From contig JAZKZE010000084.1 in NCBI GenBank assembly GCA_045612485.1, positions 692 to 64,691 on the forward strand: 64,000 nt of DNA, written 5' to 3'. Shown here piece after piece: positions 1 to 64,000 of this stretch (position 1 is its first letter; every line of letters starts with the position of its first letter). The position numbers and the translations under genes were made by a program. The stretch is from Victivallales bacterium (GTDB lineage Bacteria > Verrucomicrobiota > Lentisphaeria > Victivallales > UBA1829). The notes below the pieces were generated by a model, which saw only the letters and a list, made by a program, of their open reading frames with translations, ran no database searches and was not told the origin of the DNA.

Positions 1-130
1 ACCGTCCGTGCCTCCGCCCAGGGCAACTCTTTCGGTCCCTATGCCTTCAAAGGGATCCCGCCCACGCCGCGAAATTGTATTGTCCTCTCAGGAAAATTAC
101 CCTGAAAAACATCCGGTATTTCCGGTAAAA

Positions 131-1870
131 TCAGAAGGTAAGCGTTTCCCCGGCATGAAGGATCTCTATTCTGCCGTCTTTTGCAATAAGAATACTTTTT
201 GCCGATTCATTTCTGACCATTGTTCCATCCGCAGAGTAACGGAGAGAACGGACAGCAAGCACATATTCACAGATATCTTTATTGGTGGCATACCAGATAT
301 ATTTTTCCTTTCCGGAAAGTTTCCGGCAGAAATCATCCATCATATCAAAAGCATTGTCCCGGACAAGTTCGGAAACATGTCCCCATACGATAAAGGCTTT
401 CAAATCCTCTTTTTCATCCAGATGCAGGAATTTATCTGCCAACTCTATTATTCCTTTATTGTGATGACAGGTCTGCTCCCAGCAAAGAAAATCATCCGGC
501 AGATCAAAATTCATGGTGGAAACACTTCCCCTTGCATAAATATACCCGCACGCAGCAAGATTTTTTCTTGCATCAGCAACCGCACCGGAAAATGTACCAT
601 TGGCGTAAGCGTGTCCGCAGAGGATCTCATGAAAAACCGTTTCCATAGCTAATCTATCCCCGTAAAGATAGGATAAGACCGCAGAAGGAGCCTGGGCGGC
701 AAAGGAGTAATGGAAAAAGCCGTGTCCTGCAACCTCATGCCCTTTATAAACATCCCCCCAGTTTTCCCCGCTATTTTTTAATCCTATCAGGACCCGGGCA
801 CTGTTGAGATTGAATGTGCCTTTCATACCGTATCTGTCCAGGATCGCTATAAGATCAGAATCTCTCAGATTGCCATCATCGTAACTGAAAGAGAGTGCTT
901 TACGGCAGCCGCCGGGAAAAAATATCGTACCATCAGCAAAAGAGGAAACATCCCTTTGCGGCAAAGAGATCTCATCAGCTTTTCTGATTTCAAAATCATA
1001 ATCTTTTTCCAGAAAAACCCGGTTTTCCACATCCGGGGAAGCATTTTCTTTCTTATGGATATAAAGTCTTTCCCCGGGCTGCAGAAGAATCTTCCTGCTG
1101 CAGGAGATAAGATAAAGATCCTGGGAGGAAATATTTTCCGCCATGGAACTGTCCAGACTCACACGCAATGACCGTACTGCACAGTTATACCGGCAATATT
1201 CTTCATCCGTCATACAGAGGATCTCTTCCGCTTGCAGTTTATCCAGTAACGGCAGAACCTTTTCCTGAAATTCCGTTTCTGTGATCTCATCGGTCAGTAA
1301 CAGGGAAAAATGGGCAAATACGCCTCCATAAGGATCACTCTTCAGGAATCTTTCCAGTACATCACAAGGTACATCGCCATTCATAGACGTATTCTTCAAA
1401 TCAAAAGCATCAAGACAGGGGGAAGCAGCATTGGATACAACAGAGGTAACGGCAAAAGAAAAATCATTTTTCCGCAACAATGAATACAGTTCTTCCCCGG
1501 CATATTCCCCAATCATCGCTCCGCAGCAGAAATTTCCTGAAAAATTTTCAAACTTCCTCTTTATATCTGAAAGCTGTCGGAAAGTCAGAGATTTGCAGGA
1601 GGAAAGATCCGGTACAAAAGCGATATTTTCCGTTCTGAACGTTTCATACCCCTCCAGTTTTTCCGGAGCAAGAAACAATGATACTTTCAGCTTTCTTTTT
1701 TCCAGCTCCCGCAACACCTCTTCCGGAAAACCATTCTTCCTGTGAACAAGACGCAGAGAAAAAAGCCTGTGTTTCCACTGCGGCAGAGTTAAAAAAATCT
1801 CACTTCCGTACAGAGATTGGAATTTTTTCACATTCTCTTCCAGTATACCAATTTTCCTGTTTTCCATCAT
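131..1870 (-). CDS. Polysaccharide deacetylase (NodB/CE4-like) family protein with a duplicated module
   Basis: ORF 131..1927(-). The C-terminal half carries NodB-type strings (ALSFSYDDGNLRDSDLIAILDRYGMKGTFNL, HEVAGHGFFH). Start placed at the ATGATG at 1865-1870 behind AGGAAG rather than the GTG at 1927; start is uncertain. Confidence 0.65.
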   Translation of the reverse strand: MMENRKIGILEENVKKFQSLYGSEIFLTLPQWKHRLFSLRLVHRKNGFPEEVLRELEKRKLKVSLFLAPEKLEGYETFRTENIAFVPDLSSCKSLTFRQLSDIKRKFENFSGNFCCGAMIGEYAGEELYSLLRKNDFSFAVTSVVSNAASPCLDAFDLKNTSMNGDVPCDVLERFLKSDPYGGVFAHFSLLLTDEITETEFQEKVLPLLDKLQAEEILCMTDEEYCRYNCAVRSLRVSLDSSMAENISSQDLYLISCSRKILLQPGERLYIHKKENASPDVENRVFLEKDYDFEIRKADEISLPQRDVSSFADGTIFFPGGCRKALSFSYDDGNLRDSDLIAILDRYGMKGTFNLNSARVLIGLKNSGENWGDVYKGHEVAGHGFFHYSFAAQAPSAVLSYLYGDRLAMETVFHEILCGHAYANGTFSGAVADARKNLAACGYIYARGSVSTMNFDLPDDFLCWEQTCHHNKGIIELADKFLHLDEKEDLKAFIVWGHVSELVRDNAFDMMDDFCRKLSGKEKYIWYATNKDICEYVLAVRSLRYSADGTMVRNESAKSILIAKDGRIEILHAGETLTF

Positions 1871-1929
1871 TTCTTCCTGCACGTTATTTCCGGGTTCCCC
1901 AGCAGAAACATCTGAAAGGGGAATCACCC

Positions 1930-2610
1930 TTATTTAAACTTGATATTTGCCTCAAGAACCGGATAGATCCAGTCCAAAAGTCCCGCAGAAGAAGCTCCTT
2001 TCTCCCACAGAACAACCTCTGCGTCACTTTTGCCGTAGGGAATAAGTTTGTAAGTATCGTCATCCTGCCGGAAGATATAAAAAGACGCTTCAGAAGCATC
2101 TTTACATTTCACAACAGCAAGTTCCCCGCTTACCGGAGGTCTTCCGCTTTCCACAAGAAGAGTACTTCCCTGTGTAAAGATCTCATTTTTTCCATTTTCC
2201 TCGATCCGCAAAGCAAAAGCCCCGGCAGTTCCAACTGTATTGAAAAAGAAGTTGCCAAGAGAATATTCCTGGAGAAAAGCAGCAGTGCTTATCACGTTGG
2301 GATCAAAAAAAGCAAGTTTTCTGATACTCACCACCGGATAGGATTTCGGTCTGCTCCCATAGGAATTTTTCCGTTCCCTGACCAGCACGCCTTTTCCGGA
2401 AGGATCTCCTGCTTTACTGCTGAGATAGGGACGCAGTTTTTTGCGGAGACAACTTCCCCAGACCTGATTATTGATACTGGTGGTTTTGCCGGTTTTCCAG
2501 AAAAAAACAGTACTGTGGGATACCCCCAGTTCCTTGGCAAATTTATATATGCTTCCGGAATCATTGATCGCACATTCCAAAGCCTCAAGGATCTCCTGTG
2601 TGATTTTCAT
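1930..2610 (-). CDS. HTH DNA-binding protein with LexA/S24-like C-terminal beta-barrel (repressor-like)
   Basis: N-terminus SIYKFAKELGVSHSTVFFWKTGK looks like an HTH. The C-terminus (GSTLLVESGRPPVSGELAVVKCKD...YIFRQDDDTYKLIPYG) has the shape of an S24 domain, but no GDSM-type catalytic Ser is visible. Confidence 0.45.
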   Translation of the reverse strand: MKITQEILEALECAINDSGSIYKFAKELGVSHSTVFFWKTGKTTSINNQVWGSCLRKKLRPYLSSKAGDPSGKGVLVRERKNSYGSRPKSYPVVSIRKLAFFDPNVISTAAFLQEYSLGNFFFNTVGTAGAFALRIEENGKNEIFTQGSTLLVESGRPPVSGELAVVKCKDASEASFYIFRQDDDTYKLIPYGKSDAEVVLWEKGASSAGLLDWIYPVLEANIKFK

Positions 2611-2836
2611 TTTCCCTCCCTCAGATTTTTTTGCAGGTAAATGTTTTGCTGTATCATTAAGATAGCATAGAACAAATTCTTTTCAATCCAAAGTTTAAAA
2701 ATATTGTTTTTTTTATATTTTCTTTAAATTTCCCCGTTTTATTAAAACGGCATCCCTCTGTCCGGTATTAAGCATTTTTCAAAAAAACTTCAACATTTTT
2801 TACACCATTCATTGCGGAATATATGTGTTTATCCGT

Positions 2837-2872
2837 GTAAAAATTTCTGTAAAAATTTCTGTAAAAGTTTCT
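2837..2872. repeat. Three tandem 12-nt direct repeats (gtaaaaatttct x2, gtaaaagtttct)
   Basis: Read directly at 2837-2848, 2849-2860 and 2861-2872, in the AT-rich non-coding stretch upstream of the repressor-like gene. Confidence 0.9.
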
Positions 2873-2973
2873 TTCTATATCAACAGACAGTAAAAAAGTA
2901 ACTTTGTTTTCTGAAAAAAAGAGGAACTCTTGAAAATCCCTCAAGTGTCCCTTTCTTTATCACGGACATATCC

Positions 2974-3852
2974 TCATCTGTTGAACAGGATCGCCAGTAC
3001 GGAAAAAATAATGGTAAGATACCAGCAGAACGTGCGTTTTTCCTTCATAAAAAAGGTTGACAGCAGTCCGGCAGTAAGAATGGAAGAAGCATTGCTCAGA
3101 GCAAAAAATACCACAGCAGGCGCTCTGGGGACAACAAAAAGGGCAAGAACGAAAGAAAGCAAGGCACATACTGTCACGATCCCGCCGCCAAACCAGGCAT
3201 ATTTATTAAACTGCCAGGAACGGGACAATGTCAGGTCAAGGGAAGCCCCCAGTCCGATAAAGATATAGGTGAAACACATAATAAGATTCCCGTTGATCTC
3301 CAGAAGATTTTTACCGCTCTCTCCCTGCATGGTCACAGCGGCATACTTCAGCCCCACATTCAAAATACTTATGCACACAAGAATGGCAATAAGAAGTCCG
3401 CCGTAGATCAATCTGCCCTTGAGAGATTCAGTTTTCTTTCCTCCGGAAGTATTGCATGCCGCAGCAAGAATGGCACAAATGGTAAAAAACAGGGCAAAAT
3501 ACTGCCAGAAAGAAAGTTTTTCTCCGAGAAAGATTCCGGAATAAATGATCACAGGAATAAAATTCAATGACTGGGCACACCATGCAGGGGAAAGAGGCCC
3601 CAATTTCAAAGCAACCCGTAAAAGCCGGATACCCAGATACTGGGTAAGTCCGAAAAGCGCGCCGCCGAAAACCGCAAACAAAGTAAGCTCTTTCCACTCA
3701 TTCCAGCCGAGAAGCCCGAATACGATCATTCCGAAAACGGAGAGAAGTGCGGCGGACTGAATGGGATACACATTTCCCATTCCGCCGATTTTATACCCGA
3801 TACCGCATCCACCGGTAAGAGTTCCGGCAAGAATACTTAAAAGAGCGTTCAT
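2974..3852 (-). CDS. Polytopic membrane permease, DMT/EamA-like (about 10 TM)
   Basis: 292-aa ORF, hydrophobic throughout, with two similar halves. No substrate can be assigned. Confidence 0.5.
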   Translation of the reverse strand: MNALLSILAGTLTGGCGIGYKIGGMGNVYPIQSAALLSVFGMIVFGLLGWNEWKELTLFAVFGGALFGLTQYLGIRLLRVALKLGPLSPAWCAQSLNFIPVIIYSGIFLGEKLSFWQYFALFFTICAILAAACNTSGGKKTESLKGRLIYGGLLIAILVCISILNVGLKYAAVTMQGESGKNLLEINGNLIMCFTYIFIGLGASLDLTLSRSWQFNKYAWFGGGIVTVCALLSFVLALFVVPRAPAVVFFALSNASSILTAGLLSTFFMKEKRTFCWYLTIIFSVLAILFNR

Positions 3853-3943
3853 TTTTTATCCTGTTTTTAATTTATTATTCAACTCAAAAAGGAGCAGTTA
3901 ATATACAACAGGATAAAAAAATATCAAATCAAAAGACCGGAAA

Positions 3944-5725
3944 CTATTGTTTATTTTCCTCATTTTTCAGTTTTTCCAGATCTTGAGCATAACGGGTGAG
4001 TCCGGGGTCGATCCTTACAATATTTTCCAAAGCCCCCCGTAGCAGTTTCTTATCCCCAGTCAGCTGAGCCTTCAGTGCCATTGCGGTATAGTATCCGATA
4101 TTTTTCAGAGCAATTTTTTCACATTCAAGGAAATATTTATCCAGATATTCCAATGCATCCTTTTTCATACCGTGATATGCGGCAGTCAATGCCATATTCC
4201 TGTAAAGGTATATTCTGTATTCCCGTTCGATTTTCAGACTGGAAGTTTCCCTTTCACTCTTTTTTATAAACTGTACAGAAAGTTTATAAAAGGGAAGAGC
4301 GGCTCTGTAATCATTATTCAGCACACAGCAATGCAAAGGAAGATAAGCGGTAAAAGGCCGCAATGCCTGTGCATATCTTTCAGGATATTTGTTCCAGTCC
4401 CGGATAAGTCTGGAAGTGACCGCTCCCAGAAGGGCTGTATCACCGGTAACGATAGCGGAATGGGATCCCACTGTATATAATTTCAGATTGGAGAGTTCTT
4501 TATCCTTCAAAGCCCTTGCAAACAGTCTGCCGGTATCTTCCCAATAGGGCAGATAGAGGAAGCTCTGAATGAAAAATATCCCGCTGAGAAGCAGTACCCC
4601 CGTGCAGATAATGCCGGAGGACTTTGGAAAAAGCCGCAGAGTCCTTTCACAAAGCAATACAAGAAATCCGCATACAGAAATGGAAACAAGATAATTATAT
4701 CTGTCACAGTAATCAAAATTGGTATAATTGAGCATCCCCAGAACAGGTACCATAAGTCCGCCAATAATCAGAAACCACCCCAGGATCTTTTTCCATCCCA
4801 GTCCGGCTTTCCAGCCCCAGAAAATAAATGTACATGCCATCAAACCGCCGCCGAGAAAAACTTTCCAGTAATAATGCCACTTCTGCAAAAGCGGCGGATA
4901 GATGGGATGGATCTGCGGAACAAGGGAGGTAAGGGGATACCAGAAAATATTATGAATGGGAATAAGGTAATTACGTTCCAGTCCTCCGGGGAAGTCCTTT
5001 GCCGTTATGATATAGGAAATAACCAGAATGATCCCGCAGGAAACAAGGGGAAGAAGCAGAAGTTTGAGATACTCTTTCAGAGAGTGTTTTTTGCCCCACG
5101 CACAGATAAGAAATACGATCATGACCCCGGGCAGCGGTACGGTGGAAGGTTTGGTCAGCAGAGCAAGGACAGCAAATATTGTGGAAAATACGGGAAGAGT
5201 CTTCTTTTCTGCATTCCGCATAAAAAGATAGAAGGAAAAGATGGCAAAAGCCCCGCTCAACACATCTTTACGTTCCGTTATCCAGATCACAGACTCCACT
5301 TTCTGGGGATTGAGCGCCCATAACATACAGCCGGCGAAGGCAAGAAACGGACGGATACCGAATCTTTTGAATATGAAATACAGCGTACCTGTACTGAATA
5401 TATGAAGCAGAAGATTATGGATGTGATACCCCAAAGGAGCTTTTCCGAAAAAAAGATTATCCACCATCAGGGAGACCATGGTCATGGGAGTATAAAGATC
5501 CTGAAAGGTATTGGAGAAATATGCTGCAAGGTTCTGCCATGTAAAATCCATGCGGAGATTGACCAGAACAAAATTACCGTCATCCCACAGCGGCAGAAAG
5601 GGAAAATGCATGAAGGGCCCGTAAAGCAGACATGTTACAGCAAAGATCAGAAAAAGATATAAAAAATCTTTCTTGTATTTCTGCAAAAAAGCCGGAAGGG
5701 GAAAATTGTATTTCATCTCATTCAT
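3944..5725 (-). CDS. GT-C fold (PMT/TMTC-like) membrane glycosyltransferase with C-terminal TPR region
   Basis: 593 aa. Multi-TM N-terminal two thirds with an early-loop acidic motif (PLWDDGNFV). The C-terminal ~180 aa are helical-repeat-like (YYTAMALKAQLTGDKKLLRGALENIVRIDP). Confidence 0.55.
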   Translation of the reverse strand: MNEMKYNFPLPAFLQKYKKDFLYLFLIFAVTCLLYGPFMHFPFLPLWDDGNFVLVNLRMDFTWQNLAAYFSNTFQDLYTPMTMVSLMVDNLFFGKAPLGYHIHNLLLHIFSTGTLYFIFKRFGIRPFLAFAGCMLWALNPQKVESVIWITERKDVLSGAFAIFSFYLFMRNAEKKTLPVFSTIFAVLALLTKPSTVPLPGVMIVFLICAWGKKHSLKEYLKLLLLPLVSCGIILVISYIITAKDFPGGLERNYLIPIHNIFWYPLTSLVPQIHPIYPPLLQKWHYYWKVFLGGGLMACTFIFWGWKAGLGWKKILGWFLIIGGLMVPVLGMLNYTNFDYCDRYNYLVSISVCGFLVLLCERTLRLFPKSSGIICTGVLLLSGIFFIQSFLYLPYWEDTGRLFARALKDKELSNLKLYTVGSHSAIVTGDTALLGAVTSRLIRDWNKYPERYAQALRPFTAYLPLHCCVLNNDYRAALPFYKLSVQFIKKSERETSSLKIEREYRIYLYRNMALTAAYHGMKKDALEYLDKYFLECEKIALKNIGYYTAMALKAQLTGDKKLLRGALENIVRIDPGLTRYAQDLEKLKNEENKQ

Positions 5726-5746
5726 ATTTTCAATACCTGTTTTCTG

Positions 5747-6421
5747 TTATTTTTCCGGAGAAAATCCGATGGAAGAAAAGAAATCTTCAGCATATTTCAT
5801 TGTTTTACCGGAAAGGACCGGCCCCCGTTCCGTATATTCCGCGCAGAAACGGTCGATACCGCCTTTGGGCCATACAAACCTGTATCCGGTGGAATAAATC
5901 TTCTGCGGACGGACAGTGGGAGCATTTTTTCCGGGGGAAGCTACAGCAGTAAGTTCATATTCCACAGCTTTGATCCCGAATTTCTCCGTAATGCGGCTTT
6001 CATAGGAAAGGATGCGGATATTGGGGGCGATATTCTGGAATTCCCTGTCAAGAGCGGCTTTTTCCTGTTCAATGGAGGAACACAATCCATGGGTCTTATC
6101 CCACATGACCACTCCGACAATGGAAAGCTCCGGTTTGGAGGGATCGGCTTTTTCCCATATTGCCCGCAAAGGAGTCTGGGCTATACGGGGAACATTCCAC
6201 TTATTATCATTTTTATAATGATCCATTGTAAAATTTTTATACCGGACACCCCGGAAAAAACGGTTTTCCGGTATTTTTCCTGTTTTCTGCCATTTTGCAA
6301 GATCCAGGTAAGGATCTTCCTCCACATGCAGACAGCCGGACAATACCCCGGCACAAACTATACCGCAGACAAACCATAATACCCTGCACGCTTTTTTATT
6401 TATTCCTTCCGGAAAACTCAT
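5747..6421 (-). CDS. Hypothetical lipoprotein
   Basis: Start moved to the ATG at 6419-6421, preceded by AAGGAG. Signal peptide plus lipobox (VCAGVLSGC). Confidence 0.6.
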   Translation of the reverse strand: MSFPEGINKKACRVLWFVCGIVCAGVLSGCLHVEEDPYLDLAKWQKTGKIPENRFFRGVRYKNFTMDHYKNDNKWNVPRIAQTPLRAIWEKADPSKPELSIVGVVMWDKTHGLCSSIEQEKAALDREFQNIAPNIRILSYESRITEKFGIKAVEYELTAVASPGKNAPTVRPQKIYSTGYRFVWPKGGIDRFCAEYTERGPVLSGKTMKYAEDFFSSIGFSPEK

Positions 6422-6545
6422 TTTTTTCTCCTTTATCCCATTTCTGTTTTTCATTTTCCTTAAAACGGCATGAAAACAGTTTTCATTGCTTGATTTTGAT
6501 ATAATTTATGCTATTTTACAGAAAAATCAACTTGACGGAGCAAAA

Positions 6546-7382
6546 ATGTGGACAGAAAAAGATAAAATCATAAAAGATATTAAAGCAAACAGAGAAAAAT
6601 ACGGCTCAGACAGGGGCAGGATTTTCAGAACAGGGTGTAAGGATCTCAACTGCGCCGGACTTCTTGAAAGCGGAAAGATCCTGAAGGACTCCCATACGGT
6701 GACTGCCGCTGTAAATGGAGAATATTTCATCAAGAGATACAATACAAAAAACTTCTGGAAAAAACTCAAACGTCTTTTACAGTTCCCCCGTTCCTTTCTC
6801 TCCTTTGCCGCAGCAGTAAAACTTGCGGAAAATAATATTCCCACTCCGGAAGCATTGTATGCGGACAGATTCTTTCTTGTCAATTCCCTTCTTCCGGAAA
6901 ATTTTCTGTATCCGGTTCTTTTCACAAAACCGGAAAAGATCCTGTATTTTGCCGTTGTCCTTGCTCGTATGCACAATAACGGGATCTATCACGGGGATTT
7001 GAGTTTACGCAATATTTATCTTACAAAAGAAGGCAGATTCGGTCTGATCGACCTTGACGGAGCCCGTTTATATAAAGGAATGGTTCCGGAAAATATGCGG
7101 ACAGCGGATATTGCCCGTTTTGTTTCCTCCTACTGTCTGCTCGCCCAGAAAGATAATGATGTGGAAACAAGTACAAATAAATTTCTTGCCATCTATGAAA
7201 AAGCGGCAGGTATTTCCATTCCCCGCAGCCCCCTTGCTTCAAAAATTGCCGGTCTCATGAAAAAAACCGACATGAAATGGCTGAAAGTTTATCTTGCGGA
7301 AAACGGCAATACCATCCCGGATATAGCAGAAGCTGAAAAAATTCTTTCCTCCCTTCCGGAAATCAGGGCAGAAAATCTGTAA
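6546..7382 (+). CDS. Lipopolysaccharide kinase (Kdo/WaaP) family protein kinase-like
   Basis: Catalytic-loop and Mg-site strings IYHGDLSLRNIYL and GLIDLDGARLY. ATG at 6546 behind GGAG. Confidence 0.7.
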   Translation: MWTEKDKIIKDIKANREKYGSDRGRIFRTGCKDLNCAGLLESGKILKDSHTVTAAVNGEYFIKRYNTKNFWKKLKRLLQFPRSFLSFAAAVKLAENNIPTPEALYADRFFLVNSLLPENFLYPVLFTKPEKILYFAVVLARMHNNGIYHGDLSLRNIYLTKEGRFGLIDLDGARLYKGMVPENMRTADIARFVSSYCLLAQKDNDVETSTNKFLAIYEKAAGISIPRSPLASKIAGLMKKTDMKWLKVYLAENGNTIPDIAEAEKILSSLPEIRAENL

Positions 7383-7400
7383 AACACAGCAAAAAATCAA

Positions 7401-7446
7401 AAGATATTATGAGAGACACAAGAGGTCTCTCATAATATCTTTTTTA
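7401..7446. terminator. Bidirectional intrinsic terminator
   Basis: Perfect 17-bp inverted repeat aagatattatgagagac/gtctctcataatatctt (7401-7417 and 7425-7441). It has an A-run upstream and a T-run downstream and lies between convergent genes. Confidence 0.85.
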
Positions 7447-7463
7447 TTACCTGTCAGGCAGCG

Positions 7464-9842
7464 TTACTTTACGGAAACAAGCCAGGAAAGATAGGATCTG
7501 TGATCCTCAACTTCATTCATAAAAATCACCTTCTTTTTCCCCTCATCCCATTCCACATCTGCAATGAAATAAGAATAGAAGGGGATCCCCTTGTTGGTAG
7601 AGTAGATCCTTACAGAATGTTCCCCTTTTCCAAGAATACGGGAAAGATCCATTTTTGCGGCATAATCCCCCGGCTTGAGGCTGTCTTCCGCAGAGGGGAT
7701 CTCTTTCACAAGTCCCTTTTTGGAGAGATAACCATATTCCTTCACCGTTCCGTCTTTCTTTACCTCCTGCAAAGCAAAAACAAGATCGTAAAGATCTTCC
7801 AGAAGACTTTTTTCGTGACTTAATATCCGCATGGGAATATGCACCGTAAAAAGATTTTTCTTTGAAGGAACTGCGGAAAGCCTGTATGAACGCTGTTCAT
7901 CCACAAGGGCAAGATGTTCCTTTACTTCCTTTCCGGAGTACAGCACAGGGCGGGGATATTTTTTCAGCACCTTTTCCGCGGTTTCTTTATCAAAAGCAAC
8001 AATACAGCCAACGACTTCGTGAGGAGCAAGTTTCTTTACCTTTGCCGGATCTTTCTGCCCCGGAATAGCAAAGAATTTATATTTACTGAAATTGCCGTTC
8101 AATTTAAAGGAAGCCTTTACTTCCATCTCTTTTCCGGAACAGTTGGAAAGAGTCATGATACCGTATTTTCCACCGGGAACAAGAATCAGGGTATGGGCGG
8201 TTTCAAAAGGATCACTCTTGGCAAAAACATTCCGGCTGTTGAAATCTGTATAATACGCAAAAGAGGTCCTGTCCCCTCCCCCTCCGTCCAGCAGACTCCA
8301 GATATAAAGCAGTTCCCGGAAAGCCTCATCATGCAGGCCCGGCACAGGAGGATGACGCAAAGAGGAGGAATCTGCCTGTATCCCTATGGGCTGATGCGGG
8401 ATCTGCACGGCGGCGGCAAGGAAAGGGGTCATACGCATGGAACTGTATTCCGGAAAAGCTGCCGTCCACATGGAACCGGGACTTACCGCAGACATGGTAA
8501 AATACTCATGTTCTCTGCGTCCCCTTACAAGGATGCCCCGTTCCCCTTCCCCGGAAACAAATCCGGTAAAAAAGGATGAGGCTATCCCGGAATAACCGGT
8601 TCCGGTGTGACTGAAAAACACACCGTCTTTCCCCACTCTTTCCCGCAATGCACGCATGTTTTTATAATACTCACGGAACCCGATCCTTCCTCCGGGGAAG
8701 TTTTCATCCGGAGCAAAAGCATATCCGAAAGGTCCTCCGTAATCCATATAAAGTCCGTCGAAATTTTTGATAAGGCGGGCATCAAACCAGCTGGCGGCAT
8801 CCTCCCGCGCAGAGATCTCATTTCCCCGGATATAGGGAACCACACGCAGACCGTATTTATGGGCAAGGCGCACCGTACGGGAAAATTTTTCCTCATCAAA
8901 AGGGATCCCTCCGTTCTGCACATCAAAACGCCACCATTCATGCAGTATCAATATTTTTGCACCTGCCTGTGCAAATGCTCTGATCTGGGATGCCGAGGGG
9001 TAATGATTTGCATTGTCAATAAAATGGATGATCCCCATGGGGGGAAGATTGCGTTTCACTCCGGCTGGACGCAAAAGAAAGGCAAGACGGTTCCGCCAGT
9101 GAAGCGGCGGGAAAGAACGCCCGCCTGCCGGAGTTTTCTGGAAATTCCACTCGGCAACAAAACCATCTTCCGTACGGGTGACAGAAGAAGCTGTATCATT
9201 GAGGGTATAGTTGAAAAGGGAGTTATTGCCTTCCATAAGAAATTCCGCAAAGAAGGAAGGACCTTTTTTCCGCATGGCATTGAAATTGGTCTGAGCAAAA
9301 AGTTTTCCGTCAAAGGAACGATCCGCATCCTGCGGCAGGAATCTTTCCGGGGGAACTGCCTGAATGATCGTGGCATCCACTTTTTCCGGATGAAGACGCA
9401 CGCACCATTTCACATCATCAAAATCTTTCAGGACGACGGGAATGGAAAGTTTGAAATCCTGTATGATCTCTGCGTCCAGTGTGGCATAAAAGACAAAAAC
9501 ATCACAAAAGACGGCTCCATCAGGAAAAAATTCCCATTTCAGTGAGAGATAGAAGTCTTTGAGTGTTTCCCCTTTTTCATCTTTCCAGCCTATCCGGGGA
9601 AATTCCACAACTTTCGCCCCGTCGCAGAAAAAACGGTTTACCGGAGTATCTTTATCACATACCGGATGAAAAAGAGTTTTTCCCTGTCTGATGGAAAAGG
9701 GGGAGGAAGATAAATTCCATGCATCAAACCTTTTTCCGTCGGATTCAATCACTTCTGCCACAGCAGGAAATCCCCCGCAGGCGGGGGAAAAAGTATATTC
9801 TGCAGTTGCTGTCTTCTGTATAAATTCTTTTGCAAACTTCAT
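7464..9842 (-). CDS. Uncharacterised ~790-aa protein, possibly a TIM-barrel glycoside-hydrolase-like enzyme (paralog 1)
   Basis: ORF 7464..9908. Start moved to the ATG at 9840-9842 behind AAGGAGAG. Close paralog of the next gene. Family not recognised. Confidence 0.8.
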   Translation of the reverse strand: MKFAKEFIQKTATAEYTFSPACGGFPAVAEVIESDGKRFDAWNLSSSPFSIRQGKTLFHPVCDKDTPVNRFFCDGAKVVEFPRIGWKDEKGETLKDFYLSLKWEFFPDGAVFCDVFVFYATLDAEIIQDFKLSIPVVLKDFDDVKWCVRLHPEKVDATIIQAVPPERFLPQDADRSFDGKLFAQTNFNAMRKKGPSFFAEFLMEGNNSLFNYTLNDTASSVTRTEDGFVAEWNFQKTPAGGRSFPPLHWRNRLAFLLRPAGVKRNLPPMGIIHFIDNANHYPSASQIRAFAQAGAKILILHEWWRFDVQNGGIPFDEEKFSRTVRLAHKYGLRVVPYIRGNEISAREDAASWFDARLIKNFDGLYMDYGGPFGYAFAPDENFPGGRIGFREYYKNMRALRERVGKDGVFFSHTGTGYSGIASSFFTGFVSGEGERGILVRGRREHEYFTMSAVSPGSMWTAAFPEYSSMRMTPFLAAAVQIPHQPIGIQADSSSLRHPPVPGLHDEAFRELLYIWSLLDGGGGDRTSFAYYTDFNSRNVFAKSDPFETAHTLILVPGGKYGIMTLSNCSGKEMEVKASFKLNGNFSKYKFFAIPGQKDPAKVKKLAPHEVVGCIVAFDKETAEKVLKKYPRPVLYSGKEVKEHLALVDEQRSYRLSAVPSKKNLFTVHIPMRILSHEKSLLEDLYDLVFALQEVKKDGTVKEYGYLSKKGLVKEIPSAEDSLKPGDYAAKMDLSRILGKGEHSVRIYSTNKGIPFYSYFIADVEWDEGKKKVIFMNEVEDHRSYLSWLVSVK

Positions 9843-9922
9843 TTTTCTCTCCTTTTTCTGAGAAAATACAGTTTTACATTCTTTTTTATACGGCTCATGC
9901 CTTTCCAATCTTTTTCAAAAAA

Positions 9923-12286
9923 TCACTTTACGGAAATATGCCAGTTCAAATAGGCTCTGTCCTCCTCAAGTTCGTTCATAAATTCCACACTTTTTTCTTC
10001 ACCGTCGCAGATCAATTCCGCTGTGGCAAAGGAGTAGAAAGGTTCTTTTCCGTAAGCAGAATAGATCCTTACTGAGTGTTCACCTTTTCCCAGAAGACGG
10101 GAAAGATCCAGCACAGCGGAGCGGTCACCTGGTTTCAGCCGTTCTTCATCAGAAGGAATATCCTTTACAAGTCCTTTTTTGGAAATATAGCCGAAAGTCT
10201 TTACTTTTCCATCCTTCTTCACTTCCTGCAAAGTAAAGATGATATTATAAAGATCCTCCATAAGACTTCTTTCATGGCTTGTCACCCTTGTGGGGATAAA
10301 GACTGTAAGAAGATTTTTCTTTGAGGCTTTTTCCGGATTACGGAAAGCACGCTGCTTTTCAATAAGGGCAATATGTTTTTCCGCCTCTGTGCATTTTTTC
10401 ATAACGCTGCGGGGATATTTTTTCAATACCTTTTCCGCTGTATCCTTATCAAGGGCGACGATACAGCCGATGACCTCATAAGGAGCAAGACTCTTTACCT
10501 TTGAAGGATCTTTCTGCCCCGGAATGGCAAAGAATTTATACTTACTGAAATTGCCGTTCAATTTGAAGGACGCCTTTACTTCCATCTCTTTTCCGGAACA
10601 GTTGGCAAGAGTCATGATACCATATTTTTTTCCGGGAGCAAGAATAAGAGTATGGGCAGCTTCAAAGGGATCCTCTTTGGCAAAAACATTCCGGCAGTTG
10701 AAGTCGGTATAGTATTCCAGACCTGATTTATCCCCGCCTCCAAGCAGACTCCAGATATAAAGAAGTTCCCGGAAGGCTCCGTCACTGATACCCGGAACAG
10801 GGGGGTGACGCAAAGAGGAGGATTCGATCTGTTTACCCATAGGCTGATGCGGCGGCTGGGCGGCAGCGGCAAGGAAAGGGATCATCTTTTGAGAACTGTA
10901 TTCAGGGAAGGCTGCAGTCCACATGGAACCGGGACCGACCGCACTCATACTGAAATATTCATGTTCATGCCGTCCTTTGATAAGGATCCCCCGTTCCCCT
11001 TCCCCGGAAACGTAACCGTCAAAGAAGAGGGAAGCGATCCCGGAATACCCGGTTCCGGTATGACTGTAAAAGACGCCGTCTTTCCCCACTCTTTCCCGCA
11101 GAGAACGCATAGCTTTATAATATTCACGGAAAGCGATCCTGCCTCCGGGGAAGTTTTCATCCGGAGCAAAAGCGTACCCGAAAGGTCCTCCGTAATCCAT
11201 ATAAAGTCCGTCAAAATTTTTGATAAGGCGGGCGTCGAACCAACTGGAGGCATCCTCCCGTACAGAGATCTCGTTGCCCCGGATATAGGGAACCACCCGC
11301 AGACCGTATTTATGGGCAAGAGCCACCCCGTGACGGAATTTCTTTTCATCATAAGGCGTTCCGCCGTTCTGGGTATCGAACCGCCAGCAGTCGTGAAGCA
11401 TCAGGATCTTTGCTCCGGAATCCGCCACAGCTTTGATCTGGACATCGGTAGGGAAACGGTCAAAGTTGTCAATATAATGAATGATGCCCATGGGAGGCAG
11501 ATTGCGTTTCACTCCGGCAGGACGCAGGAGGAAAGCAAGACGGTTCCGCCAGTGAAGGGGCGGGAAAGATCTGCCGCCTGCCGGATTCTTCTGGAAATTC
11601 CATTCAACAAGGAATCCTTCTTCAGTCCTCTTTACGGAAGAAGCGGTATCCTCCAATGTGTAGTTGAAAAGGGAATTATTCCCTTCCATAAGGAATTCTG
11701 CAAAGAAGGAAGGACCTTTCTTCCGCATGGCATTGAAATTGGTCTGGGCAAAGAGTTTTCCATCAAAGGAACGGGAAGTATCCAGGGGGAGAAATCTTTC
11801 CGGGGGAGCCGCCTGAATGATAGTGGCATCCACCTTTTCCGCATGAAGACGCACGCACCATTTCACATCATCAAAGTCTTTGAGAATAACAGGAATGGAC
11901 AATTTGAAATCTTTGACGAGCTCTGCTTCCAGCGTAGCATAAAAAACAAAAAGATCGCAAAATACCACTCCGTCCGGAAAAAACTCCCATTTGAGACAAA
12001 GATAAAAGTCTTTAAGAACTTCCCCTTTATCATCTTTCCAGCCTATCCGGGGAAATTCCACTACTTTTGCCCCGTCACAGGTAAAACGGTTTACCGGAGT
12101 ATCTTTATCACACACCGGACGGAAAAGTTTTTTCCCGCTTTTTATGGAAAAGGGAGAGGCAGATAATTTCCACGCATCAAATTTTTTTCCGTCGGATTCA
12201 ATGACTTTTGCAGCAGAGGGAAATCCCCCGCAGGCGGGGGAAAAGGTATATTCGGCTGTTGCCGTTTTCAAAGAAAAAGTATTCAT
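9923..12286 (-). CDS. Uncharacterised ~790-aa protein, paralog 2 of 7464..9842
   Basis: Collinear high similarity to paralog 1 over the full length. The ATG at 12284-12286 lies 2 nt after the upstream stop codon (TGA at 12289-12291). Confidence 0.8.
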   Translation of the reverse strand: MNTFSLKTATAEYTFSPACGGFPSAAKVIESDGKKFDAWKLSASPFSIKSGKKLFRPVCDKDTPVNRFTCDGAKVVEFPRIGWKDDKGEVLKDFYLCLKWEFFPDGVVFCDLFVFYATLEAELVKDFKLSIPVILKDFDDVKWCVRLHAEKVDATIIQAAPPERFLPLDTSRSFDGKLFAQTNFNAMRKKGPSFFAEFLMEGNNSLFNYTLEDTASSVKRTEEGFLVEWNFQKNPAGGRSFPPLHWRNRLAFLLRPAGVKRNLPPMGIIHYIDNFDRFPTDVQIKAVADSGAKILMLHDCWRFDTQNGGTPYDEKKFRHGVALAHKYGLRVVPYIRGNEISVREDASSWFDARLIKNFDGLYMDYGGPFGYAFAPDENFPGGRIAFREYYKAMRSLRERVGKDGVFYSHTGTGYSGIASLFFDGYVSGEGERGILIKGRHEHEYFSMSAVGPGSMWTAAFPEYSSQKMIPFLAAAAQPPHQPMGKQIESSSLRHPPVPGISDGAFRELLYIWSLLGGGDKSGLEYYTDFNCRNVFAKEDPFEAAHTLILAPGKKYGIMTLANCSGKEMEVKASFKLNGNFSKYKFFAIPGQKDPSKVKSLAPYEVIGCIVALDKDTAEKVLKKYPRSVMKKCTEAEKHIALIEKQRAFRNPEKASKKNLLTVFIPTRVTSHERSLMEDLYNIIFTLQEVKKDGKVKTFGYISKKGLVKDIPSDEERLKPGDRSAVLDLSRLLGKGEHSVRIYSAYGKEPFYSFATAELICDGEEKSVEFMNELEEDRAYLNWHISVK

Positions 12287-12288
12287 TT

Positions 12289-14472
12289 TCAACAAGTCCT
12301 TGTTCTGGTAAAGGGTACATCTTCGCTCAAAGTCTGTCTGTAAACAGCTAAAGTATTATCCCGCAGGTTTTCCAGCTGTCTTACCTTCCAGTGCAGATGC
12401 CACGCTCCTCCCTGATAATCCATACGGGGTTCCCAGCCGAGAATGGAGTCATTTTCCGCTACGGGGATCACCTCTTTCACATTGGCAAGCTCCTTTGCCA
12501 CAATATCCAGCATATCATCCATAATGGCATTTGCCACTGCGAAATCCGGTTCGATCTCGATCCTTCTGTTGAGGATGAACCATTTTTTGTTATGCAGTGT
12601 ACTGCGGAGCATGGCACGGTAGAACATACCCACTCCCAGAATCTTTTCCGCAGTTTCCTTACGGCAGAGAGGAGCTTTTTCCACAGCCTGTTTCATAAGT
12701 TCCACCCCTTTGTCCCAGGCGGGAAGAACAATATTTTCCAATGCCTTGATATCTTCATGCATCATACGCCCGCAGGCAGATCCTCCAAAGACCATTTCCG
12801 GGAAGTAGGCAGGGTGCATAAGAGAGGAACCGCAGACACTCTGGGGTGTGGAAGGATACTTCATATCCTGTTCTGTGAAGGGATAGAGATACGGCAGGAA
12901 CACAAAGGGATATGCCGCCCCCACACGCATGGTGGCACACTGATCCCCGAAACTGGGGGCATAGTGATTCATGCTTTCGCTCCAGAGATCCCACGCTTCC
13001 ACAGCAAGAGAAGCCCCTTCTTCCCCGAAATCCCTTGCGGCGATCTTATAAAGGATATCCTTCATATCCACATCCGGAGACCAGAATGACCATTTACTGC
13101 ATTCAGAAACCACAGAGGGATACCAGCCGAAGTGATGGGAATCCATAAGTCCGGAAAGACCGTATTTTTTTCTTGCTTCATGCATTTTATCGTAACGGCG
13201 CATCCACTGCTGGGGAACAGGGATATAAGGCACGATCCCGGCATCCCAGGTGCGTCCGCCGGTATTGGTCATGGAGTAAAGGGTAAGTCCGATCTCCTTT
13301 GCCGCTTCCGCTTCACAGGTGAACATTCTGCTGGGGCCGGGGAAAGTAATGGAATAATCCGGCTGCATCACCATGTGACGGGGGAATTTTCGCTGTTCAT
13401 ACATCTCAAAGGTGACAAGAAGGGATACATCCCTGGACATGGTACGGATCATATCTTTCTGGGGTTCGACAGGGGCTCTGCCGAATCCGTAAGTCCAGAA
13501 GATGATGTCGGCAGTGGGATTATATTTGCGTACAGCCTTTTTCACAGCATCCACCCACTGGGGATAATCAGAACAGGGCCACCAGCCGGAACCCGGTTTA
13601 TCTCCGCAGATCCCCTGGGTATAGGGATTTGCCCCTCCGGGGGTGGTCAGATGACTTGCAGCTCTGGGGTCTTTTGTGGGAAATTCACACGCTTCACTGA
13701 CAAGAACGATCCCCTTTGCTCCGGGGGAATGTTTGAACAATGCGCCATAGGAACCGTCAAAGAAGCCGTCAGCATCGGTATCGTCCGGATGCTTGTAACC
13801 GGAAAGGTAACTGTAGATATATACCCCCAGACCGAACTTTGCAGCTCTGCGGATAAGAGTATTCACATCAATGGGGCCCTGTCTGGTCTTGTCCGGAGCA
13901 GTAAGCATAACGATGATGGAATCGAACCCGGCATGAGCGATCCCGGCAAGGTGATTATCCGGGAACTGGTCAAGTCCGTAACCGGAATGGGTCATACGGG
14001 GAGCAAAATAGGGAGCGCGGCGGATCTGTTTGCATCTTTCCAGTGCAGGGATCTGCCTTAAATTCATCAGATCCTCTATGTAATATACCCCCTGCGCTGT
14101 TCCGATCCAGCTGTCCCCTTCCACGATCACGCTTTTTTCATTGCATGTATAGAAATACGCTCTGGAATCATTGCAGACTTCAGAAGGAGTATCGCCTTTT
14201 TTTGCCATTTCTGTAAGGAAAATTTCCTTATTGCCCGCTTCATAGCTTTTCACGAGAGGAAGAGAGATCTTCATACTTACAAAGAAATAATCCTGCATAT
14301 CACTTGCAGCACGCAGCAATCCCTCTGTAGCATCTTCCGGCACCCGGATCACCCAGGAAGCATCAATAAAAGTTTCATTCTCCTGAACTTTTTTCACTTC
14401 TTCATTTCTTCTGTCGGATAAATGGATCCTGTCCAGAAATTCTCTGAATTCATAAGGCTGTTCGATTCTCAT
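12289..14472 (-). CDS. Uncharacterised 727-aa protein, putative glycoside hydrolase (family not assignable)
   Basis: Long ORF with an AAGAGG RBS, inside the glycan gene string. The hydrolase call rests on context and general appearance only. Confidence 0.7.
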   Translation of the reverse strand: MRIEQPYEFREFLDRIHLSDRRNEEVKKVQENETFIDASWVIRVPEDATEGLLRAASDMQDYFFVSMKISLPLVKSYEAGNKEIFLTEMAKKGDTPSEVCNDSRAYFYTCNEKSVIVEGDSWIGTAQGVYYIEDLMNLRQIPALERCKQIRRAPYFAPRMTHSGYGLDQFPDNHLAGIAHAGFDSIIVMLTAPDKTRQGPIDVNTLIRRAAKFGLGVYIYSYLSGYKHPDDTDADGFFDGSYGALFKHSPGAKGIVLVSEACEFPTKDPRAASHLTTPGGANPYTQGICGDKPGSGWWPCSDYPQWVDAVKKAVRKYNPTADIIFWTYGFGRAPVEPQKDMIRTMSRDVSLLVTFEMYEQRKFPRHMVMQPDYSITFPGPSRMFTCEAEAAKEIGLTLYSMTNTGGRTWDAGIVPYIPVPQQWMRRYDKMHEARKKYGLSGLMDSHHFGWYPSVVSECSKWSFWSPDVDMKDILYKIAARDFGEEGASLAVEAWDLWSESMNHYAPSFGDQCATMRVGAAYPFVFLPYLYPFTEQDMKYPSTPQSVCGSSLMHPAYFPEMVFGGSACGRMMHEDIKALENIVLPAWDKGVELMKQAVEKAPLCRKETAEKILGVGMFYRAMLRSTLHNKKWFILNRRIEIEPDFAVANAIMDDMLDIVAKELANVKEVIPVAENDSILGWEPRMDYQGGAWHLHWKVRQLENLRDNTLAVYRQTLSEDVPFTRTRTC

Positions 14473-14483
14473 AAAAAACCTCT

Positions 14484-16772
14484 TTATCTTGTTATTTCAG
14501 AAATAATTGTTTTTCCATTATAAACCATGCTTGCTTTCACACGGCAATTTTCTTTTCCGCGTACAAAACACATACACTTACCGTGGAAGGCTTTGCAGAA
14601 GGGAGTATGGAATACATCTGTACTTGCGGCATTGCCGCCGTCAGCAGCAAGGATCTTTCCATTGCTTTCAAAGGAAATGAGGTCATCCGCATCCGGGCAG
14701 AGATTGCCGTCAGCATCCACGATGGAAGTTGTGACAAAAAGTGTTTCATTCGTTCTTTCCGCTTCCAGCTTTATACCGGCTGGCTCTCCGGCTGTACGGA
14801 TAAATGTTTCTTCAAGGACATTACCTTTATCATCCAGAGCTTTCACCCTGATTTCCCCCTTTTCATAAGGCACACTTGCCCAGACAAGGCGGGAATAACC
14901 TAAAATCTTCTTCACATTGCGGGTCTTTGCCCCCATGCTTTTTCCGTTGACAAAAAGTTCCACCGTTTTGTAATTGGTATAGCATTGAACAGGAACGTGT
15001 TTATGACCCTCCCAGTTCCAATGGGGCATAAGGTACAGTACTTTCTCCTCTGACCAGCGGCTCTTATAAAGATAGGCACGGTTTTTCGGCATTCCGCAAA
15101 GGTCGAATATCCCGTAAAAGGCACTGCGTACAGGCCACTCCTCCCGGTAGGGGGTGGGTTCTCCGAGATAGTCGAAGCCAGTCCAGACAAATTCCCCCAT
15201 GACAAAGGGATTTTCATCCTGTCCTTTAAATTCATGTTCCGGAATGGTTGCTCCCGGGGAGTTGCAAAGATCGAAACTGTCGATCTGTAAATTGGGCTTT
15301 TTCACCAGTTCTTCAAAGAGATAGTCGGAATACTCCCCCCGGCTGCTTATGGTGGAGGCACTTTCTGAAGCATACATGGGAGCATCCGGGAAGGTATGGT
15401 GATAAAGAGAATAGATATAAGGCTTGTAATTGAAGCCTTTGATATCCACATCATCAAACAATCCTCCTGTAATACTGTCATCGCCATTGTTCAGTCCGGC
15501 GGTGGTGGGGCGGGAAGGATCTTCATCGTGACAGACGGCGCAAAGGTGCTTTGTCATTACGGGTCCGTCCGCCGTATATTGTTCGTCGATCTCGTTACCG
15601 ATACTCCACATCATTACCGAAGGGTGATTGGCATCTCTTCTTATCATATCCCGCAGATCTTTTTCCCCCCATTGATCAAAATAGAGGTGTACGCCATTGG
15701 GACATTTGGGTAATTTCCATTCATCGTAGGCCTCACAGATCACAAGAAATCCCATACTGTCACAGAGATCAAGCAGTTCCGGATCCGGGGGATTGTGAGC
15801 GGTACGGATGGCATTGCAGCCGATGCTTTTCAATAATTTCAATCTGTGCTGCGTCACATCCCGGTCAACGGCTGCTCCGATGATCCCCAGATCATGATGA
15901 AGACATACCCCTTTAAATTTCATCTTTTTTCCATTGAGAAAAAATCCGTCGTGTGCGTCAAATTTCATATCCCGGAAGCCGAAAGATGTTTCTCTTCTTC
16001 CTCCAGCTATTTCCGTTACAAGTGTATAAAGGACAGGCTTATCCACACTCCACTTTTCCACATTTTCCACAGTAAAGACTGTATCCAGAGTGTCTTTGAT
16101 TTTTTCCCGTTTTTCCGCTACACATTTTCCCTCTTTATCCAGAATGGCAAAGCTGATCTCCTGTTCTTTTCCGGAAGGATTCTCGATTTGTGTATGGATT
16201 TTTACCGTATTTTCCTTTGTGACAATGCGGGTACCCCACATCTTTACATGGATCAGAGGTTCTTCAATAAGCCGCACATGACGGTAGATCCCCGCACCGG
16301 GATACCATCTGCTTGCACCGGGAAGGTTTTCCGCAGAAACGGCAAGGATATTTTCCCCTTCTTTTGCAAAAGAGGTGATATCCGCAGAAAATGAGGCATA
16401 GCCGTAGGGTCTTCCGGTCACATATTCCCCGTTGCAATAGACTTTTGACCAGCTCATCACGCCGTCAAATTCAATGCGTATATGCTTGTCTTTTACGCCG
16501 GAAAGAGTAAATTTTTTCCGGTAAAACCCTTTGCCCACATGAGGCAATCCCCCGCTTCTTCCGGGGTGTACCATTTTCCATTCCCTGCCGCCATCCACAT
16601 CAATGATGGTGATCTCGGCATCATTTTTTTCATCGAAAGGTCCTTTGATCGCCCAATCGTGAGGTACATCCACTTTTTCCCAGTTTTCATCGCAGAAACT
16701 TTCCTGCATAAAATCCTTTTCGCAGGAAATATCCCTTGTAAAACGCCAATCTTTTTCAAAAAGGTTTTCCAT
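14484..16772 (-). CDS. Glycoside hydrolase family 2 (beta-galactosidase-type)
   Basis: Typical GH2 strings: DVPHDWAI, VYCNGEYVTGRPYGYASFSADIT, CNAIRTAHNPPDPELLDLCDSMGFLVICE, NHPSVMMWSIGNE. Confidence 0.9.
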   Translation of the reverse strand: MENLFEKDWRFTRDISCEKDFMQESFCDENWEKVDVPHDWAIKGPFDEKNDAEITIIDVDGGREWKMVHPGRSGGLPHVGKGFYRKKFTLSGVKDKHIRIEFDGVMSWSKVYCNGEYVTGRPYGYASFSADITSFAKEGENILAVSAENLPGASRWYPGAGIYRHVRLIEEPLIHVKMWGTRIVTKENTVKIHTQIENPSGKEQEISFAILDKEGKCVAEKREKIKDTLDTVFTVENVEKWSVDKPVLYTLVTEIAGGRRETSFGFRDMKFDAHDGFFLNGKKMKFKGVCLHHDLGIIGAAVDRDVTQHRLKLLKSIGCNAIRTAHNPPDPELLDLCDSMGFLVICEAYDEWKLPKCPNGVHLYFDQWGEKDLRDMIRRDANHPSVMMWSIGNEIDEQYTADGPVMTKHLCAVCHDEDPSRPTTAGLNNGDDSITGGLFDDVDIKGFNYKPYIYSLYHHTFPDAPMYASESASTISSRGEYSDYLFEELVKKPNLQIDSFDLCNSPGATIPEHEFKGQDENPFVMGEFVWTGFDYLGEPTPYREEWPVRSAFYGIFDLCGMPKNRAYLYKSRWSEEKVLYLMPHWNWEGHKHVPVQCYTNYKTVELFVNGKSMGAKTRNVKKILGYSRLVWASVPYEKGEIRVKALDDKGNVLEETFIRTAGEPAGIKLEAERTNETLFVTTSIVDADGNLCPDADDLISFESNGKILAADGGNAASTDVFHTPFCKAFHGKCMCFVRGKENCRVKASMVYNGKTIISEITR

Positions 16773-16781
16773 ATTTCCCTG

Positions 16782-19700
16782 TCAGTTGAATTTTACAGTA
16801 CCATTTTCAGTTGGATAGATCCGCCACAAATCATTGCCCATTTCTTCCGTCTGCACCGCTTTTCCATTGAATGTGACAGAAGGAGTCTTTTCACAACGGA
16901 ATTCCAGGAAGGCATCTTCTGAAGTCTTTCTGATCTCCAGAACAGGATAGATGGCTTTCACAATTTCCACGCCTTTCCAGCAGGAAAGTTTTTCTTCATT
17001 TCTTCCGTAAAGTGTGGAAAGAAGATAGGTATAAGTCCAGTAGGCAGGAACTCTGCGTTTGCTCCACTGTACGTGTCCCAGAAACTCTCTTGCGATACGT
17101 TTGTTTTTCAGAGCTTCTTCAATATGTTCTTCCAACTCTTTTTCCGTCATAAGTCCAAGTTTGATACAGCACATGAAGAAAGAATATACTTCCTGCCAGC
17201 CGGTGACACCCTCATTGGAAGTATGATAAATATCTTCCGCCCCTTCCGGACGTTCCTCCCAGGGGGCACAGCGTTTTCTTGCATGGAGGAAGGCATCCAT
17301 AAGCCCCATCATCTGTTTATTCATAAGAGTACAGTAGGCGTCCAATGCTTCCTTGTAATGTCCTTCGGTGGTAATATTATACAAGGCTTCCGTACGGCAG
17401 TTATTTTCCACAAGACTTGCCGGATAAGAGAGGAACGCTCTGGAAGCATCCACTTCCTCATGGAAGAATTTTACAGAATACCAGTTTTCCACACCGTGAT
17501 ATTTGCAATGATACTCTGCTGCATGAAAAAGAGCTGCCCTCATGGCAAACATTTTACTGTAAGCATATCTGCCCAGTGCCAGATCCTCTTCTTTCCCCAA
17601 CATTTCCGCCATATTGAGAAATCCCAGATACCCTCCGTAATTTGTCCCGTCGCTCCAGCTTATGCCGTTTTCACAGTAGGCAGCACACATACATGCCCAG
17701 TCCATTGCATGAAGATAATAATCAAAGGCGTGACGGAATACCTGCCAGTTTTCTTTTATGAGATCCCAGGAATTGGTAAACAATGCCCCGAAATATGTTC
17801 CATACAGACTCATGGCATTGCCCCAGTCGGTTTCCACCATCAATATATCGGTATTTTCAATAGTTTCCTTGCTGCATTCTTTAAAGCGGTTGATCCCGCC
17901 CACATGCAGATAGGTCATATTGAAATCAATTCCGGAGAAGGGTTCTTTTCTGTTGTACCATGTATAGCATTTGCGTTTGCCGGGTCCGATATAGGAGCAG
18001 TCGGGATCACAGACTTTTCTCAACCCCTCTTTAATGGTTTCTTCCAGTCTCTTCCGTTTTTCCGGACTTAAAAGGTGGAAGACCATAAGGACGAAGCTGT
18101 ACTGGAAAACAAAGGAATAATTCCCCGGATTGCCCACTTCCGGAGCATCAAGATGGTAAGACATGAATTCTTCAAAATCGCTTTCCAGTTTCTTCTGCAA
18201 TTCCTCATACCGTTCCGCAGGGAAAGCAAGATCCCGTCTGGTATCGGGAACAGGAAGAGAATAGGAAGAATAGAAAGAATCCTCCACCCCGTACAGAAAA
18301 CCATATTTGGTGGGGAACTCTTCTCTTACACAATTTTCATCCAGTTTGATACTTTCCAGATGTTTTTCCGCAATACTTAAAGGCGGCGGCAATGGTGCAT
18401 AAAAAAGGGGGGTTGTATTCCATTCATCTTCCAGAATTCTGTAAGAAAATTTCTGGACGACATCCACTTTTTCTTTTGTTGCCTTGTAATGATCCTCGCA
18501 TTTCACAGGACGCGCCACAGCTCTCTGGGCATATTTCTGCGAAAGTGTGATCCATTCAGAAATCTTTTCTTCTGTCACTTCGTGGGGCTGGAGCATCTCT
18601 ATCCCGCAGGGGAAGAGGAACATCATATAGCCCACACTTCCGGCAAATTCGATACGCAGTCCGGTAATACGGCTTCTTGCATCCCTCTTTACCCGGATTC
18701 TTTCCGGAGAGGATTGGAAAATAACTTGCAGCGGCACATCCGGAAATACATTCTGGGAGGTGAAAAGCACATAGTTGCGGGATAATGCACCGTCTCTGCT
18801 TTTGTCATAACAGATATCATTTTCATTATTTTCCACACTTCTTGTATGCAGACCGTCAGAAAGAGGGAGAATAATTTTTTTCCATGCCGAGATCCCGACA
18901 AGGGAATCTATGTTCATGTAGGATAGATCGGTTTCCACCATAAGGGCAGGTGTAAGAACAGAATAATCAAAGGTGATCTTTTTATTACCGGCAAGTTTTC
19001 TTGTCCACCTCACTCCGCTCCAATCATTTCTGATCTCTTCATTTTCCGGAACTTTATAGGCATTGATAATGGAGCAGGAGGTCTTTTCCCCGTCAGGAAG
19101 TAAAGAAAAGTTCCAGATAATATTTTTATGATATTGAGGGTGTCCGGAAGTATAGGTACGGGTAACGATCCCGAAGGAGGGCATACTGTAATCCAGCAGA
19201 CCATCGCCCTTGGAAAAACCGAAACGCCCGAAACTGTTGAAGGCATTTCCGGTTCCGGGAGTATAGGAGGCAAGATCCATCTCTTGAGTTACTTTCTTTC
19301 CTTCCAACATTTCCGGAAGGGGGGCAACTTTTTCAGGAATAAGAATATTGCCTTCCTCATCAAGAATTCTTGCAGAAAACTTACAGGGAAGAGTTTTTTC
19401 CGTATTGTTGGCAAGAGTTACCTGCAGAAGATTTTTCCCTTTCTGCAAGGCAACGGGAAGCTCTCTTATCTCATTATGCAGTAACGGGATACATCCTGAA
19501 ACATATTCCACACCACAAACTTTCACCGTCAAAGAATAATCACACTGGAACTGAAGAAAATACTCTCCGGAAAAAGAGACATATATTTCTGCTGTGCTTA
19601 CAGTACTTTCTCCGGAAGTTAGTTCCGGCTTTTCACACTTCCAATCCCAAAAACCGCTTGTCATATCAGAAAAAAATTCTCTGTCACCACCCATTTTCAT
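16782..19700 (-). CDS. Uncharacterised 972-aa protein (glycan-locus member)
   Basis: Uninterrupted ORF, 9 nt upstream of the GH2 gene. AGGAG lies just upstream; an alternative ATG sits at 19694. No family recognised. Confidence 0.75.
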   Translation of the reverse strand: MKMGGDREFFSDMTSGFWDWKCEKPELTSGESTVSTAEIYVSFSGEYFLQFQCDYSLTVKVCGVEYVSGCIPLLHNEIRELPVALQKGKNLLQVTLANNTEKTLPCKFSARILDEEGNILIPEKVAPLPEMLEGKKVTQEMDLASYTPGTGNAFNSFGRFGFSKGDGLLDYSMPSFGIVTRTYTSGHPQYHKNIIWNFSLLPDGEKTSCSIINAYKVPENEEIRNDWSGVRWTRKLAGNKKITFDYSVLTPALMVETDLSYMNIDSLVGISAWKKIILPLSDGLHTRSVENNENDICYDKSRDGALSRNYVLFTSQNVFPDVPLQVIFQSSPERIRVKRDARSRITGLRIEFAGSVGYMMFLFPCGIEMLQPHEVTEEKISEWITLSQKYAQRAVARPVKCEDHYKATKEKVDVVQKFSYRILEDEWNTTPLFYAPLPPPLSIAEKHLESIKLDENCVREEFPTKYGFLYGVEDSFYSSYSLPVPDTRRDLAFPAERYEELQKKLESDFEEFMSYHLDAPEVGNPGNYSFVFQYSFVLMVFHLLSPEKRKRLEETIKEGLRKVCDPDCSYIGPGKRKCYTWYNRKEPFSGIDFNMTYLHVGGINRFKECSKETIENTDILMVETDWGNAMSLYGTYFGALFTNSWDLIKENWQVFRHAFDYYLHAMDWACMCAAYCENGISWSDGTNYGGYLGFLNMAEMLGKEEDLALGRYAYSKMFAMRAALFHAAEYHCKYHGVENWYSVKFFHEEVDASRAFLSYPASLVENNCRTEALYNITTEGHYKEALDAYCTLMNKQMMGLMDAFLHARKRCAPWEERPEGAEDIYHTSNEGVTGWQEVYSFFMCCIKLGLMTEKELEEHIEEALKNKRIAREFLGHVQWSKRRVPAYWTYTYLLSTLYGRNEEKLSCWKGVEIVKAIYPVLEIRKTSEDAFLEFRCEKTPSVTFNGKAVQTEEMGNDLWRIYPTENGTVKFN

Positions 19701-19720
19701 ATACTCCTAAATTTGCTGTA

Positions 19721-19757
19721 TTATAAGAAAGGCTGCCTTCCTTCCGGAAAAGCAGCC
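19721..19757 (-). terminator. Possible weak or partial terminator after the oxidoreductase gene
   Basis: On the minus strand, a GGCTGC/GCAGCC stem with imperfect extension (19731-19757) is followed by tttcttataa. Confidence 0.35.
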
Positions 19758-19778
19758 AGAAAATTTACCACTCTATTT

Positions 19779-20990
19779 TTAATTTCCCACGATGGAATCT
19801 CTCAAATCTTCAGGAACGATCTCGCTCAACTTCACCCAGCGGCTCTCTTCGGAAGCGGACTTCATTGCCGCAAATCCCAGCATTTCTGCTGTATAAGCCT
19901 GGGGTACTGTGGTAAAGGGTGTATCTTTTCCTTCCATAAGATCCAGGAAGTGACGGGCAAGGAAGGGTCCTGCATAGTAGTGGATCTTGCTGTCATATTT
20001 GAAAGTATAGGTTTCTGTGGTAAGTTCCTTATTGAAGGGATGAAGTTTGATTTCCCCCTCATAAAGTCCCTCTTTTGCAAGGGTGATATACATACATCCT
20101 TCTGTGCCGAGGATCTCATAAACACGGCTGTGACCGGGAGCAGGTACAAAATAGGAGTGGCTGTAAGTACCGAAAATACCGTTGGAAAGGCGGATGGTAC
20201 AAGTTTCATTATCCGGCACATCCACACATTCGGCAAAAACGCAGAGTTCATTAAGTTTTGCCACATCATTTACTTTCAGACCTCTGGCAACATAACTTTC
20301 CTTTGCATAACGGCAAGTGCTTCTTTCCTCGCAATCACTGCAGGTAAGGTCATTGCTCTTATTCCCGCCCACGCCGTGCATAGCGGAAACCATCATCACG
20401 CTTTCAGGTTTGGCATCGGTAAGGAAAAGCATCACATCCAGGTCATGGGTCGCCTTTTCCACCATAAAGCTGCCCCCGCCTTTGATGGTACGGCGGAAGT
20501 TGTGGTACATACCGGCACTGTCTCTTTGGGTGAACTGGAAAGAACATACTTTCCCGATCCTGCCCTTTTCAATAAACTCTCTTGCCTTGCGGATGATGGG
20601 AGCATAACGCATACAGTGATCCACCATGACAGGGCCTTCATGCTGTTTTACAAAACGCACGATATCAGAGATTTTATCGGCAGAGGTATCCAGAGGCTTT
20701 TCCACCATGATGGGACCGTGGAAATCATCGAGGAGCTGCAGATTGGCAAGATGAGTGAAGTTGGGGGAAGTAATGATGATCCCGTCGGGCTTGCCTTTTT
20801 CCAGAAGTTCCGCTACGGTATTGTAACGGGGAATGTCGCATTTATTCCAGGCACAGCCGTTTTCATACATCTCGTCATTGGGTTCCACAACACCGGCTAC
20901 GGTGACAGCACCCATTGTTGCTTCATAAAATTCAAGAGCATGACGTTTGCCCATTTCACCGAAACCGATGATACCGATACGTTTTTTCAT
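19779..20990 (-). CDS. Gfo/Idh/MocA family NAD(P)-dependent oxidoreductase
   Basis: N-terminal Rossmann string MKKRIGIIGFGEMGKRHA. Start at the ATG at 20988-20990 behind AAGGAAAG. Confidence 0.85.
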   Translation of the reverse strand: MKKRIGIIGFGEMGKRHALEFYEATMGAVTVAGVVEPNDEMYENGCAWNKCDIPRYNTVAELLEKGKPDGIIITSPNFTHLANLQLLDDFHGPIMVEKPLDTSADKISDIVRFVKQHEGPVMVDHCMRYAPIIRKAREFIEKGRIGKVCSFQFTQRDSAGMYHNFRRTIKGGGSFMVEKATHDLDVMLFLTDAKPESVMMVSAMHGVGGNKSNDLTCSDCEERSTCRYAKESYVARGLKVNDVAKLNELCVFAECVDVPDNETCTIRLSNGIFGTYSHSYFVPAPGHSRVYEILGTEGCMYITLAKEGLYEGEIKLHPFNKELTTETYTFKYDSKIHYYAGPFLARHFLDLMEGKDTPFTTVPQAYTAEMLGFAAMKSASEESRWVKLSEIVPEDLRDSIVGN

Positions 20991-21058
20991 TTTTTCTTTC
21001 CTTATTTTATAAAACAAAAAGTTATTGTTTACATTCCGGTAAAAAACTTTTCTATAAT

Positions 21059-21086
21059 ATTATACAGCCATTTCAGCAATAAGCAA
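21059..21086 (-). promoter_or_regulatory. Candidate sigma70-type promoter for the oxidoreductase/glycan gene string
   Basis: Minus strand reads TTGCTT, then 16 nt, then TATAAT (plus-strand aagcaa at 21081-21086 and attata at 21059-21064). Confidence 0.35.
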
Positions 21087-21154
21087 ATCATCTTCCTTGT
21101 ATTTTTTCAACAATATTTTGTATTTTTCTGCAAATATTTCCCGGTTGAAAAATA

Positions 21155-22486
21155 TCAGGATCTCTTTTCCAGTCTGATCCGGGGATCCGCCCAGGCATAG
21201 GCAAGGTCCGTAAGAAGATTGATAAATACAAAAAGGAAGGCACTTAATATGACAAGAGCTTTCAGCATTTGCAAATCCCCGTCATTCAAAGCATTGACTC
21301 CTTCATATCCCAGTCCGGGGATCCCGAAAAAGGTTTCCAGAAGCAAACTTCCCGTGAAAAGGAATGGCAGAAGTGTGGAACATCTTGTAATAATGGGAAT
21401 AAGGGCATTTTTCAGAAGATGTTTGAAGTAGATGAAAAAAGGAGCCACACCTTTGGATACGGCTGTACGCAGATACTCTCTGTGGATCTCATTAAGAAAA
21501 ACCGTTCTGTAAAAACGTACTCCGCCGCCTGTGCCATTAATAATCCCCAGGATCACAGGAAGAAGGATATACTCCATACTTCCCCAGCCCCATACGGGAA
21601 ACCAGTTCAGGGTGTAGGCAAAAAACCATTGTCCGAAAATAATGAGTACAAGATAACTTACACTCATACCGGCAACGGAAACAAGCATCAGGAAACGGTC
21701 GGGGAAACGGCCTCTGTAAATACAGGAGATCATGGCAAGAATGATCCCGAATACAAGTTCTCCGAAAAATACCGGAAGCATGAGTGACAGAGAGGGAAAG
21801 ATCCCTTTCCAAAGTTTTGTCCGGATAAGCTCCCTTGTATGCAGAGTACGCCCGAAATTGAAGAAGGAAACATAGGGGAATGTGGAAGAAAAGGAAACAA
21901 GTTCCGTAAAGGATGCAGCCAGCTGGCTGTCCAGAAATACTCTTGCTTTCCTGGTAAAAACAACCTTCCGGAGATGCACTTTTCCTCCTTCCGGTACGGT
22001 GATGACAAGAGTTCCCGGGGCGGAGGCAAGTTCGATCTCCCTTTTACCGTCAATAACAAACTCTTTTCCGTCAACACAAAACGTCCCGTTTCCATAGATC
22101 GTTACGTATACGGGAACAAATTTTCCATTTTTCTTTTTCTGTTCAAACAATCTTGTAAAAACACATTTATCCCCGCTTTTGAGTTCTGCTCCGCCATTGG
22201 TAAAGGCATCTCCGGAAACGGTCAGAACTGCGGAAGAAAGGAGCCGGGGCGAGGAAAAGTCTGCCTGTCTGTAAATTTCCGTATGCTGTCTTGCCCCCCA
22301 GAACAGGGGTTTATTTGATCCCAATGCCTCCCGCATATTTTCCAGCTCCTCCGCAGAGGGATTTTTTCCCAATACAGTGGAAGCCGGATCTCCTGCGGCA
22401 ACACGGAACAGAACAAAGGTCACGATCAGTACCCCCGCCATGATAAGGAGGGAATACAGGATCCTTTTTACGGCATATTGAAACAT
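21155..22486 (-). CDS. ABC transporter permease, DppB/OppB-type, with a large periplasmic insertion
   Basis: N-terminus MFQYAVKRILYSLLIMAGVLIVTFVLFRVAAGDP. C-terminus REYLRTAVSKGV...ETFFGIPGLG...LTDLAYAWADPRIR. Confidence 0.85.
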   Translation of the reverse strand: MFQYAVKRILYSLLIMAGVLIVTFVLFRVAAGDPASTVLGKNPSAEELENMREALGSNKPLFWGARQHTEIYRQADFSSPRLLSSAVLTVSGDAFTNGGAELKSGDKCVFTRLFEQKKKNGKFVPVYVTIYGNGTFCVDGKEFVIDGKREIELASAPGTLVITVPEGGKVHLRKVVFTRKARVFLDSQLAASFTELVSFSSTFPYVSFFNFGRTLHTRELIRTKLWKGIFPSLSLMLPVFFGELVFGIILAMISCIYRGRFPDRFLMLVSVAGMSVSYLVLIIFGQWFFAYTLNWFPVWGWGSMEYILLPVILGIINGTGGGVRFYRTVFLNEIHREYLRTAVSKGVAPFFIYFKHLLKNALIPIITRCSTLLPFLFTGSLLLETFFGIPGLGYEGVNALNDGDLQMLKALVILSAFLFVFINLLTDLAYAWADPRIRLEKRS

Positions 22487-22570
22487 TGTTACGTTTTTCC
22501 TCCGGATTTCATTTGCAAAAATCTCTTTTATAAGTTAAATTACTCCATCTTGTGCAAAAGGGCAAATATA

Positions 22571-23896
22571 ATGAAACGATTTTTCGCTGTTTTTACAATT
22601 TTTCTTCTTTTTCTTACCGGTTTTCCGGAGATTACCCCCTGCCCGGGCAGTGAAAAAGCATTTTTGCGGCATCCCACCGGCAGCAGAGATAATTTTCATA
22701 CCGGTGTTTTTGCAGCCCGTCTGAAAAGTATTTTACGCAATATTCTTCAGGAAAAAGCTCCTTACAGCACACAACTTTCCATCCGGACTGCTCCGGCAGA
22801 AAGTTCAGCAGGAAAGGATGCAGTGACCTTGCAGAAGATTTCCGGAAGAATGTATCTTTTCCTGCCGTCTGATTTTGATTCCTTCATCAGAAACAGAAAA
22901 GCTGTCAGCCAAACAGTCTCCCTTGCCCTTCTTGCCTCTCTGGGGCTTCCGGCAGAGTACTGGAAAAAGATCAGCAGCAGCTTTCCTGTTGCCGCCATAA
23001 CCTATGATCTTTCGGAAACCTTTTTCCTCCAGACCATGCCTTACAGTTCCTATACCCCCGGAGCCGCCCTGCTTACCTCTTACGGGATCTACCCTGATCT
23101 GGAAAGAATTTTTTCTGTCCCCCTCCCCCCGGATTATGCCGCAGGTGATCTTTACGGGGAATATTCCACCATCCTCCTTTCCGGTATTCTGAAAAGGAAA
23201 CTCTTCTCCGGGTCGGATTTTGAATCACTGCTCCGTCATGCCTGTGAAAACGGTACGGAAAAGCAAACGGGAGTCATAAAATATCTTATAAGAAAAAATC
23301 TGAAGAAAGAAAAATCCGGCAATATAACGGAAAACGCTTTTTTTCACTCAGTCATAAGAAAAAATCTCTCCAACGCCCTTCAGGTACTTTCCGTGGAAGA
23401 GCTGGAAAAACAGTATTCCCGTCTTACCGTTTTTGAAGCGGAAGATCTTTCCGGAAAAAAAAGAAAGTTTACTCTTCCTGATTTTGCAAAAAATGTGAGA
23501 GAAGTTAAAAACGGGGAATTTCTTTCTGTCCGTTTCCTTCAGGAACTTCTGCTTCTTTCCAGAAAAGCTCCGGGCAATACCGGCAACGGACTTCTCTGGC
23601 TCAGACAGAATATCATCAGAGCAAAAACATTTCCCGTCCAGGAAGGACAGGAGCTTATAGACAGGGCGGAACAGCAATTTTTCAGAGAACTGGAAAAACA
23701 TTCTGCCATTGAGGGATTTCTATCCGCCTCGGAAAAATTTGCAGTTACCCCCGGCGCAAGATTTTTCCGGACGATGGAACTTCTTCAGGCAAAAGCTGAT
23801 TCCGTTCCACATTTTCCCTGGGGCAGTGAAATGGAAAAACTTTTGAATGATACAGTTCCCCTCCTTGCGGAAGGTGACGGGAAACTTTTACAGTAG
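22571..23896 (+). CDS. Hypothetical secreted protein
   Basis: ATG at 22571 gives the signal-peptide-like N-terminus MKRFFAVFTIFLLFLTGF. No family recognised. Confidence 0.6.
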   Translation: MKRFFAVFTIFLLFLTGFPEITPCPGSEKAFLRHPTGSRDNFHTGVFAARLKSILRNILQEKAPYSTQLSIRTAPAESSAGKDAVTLQKISGRMYLFLPSDFDSFIRNRKAVSQTVSLALLASLGLPAEYWKKISSSFPVAAITYDLSETFFLQTMPYSSYTPGAALLTSYGIYPDLERIFSVPLPPDYAAGDLYGEYSTILLSGILKRKLFSGSDFESLLRHACENGTEKQTGVIKYLIRKNLKKEKSGNITENAFFHSVIRKNLSNALQVLSVEELEKQYSRLTVFEAEDLSGKKRKFTLPDFAKNVREVKNGEFLSVRFLQELLLLSRKAPGNTGNGLLWLRQNIIRAKTFPVQEGQELIDRAEQQFFRELEKHSAIEGFLSASEKFAVTPGARFFRTMELLQAKADSVPHFPWGSEMEKLLNDTVPLLAEGDGKLLQ

Positions 23897-23955
23897 GCAA
23901 AAACAGACGGAAACTCCTGAACAGGAATGTTCCGCATAAAAATACGGAAAAAATC

Positions 23956-24930
23956 ATGGCATATAAAAAGAAAAGCAAACAGGAAAAAATCCATAAAAGT
24001 TCCTTCGGGGAACGTCTGGCGGTATTTCTCATACTGCTTGTCATCATTGTGGTCATACTGGCAGCATATGCCGTTATCCGCAAAACAGCTTCCCGGATCT
24101 CCTCCGACTTCTACTTTCCCTTCCTGAAAGGGATCAAAAGTGCGGAACAGTCTGTTTCCGATTCCCTTCTGGCAATGGAAAACAAAACAACTCTTATGAA
24201 AGCTGTCCTGCATCTGCGTCAGGAAAAATTTTCCCTGATCGCCCGTCAGGCAACTTATCAGACCCTTGCCAATGAAAATGCACAGTTGCGGCGATTGCTC
24301 AAACTGCCGCCGCGGAATAATTTCAAACCGGTCTTTGCCTCACTCCTCTACAGGGATGATTCCCGGACTGCAACGGTATTCAAACTGGATAAAGGGGAAA
24401 AAGACGGGATAACCCCGGGCTGTATTGTGGTCACCGTGGTTCCGCTGGAAGGAACAAAGCACAGTATTGCGGCAGTGGCGGGAAGAGTAACGGAGGTATC
24501 CCGTCATACCTCTACAGTGGCAAGCATTTATGACAAGGAATTCAAATTGAGTGTGACCTTCTCCGGGGCAAATGCCGTCATGCAGGAGCTGCCCGGTGTG
24601 GAACGCCCCATGACAGGGATCAATTTTGTCCCTGTGGATACAAAAATCCGGCAGGGAGACATGGTACGCACCTCTTTCCTTACCGGCAATGCCCCCGGCG
24701 GACTGCCTGTTGGAAAGATAGCGGCGATCAAGCCCCGGCAGGCGGGAGTGGCAAAAGATCATGTGTATCAGCAGACAGCCATTCTACCCTTTGCGGATCC
24801 CGGGAAACTGTATTTTGCCGCTGTATATGTGAAAGCTCCGGCAAAACAGATATCCGGCAGCAGGGCAAAATCTCTTCCGGCATATAGAAAAGTAAATAAT
24901 ACCAGACAGAAAAGCAAACAGGGATATTGA
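23956..24930 (+). CDS. mreC: Rod shape-determining protein MreC
   Basis: N-terminal TM segment, coiled region (NENAQLRRLLKL) and beta-barrel region. Sits directly upstream of the mreD-like gene and PBP2. Confidence 0.8.
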   Translation: MAYKKKSKQEKIHKSSFGERLAVFLILLVIIVVILAAYAVIRKTASRISSDFYFPFLKGIKSAEQSVSDSLLAMENKTTLMKAVLHLRQEKFSLIARQATYQTLANENAQLRRLLKLPPRNNFKPVFASLLYRDDSRTATVFKLDKGEKDGITPGCIVVTVVPLEGTKHSIAAVAGRVTEVSRHTSTVASIYDKEFKLSVTFSGANAVMQELPGVERPMTGINFVPVDTKIRQGDMVRTSFLTGNAPGGLPVGKIAAIKPRQAGVAKDHVYQQTAILPFADPGKLYFAAVYVKAPAKQISGSRAKSLPAYRKVNNTRQKSKQGY

Positions 24931-24935
24931 TTCGT

Positions 24936-25451
24936 ATGACAGTAAAGTTTTTTTACATCTGTTTTTTTCTGATCCTTGCAGTTCCCTGTGAGCTTCTTTT
25001 GCAGAGTTTCGGTCTGTCTTTTCCCTTTGCGGCGTTCTTTATCTTTTATACAGCCACCGCATTCGGCTGGAAATATGCTCTTCCTGCGGCAGTTGCAGCA
25101 TCCTGCGGTCTGGATCTGGCAGTAGGGGAAGTCCATTTTTATTCCCTTGCAGGATTATTTTTGACCATGCTGCTTTCCCGTTTCTGGCTGTATAAAGTGG
25201 AATCGGACTCTATTTTTCTGCACATCATCCCAGGCGGACTGATCCCCGTTATCATGCGGGGCAGCTCTTTTGTTTTTCACGGAGGAACCTCCCTGCATGA
25301 ATTTCTGTACAATCTTGCTGGTCTGCTGGGGAGCATCGTTTGCGGTATGATCTATCTGCCGCTGTTGATCCTTCTGCTGGATACCCTGAATGAATCCATG
25401 GGACTTGCCCTGTACTCCAATGCAAAACTTGAACTGGAAAAGGATGAGTAA
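24936..25451 (+). CDS. mreD: MreD-like membrane protein
   Basis: About 170 aa and all hydrophobic. Called mainly from its position between mreC and mrdA. Confidence 0.55.
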   Translation: MTVKFFYICFFLILAVPCELLLQSFGLSFPFAAFFIFYTATAFGWKYALPAAVAASCGLDLAVGEVHFYSLAGLFLTMLLSRFWLYKVESDSIFLHIIPGGLIPVIMRGSSFVFHGGTSLHEFLYNLAGLLGSIVCGMIYLPLLILLLDTLNESMGLALYSNAKLELEKDE

Positions 25452-25454
25452 AAT

Positions 25455-27377
25455 ATGGCACGGATAAAAAAAGATCTTTCAGATACTCCCGTATCCGTAA
25501 ACGGAAAAGGCAGGAGCTCCCCCCGTACAAAAAAAAGTTCCGGGGAAGAAATGGATAAATTAAAAAATTATGAACCCACTTCCGATACCCGGCCTTTCCT
25601 CCGGATCGGTATCATTGCCTTTTTCATCATGGTATGCTATACGGTCATTGCTTTGCGTCTGTGGGAGCTGCAGATCCTTTCCGGCAGCAAATATCAGGAA
25701 AAAGCGGCAAGACAGTATGCCAGACAGATCCGGATACCGGCAGTGAGAGGAAGGATCTTTTCTTCCGATAATCAACTTCTTGCAGGCAACAAAGTATCCT
25801 ATGATATTGTTTTTCATATTTCCGAAATGCGGCAATCCCCCAAATTTTATAAAAATGTGAAACATATCTACAAATGTGCCTCACAGGCTATGACCGTCAT
25901 CGGCAGGAAAATGGATATAACGGAAAAGGATATCATTCACCGTATGACCATTTATCCGGGTATTCCCATGACCATCTGTAAAAACCTCACAGCAGTGGAA
26001 CTTGCCCGTATTACGGAAATGCAGCCGCCCATCCAGGGGCTGGAAGTGGTTCCTGTCCCGGGAAGATATTATCCCGGGAAAAGTTTTGCCGCCCACCTTA
26101 TCGGTTATACAGGAACAAGTGATCCGGGAACAGCAGAGGACAGAAGGGAATTTTTCTATTATCTTCCCGATCCGGTGGGACGCGCCGGAGTGGAAAAACT
26201 CTGCAATGATGCGTTGCGCGGGGCTCCGGGAAAACGGCTTGTCATCGTGGACCACAGAGGCTTTGTCCATAAGGAGGCGGAAGCTCCCCAGAAAGCGGAA
26301 AACGGTTCGGATGTCGTGCTTACGATCAATGCAAAGGCCCAGAAGATCGCAGAAAACCTTCTTGCAGGAAAAAGAGGGGCGATCACTGTACTTGATGCCA
26401 ATACGGGGGAGATCATTGCCATGGCATCAGCCCCCTCTTACGATCTGAATGAATTTATACCCCGGATCTCTTCAAAAAAATATAAAGCACTTTTATACCA
26501 TCCGGGTCAACCCTTCCTCAACCGCAGTGCATTCGGTTCCTATATGCCCGGATCAGTGATCAAACCTCTTGTGGCAATGGCACTGCTTCAATCGGGAAAG
26601 AAAGAGAAGGATGATACGATCCGCTGTGACGGCTACACCCCCATTGCAGAAGCAAAGATCAAGTGTACCGCCTATCTGCGCGGCGGGCACGGTAAACTGG
26701 ATCTTGCGCGTGCCATTGAATTATCCTGCAATGATTATTTTATCGAAGCGGGCAAAATACTTGGGATCCATACCATTTCCTCTTTCTTTTCTTCATGCGG
26801 TATCGGTAAAAAATCCGGATTTCTTCTTTCGGAACGTTCCGGCCGCCTTCCCGATCCGAAAAGATACCGGAACTGGAATATTTATGATACAGCCCTTGTT
26901 TCCATCGGTCAGGGCAAAATTGAAATAACCCCGCTTCAGGCAGCACTTTACACAGCAGCCATCGCCAATGGAGGCACATTATACAAACCTATTCTTGTAA
27001 AAAATATAAAAGAGGAAAACGGCAGGGAACTTTTCAGTGCCGCACCGGAAAAAAACGGGCATCTTCCGGTATCATCCTCCGTTATTGATGCGGTAAAACA
27101 GGGAATGTTCCAGGCTGTCCACTCTTCCATGGGAAGTGCAAGGAGATCAAGAAACAGTTTTATTTCCCTGTCCGGCAAAACTGGTACAGCAGAAGTCGGT
27201 CCTAAGAATGCCCGCTATAAAAATACCTGGTTTATCGGCTTCGGCACTGTTCCTGCGGACGGCAAAAGGAAAAAGGCAACCACTTACGCTATTTCCATAC
27301 TTATCACCCATGGAGAATCCGGAGGCCTCACCTGCGCCCCCCTTGCCAGAGAATTTTTTGAACGATTTCTGCAATGA
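25455..27377 (+). CDS. mrdA: Penicillin-binding protein 2 (elongation transpeptidase)
   Basis: SxxK (PGSVIKP), SxN (LSCND) and KTG (SGKTGTAEV) motifs. N-terminal TM segment plus PBP dimerisation-like region. Confidence 0.9.
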   Translation: MARIKKDLSDTPVSVNGKGRSSPRTKKSSGEEMDKLKNYEPTSDTRPFLRIGIIAFFIMVCYTVIALRLWELQILSGSKYQEKAARQYARQIRIPAVRGRIFSSDNQLLAGNKVSYDIVFHISEMRQSPKFYKNVKHIYKCASQAMTVIGRKMDITEKDIIHRMTIYPGIPMTICKNLTAVELARITEMQPPIQGLEVVPVPGRYYPGKSFAAHLIGYTGTSDPGTAEDRREFFYYLPDPVGRAGVEKLCNDALRGAPGKRLVIVDHRGFVHKEAEAPQKAENGSDVVLTINAKAQKIAENLLAGKRGAITVLDANTGEIIAMASAPSYDLNEFIPRISSKKYKALLYHPGQPFLNRSAFGSYMPGSVIKPLVAMALLQSGKKEKDDTIRCDGYTPIAEAKIKCTAYLRGGHGKLDLARAIELSCNDYFIEAGKILGIHTISSFFSSCGIGKKSGFLLSERSGRLPDPKRYRNWNIYDTALVSIGQGKIEITPLQAALYTAAIANGGTLYKPILVKNIKEENGRELFSAAPEKNGHLPVSSSVIDAVKQGMFQAVHSSMGSARRSRNSFISLSGKTGTAEVGPKNARYKNTWFIGFGTVPADGKRKKATTYAISILITHGESGGLTCAPLAREFFERFLQ

Positions 27378-27390
27378 CCGCATAAAAAAA

Positions 27391-27425
27391 GGATCCGTCT
27401 CATTCTGAAACAGATCCTTTTTTTC
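27391..27425. terminator. Bidirectional terminator between mrdA and trpB2
   Basis: ggatccgt/acagatcc stem with one mismatch, flanked by an A-run (27384-27390) and a T-run (27418-27425). Confidence 0.5.
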
Positions 27426-27448
27426 TTTACTGTACGGAAAACTTCAAC

Positions 27449-28864
27449 TTATTTTCCCACAAGATCAAGTTTATCCAGACTTACAGCAAGTTCTTCATCG
27501 GTGGGGATGTAATCCCCCATTTTCCCGTCATTGAACTTACCATAGGAAACCATATCAAAGTACCCCGTTCCGGTAAGACCGAAAAGAATGGTTTCCGCTT
27601 TGTTCTCCTCACGGCAGCGGATGGCTTCTTTGATGGCAACACAAATGGCATGACTGCTTTCCGGTGCAGGAAGAGTTCCTTCCGTACGGGCAAAGAGTCT
27701 GGCGGCTTCAAAGACTTTTGTCTGTTCCACAGTGGTAGCTTCGATGAGATGGTCATCATAAAGCTGGGATACCACAGGACTCATGCCGTGATAACGCAAG
27801 CCGCCGGAGTGACTGGCTGCCGGCATAAAGGAACTGCCCAGAGTGTACATTTTTGCAAGCGGACAGATCCTGCCGGTATCGCAGTAGTCATAAGCATATC
27901 TTCCTCTCGTCAGGCTGGGACAGGAGGCAGGTTCCACGGCAATGAAACGGTAATCTTCCTCGCCGCGCAGTTTGGCTCCCATGAAAGGGGAAATGAGTCC
28001 GCCCACATTGGAACCGCCGCCGGCACAGCCGATGATCACATCCGGCTTGATACCGTACTTATCCATGGCAGCTTTTGCTTCAAGTCCGATAATACTCTGA
28101 TGCAGAAGCACCTGGGTGAGAACAGATCCCAGAACGTACCGGCAGGAAGGTGTATTCATTGCCTTTTCCACCGCTTCGGAAATAGCGCAGCCCAGACTTC
28201 CCACTGTGCCGGGGAATTCTTCCAAAATCTTCCTGCCCGCTTCCGTTGTCATGGAAGGGGAAGGAGTCACATCTGCGCCATAAGTACGCATGACTTCCCG
28301 GCGGAAAGGCTTCTGTTCATAGGAACATTTCACCATATATACATGGCAATCCAGTCCGAAAAAGGCACACGCCATGGAGAGAGCTGTTCCCCACTGTCCT
28401 GCACCGGTTTCGGTAGTGACACTTTTCAATCCCTGTTTTTTAGCGTAATAAGCCTGGGCAATGGCTGAATTGAGCTTATGGCTTCCGGAGGTATTGTTCC
28501 CTTCGAATTTATAATAGATCTTTGCGGGAGTGTTCAGGGCTTTTTCAAGGAAGTACGCACGCACCAAGGGGGCGGGACGGTACATCTTGTAAAAATTGAA
28601 CACGTCATCCGGAATGGGGAAATATGCGGTCGTATCATCCAGTTCCTGCTGAACGAGATCTTCGCAGAAGACTTTTCCCAGTTCCTCTGCGGTGATGGGC
28701 TGCATGGTGGCAGGATTCAGCAGGGGAGCAGGTTTGTTTTTCATATCAGCACGGACATTGTACCATGCGCGGGGCAATTCATCTTCAGGCAGATAGATCT
28801 TGTAAGGGATCTCCTGTGTTTTTGTCACTGTTTTACAATTTTTTTTCATTTCTTCCATACTCAT
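27449..28864 (-). CDS. trpB2: TrpB2-type (long) tryptophan synthase beta-like PLP enzyme
   Basis: 471 aa. PLP-lysine region KFEGNNTSGSHKLNSAIAQAYYAKKQG. Strong GGGAGGG RBS. Confidence 0.85.
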   Translation of the reverse strand: MSMEEMKKNCKTVTKTQEIPYKIYLPEDELPRAWYNVRADMKNKPAPLLNPATMQPITAEELGKVFCEDLVQQELDDTTAYFPIPDDVFNFYKMYRPAPLVRAYFLEKALNTPAKIYYKFEGNNTSGSHKLNSAIAQAYYAKKQGLKSVTTETGAGQWGTALSMACAFFGLDCHVYMVKCSYEQKPFRREVMRTYGADVTPSPSMTTEAGRKILEEFPGTVGSLGCAISEAVEKAMNTPSCRYVLGSVLTQVLLHQSIIGLEAKAAMDKYGIKPDVIIGCAGGGSNVGGLISPFMGAKLRGEEDYRFIAVEPASCPSLTRGRYAYDYCDTGRICPLAKMYTLGSSFMPAASHSGGLRYHGMSPVVSQLYDDHLIEATTVEQTKVFEAARLFARTEGTLPAPESSHAICVAIKEAIRCREENKAETILFGLTGTGYFDMVSYGKFNDGKMGDYIPTDEELAVSLDKLDLVGK

Positions 28865-28881
28865 TTTTTAGCCCTCCCTGA

Positions 28882-28918
28882 ATAAAAACACCCCTTCCGG
28901 CTCTTTTTCCGCAAGGGG
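28882..28918 (-). terminator. Second leader hairpin with U-tract, just upstream of the trpB2 RBS
   Basis: Minus strand: CCCCTTGCGG / CCGGAAGGGG (one mismatch), followed by TGTTTTTATT. Confidence 0.45.
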
Positions 28919-28925
28919 TTCCGTT

Positions 28926-28963
28926 AAAAAAAAACGCGGATCAAACATCCTTGTCCGATCCGC
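28926..28963 (-). terminator. Attenuator terminator in the trpB2 leader
   Basis: Minus strand: GCGGATC...GATCCGC followed by G and nine T residues (plus-strand A-run at 28926-28934). Confidence 0.65.
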
Positions 28964-28985
28964 CATGACTGCTTGCTGCTTTTTT

Positions 28986-29066
28986 TTACGCAAAAACCCC
29001 GGCCATGGCATAAGTACGCCAACGCCAGAAAAAGAAAGAAGAGTTGTTCATCGTATAAGTTTTCAT
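28986..29066 (-). CDS. Putative Trp leader peptide MKTYTMNNSSFFFWRWRTYAMAGVFA (26 aa)
   Basis: Hand-translated minus-strand sORF, absent from the ORF track because it is under 60 aa. It has two Trp codons at 29025-29027 and 29019-29021 and lies between a candidate promoter and the terminator hairpins. No SD is visible; it may be (nearly) leaderless. Confidence 0.55.
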   Translation of the reverse strand: MKTYTMNNSSFFFWRWRTYAMAGVFA

Positions 29067-29075
29067 AATGGGAAT

Positions 29076-29104
29076 AATTTACACGGGAAAGAAAAATTTG
29101 TCAA
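29076..29104 (-). promoter_or_regulatory. Candidate promoter of the trpB2 leader
   Basis: Minus strand: TTGACA (29104-29099), then 17 nt, then TAAATT (29081-29076). The leader ATG follows 9 nt later. Confidence 0.45.
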
Positions 29105-29222
29105 GGCATTTTTTGATTTTTTTTCATTTTTTCTTTCTTTATTCCTGTGTTATACTGTGGAAAGAATCTCTTTCCCGTGGTATATTAATAGGATGAATAA
29201 CAAAAACAATGCGGAGAAAACT

Positions 29223-30533
29223 ATGAGCAATTTTGAAAGTATGTCCGATGCCGCCATTGAGGAAGGCATGAAAAAAATAAAAGAATTTGCAGCCGGTATC
29301 TGCAAAGAAGATTATAAAAACAAAACCGTCATCTTCCTTGCAGACGGCATGGCAGATGAAAGTTTGCCTGAACTTTCCGGAAAGACCCCTGTGGAAGCGG
29401 TGGATACCCCTTATCTGGACAGTATCGCAAAAAACGGGGCAAGCGGAACATTCCTCACTCTTCCCGAAGGCTTTCCCACCTCCTCCGACGCTGCCAATAT
29501 GTCGGTAATGGGATACAGTCTTGCGCAATTCTATCCGGGAAGAGGTCCAATCGAAGCGGAAAGTCAGGGGATCGAACTCAAGGAAGATGATATTGCCTGG
29601 AGATGCAATGTCGTTTATTCTGAAGGCGGGACAAAGGGGATTCTGCGGGATTATTCCGCAGGGCATATTTCCAATGAAGTATCCTCTCAGCTTATCGCCG
29701 ATCTGAAAAAACACTTTGATTCCGATAAAGTAACGTTCCATCCCGGGGTGAGTTACCGCAATCTCCTTGTGCTTCACGGTAAAGAATTCAGCAGCAATGT
29801 AGATTATTACAAGCCGGATTCCTCCCAGGATATTGCTGTAAAAGATCTCCCCTATACAGCTCTTGACGATTCAAAGGAAGCCGCCCATACGGTGGAATTC
29901 ATCAATGATCTTGTAGAGAAAGCCTCTGCCTTCCTTGCGGCACATCCGCTGAACAGAGGTGTCAAATCCCCGGCAAATATGATCTGGCCCTGGAGTCCGG
30001 GTAAAAAGCCTTCCTTCACATCGTTTACAGAGAAGTACGAAGGAAAGACCGGGGCAGTCATCAGCGCGGTGGATGTGATCAAGGGGATCGCAAAATGTGC
30101 AAAAATGGATGTGATCGAGGTAGCCGGGGCAACCGGCTTTACCGATACAAATTACGAAGGGAAAGCCCTTGCCGCCCTGAAAGCATTAAAAGAACATGAT
30201 ATGGTATATCTGCATGTGGAAGCTATTGACGAGTGTTCCCATCTGGGCGATCTTCAGCAGAAGATGTTTGCCATTTCCCAGTTTGAAAACCGTCTGGTCA
30301 AACCGGTGATGGAAGCCTTGAAAGGCTGTGATGTGACCTTTGCCATTCTTCCCGATCATCCTGTTCCAATCCATGAAAGAGCCCACACAAGGACTCCCGT
30401 ACCGGTTGCTGTATGTGGAAAAAACATCAAACCGGATAATGTGGAAAAATACGGCGAAAGTTTTGTTAAAAACGGTTCTCTTGGAGCCATGTCCGGCGAA
30501 GAGTTCATGCGTCTGGTTCTGGGATTGAAGTAA
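29223..30533 (+). CDS. apgM: Cofactor-independent phosphoglycerate mutase, archaeal-type (ApgM family)
   Basis: VIFLADGMADESLPELSGKTPVEAVDTPYLDSIAKNGASGTFLTLPEGFPTSSDAANMSVMGY. The ATG at 29223 behind GGAG was chosen over the long upstream extension of ORF 28965. Confidence 0.8.
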   Translation: MSNFESMSDAAIEEGMKKIKEFAAGICKEDYKNKTVIFLADGMADESLPELSGKTPVEAVDTPYLDSIAKNGASGTFLTLPEGFPTSSDAANMSVMGYSLAQFYPGRGPIEAESQGIELKEDDIAWRCNVVYSEGGTKGILRDYSAGHISNEVSSQLIADLKKHFDSDKVTFHPGVSYRNLLVLHGKEFSSNVDYYKPDSSQDIAVKDLPYTALDDSKEAAHTVEFINDLVEKASAFLAAHPLNRGVKSPANMIWPWSPGKKPSFTSFTEKYEGKTGAVISAVDVIKGIAKCAKMDVIEVAGATGFTDTNYEGKALAALKALKEHDMVYLHVEAIDECSHLGDLQQKMFAISQFENRLVKPVMEALKGCDVTFAILPDHPVPIHERAHTRTPVPVAVCGKNIKPDNVEKYGESFVKNGSLGAMSGEEFMRLVLGLK

Positions 30534-30563
30534 GAAATCCCGCATTTCACAATAAAAAAAGCA

Positions 30564-30607
30564 TAAAAAAATCTCTGCTCTTTTCTTGAAGAGCAGAGAT
30601 TTTTTAT
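30564..30607. terminator. Bidirectional intrinsic terminator
   Basis: 12-bp stem atctctgctctt/aagagcagagat (30571-30582 and 30589-30600), with an A-run before and TTTTT after. Lies between convergent genes. Confidence 0.85.
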
Positions 30608-30659
30608 TCTGTAAATGATCTTTCCGACGGCAAACGCATACCGGAAAAGATGAAATTTC

Positions 30660-31580
30660 TTACTTGTCTTCCTTATTGACAAAAGTAATGACTCTCTGGG
30701 GGAAGGGAATATTGAATCCGCCGCCCTCAATGGTGCCTTTAAGCTGTTCTTTCACCATCCAGTAAGCATCCCAGTATTTGTCATTGGAAACCCAGAAACG
30801 CAAGTTGAGCTGTACGGAACTTTCTGCCAGTTCAGCCACCAGAACCTGAGGAGCAGGATCTTTAAGGATGATCTCATTATTTTCCAGCATTGCCTGAAGT
30901 GTTTTCAGTACAGCGGGAAGATCATCCCCGTAAGCGACCCTTACACCGATATCCGCACGCCTTGTGGCATTGCGGGAGTAGTTGGTGACCGGTCCGCCGA
31001 AAATCGCTGAATTGGGAACAGAAACAAAGATACCGTCAACGGTTTTGAGAGTTGTGGTGAAAAGTCCGATCTCTTCAATGGTACCGCTGACAGCTCCGCT
31101 GGTAATGAAATCCCCGGTCTTGTAGGGACGAAGGATCATAAGCATGACTCCGGCGGCAACATTACTGAGAGAGTCTTTCATGGCAAGACCGATAGTCAAA
31201 CCGGCAGCACCGAGAACCGTGACGATACTTGCTGTATTGACGCCGAAAAGATCAAGGATGACCAGGACGGCAAGCAGCCAGATCACGATTCTGGTGATGT
31301 TGAAAAATACTTTGTAAAGAGATTCATCCACCGCGGCGATCTTTTTGGGAGGATCGAGAATGAGTTTCTTTGCGATCCGGACACAAATACTTGCAATAAC
31401 CAGTGTCACAAGGGCAAGAAGCACACTTTTTCCGAATTTCAGAATGAGGTCATCATAAGCTGCCCACATTCCGCAGAGCGTTTCGATAAAAGAGCAGTTT
31501 TCCTTTGCGGGACAGGCTTCCGCCCCTTTTTTTACAGCTGCGGCTGTCTGGGCAGCGATCAATGTAAATACAGTTCCCAT
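30660..31580 (-). CDS. Mechanosensitive ion channel, MscS family
   Basis: TM region followed by PYKTGDFITSGAVSGTIEEIGLFTTTLKTVDGIFVSVPNSAIFGGPVTNYS. Confidence 0.85.
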   Translation of the reverse strand: MGTVFTLIAAQTAAAVKKGAEACPAKENCSFIETLCGMWAAYDDLILKFGKSVLLALVTLVIASICVRIAKKLILDPPKKIAAVDESLYKVFFNITRIVIWLLAVLVILDLFGVNTASIVTVLGAAGLTIGLAMKDSLSNVAAGVMLMILRPYKTGDFITSGAVSGTIEEIGLFTTTLKTVDGIFVSVPNSAIFGGPVTNYSRNATRRADIGVRVAYGDDLPAVLKTLQAMLENNEIILKDPAPQVLVAELAESSVQLNLRFWVSNDKYWDAYWMVKEQLKGTIEGGGFNIPFPQRVITFVNKEDK

Positions 31581-31642
31581 CTTTTTCCGTTCTTTTTTGT
31601 TTTATTTTGAGGAAGGTGGATAACTTCTTTTTCTGCCGGTAC

Positions 31643-33475
31643 TTATTTTTTCACGCTGTACACAGCAGATACTTTATCAATATCAGCAACATCTCCGGAC
31701 AAAGTGAAGATAAAGGAGCTGTGATAGCTGCCTTCTTTCAAAACATACTCTGCCTTGAAGGTCTGCCATTTATCAGTAAGAGAGAACGCCCGTACTGTGG
31801 GGTTTTTTGCACTGCTGACCGCAAGGGAGAGATTTCCTTTTCCTCTGGCGACAACAGTTACAGTAAGTTTACACTCTTTTTTCCGCAGATTGTAGATATT
31901 CTGGTAGAAGGTCATCCCTTTGGTAAGACGGACGAAAGAAACATTGCCTTCTTTCATTGCCTTTGCCACACCTTTGCGGAAGTCCCAGATATAGGGAACA
32001 ATTTCCCCTTTGGCATTTTTCTTTCCGGGAACAGTATAATCCATATCCCGGTTGGAAAGCATTTCATTTCCCATAAGCAATTCACGGACTCTTACACTGG
32101 AACCTGCGGCAAAAGCACCGTCTTCACCCGGTTTACGGTTGGAACCGTGTTCGGCACGGGTACCGTTGATCATCTCTTTATCTTTGCCGGGAACGTTGTT
32201 ATAGGCAGAATATACCGATGTGGGAGAACAGACGGTATCAATGAATCCAACAGAGAAAACAACAGGGCATTTGATGAGTCTTGCAAAGTTTGCCACATCA
32301 AAGTAAGCGGAATTTTCCTTTGCTTTGGCGGGCTCGACTTTGGCATATCTGCTTCTCAGGAGTTTGGGCCAGCCTTCTTTCTGGTTATTGTCAGCACCGC
32401 GGTGGTCTGCCATGGCAGGACCGCCGGGACATGCAAGAGTAATATCCTTATCCAGAGCTGCGGCAACGATGGTCTGGCATCCACCGAAACTGGGTCCTGC
32501 GGCAATCAGATCTTTTCCGTTCCATTCGGGACGGCTCTTCAGGTAATCCAGGGAGCGGACGATACGCAGAAAGATCTTTCTCGGAGCATATTTTTCTTTA
32601 TCATGGATATTGTTATACTGGTAGTTGGCAATATCAGGACGTTTTCTCAAAGCAGCTTTCTCCTTGCTGTCCCGGATAAAGTTTTTGGTATCATGGATAT
32701 TCATGGCAAAGACCATGACATCTCTGTACACTGCTTCGGTCACAGCGGGACTGGAACCGATCCAGCTGGCTCCGCCGAAAGTGATTTTGGCAGGAAGTTT
32801 CTTTCTTGCAGAGTAACGGGGAATGGTAAGGATACCGGCGGCGTTCACTTCCCCGTCTTCGATCCTTACATCATAGATCTTTACAAGATTTTTATTTTCC
32901 GCATTGTAAAATTCTGTTGCTTCACGGCAGGTGATCTTCGGAGTACGGGCGCGGAGTTTTTTGATCTCATTTGCCCAGTATGTTTCAAAATCAGCAGGCA
33001 TCTTTGTTCCGGAAACGATCTTGAGGGGCTCCACGCCGGCTCCGGCAAAACGGGTAATGGCTCTGCCTTTGAGATCTTTATAATCTTTGGCAGTGAGAGT
33101 AAGGAGCATAAAACCGGGTCTGTCCAGTTTTCCTTCGATGATAACAGGTTCTTTACCGGATACAATGGAACCTTTTTTCCTGAATCCGCCGTCCCCTTCA
33201 AGCACATAGTCGATCTTTACATTTTCAAGGATCTGCACGGTGGAAAGAGCTTCATCCATATACTTTACACTTTCGGGCTGAACCATCCATACTTTGAAAC
33301 GGATCGTTTCCCCCTGTTTGTAAAGGGCATTATCCCTTTCTGCATAAGCAATGATCTTTGCCGGGACCTTTGCCTGTGCGACACTCTTTTTTGCTTTAAC
33401 TGCACCACTTGCCCCGTAGGAGGCAAAAAGCAGCGTTCCCGCGATCAATGCGGACATTACGTTGTAAAGTTTCAT
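31643..33475 (-). CDS. Acetyl xylan esterase / CE7-like alpha/beta hydrolase with extra N- and C-terminal domains
   Basis: Nucleophile elbow GPSFGG and the CE7-like string FIDTVCSPTSVYSAYNNVPG...AEHG. Start moved to the ATG at 33473-33475 (signal peptide MKLYNVMSALIAGTLLFASYG, RBS AAAGGAAA). Confidence 0.65.
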   Translation of the reverse strand: MKLYNVMSALIAGTLLFASYGASGAVKAKKSVAQAKVPAKIIAYAERDNALYKQGETIRFKVWMVQPESVKYMDEALSTVQILENVKIDYVLEGDGGFRKKGSIVSGKEPVIIEGKLDRPGFMLLTLTAKDYKDLKGRAITRFAGAGVEPLKIVSGTKMPADFETYWANEIKKLRARTPKITCREATEFYNAENKNLVKIYDVRIEDGEVNAAGILTIPRYSARKKLPAKITFGGASWIGSSPAVTEAVYRDVMVFAMNIHDTKNFIRDSKEKAALRKRPDIANYQYNNIHDKEKYAPRKIFLRIVRSLDYLKSRPEWNGKDLIAAGPSFGGCQTIVAAALDKDITLACPGGPAMADHRGADNNQKEGWPKLLRSRYAKVEPAKAKENSAYFDVANFARLIKCPVVFSVGFIDTVCSPTSVYSAYNNVPGKDKEMINGTRAEHGSNRKPGEDGAFAAGSSVRVRELLMGNEMLSNRDMDYTVPGKKNAKGEIVPYIWDFRKGVAKAMKEGNVSFVRLTKGMTFYQNIYNLRKKECKLTVTVVARGKGNLSLAVSSAKNPTVRAFSLTDKWQTFKAEYVLKEGSYHSSFIFTLSGDVADIDKVSAVYSVKK

Positions 33476-33697
33476 TTTTTTTCCTTTCTTTATATTATTT
33501 TGGAAATATTCTGATTTCTGTTTCATGTTCTTATACTATAATACACAAAAAGCGGCATTTCAAGTTACAGCAACAGACGGAAGGAAAAATATTTCAAACT
33601 TTTTCCCTTCTAAAAAAAAACGGGGATCCCTGTCAGGCCCCCTCTGACGGAATTGCCGCAGCCTCTCTGCGTGCATGATCAATGTCCGGAAAAACCT

Positions 33698-34525
33698 TTA
33701 ATTTCTCTCCAGTTCTTCATCGCCATGATCTTTTATCCATTGCCGCAAATGATCCACAGCAGCTCCCCCCACATCTGCACAGCAGTTGGAACAGAAGATG
33801 ATACCGTCGGTCTTCCCTTTTATCAGGTACTCCCGGTAAACTTCCAGTTCGAAATCGATCTCTTCGACGGTAAGAGCTTTTCCTTCTCCGTAATTCCAGA
33901 TATAACAGCCGGTCATGTGTTTTTTACCCGGAGTCATTACCAGCATTTTATCAAGATCCTCCCGCAAAGAAGAGCGTTCGGCAGCAGTACGCATGTTCCA
34001 GTAAGTGATCCCGTCAAATTCTTTCAAGTATTCTTCCACAGGCCAGACAAGACCTTTTTTGTACCAGACGACCCACAGATCCAGTTTCCGGGATAAAGAA
34101 GTGTGCAGCAGGGAACGTATTTTCCGCACCTCTTCCAGAGAGTATCTTGCCCACCGGGGATCTTCCGCCGTCCCTCTGCGGAAAAAATCATCAAAGACCG
34201 CCCCCACAACATTGGGATATTTCTCCGCCTGACGGATCACCTCTTTTACATCGCTTGTGTCATCATTACGCAGACTGCTGGCATCCCCCAGTGCCGACCA
34301 GATGACTTTGGGGTTGTTTTTCATCTTTTCCGATTCGGCATCAAATGGGGGAAAAGGTTTTCCATTCATCACCACACGGAATATATTGGGTACATCCAGA
34401 TATTCCGCACCGGCAACGGCATCAAGGGTGTTGCCGTCAGGTACTTTCCAGCTTTTATTTGCGGAAACTTTCTGGTGACTCATCACATCCTGCCCCCAGA
34501 TCCATAAACATTCTCTTAATTTCAT
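33698..34525 (-). CDS. Hypothetical protein (275 aa)
   Basis: ATG at 34523-34525 behind GGAGAAG. No family recognised. Confidence 0.6.
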   Translation of the reverse strand: MKLRECLWIWGQDVMSHQKVSANKSWKVPDGNTLDAVAGAEYLDVPNIFRVVMNGKPFPPFDAESEKMKNNPKVIWSALGDASSLRNDDTSDVKEVIRQAEKYPNVVGAVFDDFFRRGTAEDPRWARYSLEEVRKIRSLLHTSLSRKLDLWVVWYKKGLVWPVEEYLKEFDGITYWNMRTAAERSSLREDLDKMLVMTPGKKHMTGCYIWNYGEGKALTVEEIDFELEVYREYLIKGKTDGIIFCSNCCADVGGAAVDHLRQWIKDHGDEELERN

Positions 34526-34665
34526 AAAACGCTTCTCCAAAACTGCAATAAGTACAAATCCATGAAAAAAGTAATATACACCTGCGGAAAAAGTTGTCAA
34601 TGGCTGAAAAATTGAAAAAGAGAAAAAAATATTGCTCTGAAAAGGAGTTGGAGAGGGTTTATTTC

Positions 34666-34694
34666 TTGACATTATTTCCCTGAAGTGGTATATT
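34666..34694 (+). promoter_or_regulatory. Candidate tyrS promoter
   Basis: TTGACA (34666-34671), then 17 nt, then TATATT (34689-34694), about 90 nt upstream of the tyrS ATG. Confidence 0.4.
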
Positions 34695-34783
34695 ACTTAT
34701 CTGAAAACAACGGAAACTACTGTGTTATCTGTTTCCGGTATAACATAAAATCCGGCAGTATGCCAAAAAGGAAAGACGTAAAA

Positions 34784-36070
34784 ATGAACATCTATCGTGA
34801 ATTGAAGGCCCGCGGCTTTATCTATCAGGAAACTGACAGTAACGCCATTGAAAACAAACTGACAAATACCCGGGTCACATTTTACGTAGGCTTCGACCCC
34901 ACCGGAAACAGTCTGCATGTGGGCCATCTTCTCCCGGTGATGGCAATGCGTCTTTTGCAGAAGGCCGGTCACGTTCCGGTCGTTCTCGTCGGCGGAGCCC
35001 CCGCCCAGATCGGAGATCCCTCCGGCAGATCCACTGCCAGAAATATGCTTACAAAAGAAACTGTGGCGGAAAATGCCCAGTGTCTGAAAAATCAGCTTGC
35101 CAGATTCATCACCATGGAAAACGGTCAGGCTCATTTTGTAAACAACAATGACTGGTTCAAAGATCTTTACCTTCTGGATTTTCTCAGGGACATCGGCAGC
35201 CGTTTTTCTGTAAACAGGATGCTTTCCCAGGAATCAGTGAAGCAGAGATTGGAAAACGGGCTTTCCTTCCTGGAATTTTCCTACTCTCTGTTGCAGGGAT
35301 ATGACTTCTATTACCTCAACAAGACTCTCGGCTGTACTATGGAATTCGGCGGTCAGGATCAGTGGGGCAATATGGTTGCCGGTACAGAACTCATCCGCAG
35401 AATGTCCGATGAAAAAACAGAAGTACACTGCCTTACCATTCCTCTTCTTATGAATCCTGCAACCGGTCAGAAATTCGGTAAATCCATCGGCGGTACCAGC
35501 GTCTGGCTGGATCCCGCCCGGACGACAGTCTTTGATTACTACCAGTTCTGGAGAAACTGTGATGACAGCATGATCGCCGACCTGATAAAGAAATTTGCTC
35601 TGGATATTCCGGTGGAAGAAGCGGATGCCCTTGTAAATTCCGGCAATATCAACCGGGCAAAAGAGATCCTTGCTTATGAGGCGACCCGTCTTGCCCACGG
35701 CGATGAGGAAGCGGCGAAAGCCTATATCCAGGCAGGTCTCAAATTCGGTTTTGCCGATCCGGAAAACAAGATCCCCACAACAAGCAGTATTGCAAAGATC
35801 TCTGCGGCAAGTACACAAGTGGAACTTCCCACGGCAAAAATTTCTGCCTCTCTCTTTGAAGGGGAAGGCGTGGGTCTTGCCAAACTTATCGTGGAAGCAG
35901 GTCTTGCAAAATCCACTTCTGATGCAAGAAGACTTGTTCAGGGCAATGCCGTTTCCATCGATGATGTGAAAGCCAACGATGTAAACAAACGTTATCTTGC
36001 CGGGGAACTGCCCGGTAAATTCATCCTGAAGACCGGGAAAAAGAACTTCAAACAAATCGTGATCGAATAA
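34784..36070 (+). CDS. tyrS: Tyrosine--tRNA ligase
   Basis: HIGH-type motif (SLHVGHLLP), KMSKS-type motif (KFGKS) and a C-terminal S4-like domain. ATG at 34784 behind AAGGAAAG. Confidence 0.92.
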   Translation: MNIYRELKARGFIYQETDSNAIENKLTNTRVTFYVGFDPTGNSLHVGHLLPVMAMRLLQKAGHVPVVLVGGAPAQIGDPSGRSTARNMLTKETVAENAQCLKNQLARFITMENGQAHFVNNNDWFKDLYLLDFLRDIGSRFSVNRMLSQESVKQRLENGLSFLEFSYSLLQGYDFYYLNKTLGCTMEFGGQDQWGNMVAGTELIRRMSDEKTEVHCLTIPLLMNPATGQKFGKSIGGTSVWLDPARTTVFDYYQFWRNCDDSMIADLIKKFALDIPVEEADALVNSGNINRAKEILAYEATRLAHGDEEAAKAYIQAGLKFGFADPENKIPTTSSIAKISAASTQVELPTAKISASLFEGEGVGLAKLIVEAGLAKSTSDARRLVQGNAVSIDDVKANDVNKRYLAGELPGKFILKTGKKNFKQIVIE

Positions 36071-36088
36071 ACGAAAGGGTTCTGTCCA

Positions 36089-37165
36089 GTGATCGAAAAA
36101 TTACAGAAAGTCCTTGATGAACATGTAAAAAACAATCTGGAATGCGGTTGTCAGCTTACCGTTTATAAAAACGGGGAACTTCTCTGTAATCTTTGTTCCG
36201 GGTTCCTTGACAGAACAAAAAAAGTCAAAGTGACCCCCCAAACGCTTTTCCCTGTATTTTCCGCAGGGAAAAGCGTTCTTACGACCTTATGCCATATTCT
36301 TGTAAAAGAAAAACTTTTTTCCTATGAGGATAAAGTATGTGATCACTGGCAGGAATTTGCGCAAAACGGTAAAGAAAATATCACCGTAAGAAATATCCTT
36401 TCCCACCGCGCGGCATTATGGACGTTTCCGGCGGAATTCCCTTATGAGGATTATTACTGCTGGCAAAAGGCATCTGTGGAATTGGAAAAATCCCCCTTGT
36501 TGGGAACAGTCGGCGGTTTCCATGAATATCACGCTTATACCTACGGGACGCTGTTGGGGCGTTTTCTGGAAAAAGCGGCAAAAAAAGATCTGCAAAGTTT
36601 GCTGACGGAAAAGATCCTTGCACCACTATCCCTTGAAAATGATTTTTTCTGGGGGGCGAAAAATAAGGACTGGAAATTGGGAAAAGAGATAGCCAGGATC
36701 GTACCCTATCAGGATGAAAAAGGCAAAGATGTGGATTCCGAATGGTTGAAGATCAATAGAGAAAACCTTCTTCTGGACGGACTGAACCCCTCCACCAATA
36801 CTTTATGCAATGCTCATGCACTGGCCAAAATCCATGCTTCCTTACTGGAAAAGGGTGTAGATGATATTCATTTGCTTACAGAAAAAGATCTGGAAGAACC
36901 ATTGAAAATACAGCGGAATCCCCTTTATCCTGTACAGAAAACAGATTGGGATAAATTCGGTCTGGGGTATGTATTATGCGGACCGGAAGAACCATGGAAC
37001 CGGATGTTCGGACAGGCGGGAGCTTGCGGGAGTGAAGGGTTTGCGGATAGAAAAACCGGTATAGCGGCAGGGTTGACAAGGAATCAGCTTCTTGCCTCTG
37101 ATCCGGATTATCCTTTACGCAATGCGATCTCAAAAATTCTGGATATTCCGGAAAGGATCTGGTAA
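36089..37165 (+). CDS. Serine hydrolase, beta-lactamase/transpeptidase-like family
   Basis: SxxK motif in FPVFSAGKSVLT. GTG start at 36089. Confidence 0.7.
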   Translation: MIEKLQKVLDEHVKNNLECGCQLTVYKNGELLCNLCSGFLDRTKKVKVTPQTLFPVFSAGKSVLTTLCHILVKEKLFSYEDKVCDHWQEFAQNGKENITVRNILSHRAALWTFPAEFPYEDYYCWQKASVELEKSPLLGTVGGFHEYHAYTYGTLLGRFLEKAAKKDLQSLLTEKILAPLSLENDFFWGAKNKDWKLGKEIARIVPYQDEKGKDVDSEWLKINRENLLLDGLNPSTNTLCNAHALAKIHASLLEKGVDDIHLLTEKDLEEPLKIQRNPLYPVQKTDWDKFGLGYVLCGPEEPWNRMFGQAGACGSEGFADRKTGIAAGLTRNQLLASDPDYPLRNAISKILDIPERIW

Positions 37166-37180
37166 AAAAAGGAGGAAATC

Positions 37181-38533
37181 ATGAAAAACAGAAAAGGAAA
37201 ACTTATTTACCTTACGAGACTTGTTATTGCATTTCTTTTTCTTTTCCTTCTTCTTGCCGTTTTTCTACTGCCGCAAGGGGAATGGTCTCTTCTCCTGAAG
37301 AGTCAGTATGCCCCGGCGGCAATGAGAAGCATAGCTCTTTCGGCAACGATTTCCATTGCAACGGTCATTCTGCTTACTGTTATCACTTTTTTTGCAGGCA
37401 GATTCTATTGTTCCTTGCTCTGTCCCCTGGGCACCTGGCAGGAACTTGTCACATTTGTCCCCACAAAATGCGGTAAAGAAAAAGATTTCCGTAAAACACG
37501 CCTTCTCATTGCCGGATCCGTATTCGGGCTTCTGGTCGTTTCCTGCAATCTGGGATTCCTTCTCTTTGATCCCTATTCTCTCTTCGGGAGGATGGTGCGC
37601 GCCTTTTCCGTTTCATCCATTGTGATCTTCCTTGTTATCACCATATTGACAGTATGGAAAAAGAGATTTTTCTGTTCCTCCGTCTGTCCGGTGGGGACAC
37701 TTCTGGGGTTGTTTGCGGAAAAAGGGGTATATAAACTGCAATTCAATGAAAAGTGTGTGAAGTGCGGCAAATGTGTAAAAAACTGTCCCGCAGGGTGTAT
37801 GGATACGGCGACATCTTCCATTGATAACGGAAGATGCGTGAGATGTCTGAAATGTATGAGCGTGTGTCCTGTTGAGGGGCTCTCCTTCAGCAGAAAACCT
37901 CTTCTTGGTCCGCAGGATGATTCCCGGAGAAAATTCCTTGTGGACGGCAGCATTTTTGTGGGGGGAATGATCCTTGGGAAGATCGCTTCCTCCATTGCGG
38001 CAAAATACAGTAAAAATCTTGCTCATCCGGCAACCGGGATCCTGCCACCCGGGGCTGGTTCCCTTACAGAATTTTTCAGAAAATGTACCGCCTGTCAGGC
38101 GTGTACTGCCGTCTGTCCGGAAAAAATCATTCTTCCGGCAAAAGGCGGGACGGGGCCTGTGTCACTGGATCTTTCCGGAAAAGGTGCGTGCAGATTTGAT
38201 TGCAGAAAATGTATTGAGGCGTGTCCCACAGGTGCATTGAAAGATCTCACACTTAACGGGAAACGATCCTGTAAAATAGCATTGGCAGTCCATCTTCCGC
38301 AAAACTGTATTGCTTTTCAGGATGAGGAACAATGTGGGCTGTGTGCCGATGCCTGTCCGGTAAAGGCAATTACTTTACGGAAAAACGGCACTCCCAGACC
38401 GGTAAAGAAGGAATTATGTATCGGCTGCGGAGCGTGTCTGAAAGCGTGTCCGGCAAGTCCTGCTGCAATTAAAATAGATCCCATTCCCCGGCAGATCCTT
38501 GTTAAAAAAATCGCTTTGAATAATGAAAAATAA
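37181..38533 (+). CDS. Membrane-bound polyferredoxin (NapH/MauN-like N-terminus plus multiple 4Fe-4S domains)
   Basis: CxxCP motifs in the TM region (CSLLCPLGTW, CSSVCPVGTL). Six CxxCxxCxxxCP-type motifs follow, e.g. CVKCGKCVKNCP and CIGCGACLKACP. Strong AGGAGG RBS. Confidence 0.8.
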   Translation: MKNRKGKLIYLTRLVIAFLFLFLLLAVFLLPQGEWSLLLKSQYAPAAMRSIALSATISIATVILLTVITFFAGRFYCSLLCPLGTWQELVTFVPTKCGKEKDFRKTRLLIAGSVFGLLVVSCNLGFLLFDPYSLFGRMVRAFSVSSIVIFLVITILTVWKKRFFCSSVCPVGTLLGLFAEKGVYKLQFNEKCVKCGKCVKNCPAGCMDTATSSIDNGRCVRCLKCMSVCPVEGLSFSRKPLLGPQDDSRRKFLVDGSIFVGGMILGKIASSIAAKYSKNLAHPATGILPPGAGSLTEFFRKCTACQACTAVCPEKIILPAKGGTGPVSLDLSGKGACRFDCRKCIEACPTGALKDLTLNGKRSCKIALAVHLPQNCIAFQDEEQCGLCADACPVKAITLRKNGTPRPVKKELCIGCGACLKACPASPAAIKIDPIPRQILVKKIALNNEK

Positions 38534-38570
38534 CAGAATGAACCAACTTATATAAAAAGGAGTTTTTATA

Positions 38571-39077
38571 ATGAAAAAATATTTTATTTTCTCCATATTC
38601 CTTTGCCTTTGCCTCCTTCTTTCCGCCTGCTGTACCGGGAGAAAAGGTACGGAGTATGATAAAGCAAAACAGTTGATCCGGGAGGGGAAAGCAGAATGTG
38701 TCCTTCTGCGGGAGGGAAAGATCCTTCATATCGAAAAAGGAAGAGGGGTAAGTCCCCTTCTTGCCATGTCAAAAAAATATGACAGAGAAATGGCTGGCGG
38801 CGAAATCGTGGATAAAGTCATAGGACGGGCTGCGGCAGCTATTGCCATCAATGGAAAAGTAAAATATGTTCACGCTCTGATCATAAGTGAAGATGCGGTG
38901 GAATTTCTGAAAAAACATGATATTACCTGTTCCTGGGATCTGAAAGTAAAACGGATCCTCAACCGCACCCGCACAGATCTGTGTCCTCTGGAAAAGAGTG
39001 TGGAAAGGATCCATGACCCGGTAAAGGCACAGAAAGCATTGGAAGCAAAGATAAGGCAGATGATGAAAAAAAAATGA
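38571..39077 (+). CDS. DUF1893 (TM1506-like) domain protein with lipoprotein signal
   Basis: Lipobox LLLSAC. DUF1893-like core VDKVIGRAAAAIAINGKVKYVHALIISEDAVEFLKKHDI...CPLEKSV. Confidence 0.65.
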   Translation: MKKYFIFSIFLCLCLLLSACCTGRKGTEYDKAKQLIREGKAECVLLREGKILHIEKGRGVSPLLAMSKKYDREMAGGEIVDKVIGRAAAAIAINGKVKYVHALIISEDAVEFLKKHDITCSWDLKVKRILNRTRTDLCPLEKSVERIHDPVKAQKALEAKIRQMMKKK

Positions 39078-39129
39078 GCAGTATTTTTTTCTCTCTCCAG
39101 AAAAAAATAACAAAAATAAGGAGAAAAGT

Positions 39130-40368
39130 ATGGACAGACGGGAATTTTTAAAGACTCTGGCAGGTGTTGCTGCGTTGGCCCCCCTCGCCCACCTTTCCGC
39201 AAAAACCGGTATGGATAAAGTGCCGGAAGGGATCAGAAAATCAGGGAAAGTAGATAGAAGGAAGTATAAAGATACGGCTGTTTCCCTTCCTCTTCTGGGC
39301 TTCGGCATGATGCGGCTCCCCCGTTTGAAAAACGGTAAGATCGATGAAAAACTTGCGGTGGAAATGGTGGATAAAGCCTTGAAAAATGGTCTCAACCACT
39401 TTGATACAGCCCATATGTATCACCGGGGGGACAGTGAAAGATTCATCGGGAAGGTATTGAGCAGATACCCCCGGGAAAGTTATACTCTTGCCAGCAAAAT
39501 GCCCTGGTACGCCAAAGATGCCGCAGGTGTGGAAAAGATCTTCAATGAACAGTTGAAACGGTGTAATACTCCCTATTTTGACTTTTATATGATCCACTCT
39601 CTGGGCAGAAAAAACTGGGCGACCGCAGAAAGATTGAAGACATACGATTTTCTCCAAAAGATGAAAAAAGAGGGGAAGATCCGGCATCTGGGCTTCTCCT
39701 TCCATGACAAGCCGGAGGTATTGGAAGAGATCGTTAAAGCAAAGAAATGGGATTTTGCCCTGATCCAGATCAATGCTCTGGATTGGAAAAATTATAAATC
39801 AAAAGAACAGTATGAGATCCTGACAAAGAACAATATTCCGGTCATGGTCATGGAACCCCTGCGGGGAGGATCCCTTACGAAACTCAATAAACATGCCACT
39901 GAGATCCTGAAGAACAAAAATAAAGATGCATCCATCGCCTCCTGGATGTTCCGCTTTGCGGGAAGTCTGCCCAATGTATTGTGTGTGCTTTCCGGTATGA
40001 GCAGAATGGAACATCTGGAAGAAAATATAAAGACTTTCACTTCTTTCAAACCTCTTACAGAAGCGGAACGCACCACACTTGCTCTTGCCATTGGAGCGTA
40101 TCAGAAACGCCTTGCCGTTCCCTGTACAGCCTGCCGGTATTGTCTGCCCTGCCCCACAGGAGTCAACATTCCCGCTGTATTCACCTTTTACAATGAATAC
40201 AAACTGGATGGGGACAGAAAAGCATTTCTCAAAAAGATCAAAAATCTTCCGGCGGAAACAGGTCCGGAAGAGTGTGTGAATTGCGGAAAATGTACGAAAC
40301 ACTGTCCCCAGCATATCCGGATCCCGTCTGAACTCAAAAAGATCAGAGAAGATATTGCAAAGGGATAA
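39130..40368 (+). CDS. Aldo/keto reductase with C-terminal 4Fe-4S domain and a Tat-type signal
   Basis: Twin-arginine N-terminus MDRREFLKTLAGVAALAPLAHLSA. AKR core (LGFGMMRLP, HFDTAHMYH). C-terminal CTACRYCLPCP and CVNCGKCTKHCP. Confidence 0.85.
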   Translation: MDRREFLKTLAGVAALAPLAHLSAKTGMDKVPEGIRKSGKVDRRKYKDTAVSLPLLGFGMMRLPRLKNGKIDEKLAVEMVDKALKNGLNHFDTAHMYHRGDSERFIGKVLSRYPRESYTLASKMPWYAKDAAGVEKIFNEQLKRCNTPYFDFYMIHSLGRKNWATAERLKTYDFLQKMKKEGKIRHLGFSFHDKPEVLEEIVKAKKWDFALIQINALDWKNYKSKEQYEILTKNNIPVMVMEPLRGGSLTKLNKHATEILKNKNKDASIASWMFRFAGSLPNVLCVLSGMSRMEHLEENIKTFTSFKPLTEAERTTLALAIGAYQKRLAVPCTACRYCLPCPTGVNIPAVFTFYNEYKLDGDRKAFLKKIKNLPAETGPEECVNCGKCTKHCPQHIRIPSELKKIREDIAKG

Positions 40369-40385
40369 ATAACGGAAAAATTTGT

Positions 40386-41270
40386 ATGGGAAAAGAAACT
40401 CTCTCTCATTTTCTTCTGGAACTTCTGGAGAAAAACGGAGTCCCGGAAAGTTCCTGGGACTACTATTCCCATACAATGGAATTATCCGGCTTTTTCCAGC
40501 CGGATAATATTTTTATATGGAAAAAAGGTATTGCCGATTATACGGACGGGGTGAAACAGCATCACCGTTATGTGATAAAGTATCTTCTTTCCGGAAAAAG
40601 TTCCTGTTATCTGGATGATCATAATCTCACCCTGAATGCAGGGGAATTTTTTATTATTTTCCCCTATCAGCGTCATAATGAACTGCCGCCTTCTGCGAAT
40701 GAAAACTGGGAAATACTCTATATCAATTTCATGGAATCCGCAGGAAGCGAATTTTCCATTCTGCCCCTGAAAAACCGGGTATTCACCCCTGATGAAACAG
40801 AACAGGAACTTATAAAAAAACTTTGTACCAGCTGTATAAGCAAAGAAGATACAGGAAAAACCGATGCAAGAATGGCTCTTGCCTGGCTGATAGCAAGATT
40901 GATGAGCAAAGCGGAAAATAAAGTATTATCCACGCCGAAACATACCAATTTGGCAGATGAGATCACTGAATATATCTCCCGCAATCTGGATAAAAAACTT
41001 ACGATCGCCCATCTTTGCAGCAAATTCAATATCAGTGCCACTACCTTACGCAGAATCTTTGCCGCCCAGCCGGATAATTCCGGCAAATATACCTCCCCGG
41101 GAGCTTTTATCCGGCACCTGAAACTTTTACGCAGTGCCGAATGGCTGTTGTCCGGCAAAAACACCCTGAAAGAGATTGCCGCCTTCTGCGGATATTCCGA
41201 TCAGTTTGCCTTCAGCAGAGCCTTCAAAAAAATCAATGGTTTTTCCCCCAGCAAATTGAGAAAAAAATAA
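40386..41270 (+). CDS. AraC family transcriptional regulator (cupin-like N-terminus plus HTH_18)
   Basis: C-terminus LTIAHLCSKFNISATTLRRIF...IAAFCGYSDQFAFSRAFKKINGFSPSKLR. Confidence 0.85.
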   Translation: MGKETLSHFLLELLEKNGVPESSWDYYSHTMELSGFFQPDNIFIWKKGIADYTDGVKQHHRYVIKYLLSGKSSCYLDDHNLTLNAGEFFIIFPYQRHNELPPSANENWEILYINFMESAGSEFSILPLKNRVFTPDETEQELIKKLCTSCISKEDTGKTDARMALAWLIARLMSKAENKVLSTPKHTNLADEITEYISRNLDKKLTIAHLCSKFNISATTLRRIFAAQPDNSGKYTSPGAFIRHLKLLRSAEWLLSGKNTLKEIAAFCGYSDQFAFSRAFKKINGFSPSKLRKK

Positions 41271-41508
41271 TTCTCTGTTGTTATTTTTCATTTTTTCCGT
41301 GAAAATGATGTTTCTTTGATAAAAAAATATAGTTATGGTACTTTCTGACATATTTAAGGCGTTTTCTGCTATTGCATTTTTATGATAACAGAGTAAAATT
41401 ATATAATATGATAAGGGAAAAGAAATATCAAAGGCTTTTCCAATCTCTGAAAAATATAAAAAACAGTTTGGAAAAATAGAAAGATAGAATAAAAAGAAGG
41501 AGGAAAAG

Positions 41509-42495
41509 ATGATGGCTCATTACACAAAGAAAGATTTTTCCGTTCAGGCAGGAAGCAAATTTTCCCATACCTGTGGGTATGGGAACCGGATCCGGTTCAC
41601 CCTTATCGAATTATTGGTGAGTGTTACTTGTCAAATAGGTGTTTTACCGTTGTATTGCCTCAAAAAAATTCATAAAAACTGCGCATCCTTACGCCCGTCA
41701 GGGCGCACTTCACGTTTGTCGCAGGCAAACTCTTCACACCTTCACATCTTCACTCAATCAGCGTTCACGCTGATTGAACTTTTGGTGGTTATTGCCATCA
41801 TTGCCATTCTTGCGGCAATGCTTCTTCCGGCATTGAACCGGGCAAGGGAAACCGCCGAAGCCGTTTCCTGCAAAAACAATCAGAAACAGCTTGGGCTTGT
41901 CCTCCAGTATTATCAGGATTCCAGTAAGGGCTGGGTCATGCAGAGCAACAGTAACAGTGTGGTCATCAAAAATCACTGGGTCCCCTTTCATCTTGCCCGT
42001 ACTACAGGGCTGGAATTCAACGGCTACCTGGATAAAAGACTGAAAGCCTACGGCTGCCCCTCCCCGAAATATACCATTGACAGCGTAGGGTATCTCGCCC
42101 ATATTCTTTATGGTACAAGAATGATCACAAGCGGTACCGGAGTAACTTGGATCAAAGTCTTTGAAGAAGACCAATACAGAGGGTATTATGTGAATCTTGA
42201 GCGTTATATCAACAGTCTCACCTCCCCTTACAAGGCCTCCCCCTCCCAGTTCCATTTCTTTGGAGATACAGTAACAAATACTGTTACAAAAAGAGCTGTT
42301 CTGCAATCAGCAAACTATTATACATACGACCAGAGCAATTATCTTGCAGCCGGCATTGTCCATACCCGTCACGGCAAAGCTGCCAATCTCTGGTTCGTTG
42401 ACGGTCATGTGGAAGGGCTGACTCCCGCTGTATTCAAGAAAAATTGTTACAGGATCAATGTTTACCGTACAAAAGACGGTACTTACATCAAATAA
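41509..42495 (+). CDS. Prepilin-type N-terminal methylation-domain protein, DUF1559 / H-X9-DG family
   Basis: [29 protein letters not shown] and a C-terminal [12 protein letters not shown], which is exactly H-X9-DG. Strong AAGGAGG RBS. Carries an extra degenerate FTLIELLV copy upstream. Confidence 0.85.
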
Positions 42496-42580
42496 GATAT
42501 TCCCGCTCTTTTTATCCGGTTGGTCTTCTGCCGGATAATTTTTATACAGACAAAATCATAATATAATATAAGGAAAAAAA

Positions 42581-45500
42581 ATGAAAAAAATTCTTACCAT
42601 CCTTGCGGGATTTTTCTGTGCTTTTGCACTTTCTGCAACAGATCCCTCCCTTGTTCTGCATCTCAAATTTGATGAGGGTGAGGGTGATGTCATCAAAGAC
42701 CATTCCGGCAAGGGGCATGATGCAAAACTTGTCAACGGCAACTGGGAAAAATTCGGAGTGAGAGGGAGTGCCGTTGAATTGAACGGCAAAAATGCGTATG
42801 TCAATATTCCCTGGAGCAAAGATCTTGACCTTACGGAAGAATTCACTTATTCGATATGGTTCAAGATGCAAAATACCAAACGGGGCATGAACCTTTTTGC
42901 CAGAGGCAATTACAATATAGGTTTCCAGTGTTATGTTTATGATTCCTTTATTTCCTTCCACAGCAGAAATGTAAAGGGAAAGAGTCTGATCTATACCAAC
43001 CTCACCTACGCCACCCGTCCTGAATCCCCCTATTATCACCTTGTTGTCACAAGCACAAAAGGGGAAAAGAAAGGGGAACGGATCTTGCGTTTCTATGTCA
43101 ACGGCAAACAGAGAGCCAATGCCCGGCGTTTCGGCGGGGAAAAAGATCTGAAACTTGCGGGTGCAATGCCTGTAAACAGAAAGATCGATACCACTATCGG
43201 TAAATATTCTTCCCATGAAGGACAGTGGTTCAAAGGCATCGTGGATGAGGCAAAAGTTTACAATAGACCCCTTTCAGCAAAAGAGATCGAAGAGGAATAT
43301 AAAGTTCTTTCCGTTCCGGAAGTATCCTCTGATGTAAAAAAAAAGGAACTGAAAAAAGTTGTTCTTCCGCCGCTGAAAAGTAAAAATGCGGCAATCTATA
43401 TTCCTGACAGCAGACGGGGGCAGATCCCTTTCCGGGAAGTGGAATGGATCGAAGAACGCCTGAAAGAAGCCGGTATGCGTGTACGCAGGATTGCCGATAA
43501 GGATCTCGCCGCCCTCCCCTCCAGTTCCGCAGAACTTCTTGTCATGCCTTATGCAAGAATGGCTCTGGAAGGGGAAGACGCCATTTTCAAATTTCTGAAA
43601 CGGGGCGGCAATGTGATCGCAGCAAGCTGTATTCCATCTGTCTATAATCCCCTTTACCCGAAAGACCCCACCAAACAGCACGGCAGAGGCTGGTTTGCCC
43701 CCTTCCTCATCCGTAAACTGGATGCAAGCTGGGCGTGGGCAAAACGCAATGCCAAAAATCCTCTTGTGATAAGTGATGAAGCCTCCACTCTTGTGGGCGA
43801 TCTTCTCCCCGTATCCTATCAGGATGCAAAAGTCACCTTTACCGGGATCGACCGCTGGAATGTCATCAAGGGAAGTGACGGCGGTTACGGGGACGGTACA
43901 AACTATACTCTTGCAAGCGATGTATCTCTGGATCTTTACAGGGAACGCACTGGAGCAGCATCAGATTTTGTCCTTTACAGATACTATAATACCCAGATCT
44001 TCGGCAGTACCTTCACCAATGTGGGGGCAATCGGGGAAGGTCTTCTGAAAGGCGCAAAGGGAAAAGATGTATTCAAAGCCATCCTTCACCTTCAGGAGAT
44101 GAAATTCCCACAGGAACAGGAAAAAAACTATTATAAAGATCTCTGTGACCTTGCCTTGCTGTGGAGTGATTTTTCCTGGGAATATATTATTCTTGCCGCA
44201 AAAATGCGTGATGCCGCCATTGCCGCTTATCTTGATAAAAAAGATTACAGAAAGGAAATGGAAAAACTTACTGCAATGGATACCCGTTTCCAGGCGATCC
44301 TGAAAGATCACAAACAGCATGACCAATATCTTGCAGGAAAGACAGATGCAAAAACAATAGCCGCCCTTACAAAGAAAATGCTTGAAGAGATCCGGAAAGC
44401 ACAGAAAATCTTTGCTTCTTTCGATCAGGAAGCCTCCCGCCTTCTCTCCAGTGTAAAGAAACCTGCCGTAGTACCTGTCAAACACCGTTACGGCACGCTC
44501 CAGCTGATCGCCTCCCTTACTCTTCCCGCCAACCTCTACCGTTTCAGAGGGGCATTGTTTGATGAGATGAAACGCATGGGGGTTACCGTTTACAGCGGTA
44601 CGGATCACCCCTGGTATGTTCTTGACAAACAGGCAAATGCCAAACGCAAAGGCATCAGCCGCGACCATAAGTTCCTTTATGCAGCCGAACCCAACCGGAT
44701 CTTGAGAATGGGTACATTCAATCCTGTGGACGGTTCCGTAAAAGACGGTAAGGGAATACCTTTCCCCTATGCAGTATTCCATAAAACACTCAAAGAACGC
44801 TTTGCCCTGTATGATAAGGCAGGGATCAAACAGTTCCGTATCGGAACCGGGGATGAAATGGGGATAGGCTACAGTTACTGGGGAACTCCTGCGCAGAAAG
44901 AGTTTCAGGAATATCTGAAAAAATATTATAAAAACAGTATCAAAGCACTCAATAATCATTGCAGAACCTCTTACAAAAAATTTGAAGATATTCTCCTCCC
45001 CCGCCGTCAGCCAGCCACAGCAAGCGAACACGCCATCTGGGAACACTGGAGAAACTGCCGGGAAGCAAGACTGGAAGGATTGTATGCCCTCATCTATAAA
45101 GAGATCAAAAACCTGAAAAAAGATCTGGATGTATTCACCATGCCCTCCACCGGCAGTATGGAATCCCCCCTCTACGCCGTCAACTTCTACAATATTACAA
45201 AATACAGTGATGTAAACGCCATTGACGGAACCACCACCTCCTCTTCCAGAGAATGGATCTTCAACGATCTTACCCGTAAACAGGTCCTCACCTCTGAATG
45301 GGGCGGCACTTACGCGGATGTAAATGAACACAGAATGCAGGGAATGCTCTGGAAAGAACTTTCCGGCGGTATGACCGGAGCGGAACTTCATGTTTATACC
45401 TGGGGATCTGATTCCATAAGTTTCCTGGATATTCTGGACAGGAAAAACATCCGGGGAGCAGCAATCGGTCAGTTTATGAAAGAGATCCGCAAACTTGACC

Positions 45501-47986
45501 ATGTGCTTCTGGACGGTAAACGTGCCGGAAACGAGATCGGCATCCTCTTCTCCCAGACCAGCCGTATCCACGACCAGAACTGGGGCATGAATGGTCAGAA
45601 GACCTATTCCCCCCATATTGCGGCTGTATCCAATTATTATGCGCTCTTCCTTACCACACAGCGTAATGCAAGAGTCGTTCCGGAAGAAAAGATCCTGGAA
45701 GAAGATGTACCTTCCTCTGTAAAGATCCTCATTCTTCCCCAGACAAGATTTCTGACAGAAAAATTGCAGAAAAAACTTCTGGATTTTGCCAAACGGGGCG
45801 GAATCCTCCTTACAGAAGGAAGAGTCGGGCAATTTGATGCTTTCGGTATGTCTTCCGACCTGATTTTGCGTACAATCGGTGTCATCCCCACTTATACAGC
45901 AAGTACAAAATTCACCTGCAACAATATTTCCGGTAAAGTCCCTGACGGGGAAAAGGTCTTTTCTCCTGCAGGAAAAGGGAAGATCCTTGCTGCATTTGAT
46001 ACAAAGGAAGCTGCCATTCTTGCCGTTCCCTATGGAAAAGGAAAGATCATTATTTCCGGGCTGAACAGCGGACTTTCCAAGTACGACAGTTACCCTGCCC
46101 TTACAGAAGAACTTCTCCGCATGGAAAAAATCACTCCCCGTCTGATCGTTTCCGATCCTGCCGTCATCTCCCGTGAATGGGTACACGGGAAAGACACCTA
46201 CCTTATCTTCAATAAAGTTCTTTCCACAGTGGAAATGAAGGAAACATTGATCCATATCAGAGGGAAGGTAAAAGTGGAAGATTACCTTTTCGGAAGAGAA
46301 ATCAAAACCGGATATAAAAACGGCTACACCTCCTTCCGTACCCTTCTTACCAATGGCGGCAGAGTTTTCCGTATCAGAAACAATGCCCCTGCCCCCCTCC
46401 CCTTTTCAGAGGCAGAGAAGATGGAAAAAGAGTTTCCCGCCTCCTCTGGAAACAACCTTACGGAAACAAAAGAAATCACTCTGCCTTTTACCGGAAGACT
46501 CTTTGATGAAACTCCCTTTACCTGTAAAGGATATAAATTCACTCTTGCCACCCTTGCCGCCGGCGATGATAATACCAATGGGGAAACTTTTCTTACCATC
46601 TCTAAAGGCAGGGAAAGCGTGAAAAAGCGTCTTCTGAAAAATGTGATCACATACTTTGTCATCAAAAATGATATATTCAAAGTAAAAAGTGTGAATAATT
46701 TCTGCAAATACCCCTTCCATGCGGATCTTACCATTGAAAAGGAAAAAACTCTCCCTTCCCCCGCTGAAGTAAAAACACAGCAGCAGTCCAATAAATTCAT
46801 TCTGAAAAATGATATGCTTGAATGTGTATTCCGTCCGGACAACGGGGCAGCCCTCACCAATCTTGTACTGAAAGACCGTTACATGGATCAGATCGTAAAA
46901 GATCCGGGAGCCTCTTCTGCAGCATTTGTGGTTTCCGGTTCCGTACCCGGTCTATTCTGGGGAAAATCCTTTATGGTAAAAACACAGAACAAGGGGGACG
47001 GTACAGAATGTATTTTCTCTCTGAAAACCCCGGTCAATGCCCGAACCCTTACAGAAAAGATCCTGATGAAGAAGAATGTATGCGGTTTTTCCATTGATCT
47101 TGCCTTCACCAAACTTGATGATAAAAAAGCAAGAGATGATTTCCGCTGGCATCCGGAACTTGCCATAGGCGGAAGTGTGGAAAATGGCGATGCCGTATTT
47201 TATCCCGGAAAAGACGGTGCTGTAAAAGTTCCTCTGCGGGGGGTGGGGACAGGACAGTATCTCCCGGCAAAAGGCAACTGGACAGCTCTTGTGGATACCA
47301 ATGATCTTTTTGCCAATATCTATACATTCGATCATAAAAAATCCATCCGTCCCTATATCTGGGATGCGGCAAAATTCCATACGGTGGAACTGGAATGTAC
47401 TCCTTTGCCCATGAAAAAAGGGGAAAGCAGAAGTTATTCATTGCAGACACACTTTGTAAGAGGTCTGGAAGGGATCGACGCATGGCAGGATCTGACAGCT
47501 CTTTTCATCAATATTCCCGGCAAAGCGGATCAGAAAAAACTTTCTTCCGTGGAAGTAAAAGTTGGAACCGCATTCCTGTCATTGCAGAATGTGACTCTGG
47601 AAGCGGAATTTCTGGATAAAAACGGAAAAAAGGCTGTCTCCTTTGCTCCGCAGAAAGGAACAATGATCTATGAAAAGCCCTTTACAGCAGTATTCAAAGG
47701 GTCTTTCGGAAAATTGCCTGATGGTCTTTATACCGTAAAAATCCGTGCTGCAAGGCAAAACGGGAAAACATTTACCGCAGAAAAGAAGATCTTTCTTGCC
47801 GGACAGGAATTAACGCTTCTGACGGAAAAATATGAACGTCTGGTCAGAAAAGTGGAAGCAAGAAAGGATCAGACAAGCCGCAAGACCTATGAATTGCGCA
47901 TTACATTGGAATCTTTGCGGAGAAATCTGGCTCTTGCCGATACAGAAAAGGCGGCAGAAGAAATCGCCTCACTTGAGAAAGAATAA
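42581..47986 (+). CDS. Giant (1801 aa) secreted LamG-domain protein, probably glycan-active or an adhesin
   Basis: Signal peptide MKKILTILAGFFCAFALSA. LamG/Laminin_G_3-like region (LHLKFDEGEGDVIKDHSGKGHDAKLVNG...FKGIVDEAKVYNRPLSAKEI). Two GATase1/trimerisation-like segments and a C-terminal coiled coil. The middle domains are only loosely GH42-like by eye. Confidence 0.7.
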   Translation: MKKILTILAGFFCAFALSATDPSLVLHLKFDEGEGDVIKDHSGKGHDAKLVNGNWEKFGVRGSAVELNGKNAYVNIPWSKDLDLTEEFTYSIWFKMQNTKRGMNLFARGNYNIGFQCYVYDSFISFHSRNVKGKSLIYTNLTYATRPESPYYHLVVTSTKGEKKGERILRFYVNGKQRANARRFGGEKDLKLAGAMPVNRKIDTTIGKYSSHEGQWFKGIVDEAKVYNRPLSAKEIEEEYKVLSVPEVSSDVKKKELKKVVLPPLKSKNAAIYIPDSRRGQIPFREVEWIEERLKEAGMRVRRIADKDLAALPSSSAELLVMPYARMALEGEDAIFKFLKRGGNVIAASCIPSVYNPLYPKDPTKQHGRGWFAPFLIRKLDASWAWAKRNAKNPLVISDEASTLVGDLLPVSYQDAKVTFTGIDRWNVIKGSDGGYGDGTNYTLASDVSLDLYRERTGAASDFVLYRYYNTQIFGSTFTNVGAIGEGLLKGAKGKDVFKAILHLQEMKFPQEQEKNYYKDLCDLALLWSDFSWEYIILAAKMRDAAIAAYLDKKDYRKEMEKLTAMDTRFQAILKDHKQHDQYLAGKTDAKTIAALTKKMLEEIRKAQKIFASFDQEASRLLSSVKKPAVVPVKHRYGTLQLIASLTLPANLYRFRGALFDEMKRMGVTVYSGTDHPWYVLDKQANAKRKGISRDHKFLYAAEPNRILRMGTFNPVDGSVKDGKGIPFPYAVFHKTLKERFALYDKAGIKQFRIGTGDEMGIGYSYWGTPAQKEFQEYLKKYYKNSIKALNNHCRTSYKKFEDILLPRRQPATASEHAIWEHWRNCREARLEGLYALIYKEIKNLKKDLDVFTMPSTGSMESPLYAVNFYNITKYSDVNAIDGTTTSSSREWIFNDLTRKQVLTSEWGGTYADVNEHRMQGMLWKELSGGMTGAELHVYTWGSDSISFLDILDRKNIRGAAIGQFMKEIRKLDHVLLDGKRAGNEIGILFSQTSRIHDQNWGMNGQKTYSPHIAAVSNYYALFLTTQRNARVVPEEKILEEDVPSSVKILILPQTRFLTEKLQKKLLDFAKRGGILLTEGRVGQFDAFGMSSDLILRTIGVIPTYTASTKFTCNNISGKVPDGEKVFSPAGKGKILAAFDTKEAAILAVPYGKGKIIISGLNSGLSKYDSYPALTEELLRMEKITPRLIVSDPAVISREWVHGKDTYLIFNKVLSTVEMKETLIHIRGKVKVEDYLFGREIKTGYKNGYTSFRTLLTNGGRVFRIRNNAPAPLPFSEAEKMEKEFPASSGNNLTETKEITLPFTGRLFDETPFTCKGYKFTLATLAAGDDNTNGETFLTISKGRESVKKRLLKNVITYFVIKNDIFKVKSVNNFCKYPFHADLTIEKEKTLPSPAEVKTQQQSNKFILKNDMLECVFRPDNGAALTNLVLKDRYMDQIVKDPGASSAAFVVSGSVPGLFWGKSFMVKTQNKGDGTECIFSLKTPVNARTLTEKILMKKNVCGFSIDLAFTKLDDKKARDDFRWHPELAIGGSVENGDAVFYPGKDGAVKVPLRGVGTGQYLPAKGNWTALVDTNDLFANIYTFDHKKSIRPYIWDAAKFHTVELECTPLPMKKGESRSYSLQTHFVRGLEGIDAWQDLTALFINIPGKADQKKLSSVEVKVGTAFLSLQNVTLEAEFLDKNGKKAVSFAPQKGTMIYEKPFTAVFKGSFGKLPDGLYTVKIRAARQNGKTFTAEKKIFLAGQELTLLTEKYERLVRKVEARKDQTSRKTYELRITLESLRRNLALADTEKAAEEIASLEKE

Positions 47987-48019
47987 TATTATCCGTTATT
48001 CCATCTTACTTACAGTTAC

Positions 48020-48060
48020 GGGCTGCTGCAAAATACTTGCCGGCAGCCCCTTTCTATTTG
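48020..48060 (+). terminator. Probable terminator of the giant gene
   Basis: GGGCTGC/GCAGCCC stem (48020-48026 and 48043-48049), followed by ctttctatttg. Confidence 0.45.
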
Positions 48061-48167
48061 TCATTCAGTTCTTCCATATTCCATACAGGAAATATATTTT
48101 TCCTGCGCCGCAGGGGGGACAGAAAAATACACTCCCGCCGTTCCTGCCGGAAAAAGCATAACAGGAA

Positions 48168-49571
48168 TCAGAACCGGAAATAAATAAAAGGATTGAAGGT
48201 GGAATTGGCAATCGCTACAGAAGATAACACAAAAACAGCAAGCAGCCATATATTGCAGAAACAGGCGGTAACTTCTCCATATTTTCCAGTCCGTTTTTCC
48301 GGAAGATTCCGGAAGATGGGCATGGAACAGACAGCGGCGATCACAAGAACAAACAACTGTACATTACTGCAATAATTTGCCAGCGGCATAAAAGGACGGC
48401 TCTCTTCAAGCATGAACATCCCTTTTATATACTTCCAGGCATAATCCATCGTATCTGCCCGGAACATCACCCAGCCGATCACAAAAACGAATATTGTATA
48501 AATATGCATAATAATCTGTTTGATAACAGAACCTTTCTCCTTGTGGAAAGAAAAAACTCTTTCTGTCACAATAAAGAATCCATGCCACAAGCCCCAGAAA
48601 ATAAAATTCCAGCTTGCGCCATGCCATATTCCTGTTGCAAGGAAAACGATCCATAAATTCAGATAATTACGGCTTTTGCTCACCCGGTTACCACCCAGGG
48701 GTATATACAGATATTCCTTGAACCATGTGGACATGGAGATGTGCCATCTGCGCCAGAATTCTGTAATGGAAGAAGATATATACGGATAATTGAAGTTCTC
48801 CAGAAAACGGAAACCCAACATCCGCCCGAGTCCGATCGCCATATCAGAATACCCGGAAAAATCATAATAAAGCTGGAAGGTATAGGCGATCGCCCCCAGC
48901 CAGAGGGTCACGGTACTTAATTCATGGGGCTGAGCATTGAATATCTGTTCAACGATCTCCCCCATAGTGTTGGCAATAAGAACTTTTTTACCCAGTCCCG
49001 TTATAAACCTTTTCACCCCGTAAATAAAATCATCCGCAGAGACAGTACGGTCACTGATCTGATTTGCCACATCATGATATTTGACAATAGGTCCGGCGAT
49101 CATCTGGGGGAAAAGAACGATATAAAGCATAAGGTCATAGAAATTTTTCTGCACCGGACAATCTTTTCTGTAAACATCCACCAGATAGGAGATCGCCTGA
49201 AAAGTATAGAAAGAGATCCCTATGGGCATGATCACTTTGATAAAATCCACATTGCTGCGGAAAAGCATATTGATATTTTCAATGATGAAGTTTGTATATT
49301 TGAAATAAATCAGGATCCCCAGATCGCAACAGATGGTCAGGAAAAGATATAATTTACCCTTTGAACGGTACTTGTCAATAAGCAACGCCCCCAGATAGTT
49401 GCAGATAATAGTCAGGAACAGGATCAGTACATAACGGGGTTCGCCCCAGGCATAGAAGAATATGCTGGCAAAAAGAAGAACAAGATTTCTCCATTTGGGA
49501 TTGACAACATAATAAGCAGCCAGAACAAGGGGCAGAAAAAGAAAAAGAAATGTCATGGAGGAAAAAAGCAT
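48168..49571 (-). CDS. MBOAT family O-acyltransferase (AlgI/DltB-like)
   Basis: MLFSSMTFLFLFLPLVLAAYY...FFYAWGEP and the His region EFWRRWHISMSTWFKEYLYIPLGGNR. Confidence 0.9.
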   Translation of the reverse strand: MLFSSMTFLFLFLPLVLAAYYVVNPKWRNLVLLFASIFFYAWGEPRYVLILFLTIICNYLGALLIDKYRSKGKLYLFLTICCDLGILIYFKYTNFIIENINMLFRSNVDFIKVIMPIGISFYTFQAISYLVDVYRKDCPVQKNFYDLMLYIVLFPQMIAGPIVKYHDVANQISDRTVSADDFIYGVKRFITGLGKKVLIANTMGEIVEQIFNAQPHELSTVTLWLGAIAYTFQLYYDFSGYSDMAIGLGRMLGFRFLENFNYPYISSSITEFWRRWHISMSTWFKEYLYIPLGGNRVSKSRNYLNLWIVFLATGIWHGASWNFIFWGLWHGFFIVTERVFSFHKEKGSVIKQIIMHIYTIFVFVIGWVMFRADTMDYAWKYIKGMFMLEESRPFMPLANYCSNVQLFVLVIAAVCSMPIFRNLPEKRTGKYGEVTACFCNIWLLAVFVLSSVAIANSTFNPFIYFRF

Positions 49572-49574
49572 ATA

Positions 49575-51329
49575 TCACCTCTGTTTTTCTGTCAAAAGAT
49601 CTGTAGATTGCAAAAAGTTTTCCACACGGGGCAGATTTCTGCCCACATGCTCAAAAATGATCATATCCGGTTTCGTTTCCGGACGGGAGAGAATGGATAT
49701 TTCCGCTTCGGAAATGTAATATTTATGCTGGGAATAAATACGCCGGAAAGTTGGAAACATATAATCCAGCAAAGTTGCACCGAAAGAATCTTTCAATAAA
49801 AGTACGGTATGTTTTCCTTTATGATTACGGAACTCCTCATCAACATGTCCCCGCTGACAGAGGTGCTTATACATTTTTGCCGGAACTTTGTATTTTTCAG
49901 GATCCTGTTTCACCGCTTCCGGAGCCATCGCATACAGATCCCCGCAAAAATGATTTTCTTCCTTCCAGGAATTTTCCGCTTCAAAGAGGGGAAGTGCGAG
50001 AAAATCCTTTTTTATTGTTTCTGCAAGCACTCGGTATCCATAGTAGGCTCCGAGATGATTCCAGTGAGTATTGTTTTTGTAATAGAGCAACCCTTCACTT
50101 TTTCTTCTGTTCAATTCTTCCAGAGGATAAATAACTTTAAGGTTTGAATTTTTTCTGATATAGTCTACCCACCGGGCTATTTTACTTTCAGAATCGGGTC
50201 TCACCTTGGTGGCAAATGTAAAATATTCGCCGTAAACGCGATTTTTATCCGGAGCAATGTAATAGTAGAACCTGATTCCGTTTTTTTCACACCAGGAGTT
50301 AAAATAAACCAGTTTATCCAGCCACTTTTTCATCGTTTTTTCCGACAGGACATAACGGTTGGCAAAATTATCTACAGACCCTTCCAGACGGTAAAAATAC
50401 CAGTCATCTTTTCCTTCAATAACATATCTGCCCACATATTTCCGCTTGATCATATTACTGGAACTGATCAGTTTTCTGTAAGGAAAGATAACGCGGTCCC
50501 TTCCGAAGAATCTGTCATTGAAGTACTTTTCAAAACCGGACCCGAACTGACTGTTGATCTGATTTTCCTTCAAATCGAAGAATACGGGAAACTTTGCCAG
50601 TGTCCGGTTTTCTGTTTTGGAAATTTTCCCTCTGTTGATCTTTGCGGCTGGGATCAGCAGGAGAAGCAGAAAAGCAAAAATGAAAATATAATCAGCATAG
50701 CGTAATTTTTCTGCTGTATGCAAAGCAGAGATCCAGCTGATAAACAGCATAAGAAAAAGAAAACTCAGGGCAAAAACAGTCCCTGCTGCATAAAAATCCA
50801 AATGCTTTAGCGGCAGGAGAGTCCGGGTATCCAGCAGGATAAAAGGATCTTTCGCCCCATTAACAAGTTCGAGGGATTCCGGAGTTTTTTTCTGTATGGA
50901 ACAATCGCTCATGCGGCAGAAATCAATTTCCTTCTGTGTCAGAATATTGACTCCGGAAAGTTTCAAACCGGTTATTCTTACGATACCGGGCGCATTGTGG
51001 TTGAAATCCATTCTGAGAATCTGGGGGAAATAGTAGGGAATATTGATCTTCACCTTGTTCGGGATCCCCACTTTAAGACCCGGATATATTACAGAATTTT
51101 CCTCTGTAAATTCAATTACCCCATTATCTTTCTTCCCCTGGTGGAACATCTGGATAACGCCGTTGAAATCCTGTTGGATGGTCATTTCCAGTGTGACAGT
51201 TTTTGTCAGAAAAAACTGCCGGGATATGAAAAAAGTAAATATACTGCTGAGAACAGTAACAATAACCAGTCTGTATATCAAAACTCTTGTTTTATTTTCC
51301 AGCTTCAGTATTTCCATAGATACCTTCAT
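49575..51329 (-). CDS. AlgX/AlgJ-like (DHHW/SGNH-like) O-acetylation partner protein with N-terminal extension
   Basis: LYYKNNTHWNHLGAYYGY resembles the D-x-HW motif of AlgJ/AlgX. Lies 3 nt upstream of the MBOAT gene. Start is ambiguous (51371, 51329 or 51317). Confidence 0.6.
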   Translation of the reverse strand: MKVSMEILKLENKTRVLIYRLVIVTVLSSIFTFFISRQFFLTKTVTLEMTIQQDFNGVIQMFHQGKKDNGVIEFTEENSVIYPGLKVGIPNKVKINIPYYFPQILRMDFNHNAPGIVRITGLKLSGVNILTQKEIDFCRMSDCSIQKKTPESLELVNGAKDPFILLDTRTLLPLKHLDFYAAGTVFALSFLFLMLFISWISALHTAEKLRYADYIFIFAFLLLLLIPAAKINRGKISKTENRTLAKFPVFFDLKENQINSQFGSGFEKYFNDRFFGRDRVIFPYRKLISSSNMIKRKYVGRYVIEGKDDWYFYRLEGSVDNFANRYVLSEKTMKKWLDKLVYFNSWCEKNGIRFYYYIAPDKNRVYGEYFTFATKVRPDSESKIARWVDYIRKNSNLKVIYPLEELNRRKSEGLLYYKNNTHWNHLGAYYGYRVLAETIKKDFLALPLFEAENSWKEENHFCGDLYAMAPEAVKQDPEKYKVPAKMYKHLCQRGHVDEEFRNHKGKHTVLLLKDSFGATLLDYMFPTFRRIYSQHKYYISEAEISILSRPETKPDMIIFEHVGRNLPRVENFLQSTDLLTEKQR

Positions 51330-51607
51330 GATATAATTTTTGTATAACACAACACGATGATAATATAGCACTTTTTATCAAAAATACAAATTTATATACG
51401 GCAGATTTTATACAATAAAAGAAAGTCTTCTTTACAGAGTGCAAATAAAGAATACATTCATTTTCTGAGCAGAAACCATATCCCCGTTGCAGGTCATTAA
51501 AAATTCCCGGCAGACTTCCCGGCGCAATATGAAGGCACAAAGCCCGGTTCTGAGTATAGAGAAAGAGATTTCTTCAGGAATTGCAACTCAAAAAAAAGGC
51601 AAAAAAA

Positions 51608-51684
51608 TGGTGCACCCGGCGGGATTTGAACCCACGACCTTCTACTCCGGAGGCAGACGCTCTATCCAACTGAGCTACGGGTGC
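51608..51684 (-). tRNA. tRNA-Arg(CCG): tRNA-Arg, anticodon CCG, with encoded CCA
   Basis: Hand-folded from the minus strand: GCACCCG-TA-GCTC-AGTTGGATA-GAGC-G-TCTGC-CTCCGGA-GTAGA-AGGTC-GTGGG-TTCAAAT-CCCGC-CGGGTGC-A-CCA. All four stems pair, with one G-U in the anticodon stem. Confidence 0.93.
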
Positions 51685-51787
51685 ACACTTACTTATCAAG
51701 CATAATAATTCTTTAATATACTCACTTTTCCTGAATTTTCAAATCAATTTCACAATTATCCTGTAAAAAAACACGTTTCCAGTGTTT

Positions 51788-52672
51788 TCAGAAGGGATTT
51801 TCACCCTTGTTTTTCGAAGGAAGCTGTACAAGAAATACAGCAGCAAAGATCATGGCACAGCCGATCAGATTCTGTATAGAGTATTTTTCGCCCAGCAGCC
51901 ACCAGCCCCAGATCACAGCAAAGACAGAAGCGGTACTTAAAATAATAGATGCTGTCGCCGGATGTACATATTTCTGTGCCGCCACCTGAACCGTACAGGC
52001 TGCCCCGATAGCGATCACACCGCAATAGAGCAGGGGTTTTGCAGTTGCAATGAGACTTTGCACCGTACTCTGTTCTCCGGATATAAGGGCGGCTGCTCCG
52101 GAAATAACGGCAACGGTGAAAAATTGTACTGCGGCAAGCCCGAGCGCATCCTCCTGCGGAGCAAATTTTGCCAGAAAAATAAACTGGAAGGCAAAACAGA
52201 CCGCGCACAGAAGCATAAGCATATCCCCCAGATTACCGAATTGTCTCATGGAACTGTCTGCACAGAGAAGAAATGCCCCTGCCGCAGAAACAAAGGAAGC
52301 GGTCCAGATCTTCCAATCGGATTTTTTCCTGATAAAAACCCCGATAAGCGGGATCATAATAACATAGAGTGCTGTAAGAAATCCGGCTTTTCCTGCGGAT
52401 GTATAGAGAAGTCCGAACTGCTGTAAAATCTCTCCGCCGGCAAGACAGATACCGCAAATAACACCGCCTGTTACAAGTTTTTTACCGGGTCTGACTTTCC
52501 GTACAAGGATCACCGGCAGAAGAACAAGACAACCGATCAGATAACGCCAGAAAACAAAATACAACGGCGTCATACTTTTCATTGCTTCCGCCTGGGCGGA
52601 ATAGGATAATCCCCATATCACGGCAGTGAGCATTAAAGAAACCGTTGCAATGATATTTATTTTTTTCATCAT
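51788..52672 (-). CDS. DMT superfamily (EamA-like) transporter
   Basis: 294 aa, 10 predicted TM segments, two EamA-like halves. Confidence 0.8.
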   Translation of the reverse strand: MMKKINIIATVSLMLTAVIWGLSYSAQAEAMKSMTPLYFVFWRYLIGCLVLLPVILVRKVRPGKKLVTGGVICGICLAGGEILQQFGLLYTSAGKAGFLTALYVIMIPLIGVFIRKKSDWKIWTASFVSAAGAFLLCADSSMRQFGNLGDMLMLLCAVCFAFQFIFLAKFAPQEDALGLAAVQFFTVAVISGAAALISGEQSTVQSLIATAKPLLYCGVIAIGAACTVQVAAQKYVHPATASIILSTASVFAVIWGWWLLGEKYSIQNLIGCAMIFAAVFLVQLPSKNKGENPF

Positions 52673-52903
52673 TTCTCTCCCTTATTTTATATTCATTCTA
52701 CAAAATCACAGAATGAATAAGATACAGCTTTTTACTGTTTTTTACAAGAAAATTTTCTCTTTCATTATAAAAAAATAATATTTTATTTTCAAACAGAAAA
52801 AGAAATCCCGTTTTTCCGGCAATATTCCTTTGAATACTGTACATTCACACTGTATATTAAGGCAGGAATTTTTAACAGAATAAAAAGGAAGGGATTTTGT
52901 AAA

Positions 52904-55318
52904 ATGTATATCGAATGTGATACAGTCAATAAACTTCTGACAATCCATGGAGCAACAGGTAAAGATTTTATCGTAAAAGACAGTACAGGAAAAACTGTAA
53001 CTGTGCCTCTTCTGAAGACAACGGAAGAAAATGATGGATTCAAACTTCTTGCAGATGCAGCTCTCCTGGAATACTGGACACTGGAAAATCCCGTACTCTA
53101 TACTGTGGAAATTGCAGAAACAAAACAGCGTTTCGGCTTTTCCAGACTGGATACATTCCGCAATGAATGTGTACTTCTCAACGGTGTCCCCACCTATCTG
53201 CGGGGCTATATCCGGGGGATCATTGCCCACGATCACCCCAATATGACAGGCGGTACTCTCAAAGAAGCCGCATATAAAAATATCCGTCAGGCGAAAAAAT
53301 ACGGTTTCAATCTTGTCCGTTTCCACAGTACAATACCCTCAGAAGAATTTGTGGAAGCTGCCGATGAATTGGGACTTCTCATTCACATGGAGATCGGTTT
53401 TGCCTATGATTACGATGAAAACGGCAAAAAAAAGAATCTTTCCATGAGTAATACAGCCTGGAAAGAAACCATTCTCAAGTACCGCAACAATCCTTCCGTA
53501 TGTATTTTCTGTATCGGCAATGAGATGCACAATGCAGGAAGATTCCCGGAAGTAAAGGCGATGTATGAAGAAGGAAAAGCTCTTGCCCCTGGCAAACTCA
53601 TCATGGATAACTCCGGCTGGGGGGAATTTGACAGGGATAGTGCCGACATCTTTTCCCAGCATATCGCTTACTTTTTCCCCGCAGGGAAACACAAAAATAT
53701 GTTTATAGAAGATAATTGCTGGCGTTTGAACGGAAATGTCAGCAATACCCCGCTGGAAGGGAAAAATGATACAGAAAATGCTGTAACAGTCTTCCGTCAG
53801 GAAGCTGTCCCCCTGAAACCCACGCTTTCCCATGAAGCGGTACACTATATTGAAATAGCCGACTATGAATCCCTTGCAAAGAAATTTGATGATTTTACTG
53901 CAAAAGTGGGCCCGGAATATCTGGAAAAGAACGGAATAGCCAAACCCCGTTTTATGACAGAATTGCCGGAATTGATCCGCAAGAAAGGTTTGACGGAAAA
54001 AATGCCGGAATATATAAAGGCAAGCAACAACTTCAAAATGATGGGAGTGAAATGTTTTCTGGAACAGCTGCGGCTTTCCCCTCTTTGCGGATTTGAAATG
54101 CTGCAATTTTCCGATTGTCTGAAATATGAAAACAAAAACGGTATCGTGGACTGTTTCGATGATGATAAATACATTCCCGCTGAATGGATGAGACAATTCA
54201 ATTCCGACCTTGTTCTGCTGGCGGATTTTGAACGCAGAACATATTACTGGAATGAAGAGATCGCATTTACAGTTTATGCTTCCGCCTTCATCAAAGAAAA
54301 ATCCCTGCGTGGAAGGTTGCTTGTAAAAACATCTGACGGCGAGATCCTCTGCGATCTTCCCGATGTGGCTCTTGCCGGTTCTTTGCAGAAACTCATTGAG
54401 ATAAAATATAAAAACAAAAAAGAAGTGACAAGTGCTGTCCTCAAGGAGATCGAAGTACACTTTATAACTTCCCGGGGCGAATTTTTCAATAACTGGAAAC
54501 TCTGGCTTTACCCTGTAAAGACCTTGAAAAACCGTTTTGAGACCTCCTTTGCCTCCCCGGTTCTGCGGAAACTTTTTGAAGAAACAAAAGATAAAGAAGC
54601 AGGAAAAGATCTATATATCACCGATAAACTGGACGGAACCCTTTTTGAGAAACTTGCCAATGGAGTAAATACTCTTCTCATCTACAAGAAAGACTCCCCT
54701 GCCAATACCATGGAACTGCCTTCCGCATTGGAACGATTCAAACCCTGTATCTGGGACAGAGGCAGCAATCTTGGCGGAATCCTCAGCAATGAAAAACTGC
54801 GTGCGGCAGTCGGACCGGAAAAATATTATGACTTCAATATGCAGGATCTTCTGGAGGCAGGTTCCAAGATTTGCTGTGATGAGTTCAAAAACAAATTCTT
54901 CCAGCTGGAATACAGTGCGGATAAACCTGTCCGCGACCGTATGTCCGGAATTATACACAAGATCAAAGATTTTATTGCGGAAGATACTTTGCGGGATTTC
55001 TCCCACCTTCTCAGCGTAAAATGTACCAGCGGGGATAAAAAAGCACTTCTCTGCATCTGTACATACAATATGGAAAATATTGCCTCTCCTGCGGTCATGA
55101 ATCTTTTTGATCTTCTTCTTTCCGATAACAATGTATTGGACACCGAATTAACCTGGGATCTGGAAGATTTGAAAGAAACCATACGGAAGATGAATGAAAA
55201 AGGGTTCCGCAAAGAAGATGTGATGAATCATTTCTGGGAATTGGATAACAAACCTGTGGAAGACATTCTTTTCTGGGAAGAAGCAGGCATAAATCTTGCA
55301 GAACTCGGTCAGAGATAA
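52904..55318 (+). CDS. GH2-related TIM-barrel glycoside hydrolase-like protein lacking the usual N-terminal sugar-binding domain
   Basis: VLLNGVPTYLRGYIRG...AKKYGFNLVRFHSTIPSEEFVEAADELGLLIHMEIGF...NNPSVCIFCIGNEMHN. Confidence 0.6.
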   Translation: MYIECDTVNKLLTIHGATGKDFIVKDSTGKTVTVPLLKTTEENDGFKLLADAALLEYWTLENPVLYTVEIAETKQRFGFSRLDTFRNECVLLNGVPTYLRGYIRGIIAHDHPNMTGGTLKEAAYKNIRQAKKYGFNLVRFHSTIPSEEFVEAADELGLLIHMEIGFAYDYDENGKKKNLSMSNTAWKETILKYRNNPSVCIFCIGNEMHNAGRFPEVKAMYEEGKALAPGKLIMDNSGWGEFDRDSADIFSQHIAYFFPAGKHKNMFIEDNCWRLNGNVSNTPLEGKNDTENAVTVFRQEAVPLKPTLSHEAVHYIEIADYESLAKKFDDFTAKVGPEYLEKNGIAKPRFMTELPELIRKKGLTEKMPEYIKASNNFKMMGVKCFLEQLRLSPLCGFEMLQFSDCLKYENKNGIVDCFDDDKYIPAEWMRQFNSDLVLLADFERRTYYWNEEIAFTVYASAFIKEKSLRGRLLVKTSDGEILCDLPDVALAGSLQKLIEIKYKNKKEVTSAVLKEIEVHFITSRGEFFNNWKLWLYPVKTLKNRFETSFASPVLRKLFEETKDKEAGKDLYITDKLDGTLFEKLANGVNTLLIYKKDSPANTMELPSALERFKPCIWDRGSNLGGILSNEKLRAAVGPEKYYDFNMQDLLEAGSKICCDEFKNKFFQLEYSADKPVRDRMSGIIHKIKDFIAEDTLRDFSHLLSVKCTSGDKKALLCICTYNMENIASPAVMNLFDLLLSDNNVLDTELTWDLEDLKETIRKMNEKGFRKEDVMNHFWELDNKPVEDILFWEEAGINLAELGQR

Positions 55319-55350
55319 AATCTGACGGTATCCCGTAACCAATATCTGAA

Positions 55351-55393
55351 AGTATTATGAAGAACTGCAAAGTTCTTCATAATACTTTATTTG
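55351..55393 (+). terminator. Strong hairpin terminator at the core/island junction
   Basis: Perfect 16-bp stem agtattatgaagaact/agttcttcataatact with a GCAA loop (55351-55386), followed by ttatttg. Confidence 0.75.
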
Positions 55394-55703
55394 TCCTCCT
55401 TCAGGACAAAAAAACTACCGGCTCTTCCGGTAAGCAGCCAAAAAGCTTCAGCTGCAAGCAGATAAAGAAAACCTCCCGGATTATATTAAATGCTGGTTCG
55501 CCAAGAGCATCCAATCAAACCAAGAGGTGTAAACATGTCAAAAGACACAATACTTTATCACACACAAGAAGGAATTGCAAATACCATTCTCAAATTATGT
55601 GATATTTAAAAGGAAAAAGTTCCCTGATAATCTTTGATAGATCTGATTTTGCCATAACATTTGAGTAAAAAATAAAAAAGTAAATTAAGAAGGAAAATAT
55701 GAT

Positions 55704-55732
55704 TTGACAAACATAAGATACTGTGCTATGTT
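55704..55732 (+). promoter_or_regulatory. Candidate sigma70-type promoter
   Basis: TTGACA (55704-55709), then 17 nt, then TATGTT (55727-55732), 30 nt upstream of the ATG at 55762. Confidence 0.4.
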
Positions 55733-55761
55733 TACCCGGAACAGGTTGAAAGGAAGGTACC

Positions 55762-56361
55762 ATGAAAACATTCTGTCCTCATTGCGGTGGAAAATATGAA
55801 CTTGATCATCAATACATCGGGCAAACAATAAAATGCCCGAATTGTGAAAAAAACTTTGAAGTTGTCAACAGCAATTTGTTTCCTTGTCCGGATTGTTTTT
55901 CTTTGATTTCAAAAAGAGCAGCGGTATGCCCTAAATGCGGTGCGCCTTTAACCCATGAGGAATTGAATCAAAAAGATATTTCAGAGGAACAGAAAATTGA
56001 AATATACCATCCCAGTACAATGAATTATTTATGGTCAATTATTTTGGGCATAATTACTGTACCCGTTTTTTTAATTGGAGTCCTGATACTTCTTTATGTG
56101 ATCATTGAAATAAAGTATACAAGTTATGAATTGACAACACACCGGATCATTGTTCGCAGAGGGTGGATTGCAAAATTACAAAATGAAATTTGGATAAAAG
56201 ATATGCGTGCGGTAAATCTTGTTCAAGGTATTTGGCAACGTATTATCGGCGTTGGCAACATTGCCATTGGAACTGCAGCTTCTGCCGGAACAGAAATAAA
56301 TATTGAGGGAATCAAAAATCCTTCTGAAGTTATTGCTAAAATAAATTCATTGCGTAAATAA
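55762..56361 (+). CDS. Double zinc-ribbon protein fused to a membrane-flanked bacterial PH (bPH_2/YdbT-like) domain
   Basis: CPHCGG...CPNCE and CPDCF...CPKCG. A TM segment follows, then YELTTHRIIVRRGWIAKLQNEIWIKDMRAVNLVQGIWQRIIGVGNIAIGT. Confidence 0.7.
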   Translation: MKTFCPHCGGKYELDHQYIGQTIKCPNCEKNFEVVNSNLFPCPDCFSLISKRAAVCPKCGAPLTHEELNQKDISEEQKIEIYHPSTMNYLWSIILGIITVPVFLIGVLILLYVIIEIKYTSYELTTHRIIVRRGWIAKLQNEIWIKDMRAVNLVQGIWQRIIGVGNIAIGTAASAGTEINIEGIKNPSEVIAKINSLRK

Positions 56362-56374
56362 TATTTATACCCAA

Positions 56375-56411
56375 ACTCCGGCAAGGAAATCCCTGCCGGA
56401 GTATTTTCATT
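56375..56411 (+). terminator. Intrinsic terminator
   Basis: Perfect 9-bp stem actccggca/tgccggagt (56375-56383 and 56394-56402), followed by attttcatt. Confidence 0.65.
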
Positions 56412-56625
56412 CCGGGAAATCAAATAATATAAGAATCCAAAGCATATACCGGAGATATTCCGGTATTCAAAAATCTATAATCATATATCAGTCAATGTAT
56501 TTCAGTTTTTCTTTTGCCTCCCTGTTCCCGGCTGTTGCCGGAAACACCATTGGAAAACTGATTGATGACAATGTTCTTCGCATCTGGAAATGCGGAACTT
56601 GCGGTCATGTTTGGAGGGCTGCATA

Positions 56626-56739
56626 ATGGAACGCTGTCCGGATTGCGGTTCAACGCAATGTATCCCATGGAACGATGGTTTCATCTGCTGCGACTGCGGA
56701 ACGGAGTTTGATGAACCGCAAACTGTTATCGATTGTTAA
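56626..56739 (+). CDS. 37-aa zinc-ribbon mini-protein MERCPDCGSTQCIPWNDGFICCDCGTEFDEPQTVIDC
   Basis: Hand-translated and absent from the ORF track. GGAGGG lies 7 nt upstream, the sequence has a CxxC...CxxC pattern, and a terminator follows 10 nt after the stop. Confidence 0.5.
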   Translation: MERCPDCGSTQCIPWNDGFICCDCGTEFDEPQTVIDC

Positions 56740-56749
56740 CTGTAAATTC

Positions 56750-56777
56750 AAGAGAGTTTTTCCGGACTCTCTTTTTT
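56750..56777 (+). terminator. Intrinsic terminator
   Basis: aagagagt/actctctt stem whose 3' arm runs into a six-T run (56772-56777). Confidence 0.7.
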
Positions 56778-56837
56778 CGATTTGATTTTTGTATAATTTG
56801 GTGTACTTTATAATGTTAACAAGGAGATAAGCCAAAA

Positions 56838-57431
56838 ATGTCCAAAAACAAATCTGCTATTATTCTGTCGGGATTGTCTAGTCGCGACCTCTGCAAGCAA
56901 AATTCTCCAGAGCTTGCAGGATACATTTACATTGTTGACCAAGTTAGTCTTCCGGAGTTGACGGAGTGTGAGTGGAGTGCCGCAGTCAATATTGATTTTT
57001 TTAAAATGTTACTTGCAGGCGAGCGACATCCGCATCAAAAAATTTTTGAATTTTTTATTTCGGTAATTAATACAGGTTTTGTGTCCCTTGAATTTCCGAA
57101 AGCAGAAAATGCCTTTGTTGATATTGATTTTATCAACAGGTCAGATAACTTATGGTATAAACTTACCATTACTTGCGTGAAAACTCAAGATGCTGGCTGT
57201 TCTACTTTCTCTCAAGGATTAACTTGGCACATAAGCGAATATTTTGGAGAACTGGATGCCGATCCAGAAACTTTTTTTCTCGACTCAACTATTGACGATG
57301 CTGTACTTATGGGAAAAGAAGTTTTGCAATGGAACCGTGCCGCAATTCATTTAACAGAAGTAAAACACCCCTTTGCAAAAAAAATGATTGCTGTTTTTGG
57401 ACAAAGCGAAAGGATTGTTGTATGTCCCTGA
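56838..57431 (+). CDS. Hypothetical protein (197 aa), first gene of the sigma/kinase trio
   Basis: AAGGAGA RBS. The stop overlaps the sigma-factor start by 10 nt. No family recognised. Confidence 0.65.
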   Translation: MSKNKSAIILSGLSSRDLCKQNSPELAGYIYIVDQVSLPELTECEWSAAVNIDFFKMLLAGERHPHQKIFEFFISVINTGFVSLEFPKAENAFVDIDFINRSDNLWYKLTITCVKTQDAGCSTFSQGLTWHISEYFGELDADPETFFLDSTIDDAVLMGKEVLQWNRAAIHLTEVKHPFAKKMIAVFGQSERIVVCP

Positions 57432-58030
57432 AATACCCCACAACTTCTAAAACGCTGCTCGATAAAATCGCTTCCGGTGATGAGATCAGTTGGGATGAAT
57501 TTTATCTGAAGTATGCCCCCATAGTAAAAGCTCTTGCAAAATTCAAAGGCTTGGATGCCAATGCCGCGGATGATGTCTGTCAACAGGTTATGCTGCAGTT
57601 TTTCAAGCAGAGCAAAACTTTTAAGTTTGACCCCAATATTGCCAAGTTCAGAACCTACTTCGGCAGGATCGTTAATGCAAAAATCACGAATTATTACCGT
57701 AAAAGAGGAGAAGTCTCTTCCGATGAACCCGAAGAAATTCCTGTGGATTCTGAAGAAGGAAACCTCTTTATGAATGAATGGCGGAAAGCTGTGCTTAAAG
57801 AGGCTGAACAGGAGTTGAAACAGCGGGTTGCACCTGAAACTTTTCAGGCTTATGAATTATACGCAGTTCAGAATCGTCCTGTAAAGAAAGTTGCTGAATA
57901 TCTGGACTGTTCCGAAAATCAGGTCTATCAGGCAAAGAAACGCTGTTTTGCTATGATGCGTGAGATATTGCTTGCGATGAATGAACAGGATCCTGAATTG
58001 CAGTTGGAGTTGTCGAAATATGACTTGTAA
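57422..58030 (+). CDS. ECF-type sigma-70 family RNA polymerase sigma factor
   Basis: Region-2-like DEFYLKYAPIVKALAKFKGLDANAADDVCQQVMLQFF...FRTYFGRIVNAKITNYYRKR. Region-4 HTH VAEYLDCSENQVYQAKKRCFAMMREIL. ATG at 57422. Confidence 0.8.
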   Translation: MSLKYPTTSKTLLDKIASGDEISWDEFYLKYAPIVKALAKFKGLDANAADDVCQQVMLQFFKQSKTFKFDPNIAKFRTYFGRIVNAKITNYYRKRGEVSSDEPEEIPVDSEEGNLFMNEWRKAVLKEAEQELKQRVAPETFQAYELYAVQNRPVKKVAEYLDCSENQVYQAKKRCFAMMREILLAMNEQDPELQLELSKYDL

Positions 58031-59513
58031 TGTCGGCGATACCATTTGCAACTGTACACTTTTGCAGAAATGCGGCGATGGTGCTTATGGCGAAGTCTGG
58101 CTTGCTCACGATGCTATCGGAACCCGTGTTGCTCTGAAAATAATCAAAAATGGCGGCAGGTATTCTGAAAGAGAACTTGCGGGACTTAAAAATTACAAAG
58201 ACTGCAACCACCCCAATCTGTTGAAAATCCGTTATGTGGAAATTACCGATGCAAAAATCATCTGCATTATGGATGCAGCCGATGCCCTCAATCACGGTAA
58301 CGGCGAATATAAGCCCGATACCCTTGCCAACCGTTTAAGAAAATACGGCAGGCTGGACGGTAAAGAGATCACAGACATGCTCGACGGGTTGCTTGCCGGT
58401 TTGGAAGAACTCCACAAACATGGACTGGTTCACCGGGACATCAAGCCGGATAATATATTGTGGGTGAATGGCAGAGCGACACTTGCCGATGTGGGGTTGA
58501 TCGCCTTTGAGGGAGCAGGTTCACTGGTGGGGACGCCGGGCTTTCTTTCGCCACGGGTACTTGAGGGGAATCCAGCTGAAGCCAGCGACGACTTTTACGC
58601 TTTGGGCAAAGTGATCTACTGCGCTCTGACCGGACTTGCTGTGAGTGAATATCCGAGCATTCCTGCTGATATGACCATCAGCGTGGATGCCAATTTGAAT
58701 AAAGCTCTGCGCACAAGCTGTGCTGTCCCTATCAATTCAACCGCAGAGTTCAGGAAACTGTTGGCTGGCAAGCAAATCACTCCCGCCCCGCAGAACGGGA
58801 AAGACAAACGGCTGTTGCCCCTTAAAACAATATTGTCCGCAGTGGTAATTATTGCGCTGCTTGGAGGTTTTGTTTATCTCTTTTATCAGCAAAAGCAAAT
58901 GGAAGCCCAACATATCCCTCAACCGGTTGAAATTGATCCCGAAGCTGAAGAAAAGTTAAAACAGCTTCAAAATGCTGATAAGGATTTTCAAAGAAAGATT
59001 CAAACAGAGGTACTGGCATTTTTCAAAAAATCAGGCTGGCTTGATAATGGAAAAATGCTGCCGTTGCTGCTTGATTACAAAGTTATGAAACGGGAGGATA
59101 TGCAAGGTCTCCTTTTTGACAGCACCGATAATCCCCGTTTGAAACCGATCCATGGAGTTTATCGCAAAAAAGTTCGTGGAGTTACGCCGCTTGAGTCGAA
59201 ATTATGGGGAATGCTTCACGGTACTCATTATCCCGACTTTGACATTGCGAAGGTTCTGGAACGGCAGCGTTATTGGAGAAGATGCAAGGGAGATCCTGCA
59301 CAGATACTGAAAGAAATGTTGACCACTGATCCCGTGATGCAGGCTGTCGCATTGGATGCGGTTATCCGTCACGGGATCAACAAAGTATTGGAACATGGGG
59401 CGTTCCGTGACAACGAAGAAGCTGAACTCAAAAATTTGCTCTATATGCGTCAAGCTCTGCTTGATCCGGAATGGGGAAAGATCAAGCAGTTTATGTCAGG
59501 AAATTTGCCTTGA
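58020..59513 (+). CDS. Transmembrane Ser/Thr protein kinase (Hanks type) with an unknown C-terminal domain
   Basis: G-loop GDGAYGEVW, VALKII, HRDIKPDNILW, DVG (a DFG variant), GTPGFLSP. TM segment ILSAVVIIALLGGFVYLFY. The ATG at 58020 overlaps the sigma gene by 11 nt. Confidence 0.85.
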   Translation: MTCNVGDTICNCTLLQKCGDGAYGEVWLAHDAIGTRVALKIIKNGGRYSERELAGLKNYKDCNHPNLLKIRYVEITDAKIICIMDAADALNHGNGEYKPDTLANRLRKYGRLDGKEITDMLDGLLAGLEELHKHGLVHRDIKPDNILWVNGRATLADVGLIAFEGAGSLVGTPGFLSPRVLEGNPAEASDDFYALGKVIYCALTGLAVSEYPSIPADMTISVDANLNKALRTSCAVPINSTAEFRKLLAGKQITPAPQNGKDKRLLPLKTILSAVVIIALLGGFVYLFYQQKQMEAQHIPQPVEIDPEAEEKLKQLQNADKDFQRKIQTEVLAFFKKSGWLDNGKMLPLLLDYKVMKREDMQGLLFDSTDNPRLKPIHGVYRKKVRGVTPLESKLWGMLHGTHYPDFDIAKVLERQRYWRRCKGDPAQILKEMLTTDPVMQAVALDAVIRHGINKVLEHGAFRDNEEAELKNLLYMRQALLDPEWGKIKQFMSGNLP

Positions 59514-59526
59514 ATTGGCTTTAATA

Positions 59527-59565
59527 TTTGTGAAAATCGCAACTCCTACTTGAGATTTTCACAAA
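59527..59565. repeat. 12-bp perfect inverted repeat just after the kinase stop
   Basis: tttgtgaaaatc (59527-59538) and gattttcacaaa (59554-59565), with a 15-nt loop and no clean T-tract. It could be a terminator or an operator. Confidence 0.7.
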
Positions 59566-59826
59566 ATCAGAAAAATTTTAAAATCTTGCGACAAATCGTG
59601 AATTTGTTTGCGAATAATAGGGTGAAGAAAGAAATTTCTTCCATGCAAACAAAAATGCGATTTGATTTTGCGAGATTGTGATGCTATGTTATTTACCAAC
59701 CAAAAATGAAAGGTAAAAAACAAAAACAGTAATCACAAAAATTTGAAAATCATATAATTCGCATTTTTCAAGCGGATCGAAACTCAGGAAAACGCCAAAG
59801 GACAGAGAAAAAGATCGATTTGCTTG

Positions 59827-59922
59827 GAGTGCGTCTGTCTATACAGACGTACTCTGTTTGCATGGTCTTTTTCGGGTATTGGCGTACCTCCTGAGTCATG
59901 AAAATGGGGTACGTCTTTTTTT
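59827..59922 (+). promoter_or_regulatory. Structured leader with alternative hairpins and a terminator-like element upstream of the AAA+ cassette
   Basis: Hairpin gagtgcgtctg/cagacgtactc (59827-59854). Second hairpin ggcgtacc/ggtacgtc (59881-59888 and 59908-59915) followed by seven T residues (59916-59922). The segment gacgtac at 59846-59852 can alternatively pair with gtacgtc at 59909-59915. Confidence 0.45.
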
Positions 59923-59958
59923 GTGTATAAATATTAACTCAAAAAGCAGGAGGTCATT

Positions 59959-60408
59959 ATGGCTGACAATGAAAAAATGGCAGAACAGAACGATCTTAAA
60001 GTTTTGCTGCAGCAGTGGAAAGAATCCGGTCTTTCCGTCGATGAATTTTGTAAAAAGTATCTTGCTGAAAATGGCGTTGAAAATCCGGATGAAGTATTGA
60101 GCAGAATTGATGCGCAGTTTGAGCGAATTGAAAAACATTATATCGGCATTAAGGAAATGAAAGAAAATGGAGGAACCCGGGCGGAGTATATTGAGAAAGT
60201 TTGCAGTCCCGTTCTTGATGCCGTATCTGTGGAGAAAGCAAGTGATGCAATCGGCGCATTGATTTCCGACATTTCTGGAGAAGAAGGTTTGACAGTTCCA
60301 TTCGGCAATGATGAAGAGAAAGAAAATGCTTTTGAAGGTTTGGCAGAGGCGATCAAAGCTAATACTTTAAATACTTTACAAGAAGAATATGCTGTCAAGG
60401 AGAAATAA
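59959..60408 (+). CDS. Hypothetical highly acidic protein (149 aa), cassette gene 1
   Basis: Strong AGGAGG RBS. No family recognised. Confidence 0.7.
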   Translation: MADNEKMAEQNDLKVLLQQWKESGLSVDEFCKKYLAENGVENPDEVLSRIDAQFERIEKHYIGIKEMKENGGTRAEYIEKVCSPVLDAVSVEKASDAIGALISDISGEEGLTVPFGNDEEKENAFEGLAEAIKANTLNTLQEEYAVKEK

Positions 60409-60409
60409 A

Positions 60410-60949
60410 ATGGAAAACAATCTTGAACATACAGATTTGCAGAATGAGAATGTCGCTGAAAATGCAGCCGATGTAGGAATAAATCCCGAAAAAATCAGAG
60501 CTATTCGTAAAATTCTGGCTGCTGACCAAGTTGCCTCTCAAAAGGACAATATTCTGCCGGAAGCAGCAGCGGCAATTTCAGATACGGCAACTTTTGAATT
60601 GGATCAGCAAAAGAAACTTGCAGACGGAGAAATAACTGAAATCGAATATGTTGAAAATCTCGTTGACCGTAAAACAGCACAATTTTGCACATGGTTTGAA
60701 AACAATGGCGTTGAGTTGTGCGAAAAAGGCGGAGCGATTTTAGGGAATGCTGTTGGTTTTGTATTATTTCCCTGGGACCGGGAATTCGCAAAAAAATGTT
60801 CTGATATTGGAGCAAAAATTGGAAGAGCTTTGGGCCCGGTAGTTACCAAAGTCGTAAAAAAAGCCGCATCTATGTTGTCCGGAGTTATTAAAACAACGGC
60901 GGGTGTTATTGCAAGTTGTGGGAAGGTTATACGTACATTGTTTTCTTGA
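60410..60949 (+). CDS. Hypothetical protein (179 aa) with acidic N-terminal half and Gly/Lys-rich amphipathic C-terminal half, cassette gene 2
   Basis: The ATG at 60410 lies 1 nt after the upstream TAA, behind AAGGAGA. C-terminus GGAILGNAVGFVLFPW...GAKIGRALGPVVTKVVKKAASMLSGVIKTTAGVIASCGKVIRTLFS. Confidence 0.7.
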   Translation: MENNLEHTDLQNENVAENAADVGINPEKIRAIRKILAADQVASQKDNILPEAAAAISDTATFELDQQKKLADGEITEIEYVENLVDRKTAQFCTWFENNGVELCEKGGAILGNAVGFVLFPWDREFAKKCSDIGAKIGRALGPVVTKVVKKAASMLSGVIKTTAGVIASCGKVIRTLFS

Positions 60950-60959
60950 GTGATAAACC

Positions 60960-62564
60960 ATGACTGCGAATAGCAAAACAACGGTTAGCATATTAACCGA
61001 CTACATCGAAGCAGAAATGCCAGTAATATACATCAACAGTTTCGATTTTGAAGCTGTTGATGATGTTATCGCTGATGCCGTTAAAGCATGGCAAAAACAG
61101 TATCCTGAAGATAGATCGTATCGGATCGAGGAATTTTCTCATATTCATGGAACTGTTGATTTCAAGCACAAGGATGCTGGAGATTTAGAGTGTGATTTGA
61201 TTGGTTTTCTGAAAGACAAAGATCGTGATTTTAAAAAGAAACATAATTTTGTTATTTTGCGTGAAATTCATGATTGCATAAGAAATGAAAAGGTATATTC
61301 TGCAATCCAATCAATTGCTTGCAGGAAAAGCAAATTTAATGCGAGAAAACGGAATGAAAGTAATTTAGCTTATACCACGATTTTCATTGTTGATACCAAA
61401 TTGGAAATCCCATCCGAAATAGAACATTTGATCACAGTGGTTGATTTGAAAGATCCGGAAATTGACGAGATCAAAGCAATTTTGCAGACAATCGCAAATG
61501 ATAACGATACCGACTGTACCGAGTATGGACTTGATGCATTGGCTGAATGCTTTAAAGGATATTCCCGTTTGGAGATCAAACGAATTGCAAAATTGGCTGT
61601 CAGTCTGGAAGGAGCCATTGAGTTCAACAGCTGTAAAAAAATCATTGAATCTGAAAAAAAGCAAGCTTTCAAGAAGTCAAATCTTCTGGAATATATTATT
61701 CCCAAGCAAGATGAAATCGGTGGTTTGGAGCATCTTAAAAAATTTTTATCAACAGAAAAAGATTTTTTTAAAAAGTCCGAAGAAGCATACAAATGGGGAA
61801 AAATAAAACCGCCCACAGGAATCGTATTACTTGGTATGCCGGGATGCGGAAAAAGTTTATGTGCCAATCTTGTGGCAAGAGAATTTGACTGTCCTTTGCT
61901 ACGTTTGGATATGGGGCGTATTTTAGGGAAATATGTTGGTGAAAGCGAAGAGAATTTTCGTCGTACTTTGAAAACTGTCGAACGATCTTCGCCTTGCATT
62001 TTGTGGATCGATGAACTTGAAAAAGCCTTTTCCGGTGTCAATGGCGAAGGCAGTGGTGGTGAGATAATGACACGGCTTCTGGGATTCTTTCTTACCTGGC
62101 TGCAGGAAAAAACAAGTCCAATCTATGTTTTTGCCACAGCCAACGACATTTCAAAACTTCCGCCAGAATTTCTACGCAAAGGACGTTTTGATGAGATTTT
62201 TCGGGTTATGCTTCCTGATGAAAATGATCTTAAAGATATTTTCAGAACACAAGTTGCGGCTCACTTTGGCGATCGTGAGAAATCTTTAAGTTTGGATTAT
62301 CACAAACTGGCAGTTGCTTGTAGCGGAAAGAAATTTTCTGGAGCAGATGTCGCGTGTATTGTAAATGAAGCGTGCAAAAAAGCCTTCCTTGATACTCGGG
62401 AGAAGCGTGTTTTGCAAATGAATCATTTGCTGGATGCAATCAAAGTTTCAGTATCAAGCTATTTCGCAGATAAAGAAAAATATGAGGCAATGGAGAAAAA
62501 ATTATTGTCTCGTTCCGCAGTTGACGCTTCTACAGGAAAAACAGGTAACGGGGGAGAAAAATGA
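60960..62564 (+). CDS. AAA+ ATPase, classical AAA clade, Ycf46-like architecture (N-terminal domain plus one AAA module)
   Basis: Walker A LLGMPGCGKS, Walker B CILWIDELEKAF, second region of homology FLRKGRFDEIF. N-terminus MPVIYINSFDFEAVDDVI resembles the Ycf46-type N-domain. Confidence 0.85.
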   Translation: MTANSKTTVSILTDYIEAEMPVIYINSFDFEAVDDVIADAVKAWQKQYPEDRSYRIEEFSHIHGTVDFKHKDAGDLECDLIGFLKDKDRDFKKKHNFVILREIHDCIRNEKVYSAIQSIACRKSKFNARKRNESNLAYTTIFIVDTKLEIPSEIEHLITVVDLKDPEIDEIKAILQTIANDNDTDCTEYGLDALAECFKGYSRLEIKRIAKLAVSLEGAIEFNSCKKIIESEKKQAFKKSNLLEYIIPKQDEIGGLEHLKKFLSTEKDFFKKSEEAYKWGKIKPPTGIVLLGMPGCGKSLCANLVAREFDCPLLRLDMGRILGKYVGESEENFRRTLKTVERSSPCILWIDELEKAFSGVNGEGSGGEIMTRLLGFFLTWLQEKTSPIYVFATANDISKLPPEFLRKGRFDEIFRVMLPDENDLKDIFRTQVAAHFGDREKSLSLDYHKLAVACSGKKFSGADVACIVNEACKKAFLDTREKRVLQMNHLLDAIKVSVSSYFADKEKYEAMEKKLLSRSAVDASTGKTGNGGEK

Positions 62565-63751
62565 TAAAAGGACCTTTTAAAATAAATGGTAATTTGATTC
62601 TAACCCTGGATGACCTGCAGAAACATTTTGATATCCTTGAAATACTCAAAAAGCCAAAAGGACTTATCAGGTTTCTTGAGGAAACTGCACCTGAAAAAGC
62701 TTGTAAGGTTAAGGAGATAGAGTTTTTTCCGACTTATGAATTTGTTGACAAAATTACTGAAGTCTTAAATTGTGAGCAATACTTTCAGGATTCATTGAAC
62801 TTGATCTTTCATTTTTCAGGGATTACAGATCAGCTCTGGTGGAAATTTGTTAACAGTTGGGACTCAAAAGATCAGAGAATTTCTAAAGATTTTATTGACT
62901 TTAAGGATGCTCTGAACAGAAGAAATATGACTTCATTAATATTTGAAGTCGATGAGAACAGACTTCCTGATGCAGCATGGGCAAGACTGGTTCGCAACAC
63001 ATCTCCGGCTGATATTGAGGAATCTAAAAGGGAAAAGTTTATACAGATACAAAAACTGATTTCGTCCGGCATTGTCAGCAGAATCACTGTCAGTGCAGAA
63101 TCGGATAACAACCGTCCTACATCATCCAGTTCAAAACTGAAAACATTCAAAGAAAATGAGTTTTTAGAGGGGGTGGCAAATCTGCCACAAGAAATTGAAT
63201 TGACAGGGCATTTGGCAGAACGAGTTAAAGATATTTTCTTATTATCTGCTGAAACATGGGAAACATTGTTGGGAACTGAAAAAATATCTCCTGATGATAA
63301 GGATGCTTTATCAAAGCTAGAAAAAAATCTTAGGAAACAAAATCCTTTTCGGTTTAATGATGTTTTTTTTACAATGCATCCTCTTTTAGGGGGCATAATG
63401 TATATTGCTAGGGAATTAGTTGGTTCTAACTCTTTGATCGAATCTTTAATGAAATTCCGTCGCTTGCACTTATTAGAAAATTATGAGGTAGTTTCATATT
63501 CTTCTGACAGTAAGAAAAAGCAATTGATTTTGCGTTTTAATTCCAACCGGCAAGAAAAACATTTCACTACTGTTTGGAAAGAGTGCTGTCTGACTTGCAA
63601 CCATTTTAGATGTCGCCGCAAATTTGTAAATAAGAAATATATCAGTTATGAGTCAGATATTGGATTTTGTGGCGATTACTCAAGTTCAATAGAGCGATTT
63701 GATCATTCTTGTCATAAATACAATTATGAACGTTGGTGGGAGTTGAAATAA
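62561..63751 (+). CDS. Hypothetical protein (396 aa) with Cys/His-rich C-terminus, cassette gene 4
   Basis: ATGA start/stop overlap with the AAA+ gene. GGGGGAG RBS. C-terminus ECCLTCNHFRCRRKF...FCGDYSSSIERFDHSCHKY. Confidence 0.7.
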   Translation: MIKGPFKINGNLILTLDDLQKHFDILEILKKPKGLIRFLEETAPEKACKVKEIEFFPTYEFVDKITEVLNCEQYFQDSLNLIFHFSGITDQLWWKFVNSWDSKDQRISKDFIDFKDALNRRNMTSLIFEVDENRLPDAAWARLVRNTSPADIEESKREKFIQIQKLISSGIVSRITVSAESDNNRPTSSSSKLKTFKENEFLEGVANLPQEIELTGHLAERVKDIFLLSAETWETLLGTEKISPDDKDALSKLEKNLRKQNPFRFNDVFFTMHPLLGGIMYIARELVGSNSLIESLMKFRRLHLLENYEVVSYSSDSKKKQLILRFNSNRQEKHFTTVWKECCLTCNHFRCRRKFVNKKYISYESDIGFCGDYSSSIERFDHSCHKYNYERWWELK

Positions 63752-63752
63752 A

Positions 63753-63917
63753 ATGATTTATTGTGAATTTGAGTATCAGTTGAATTGCGGTGGGAATTGG
63801 AACCGTACCCGACAGAGATTGTCTGCGTGTACCACTGCTGCCGCAAAAGATTGGGTCAAGGCGCATTACGGCAGTAATGCCAGATGTATTGCAATCAGAA
63901 ATTTAAAAGCAATTTGA
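63753..63917 (+). CDS. Hypothetical 54-aa Cys-containing protein, cassette gene 5
   Basis: Hand-translated: MIYCEFEYQLNCGGNWNRTRQRLSACTTAAAKDWVKAHYGSNARCIAIRNLKAI. Starts 1 nt after the upstream TAA. Not in the ORF track. Confidence 0.45.
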   Translation: MIYCEFEYQLNCGGNWNRTRQRLSACTTAAAKDWVKAHYGSNARCIAIRNLKAI

Positions 63918-63928
63918 GGACTTGTTCC

Positions 63929-64000
63929 ATGATACAAAAAACACCAGTTCCTGAGTTTCAGTGGAAACAGGCGATTTGCTGTACTTGTGAATACTGGGGC
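63929..64000 (+). CDS. Partial ORF (MIQKTPVPEFQWKQAICCTCEYWG...), cassette gene 6, truncated by the window end
   Basis: ATG at 63929 behind GAGGA. Shares the CC-x-TC-x-aromatic motif with the C-terminus of gene 4. Confidence 0.4.
   Translation, partial: MIQKTPVPEFQWKQAICCTCEYWG

Follow-up and report, generated by a model that had tools for sequence, protein, structure and literature searches.

A leader upstream of stand-alone trpB2 in Lentisphaeria that probably acts as a tryptophan leader-peptide attenuator with a predicted 5′ UTR of 0–3 nt

We describe a leader upstream of the stand-alone trpB2 gene in the window (the whole stretch of 64,000 nt analyzed here, from a Victivallales bacterium), which is most probably a ribosome-mediated leader-peptide transcription attenuator and would tie trpB2 to the supply of charged tRNA-Trp. 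The features expected of such an element are found in order: namely, a promoter-proximal sORF with Trp codons, a TrpB-like gene downstream, and an intrinsic terminator between the two (Table 1). A sequence-only reading of this DNA had proposed that a Trp leader peptide controls the terminator before trpB2, and this central claim is supported by the retention of UGG codons in relatives, by synonymous variation in the sORF, by the helices, and by folds with ribosome masks. The trpB2 gene is monocistronic, with mrdA convergent downstream, and its carrier is a gut or rumen Lentisphaeria bacterium. A Thr_leader match at 27384–27464 was rejected as a leader element, as it reflects the trpB2 terminator only.

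Table 1. Features of the trpB2 leader and gene, listed in the direction of transcription (window coordinates)
Feature	Position	Strand	Remarks
-35 hexamer TTGACA	29099..29104	minus	TTGACA kept in 13/14 homologous leaders; TTGCAA in L171
-10 hexamer TAAATT	29076..29081	minus	17-nt spacer from -35; TATAGT or TACAGT in relatives, with invariant spacing
Predicted transcription start	29067..29069	minus	A at 29069 is the 7th nt past -10, within invariant (C/T)ATTATG
Leader sORF	28986..29066	minus	26 codons plus stop, MKTYTMNNSSFFFWRWRTYAMAGVFA
Regulatory codons UGG-CGU-UGG (W14 R15 W16)	29019..29027	minus	1–4 in-frame UGG kept here in all homologues
1:2 anti-antiterminator hairpin UGGCGU-ACUU-AUGCCA	29006..29021	minus	-6.6 kcal/mol; forms in the no-ribosome fold
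Segment 2, antiterminator 5′ half GCCAUGGC	29002..29009	minus	Position-homologous helix in relatives
Segment A: GGGGUUUU (29000–28993) and A8 (28987–28980)	28980..29000	minus	sORF 3′ end and just beyond
Segment 3, antiterminator 3′ half GUCAUGGC	28962..28969	minus	Shares its final 2 nt with the start of the terminator stem
Terminator T1	28926..28963	minus	12-bp hairpin 28963–28936, -18.8 kcal/mol, then G and U9 (28934–28926)
Segment B GGAACCCC	28915..28922	minus	Partner of segment A; overlaps H2 5′ arm
H2	28884..28919	minus	Hairpin 28919–28890, -18.6 kcal/mol, then G and U5 (28888–28884)
trpB2 Shine-Dalgarno GGGAGGG	28872..28878	minus	trpB2 ATG at 28864
trpB2, TrpB-like PLP-dependent enzyme, 471 aa	27449..28864	minus	Scores 671 bits with NF009057 (cutoff 366)
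Intrinsic terminator past trpB2	27384..27430	minus	Sub-threshold Thr_leader match aligns solely via the terminator hairpin

The promoter, TTGACA-17-TAAATT, matches at 10 of 12 positions and is the top promoter-like site within 28400–29600. The sequence-only reading had placed this promoter on the minus strand, with a 26-codon sORF starting 9 nt on and two Trp codons in it, and all of these are present (UGG at 29027–29025 and 29021–29019). The 9 nt between the -10 hexamer and the ATG at 29066 (ATTCCCATT) leave no room for a Shine-Dalgarno sequence, so that translation would be required to be leaderless or to start from a 3-nt leader. In all of the 14 homologous leaders that we aligned, furthermore, the ATG stands 9 nt past the -10 hexamer in an invariant ATTATG, and from this fixed distance we infer a 5′ UTR of 0–3 nt without a Shine-Dalgarno sequence. 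The predicted 3-nt leader (AUUAUG) may be translated poorly, which counts against the attenuator. The earlier label of a “classical” attenuator is hence not apt for this mode of initiation.

The leader sORF stands out in the window. Among the 509 ATG-initiated sORFs of 10–40 codons on both strands, nine contain W-(x)-W, and only one of these nine, the leader sORF, has a run of at least six T within 120 nt downstream. Homologous leaders were found upstream of TrpB2 orthologues at 18 loci (L001, L002, L081–L084, L161–L164, and L166–L173; Lentisphaeria/Victivallaceae where the source is named), which gave the 14 distinct sequences of our alignment. Every one of them has a strong terminator and one to four in-frame UGG codons, as exemplified by the leader peptides MKQAIFTNMNWYWWWRTSVTAGMLA and MSKNTFKSFFDWRWCWR. 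The distance from the AUG to the first UGG is 39, 33, or 30 nt in three lineages, and the UGG is always in the frame of the AUG. In nine type-I sequences, codons F9, F10, D11, and R13 show synonymous third-position changes only, and amino-acid changes are seen at codons 2, 5–8, and 15; the synonymous-only variation at those four codons is, as far as the sequences can tell, a signature of translation. The invariant AUG, the frame kept over three length classes, and these four codons point indirectly to translation of the sORF, which would have to be leaderless for lack of a Shine-Dalgarno sequence; ribosome stalling at its UGG codons and a response to Trp are predicted. Two lineages have a single Trp codon (L164; L166, L167, and L170), which counts against an attenuator.

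The stems are also conserved in the alignment. In the terminator, 96.4% of the cells are paired over the 14 sequences as compared to 24–54% when the partner is slid, and the corresponding values for the antiterminator are 84% and 22–40%. One pair of the terminator is compensatory (GC in eight sequences and AU in five), and column 186 in segment 3, which is either G or A, matches both its segment-2 partner (CG in five, UA in five, and UG in four) and its segment-4 partner, with the limit that these counts hold few independent events because the aligned leaders are interrelated. In the upstream regions of these trpB2 orthologues, in-frame Trp codons are conserved, and so are the terminator and antiterminator stems, which partly co-vary. 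The leader is linked to trpB2 rather than to the neighboring genes: the gene upstream of the leader is apgM-like in the window clade whereas it encodes a GFO/IDH/MocA oxidoreductase in the type-I loci. L165 keeps the promoter and H2 and is missing the sORF and T1, as if a modular element had been lost there by natural deletion. Searches by nhmmer with leader profiles of 3 and 14 sequences against 160 and 174 loci, respectively, hit no members beyond the 18 loci. An Rfam scan at E up to 10 gave no leader match in the window at 27000–31000 and in 11 related leaders, and RF00513 (Trp_leader), the model of gammaproteobacterial trpL, was unmatched at E up to 10 in that part of the window and at 11 related loci.

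Folding confirmed the 1:2, 2:3, and 3:4 pairings that had been read from the sequence, and in comparison with shuffled sequences the 206-nt leader has a folding z-score of -3.8, a control that is not a probability. The 2:3 pairing consists of 8 bp including one G·U (-17.5 kcal/mol when folded with its interior). The 1:2 hairpin is retained in L163, where an A-to-G change gives a U·G pair, but its register is unconserved across clades, which counts against the attenuator. When ribosome masks were applied to transcripts ending ahead of the terminator 3′ arm, the leaders behaved like a switch: with the ribosome stalled at Trp, the terminator 5′ arm was sequestered (P ~1), and in the type-I leaders L001, L081, L166, L167, and L172, the bottom 4 nt were free (P 0–0.2) both without a ribosome and with one placed at the stop codon. 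At equilibrium with the full terminator, the two bottom pairs in the window clade had P of 0.02 and 0.07 in the stalled state versus 0.94–1.0 otherwise.

The window clade nonetheless has a smaller switch than its relatives. In the relatives, the antiterminator takes 6–8 nt of the terminator 5′ arm, whereas the 2:3 helix in the window clade overlaps only the bottom 2–3 nt of T1, by which the 12-bp stem is shortened to 10 bp but not abolished. The leftover 10-bp hairpin (~-13 kcal/mol) might still allow termination, and this is a point against the attenuator. No pairing better than the 2:3 helix was found in this clade by a manual complement search and masked MFE folds for a stronger antiterminator against the T1 5′ arm. 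The sequence-only reading had also assumed segment 2 to be covered once a ribosome reaches the stop codon, which proves marginal: the stop codon begins 14 nt past the end of segment 2, and a footprint of ~15 nt upstream of the A site thus hides only its last 1–2 nt. The larger part of segment 2 stays exposed, which counts against the attenuator, and most of the work in the window clade has to be left to the 1:2 hairpin.

We thus propose the following mechanism. Transcription would start ~7 nt past TAAATT, giving an mRNA with its 5′ end at the AUG or 3 nt ahead of it, and a 70S ribosome would load at this end with no need of a Shine-Dalgarno sequence. Under ample Trp, it would pass W14-R-W16 and segment 2 and reach the stop codon at 28988; segment 2 would be inside the ribosome during this passage and later pair with segment 1 to form the 1:2 hairpin, upon which the 12-bp T1 would fold against the U9 tract and RNA polymerase would terminate. 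When charged tRNA-Trp is scarce, the ribosome would stall with UGG in the A site, covering segment 1 and freeing segment 2 to pair with segment 3 on its emergence. In the relatives, this 2:3 pairing would sequester the bottom 6–8 nt of the terminator 5′ arm; in the window clade, it would remove the two bottom G–C pairs and shift the stem 3 nt from the U tract, and termination would be weakened rather than abolished. Read-through transcripts would then reach H2, the 5′ arm of which could be sequestered by the ribosome-free 3′ end of the sORF.

H2, the second hairpin with a U tract that the sequence-only reading had noticed before the ribosome-binding site, is present and in the window clade looks like a terminator. 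Nearly all the homologues have a hairpin of differing sequence at this position (weak in L171); for L002 and L083 the segment that was folded stopped short of the hairpin, but both arms can be seen in their sequences. Pairing of segment A with 28915–28934 occurs both in the MFE structure of the free leader and in the folds with a stalled ribosome, and the probability that segment B is paired upstream is 0.9–1.0 with the ribosome stalled at Trp versus mostly 0.1–0.7 with the ribosome at the stop codon. A helix of the A:B topology, with differing sequence, occurs in three lineages (the window clade, L164, and L171). One might imagine a nested attenuator with two checkpoints operated by one leaderless ribosome, and a 15-nt identity between L171 and E. 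coli trpL may indicate that trpL-type leaders of different phyla share an origin and were taken up by a trpB2 that spreads horizontally, but we regard this scheme as rather unlikely. At the first checkpoint, the Trp-stalled ribosome may allow the 2:3 helix to trim the T1 stem at its base; at the second, segment A may span the whole of T1 to pair with the H2 5′ arm; and occupancy of the last sORF codons may thereby also decide termination at H2. Control of H2 (T2) by a ribosome waiting at the stop codon was set aside as speculation, because the ribosome must stay there while ~100 more nt are transcribed. The H2 5′ arm is sequestered in the no-ribosome state as well, which is contrary to such control.

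Other explanations of the conserved leader were also weighed. A trans-acting factor, either a TRAP/PyrR-like protein or uncharged tRNA-Trp, could bind UGGCG(C/U)UGG and stabilize the antiterminator, with the sORF being incidental; UGG-CGN-UGG is indeed conserved at the nucleotide level in or adjoining segment 1, and Firmicute orthologues of trpB2 use the tRNA-sensing T-box. Nonetheless, no Rfam family including the T-box matched the scanned leaders at E up to 10, a gathering-threshold Rfam scan of L001 and L002 was empty, and a regular-expression search upstream of the first 80 TrpB2 loci did not find the T-box core motif GGTGGNACCNCG. The leader, ~140 nt to the terminator, is furthermore too short for a T-box, and (G/U)AG repeat arrays are absent. 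Such a factor leaves unexplained the fixed distance between the AUG and the -10 hexamer, the in-frame UGG in three length classes, and the synonymous-only variation, and we thus consider it very improbable. An equally small chance is given to a constitutive leaky tandem terminator or a source of a trans-acting small RNA or peptide, in which the Trp codons are unused in cis. In favor of this, the 2:3 pairing in the window clade has only a marginal effect on the strong T1 (-18.8 kcal/mol), the U tail of the terminated RNA could be stabilized by pairing with the A8 tract, and rnTrpL and peTrpL in S. meliloti provide a precedent (PMC6614838, PMC7298713). The full-size antiterminators of the relatives, however, switch cleanly with the ribosome position, the bases of segments 2, 3, and 4 co-vary, and a function in trans would supplement attenuation in cis rather than exclude it.

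Scarcely more credit can be given to an arrest peptide, in which a nascent FF(D/F)WRW would sense a small molecule such as free Trp or indole inside the ribosome and the RNA fold would be determined by the resulting stall, with codon supply being no signal. In systems of the TnaC type, the peptide is conserved, Trp, Asp, and a C-terminal Pro lie at fixed distances, the ribosome is arrested at the stop codon, and Rho-dependent termination follows downstream. F9, F10, D11, W12, and R13 are conserved as amino acids in type I beyond the need of a pure codon sensor, and indole is a substrate of the TrpB2 family, so that induction by indole would be sensible. Against this, the clades differ in their peptides (SSFFFWRW, FFDWRW, and NMNWYWWW), with only the Trp and Arg codons common to all, and the number of Trp codons ranges from one to four as would be the case for a codon sensor. 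The stop positions also vary (codons 16, 18, 25, 26, and 27), making a fixed TnaC-like stall at the stop codon unlikely; there is no terminal Pro, and termination is intrinsic but not Rho-dependent. Attenuation by ribosome stalling at the Trp codons is hence our preferred reading of the leader.

This reading supports the view that Trp starvation induces the stand-alone TrpB2 in bacteria of the gut and rumen, where the enzyme probably serves indole salvage, and the alignment could be the starting point for a new RNA family and for better annotation of small ORFs in metagenome-assembled genomes. With E. coli trpL, the leader shares a short leader peptide with adjacent Trp codons followed by Arg (...FWRWRTY... 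in the window and MKQAIF...WWWRTS... in L171), an intrinsic terminator that ends in a U tract, and the alternative 1:2, 2:3, and 3:4 pairings. L171 even has an exact 15-nt string, UGGUGGCGCACUUCC, in common with E. coli trpL (z = 7.5, 0/300 shuffles), whereas the nucleotide similarity of the window element is insignificant (z = 0.5); given that the local alignment is significant for L171 only, we make no claim of homology between the window element and E. coli trpL. E. coli trpL, in contrast, has a 26-nt 5′ UTR with a Shine-Dalgarno sequence instead of an AUG 9 nt from the -10 hexamer, regulates trpEDCBA instead of a stand-alone trpB2, and forms a 2:3 helix covering most of segment 3 instead of the overlap of 2–3 nt with the terminator in the window clade; the second hairpin past the terminator also sets the present leader apart.

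A leaderless trpL is already known from S. meliloti, in which the ATG of the leader sORF is also the transcription start of the attenuator RNA, making this a leaderless mRNA (PMC7298713), and one trp gene is under transcription attenuation by a Trp-codon leader peptide (PMC6614838). This alphaproteobacterial system regulates trpE(G) and has documented trans functions of its RNA and peptide, whereas the gene regulated here would be trpB2 in another phylum. The trp attenuators of Corynebacterium and Streptomyces have leader peptides with two to three UGG codons, GC-rich terminators, and complementary triples common to the antiterminator and the terminator (PMC1262725), but both the phylum and the sequences differ from those of the Lentisphaeria leader. 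In mycobacteria, leaderless short ORFs are amino-acid-responsive attenuators (bioRxiv 10.1101/834739); these elements are Cys-sensing and have no intrinsic terminators, unlike the leader here with its Trp codons and intrinsic terminator. Our literature search found no leaderless leader-peptide attenuator described for Lentisphaerota, and the present leader would extend leader-peptide attenuation with leaderless initiation to this little-studied phylum of the PVC group.

The closest comparison in terms of the regulated gene is with Clostridia. TrpB2 is 75–82% identical across Clostridia, Treponema, and Lentisphaeria, and an Rfam scan at the gathering threshold detected T-boxes only upstream of clostridial trpB2, at four loci (L006, L009, L012, and L015; 93–97 bits against a gathering score of 93) with orthologues of 75–80% amino-acid identity. 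The same model, RF00230, gave no match in the window or in the scanned related Lentisphaeria leaders. As Firmicute trpB2 orthologues carry T-boxes, control by tRNA-Trp charging recurs for this gene, which lends support to the attenuator. The clostridial Trp T-box and the Lentisphaeria leader share an orthologous gene and would share tRNA-Trp charging as the signal and terminator read-through as the output, but the T-box senses uncharged tRNA by RNA–RNA contacts without translation, whereas the Lentisphaeria leader would use a predicted translated sORF. One horizontally mobile gene would hence be placed under two unrelated sensors of tRNA-Trp charging: namely, the T-box in Firmicutes and the leader peptide in Lentisphaeria.

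The trpB2 gene of the window is likely preceded by a ribosome-mediated attenuator with a Trp leader peptide. The promoter, the sORF with two UGG codons, the 1:2 and 2:3 pairings, the terminator T1 (3:4 pairing) and the second hairpin H2, all of which the sequence-only reading had proposed, were located on the minus strand, as listed in the table; we infer the transcription start, the translation of the sORF, the stalling and the response to Trp. The product of trpB2 is a TrpB-like PLP enzyme (NF009057, 671 bits), and the gene is monocistronic, with a terminator and then the convergent mrdA downstream. Of the window's 509 sORFs with 10-40 codons, 9 have W-(x)-W, and the leader sORF is the only one of these with a T run in the next 120 nt; this combination of sORF, Trp codons and T run is not due to chance.

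Features of trpB2 and its leader in the window
Feature	Position	Strand	Remarks
-35 TTGACA	29104-29099	minus	with -10, best promoter-like site in region (10/12 matches)
-10 TAAATT	29081-29076	minus	17-nt spacer from -35
Leader sORF MKTYTMNNSSFFFWRWRTYAMAGVFA-stop	29066-28986	minus	ATG at 29066, nine bases past -10
UGG (Trp) codons of sORF	29027-29025 and 29021-29019	minus	
1:2 hairpin UGGCGU-ACUU-AUGCCA	29021-29006	minus	-6.6 kcal/mol; contains W16
Segment 2 GCCAUGGC	29009-29002	minus	8 bp with segment 3
Segment 3 GUCAUGGC	28969-28962	minus	2:3 helix partner of segment 2
Terminator T1	28963-28936	minus	12 bp, -18.8 kcal/mol; then G and U9
Hairpin H2	28919-28890	minus	-18.6 kcal/mol; then G and U5
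trpB2	27449-28864	minus	ATG at 28864; SD GGGAGGG ahead; product 471 aa

As for the neighboring hairpins, Rfam Thr_leader was matched at 27384-27464 (minus strand) only below threshold (34.8 bits vs the gathering score of 55); the alignment runs through its terminator hairpin plus a short stem on the 5' side and lacks 36 nt of the leader-peptide region. This stretch is the intrinsic terminator of trpB2, lying between trpB2 and mrdA. Also, a long perfect hairpin (AAAAAAAUCUCUGCUCUU...AAGAGCAGAGAUUUUUUU; 30524-30666, both strands) lies between the end of an apgM-like gene and a convergent mscS-like gene; it gives sub-threshold matches to sRNA models on both strands and looks like a bidirectional terminator.

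Among the TrpB2 loci compared (L-numbers; other genomes or contigs), homologous leaders adjoin only the closest orthologues: namely, those with TrpB2 98% (L161 and L162), 92% (L163), 85% (L164) and 79% (L171, a Victivallaceae MAG) identical to that of the window, and a second leader clade (L001, L002, L081-L084, L166-L170, L172 and L173). When these homologous leaders were aligned, an in-frame UGG was always kept and the stems partly co-varied, in keeping with the sequence-only reading. In the leader alignment (A3; 14 distinct sequences), the -35 is TTGACA in 13 sequences and TTGCAA in L171, the spacer is 17 nt in all 14, and the -10 is TAAATT, TATAGT or TACAGT; the leader ATG is found exactly 9 nt past the -10 in every sequence, and ATTATG is invariant with C (T in L164) as the preceding base. 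The upstream neighbor gene varies by clade and the leader instead stays with trpB2, a distribution suggesting that it belongs to, and travels with, trpB2 and not the upstream neighbor. At another Lentisphaeria locus (L165:1300-1512; TrpB2 identity 83%), the promoter (TTGACA-17-TATAGT) and the pre-SD hairpin are kept without the sORF and T1, which appears to be a natural loss or deletion of the attenuator module.

TrpB2 itself is 75-82% identical across Clostridia, Treponema, Kiritimatiellia and Lentisphaeria, with no comparable spread of the leader. Such identity across rumen/gut phyla suggests that the gene has recently spread horizontally among gut anaerobes, and the contigs with related loci are mostly from rumen and gut samples. 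The neighboring PBP2 has its closest named relatives in Lentisphaeria MAGs (77-91% identity), the remaining named matches being in Lentisphaerae, Victivallaceae or unclassified 'bacterium' MAGs; the window is accordingly assigned to an uncultured member of Lentisphaeria, in the PVC group. In metagenome contigs of unassigned taxonomy, furthermore, we noticed Trp-rich sORFs that differ in sequence from those of the leader family and have a hairpin plus U tract downstream: MQKNLYIAGHFYWWWRG before TrpB2 in L109 (1710-1900), with its ATG about 7 nt past a -10-like hexamer, and MITFCNNNSWWWRSYFLQKS about 190 nt upstream of TrpB2 in L093, L099 and L100. The arrangement is hence wider than the leader clade.

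The leader sORFs encode the peptides MKTYTINNSSFFFWRWRPYAMAGVFA, MKTYIENKSSFFFWRWRRCAMAGVFA, MKTHFVNTSSAFSRRWRFCSSAGVSA, MKQAIFTNMNWYWWWRTSVTAGMLA, MKKNTYINFFDWRWCRR, MEKNTFKHFFDWRWCWR, MKKNAYINFFDWRWCRG, MKKNAYIDFFDWRWC, MEKNTFKCFFDWRWSRRIRPDRAF, MDKNTFKSFFDWRRLRQ, MDKNTFKNFFDWRWYRH and MSKNTFKSFFDWRWCWR. Each homologous leader has one to four in-frame UGG codons. Three lineages differ in how far the first of these lies from the AUG (39, 33 or 30 nt), with the distance a multiple of three every time. In the type-I leaders (n = 9), codons F9, F10, D11 and R13 differ only at synonymous third positions, with amino acid changes at other codons; the synonymous-only variation would be the pattern expected of a translated ORF. 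Transcription is predicted to start at the usual 7th nucleotide past the -10, i.e., the A of the invariant CATT, giving a 5' UTR of AUU. Because this predicted start leaves no space for a Shine-Dalgarno sequence, the sORF must then be translated in a leaderless mode. The coupling required of an attenuator would be well served if a single early ribosome loaded in this way. The description of the leader as a "classical" attenuator therefore holds for its trpL logic but not for its translation start.

T1 is paired in 96.4% of the cells of the 14 sequences, vs 24-54% with the 3' partner slid, and one of its pairs alternates between GC (eight sequences) and AU (five). For the antiterminator in the register of L166, the corresponding values are 84% and 22-40%. 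Column 186, in segment 3, co-varies within T1 and also fits its segment-2 partner (CG in five, UA in five and UG in four); an attenuator would be expected to show such tracking of two partners, and we take the co-variation as supportive, not as statistical proof, because the sequences are related.

In the masked folds, the ribosome was assumed from typical footprints to cover 15 nt on the 5' side of the A-site codon and 12 nt on its 3' side, and transcripts were stopped just short of the 3' arm of the terminator. A stall at the first UGG leaves the 6-8 nt at the base of the T1 5' arm paired with segment 2 (P ~1) in L164, L171 and the type-I clade. In L001, L081, L166, L167 and L172, these nucleotides are unpaired when the ribosome is absent or has reached the stop codon, which abuts segment 2 in type I. 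In the stalled fold of the window clade, the antiterminator takes only the bottom 2-3 nt of this arm, a small overlap by which two G-C pairs would be clipped. Constrained folding of the full window terminator at equilibrium also separated the states at the base of T1, the two bottom pairs having P = 0.02 and 0.07 when stalled vs 0.94-1.0 in the at-stop and no-ribosome states; the window-clade switch is thus predicted to convert a 12-bp stem beside U9 into a 10-bp stem with GCG between stem and U9. The proposed freeing of segment 2 by a Trp stall is reproduced in these folds, albeit with this limited effect on T1 in the window clade. Its counterpart, that a ribosome at the stop codon covers segment 2, holds only marginally in the window: the stop codon starts 14 nt past the end of segment 2, so that a terminating ribosome covers at most its last 1-2 nt. 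In the window clade, the 1:2 hairpin, retained in L163 via a U.G-compatible change, would have to recapture segment 2.

Nearly all homologues and L165 have a hairpin at the H2 position, between T1 and the SD, whose arms differ widely in sequence (e.g., ACCCCUU/AAGGGGU, GGCAGCC/GGCUGUC, GGCAGUC/GACUGCC and GCCCUCUG/CGGGGGGC). It is weak in L171; in L002 and L083, the folded segment ended too early for H2, and both arms were seen in the alignment. Only the window clade, L164 and L082 have at least five U behind it, and H2 may serve as an additional terminator, to stabilize the mRNA or in translation. In lineages with a long sORF, its 3' end can pair with the sequence just past the T1 U tract, enclosing T1 and occupying the H2 5' arm; this helix joins GGGGUUUU + A8 with U9 + GGAACCCC in the window and GGAUGCUUGC with GCAAGCGUCC in L171, and has a third, different sequence in L164. 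In the window, the H2 5' arm is sequestered with P of 0.9-1.0 at the Trp stall and mostly 0.1-0.7 at the stop codon. That H2 might act as a second checkpoint set by ribosome position is speculative, because the ribosome must wait at the stop codon for ~100 more nt and the arm is sequestered without a ribosome too.

In its mechanistic logic, the window leader resembles E. coli trpL (L174), with no significant nucleotide similarity between the two. Rfam Trp_leader matched neither the window leader nor the 11 related leaders scanned at E up to 10, and the leader is therefore not a member of that family. L171 and E. coli trpL have an exact 15-mer, UGGUGGCGCACUUCC (codons W-W-R-T-S; L171:1021-1100; z = 7.5 vs shuffles), in common, and their peptides start with MKQAIF and MKAIF, respectively; this similarity may reflect homology or convergence. 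Leaderless leader peptides have precedents: in S. meliloti, the transcript of trpL begins at its own ATG (PMC7298713), and mycobacteria have leaderless Cys attenuators (bioRxiv 10.1101/834739). Trp attenuators have also been described in Corynebacterium and Streptomyces (PMC1262725), and we found no paper joining Lentisphaerae, leader peptide and attenuation. Our results support an unannotated family of leaderless Trp leader-peptide attenuators in Lentisphaerota that controls stand-alone trpB2. At the same position, the clostridial orthologues L006, L009, L012 and L015 (TrpB2 identity about 76-78%) have T-box leaders whose scores of 93-97 bits equal or barely exceed the Rfam gathering score; control of trpB2 by tRNA-Trp charging thus arose more than once.

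Follow-up and report, generated by a model that had tools for sequence, protein, structure and literature searches.

Organization of the Locus

The window, by which we mean the whole 64,000-nt stretch of DNA analyzed here, derives from a Victivallales bacterium (assembly GCA_045612485.1, contig JAZKZE010000084.1, positions 692–64,691 of the forward strand), and its last part, 59959–64000, carries six ORFs in the same direction on the + strand, the sixth of which runs off the window edge. Together with the elements that precede them, these are the following:

57422..58030, + strand: ECF-type sigma factor of 202 aa when read from the start codon common to its homologues
58020..59513, + strand: Ser/Thr protein kinase (Pfam Pkinase, E 2e-28)
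59640..59690, + strand: conserved promoter-like block
59782..59922, + strand: structured RNA leader, from conservation and predicted fold
59959–60408, + strand: w149, ORF of 149 aa
60410–60949, + strand: w179, ORF of 179 aa
60960–62564, + strand: AAA+ ATPase, ORF of 534 aa
62561–63751, + strand: w396, ORF of 396 aa
63753–63917, + strand: w54, ORF of 54 aa
63929–64000, + strand: cut sixth ORF, first 24 codons only of a 75-aa Cys-domain protein

The initial annotation had described six co-directional ORFs with operon-style junctions, and every coordinate proved exact: w149 ends in TAA at 60406–60408 and w179 starts with ATG at 60410; a 10-nt gap (60949/60960) precedes the ATPase gene, which shares an ATGA overlap with w396 (62561–62564); the TAA of w396 ends at 63751, with the ATG of w54 at 63753; and an 11-nt gap (63917/63929) leads to the sixth ORF. 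GGAG-type ribosome-binding sites, which had been assigned to most of the ORFs, were found upstream of 59959 and 60410, and the segment described as AT-rich does have a lower G+C content (0.37–0.40 over most of 55–64 kb versus about 0.44–0.49 elsewhere), the dip being a modest one. The window copy and its relatives are flanked by ordinary chromosomal genes (glycoside hydrolases, rpoA/ribosomal-protein genes). The picture of six independent partners had to be recast, as the conserved unit consists of three proteins, here termed A (w149 with w179), AAA (the ATPase), and C (w396).

Components of the Module

The ATPase is a full-length Ycf46-type AAA+ protein, and its AF2 model (pLDDT 86) has a Cdc48/p97-like pseudo-tandem fold. 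All of the motifs reported for it are present (GMPGCGKS, ILWIDELEKAF, RKGRFDEIF), with the Pfam AAA domain at residues 288–416 (E 8e-29) followed by AAA_lid_3, and phrog_8638 covers the protein over its full length (E 4e-88). Its homologues number more than 7900, some of them named as SpoVK/Ycf46/Vps4 family, and across the 79 that were compared the key unfoldase motifs are invariant; the active half combines Walker A (GMPGCGKS), Walker B (DELE), the pore loop KYVG, and RKGRFD, and is an intact D2 with a conserved aromatic pore loop. Foldseek aligned the model with the D1–D2 tandem of p97, Cdc48, and Rix7 over about 570 columns (TM 0.60–0.66). The region of ~270 aa before the AAA module, formerly taken for an N-domain, is itself AAA-like: residues ~1–240 form a degenerate D1 that has no P-loop and cannot bind nucleotide.

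Protein A is encoded in the window by w149 and w179, which had been listed as separate partners; the genes are real, and profile comparison shows that each product corresponds to one half of a single protein, which other lineages encode as one fused gene. Fused A proteins (330–377 aa) alone were used to build an HMM, which w149 matches at positions 28–138 (E 4e-7) and w179 at positions 162–339 (E 2e-21). The N-terminal half, w149, is acidic (pI 4.4) and helical, shares 38–45% identity with the first operon gene of loci L004 and L006, is homologous to the first gene of L007, and aligns with the N-terminal part of a fused 330-aa protein in L009; it has no match in Pfam, PADLOC, or PHROG. In the C-terminal half, w179, the motif LxDRKTAQFCTWFE is conserved; this half also has amphipathic helices and a GxxxGxxxG motif, and its C-terminal end (..TLFS) is hydrophobic. 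An exhaustive phmmer search with w179 returned 19 clusters only at E < 1e-3, four of which contain fused proteins of about 350 aa. Its tail had been thought to look membrane-active, and the glycine-zipper and amphipathic character (including GAILGNAVG) bears this out, the maximum 19-residue hydropathy of 1.3 marking the tail as amphipathic and not as a classical transmembrane helix. While w179 itself falls below every Pfam glycine-zipper cut-off, its fused relatives pass those for Gly-zipper_Omp and DUF6861. A glycine-zipper or amphipathic tail recurs in A in every lineage examined, and a glycine-rich membrane segment also ends other module proteins (p393 of L015, p293 of L005).

Protein C, or w396, appears from its domain composition to be adaptor-like, with a swappable tail. 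Its N-terminal domain (residues ~3–86, roughly 85 aa) is common to ATPase neighbors in other loci; after it come a helical middle of variable sequence, hypervariable at residues ~245–310, and a Cys-rich (Cys4) C-terminal domain, CCxxC...GxC...C..Y..W, in agreement with the terminal Cys cluster noted previously. The C-terminal domains of C proteins vary: w396 has the Cys4 type, and C proteins of other loci have CobW GTPase, β-propeller-like, or repeat domains. Between w396 and its L002 orthologue there are 69 non-synonymous and 33 synonymous codon differences, against 43 and 44 for the ATPase in the same comparison, and an allelic replacement of the middle segment is visible in alignment A3. 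The AF2 model of w396 is poor (pLDDT 51) and unusable. The small, basic w54 has four Cys, shows 93% identity to its counterparts in L001 and L002, and behaves as a coding gene in view of its codon differences from a 92%-identical relative (8 synonymous, 4 non-synonymous); it has no family match in Pfam, PADLOC, PHROGs, or NCBIfam, and BLASTP against the proteins of L004–L006 detected no counterpart; it was found only in the closest relatives of the window. The cut sixth ORF, noted earlier as a further Cys-motif protein, is real and is best described, from alignment, as a free-standing paralogue of the w396 Cys domain: the full 75-aa gene lies at 4162–4389 of L002 (96% identical over the 24 available residues), and the corresponding 72-aa proteins of L004 and L007 can be aligned with residues 335–395 of w396.

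Distribution and Genomic Context

Beyond the window, the trio of A, AAA, and C was found in another 11 locus groups representing at least four phyla, with ATPase identities of 36–50%, spanning Lentisphaeria, Clostridia, Bacilli, and Microcystis. It occurs in the Lentisphaeria-type loci L004–L008, in L009 (with A fused into one 330-aa protein), in L015, in a Lachnobacterium mobilisable element (L012), on a Clostridium butyricum megaplasmid, on plasmids of Exiguobacterium and Microcystis, and, adjoining a psbA-type gene, on a cyanobacterium-like contig; enterobacterial plasmids carry the A and AAA pair, C not being detected there. Gene order is kept among relatives whose proteins are only 35–50% identical, which is more than chance would give. 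Protein A is always encoded beside the ATPase, directly so in all 18 plasmid records that match A, and at least one C protein nearly always accompanies them. In L023, which was left out of HMM building, the A and N-domain HMMs recover the order C-A-C-AAA (E 6e-71 for A; 6e-21 and 4e-15 for the C N-domains), and in a set of 80 IMG/VR loci whose ATPases are related, A and C accompany only the three best matches (37–39% identity over nearly the whole ATPase).

The proposal that the genes might simply be an AAA+ gene flanked by chance with unrelated or spurious ORFs is contradicted by this conserved co-occurrence. It could draw on the lineage restriction of w54 and on the want of database annotation, A and C being unnamed in Pfam, PADLOC 2.0, PHROGs, NCBIfam, and PDB sequences, just as the initial annotation could assign the gene set to no known system; the recurrence of the same partners across phyla, their recovery outside HMM training, and the fusion of w149 with w179 elsewhere make it barely credible. 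On comparative grounds, then, the locus is a previously unannotated three-part module of distant bacteria, often carried on mobile DNA.

As for nearby defense-type genes, the neighbors in relatives include a WYL regulator, McrBC, a HEPN_RES/RES toxin, and relaxase/recombinase genes. The A-AAA-C blocks of L005 and L007 share at most 71% nucleotide identity, far less than the 90–97% of the adjacent downstream block. Taken with the variable C-termini of C and the non-synonymous excess and segment replacement in w396, this divergence and these neighbors suggest conflict-like signatures.

Regulatory Elements

The sigma factor matches Pfam Sigma70_r2 (E 3e-9) and Sigma70_r4_2 as well as TIGR02937 (65.7 bits, cut-off 42.9), and the sigma genes that precede the operon in L004 and L006 are 69–73% identical to it. 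The kinase gene overlaps it by 11 nt, as in L004; the 510-aa kinase ORF has a hydrophobic segment at about residues 285–305 and a conserved C-terminal domain, and it shares 48–91% identity with the kinases that occupy the equivalent place in L001, L004, and L006; L007 begins with a homologous kinase fragment. The pair of sigma factor and kinase, like the structured leader, had been reported to precede the operon; both are indeed syntenic with it in four diverged Lentisphaeria lineages, and are Lentisphaeria-specific additions to the module. ECF sigma factors and membrane kinases are classical reporters of envelope stress.

The promoter-like block consists of a 20-nt box (59640–59659), a −35 element TTGATT (59662–59667), a 17-nt spacer, and a −10 element TATGTT (59685–59690), and it recurs with the same spacing 5' of the leader in L001, L004, L006, and L007; from this conservation we infer that it acts as a promoter. 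A consensus promoter scan passed over it, since it agrees with the consensus at only eight of 12 positions. Its appearance is sigma-70-like rather than ECF-like, and the sigma/kinase pair is thus linked to the operon only by synteny. The leader, of which the window has one copy and which is found in sigma/kinase-type loci only, forms a predicted rod-like hairpin of about 115 nt (59782–59896) and is more conserved in nucleotides than the coding genes. The same fold was predicted separately for the window, L004, and L006 (z-scores −6.3 to −7.8), with compensatory changes among the three, and no Rfam family matched it. As a possible alternative terminator, GGCGTACCTCC (59881–59891) may pair with GGGGTACGTC (59906–59915), followed by seven T (59916–59922).

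Proposed Function and Alternative Readings

The initial annotation had speculated on an ATPase-driven stress or conflict module with a membrane effector, a view that the analysis supports in part. The reading we put forward, at a probability of roughly 45%, is that a Ycf46-family unfoldase controls a membrane-active effector, A, with C as adaptor, in stress or conflict. Its main rival, which we regard as possible though doubtful, is a membrane maintenance or repair module that protects the cell and neither arrests nor kills it: A, likened to YtxH, PspA/Vipp1, and ESCRT-III proteins, would coat or stabilize stressed membranes, the ATPase would recycle or take apart its assemblies, as Vps4 does those of ESCRT-III, and the C proteins would be adaptors. 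The envelope-stress-type sigma/kinase pair syntenic in four lineages, a DUF1232 membrane protein within the L006 operon, the trio beside a psbA-type gene, the induction of the cyanobacterial ycf46 operon by many abiotic stresses (PMC7496141), and the NCBI label "YtxH domain-containing" on the Microcystis A protein all speak for such a role; yet no A protein matched Pfam PspA_IM30, Snf7, or YtxH, even at E up to 1, the ATPase has an AAA-like D1 as its N-terminal half and no MIT-like domain, and a polymorphic, fast-changing C and plasmid or mobilisable carriage near restriction and toxin genes would be unusual for housekeeping repair.

The closest solved relatives of the ATPase, p97/Cdc48, Rix7, and AFG2, are general unfoldases, which raises the possibility of a proteostatic or regulatory machine for soluble clients (in cyanobacteria, for example, factors of the clock, the ribosome, or carbon uptake), with A and C as co-chaperones or clients and no membrane role. 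The CobW-type GTPase metallochaperone domain of the Microcystis C proteins would suit it, as would the interaction of cyanobacterial Ycf46 with KaiC and its effects on CO2 utilization, in so far as these are cited in bioRxiv 10.1101/2025.07.21.665879; we think it unlikely, however, given the membrane-type tails of A in every lineage examined and of other module proteins, and a strict A-AAA adjacency that speaks for a dedicated partner and against a broad clientele. Less probable still is an addiction cassette of toxin-antitoxin logic, in which A would be a membrane toxin, the ATPase and C its continuously needed antidote, and loss of the element lethal, with no sensing of invaders. Carriage on plasmids, a mobilisable element, and MGE-like islands, and toxin-antitoxin genes near the Microcystis plasmid copy, would agree with this, but the window copy and its relatives sit among chromosomal genes, and the sigma/kinase, leader, and WYL layers and a polymorphic C would be superfluous for simple addiction.

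Under the preferred reading of a controlled membrane effector, the hexameric ATPase might thread or remodel A, possibly from its conserved C-terminal end, and so decide between a soluble, inactive A and one inserted in the membrane; the N-domain common to the C proteins might dock on the ATPase, and the variable, fast-evolving C-terminal domain of C would supply the trigger or specificity. In the Lentisphaeria lineage of the window, expression would be further gated by the membrane Ser/Thr kinase with the ECF sigma factor and by the structured 5' leader. The output would be altered membrane integrity and growth arrest under severe stress or invasion. PADLOC 2.0 holds no model for A or C, so that no published screen was found to back a defense role. 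In model cyanobacteria, ycf46 belongs to an operon of three genes that is induced by stress (PMC7496141; bioRxiv 10.1101/2025.07.21.665879), an arrangement that agrees with a housekeeping stress role no less well than with immunity; with the trio itself present in cyanobacterial contexts, a role in stress or membrane homeostasis is as defensible as anti-phage defense.

Organization of the Operon and Its Closest Relatives

The initial annotation had read the 3′ end of the window (59959-64000, + strand) as a candidate undescribed system of at least six genes built around a Ycf46-like AAA+ ATPase, and the six co-directional ORFs, together with all of the tight junctions that it had listed between them, are indeed present:

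59959-60408, + strand: w149, protein of 149 aa
60410-60949, + strand: w179, protein of 179 aa
60960-62564, + strand: ATPase, 534 aa
62561-63751, + strand: w396, protein of 396 aa
63753-63917, + strand: w54, protein of 54 aa
from 63929, past the window edge, + strand: sixth ORF, Cys-domain protein

The G+C content drops to 0.37-0.40 across most of 55-64 kb, compared with about 0.44-0.49 in the rest of the window. A relative of the operon, locus L002, is 92% identical to the window across 4.2 kb, and the nearest public relative of the ATPase, likewise at 92% identity, comes from a source named as a Lentisphaeria MAG. An NCBI contig of 66 kb encodes a protein identical to w396. The sixth ORF is complete in L002, where it encodes a 75-aa protein and is followed by further genes. 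The earlier statement that the partners of the ATPase could not be placed in any named system was borne out by the libraries: Pfam, PADLOC 2.0, PHROGs, and NCBIfam gave no above-threshold match for w149, w179, w396, or w54. As detailed below, genes 1-4 are one instance of a conserved module of three proteins, namely a helical, glycine-zipper-like protein (protein A, split here into w149 and w179), the ATPase, and a protein with an N-terminal domain like that of w396 (protein C); of the other two genes, the fifth (w54) is lineage-specific and the last supplies a paralogous Cys-domain cassette.

The Ycf46-Type ATPase

The ATPase has more than 7900 homologues, some of which carry the name "SpoVK/Ycf46/Vps4 family"; the JGI proteins so named are 44-45% identical to it over about 93% of its length, and the same values for the Microcystis ATPase place it in the Ycf46/COG0464 family. 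A phage-library family of function unknown, phrog_8638, matches it over its full length (E 4e-88). The motifs GMPGCGKS, ILWIDELEKAF, and RKGRFDEIF are present as annotated, with a Pfam AAA match at residues 288-416 (E 8e-29), and the combination of GMPGCGKS (Walker A), DELE (Walker B), KYVG (aromatic pore loop 1), and RKGRFD identifies a classical-clade AAA+ protein. Across 79 homologues, the Walker A and B motifs, KYVG, and the RxGRFD arginines of the C-terminal (D2) half are invariant or nearly so, and P21, Y24, D29, F30, and H104 of the N-terminal half are invariant. On sequence grounds, the D2 motif set is the signature of a substrate-threading unfoldase.

The initial annotation had placed an N-domain of ~270 aa in front of the AAA module. 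A region of that extent does lie upstream of the module, but it is not a separate N-domain: the AlphaFold2 model built with the 79 homologues as input (pLDDT 86) opens straight with a D1-like α/β domain, and Foldseek aligns the model with the D1-D2 tandems of p97, Cdc48, and Rix7 over about 550-590 columns at TM 0.60-0.66. No GxxxxGK[ST] motif occurs in the first 270 residues, and it is because of this missing P-loop, taken together with the tandem alignment, that we interpret the N-half as an AAA-like α/β-plus-lid unit, that is, a degenerate D1. By sequence, the D2 half is nearest to the D2 of p97/Cdc48 among PDB sequences (E 3e-50), and the N-half has no match in Pfam or in the PDB sequence search.

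Protein A, a Split Glycine-Zipper-Like Protein

At locus L009, one 330-aa protein aligns to w149 through its N-terminal part and to w179 through its C-terminal part. An exhaustive phmmer search of w179 against 1.84 billion representatives returned 19 clusters only, four of which consist of ~350-aa proteins whose C-terminal part resembles w179. A profile HMM built from fused proteins only places w149 at positions 28-138 of the model (E 4e-7) and w179 at 162-339 (E 2e-21). Judged by these alignments, w149 and w179 are the halves of one protein, collinear with the fused form.

Protein A combines a helical N-terminal part bearing a G-x-s-x3-WL motif, a conserved D-R motif region (in the window, LIDRKTAQFCTWFE), a GxxxG-rich segment followed by amphipathic helices, and a hydrophobic or aromatic C-terminus (..LFS, ..LFG, ..FGF). 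The window's w179 contains GAILGNAVG, has no Pfam match, and stays below every glycine-zipper cut-off, and its tail is amphipathic with no clear transmembrane helix. Fused homologues come closer to known families: protein P0146 scores 26.2 bits with Gly-zipper_Omp (cut-off 25), DUF6861 is matched at 28.8 bits (cut-off 28), the glycine-zipper region of YiaD is also matched, and the Microcystis protein bears the NCBI name "YtxH domain-containing". This likeness covers about 45 low-complexity residues, and the remaining roughly 300 residues of protein A have no known relative; profile searches of PDB sequences with protein A and with the N-domain of C gave chance-level or glycine-zipper matches only. 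An HTH reading of w149 was discarded, its sole basis being an 18-residue match to IS66 TnpA (E 0.001) that falls short of the cut-off. Some loci encode long A proteins of 505-523 aa (L012 9626-11143, L017 7712-9259, and L019 4310-5881) with an extra conserved middle domain, LDGFIAEQHH.NSFN...YQAKYG, which has no Pfam match.

Protein C and the Cys Cassette

Over its first ~85 residues, w396 aligns with the N-termini of ATPase-neighbor proteins in every sampled lineage except the enterobacterial plasmids; locus L006 lies outside this comparison, its contig stopping directly after the ATPase. C proteins share this N-domain and differ between loci in their C-terminal parts:

Window, L004, and L007: Cys-rich CCxxC...GxC...C..Y..W domain
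L009: repeated D-G-x-x-W-like motifs, read as β-propeller-like with no library match behind the reading
Microcystis: CobW-type GTPase
L015: N-domain in three tandem copies plus a glycine-rich membrane tail
Firmicutes: conserved 200-aa domain ending in ..YMEV

The Cys-rich domain also occurs alone, the 72-75-aa Cys protein being a free-standing copy of the w396 C-terminal domain. AlphaFold2 with eight close homologues of w396 reached a pLDDT of 51 and yielded no usable model.

Three observations suggest, at the level of sequence comparison, that w396 evolves quickly. It differs from its L002 orthologue by 69 non-synonymous and 33 synonymous codons, set against 43 and 44, respectively, for the ATPase; its residues ~245-310 are swapped for unrelated sequence among otherwise close alleles; and the C genes of loci L005 and L007 cannot be aligned. 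In the latter pair, the block downstream of the operon, encoding proteins of 72, 291, 64, and 205 aa (L005 5960-8201 and L007 6821-8904), is 90-97% identical in DNA, whereas the A and ATPase genes are only about 71% identical, a contrast suggesting that the core module was exchanged as a cassette or has diverged at an accelerated pace.

Conservation and Spread of the Three-Gene Module

Co-occurrence across genomes had been proposed as one check on the gene set, and the same neighborhood is kept in relatives whose ATPases are 48-50% identical to that of the window (L004/L005, L006, and L007/L008). The order shared by L004-L008 runs from an ECF sigma factor and a Ser/Thr kinase, across a gap, to a ~150-aa protein, a ~160-177-aa protein, and the ATPase, followed by one or two proteins of 144-344 aa, the 72-aa Cys protein, and genes of 291, 64, and 205 aa. 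The flanks vary (GH106 at L004, rpoA/rplQ at L006), and genes have been inserted between kinase and operon (AAA_14/DUF4143 at L001 and L007, DUF3791 at L006); the sigma-kinase-operon unit therefore travels as one block. Downstream of the operon, a ~290-aa protein conserved in three lineages (L005 6452-7333; L002 5379-6101) has no Pfam match. With its acidic tail and a hydrophobic segment rich in glycine, ALLFGALGGLPVFPLAAGVGGTGMGIF, this protein may be an additional membrane component.

Beyond these relatives, the trio of A, AAA, and C is encoded together in the following settings:

L012, Lachnobacterium mobilisable element: with ParB, TnpV, MobC/relaxase, and a serine recombinase
L017, Clostridium butyricum megaplasmid: preceded by a WYL regulator, with recombinase and transposase genes close by
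L018, Exiguobacterium plasmid: immediately following McrBC
L020, Microcystis plasmid, and L021, cyanobacterium-like contig: at L021, adjoining a psbA-type gene
L015: metagenome contig

Locus L023, which was left out of building both HMMs (A and N-domain), shows the order C-A-C-AAA (E 4e-15, 6e-71, and 6e-21) beside HEPN_RES/RES and RadC genes. All 18 plasmid records matching protein A have the ATPase directly adjacent, and A and C are present at 3 of 80 IMG/VR loci with related ATPases, these three being the best matches (37-39% ATPase identity over nearly the whole protein). A, AAA, and C thus form a conserved three-protein module. On enterobacterial plasmids (L019), only A and the ATPase are present, among VWA, CARF, PP2C, and kinase genes, with no N-domain protein detected there. 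The L019 cluster, found on Klebsiella and Enterobacter plasmids (e.g., NZ_CP084774.1 24653-38026), is itself of some size, joining A and a 715-aa Ycf46-like ATPase to two VWA proteins, a DUF1887 CARF protein, a PP2C phosphatase, a kinase, and another AAA protein, and has the appearance of a composite conflict system.

The neighbors change with more distant ATPases. Those of phages, at 31-33% identity, lack the N-half, and none of the partners has a PHROG match, on which grounds a prophage structural or replication role was rejected; the copy in the Streptococcus satellite Javan368 was likewise dismissed as a member of the module because its neighbors differ. Neither GTDB genomes nor JGI metagenomes yielded a relative when scanned with the ATPase, A1, or A2, a scan of viral contigs with A1 was equally negative, and a homologue search with a concatenated query of w149, w179, w54, and the 75-aa protein (p75) returned nothing.

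Putative Regulation in This Lentisphaeria Lineage

The genes at 57422-59513 encode an ECF sigma factor and a Ser/Thr kinase, with Sigma70_r2 and r4_2 matches, TIGR02937 above its cut-off, and a Pkinase match. The two genes overlap by 11 nt, and L004 and L006 carry this pair as well. Besides a hydrophobic segment, the kinase possesses a conserved C-terminal domain. Further upstream, a 199-aa protein (55762-56361) combines two zinc ribbons and a hydrophobic segment with a bacterial PH (bPH_2) domain, and a 197-aa ORF (56838-57431) that matches nothing in any library runs at its 3′ end into the beginning of the sigma gene (57422).

The DNA upstream of w149 is more conserved than the coding genes and contains two elements:

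59640-59690, + strand: promoter-like element, consisting of a 20-nt box (59640-59659), TTGATT (59662-59667), a 17-nt spacer, and TATGTT (59685-59690)
59782-59922, + strand: structured RNA leader of about 140 nt, also present in L001 and L004-L008

The promoter-like element recurs upstream of the leader in four diverged loci. Its TTGATT-17-TATGTT arrangement looks like a housekeeping promoter, unlike the ECF type, and no ECF-type motif was recognized upstream of the operon. Within the leader, a rod hairpin of ~115 nt (59782-59896) was predicted independently in three diverged loci (z -6.3 to -7.8) and shows compensatory changes. The 3′ arm of the rod could possibly pair instead with 59906-59915, before a seven-T run, to give a putative terminator. 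The region 59400-60100 has no Rfam match at E up to 1, and the leader is found only in loci of the sigma/kinase type. The AAA_14/DUF4143 genes of L001 (1678-2835) and L007 (791-1948), situated between kinase and leader, are 82% identical in loci that are otherwise diverged.

Comparison with Known Systems

Among the closest described counterparts is the cyanobacterial ycf46 operon, a three-gene unit that is strongly induced by many stresses, represented by slr0373-slr0374-slr0376 in Synechocystis and Synpcc7942_0416-0418 in Synechococcus (PMC7496141; bioRxiv 10.1101/2025.07.21.665879). Compared with Microcystis proteins, the window ATPase is a full-length relative at 44-45% identity, and the same A and C families flank the ATPase at Microcystis-type loci. 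The window differs in that A is split, in that C carries a Cys4 domain in place of the CobW GTPase, in that the operon has acquired the ECF sigma/Ser-Thr kinase pair and the RNA leader, and in its host, a non-photosynthetic Lentisphaeria bacterium.

With Cdc48/p97/VAT and Rix7, the window ATPase shares the tandem D1-D2 fold and the pore-loop and arginine-finger motifs, and the module may also share with Cdc48/p97 the logic of a dedicated adaptor and substrate. Unlike Cdc48/p97, however, its D1 has no P-loop and it does not start with a double-psi-barrel domain for binding adaptors; its partners show no relationship to Ufd1/Npl4 or UBX proteins, and no ubiquitin-like tag system is encoded at the locus. 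A likeness in logic only links the module to Vps4/ESCRT-III and PspA/Vipp1, where a classical-clade AAA+ protein likewise stands beside a helical, membrane-directed protein and is stress-induced, but the window ATPase has no MIT domain and an AAA-like N-half, nothing in those systems corresponds to the polymorphic C proteins, and no A or C protein matched Snf7 or PspA_IM30 in Pfam at E up to 1. The GxxxGxxxG-type repeats in the A tail recall glycine-zipper proteins (Gly-zipper_Omp, YMGG, YtxH, and pore-forming toxins), although the likeness is confined to the zipper itself.

Among defense systems, IetAS (the IetA AAA+ ATPase with the IetS protease) is similar in pairing a classical-clade AAA+ protein with a partner on accessory DNA, and IetA is the sole defense-library model to match the ATPase (PADLOC, E 2.5e-21; NCBIfam IteA_antiphage, E 1e-17). 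This match covers only the AAA module (residues 274-519), with 64 bits against an NCBIfam cut-off of 510, and no protease domain was found by Pfam in any neighboring gene; membership in IetAS was rejected for these reasons. IetA, moreover, lacks a D1-like half, and A and C have no counterpart in IetAS. When A and C from six loci were run against PADLOC-DB 2.0, a check that the initial annotation had called for, they gave no match or marginal ones only; those to PDC-M09B (E 0.01), LeoB (5e-4), and JetA (0.04) were set aside as not reproduced in homologues. A literature search for a Ycf46-type ATPase combined with a glycine-zipper or YtxH protein in defense found nothing relevant.

Proposed Function and Significance

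What is new here is not the ATPase, whose family is already named, the module being an AAA+ unfoldase with dedicated partners of the Ycf46 operon family. The A and C families and their obligatory link to this ATPase clade are absent from the libraries and literature searched, as are the split and fused forms of A, the modularity of C, and the RNA leader.

We favor a mechanism in which the unfoldase would control the membrane-active state of protein A, protein C would act as an adaptor or sensor through its shared N-domain and variable head, and the output would be an arrest of growth or an abortive infection when stress is severe or the cell is invaded. A role in conflict is favored by the mobile and defense-island settings, by the polymorphic nature of C, and by core genes that diverge in a cassette-like manner. 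Set against it is a role of the trio in membrane homeostasis or general stress, which the chromosomal cyanobacterial copies and the association with an ECF sigma/kinase pair would favor, as would the published behavior of the ycf46 operon as a stress-induced, three-gene unit (PMC7496141; bioRxiv 10.1101/2025.07.21.665879). There is a real chance that the module is a new stress or immune effector class. The fuller reading is more tentative, and we give it a probability of about 0.3: that the trio is a widespread, unrecognized class of stress or immune effectors, in which polymorphic sensor-adaptors with a common docking domain direct a Cdc48-like pseudo-tandem unfoldase that arms or disarms a glycine-zipper permeabilizer of membranes, that cyanobacterial and plastid ycf46 is its domesticated chromosomal form, and that the ~140-nt leader is a new class of cis-regulatory RNA.

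To our knowledge, plastid and cyanobacterial ycf46 has been a conserved ORF whose function has stayed open for decades. Two new protein families, protein A and the C N-domain, are now defined, and a structured RNA leader is described. If the module is defensive, its mobile-element versions (in Clostridium, Lachnospiraceae, and Exiguobacterium, and as A + AAA on enterobacterial plasmids) would represent defense or abortive infection driven by a Cdc48-like unfoldase. With two dedicated and previously unannotated partner families attached to its clade, the function of Ycf46 becomes testable.
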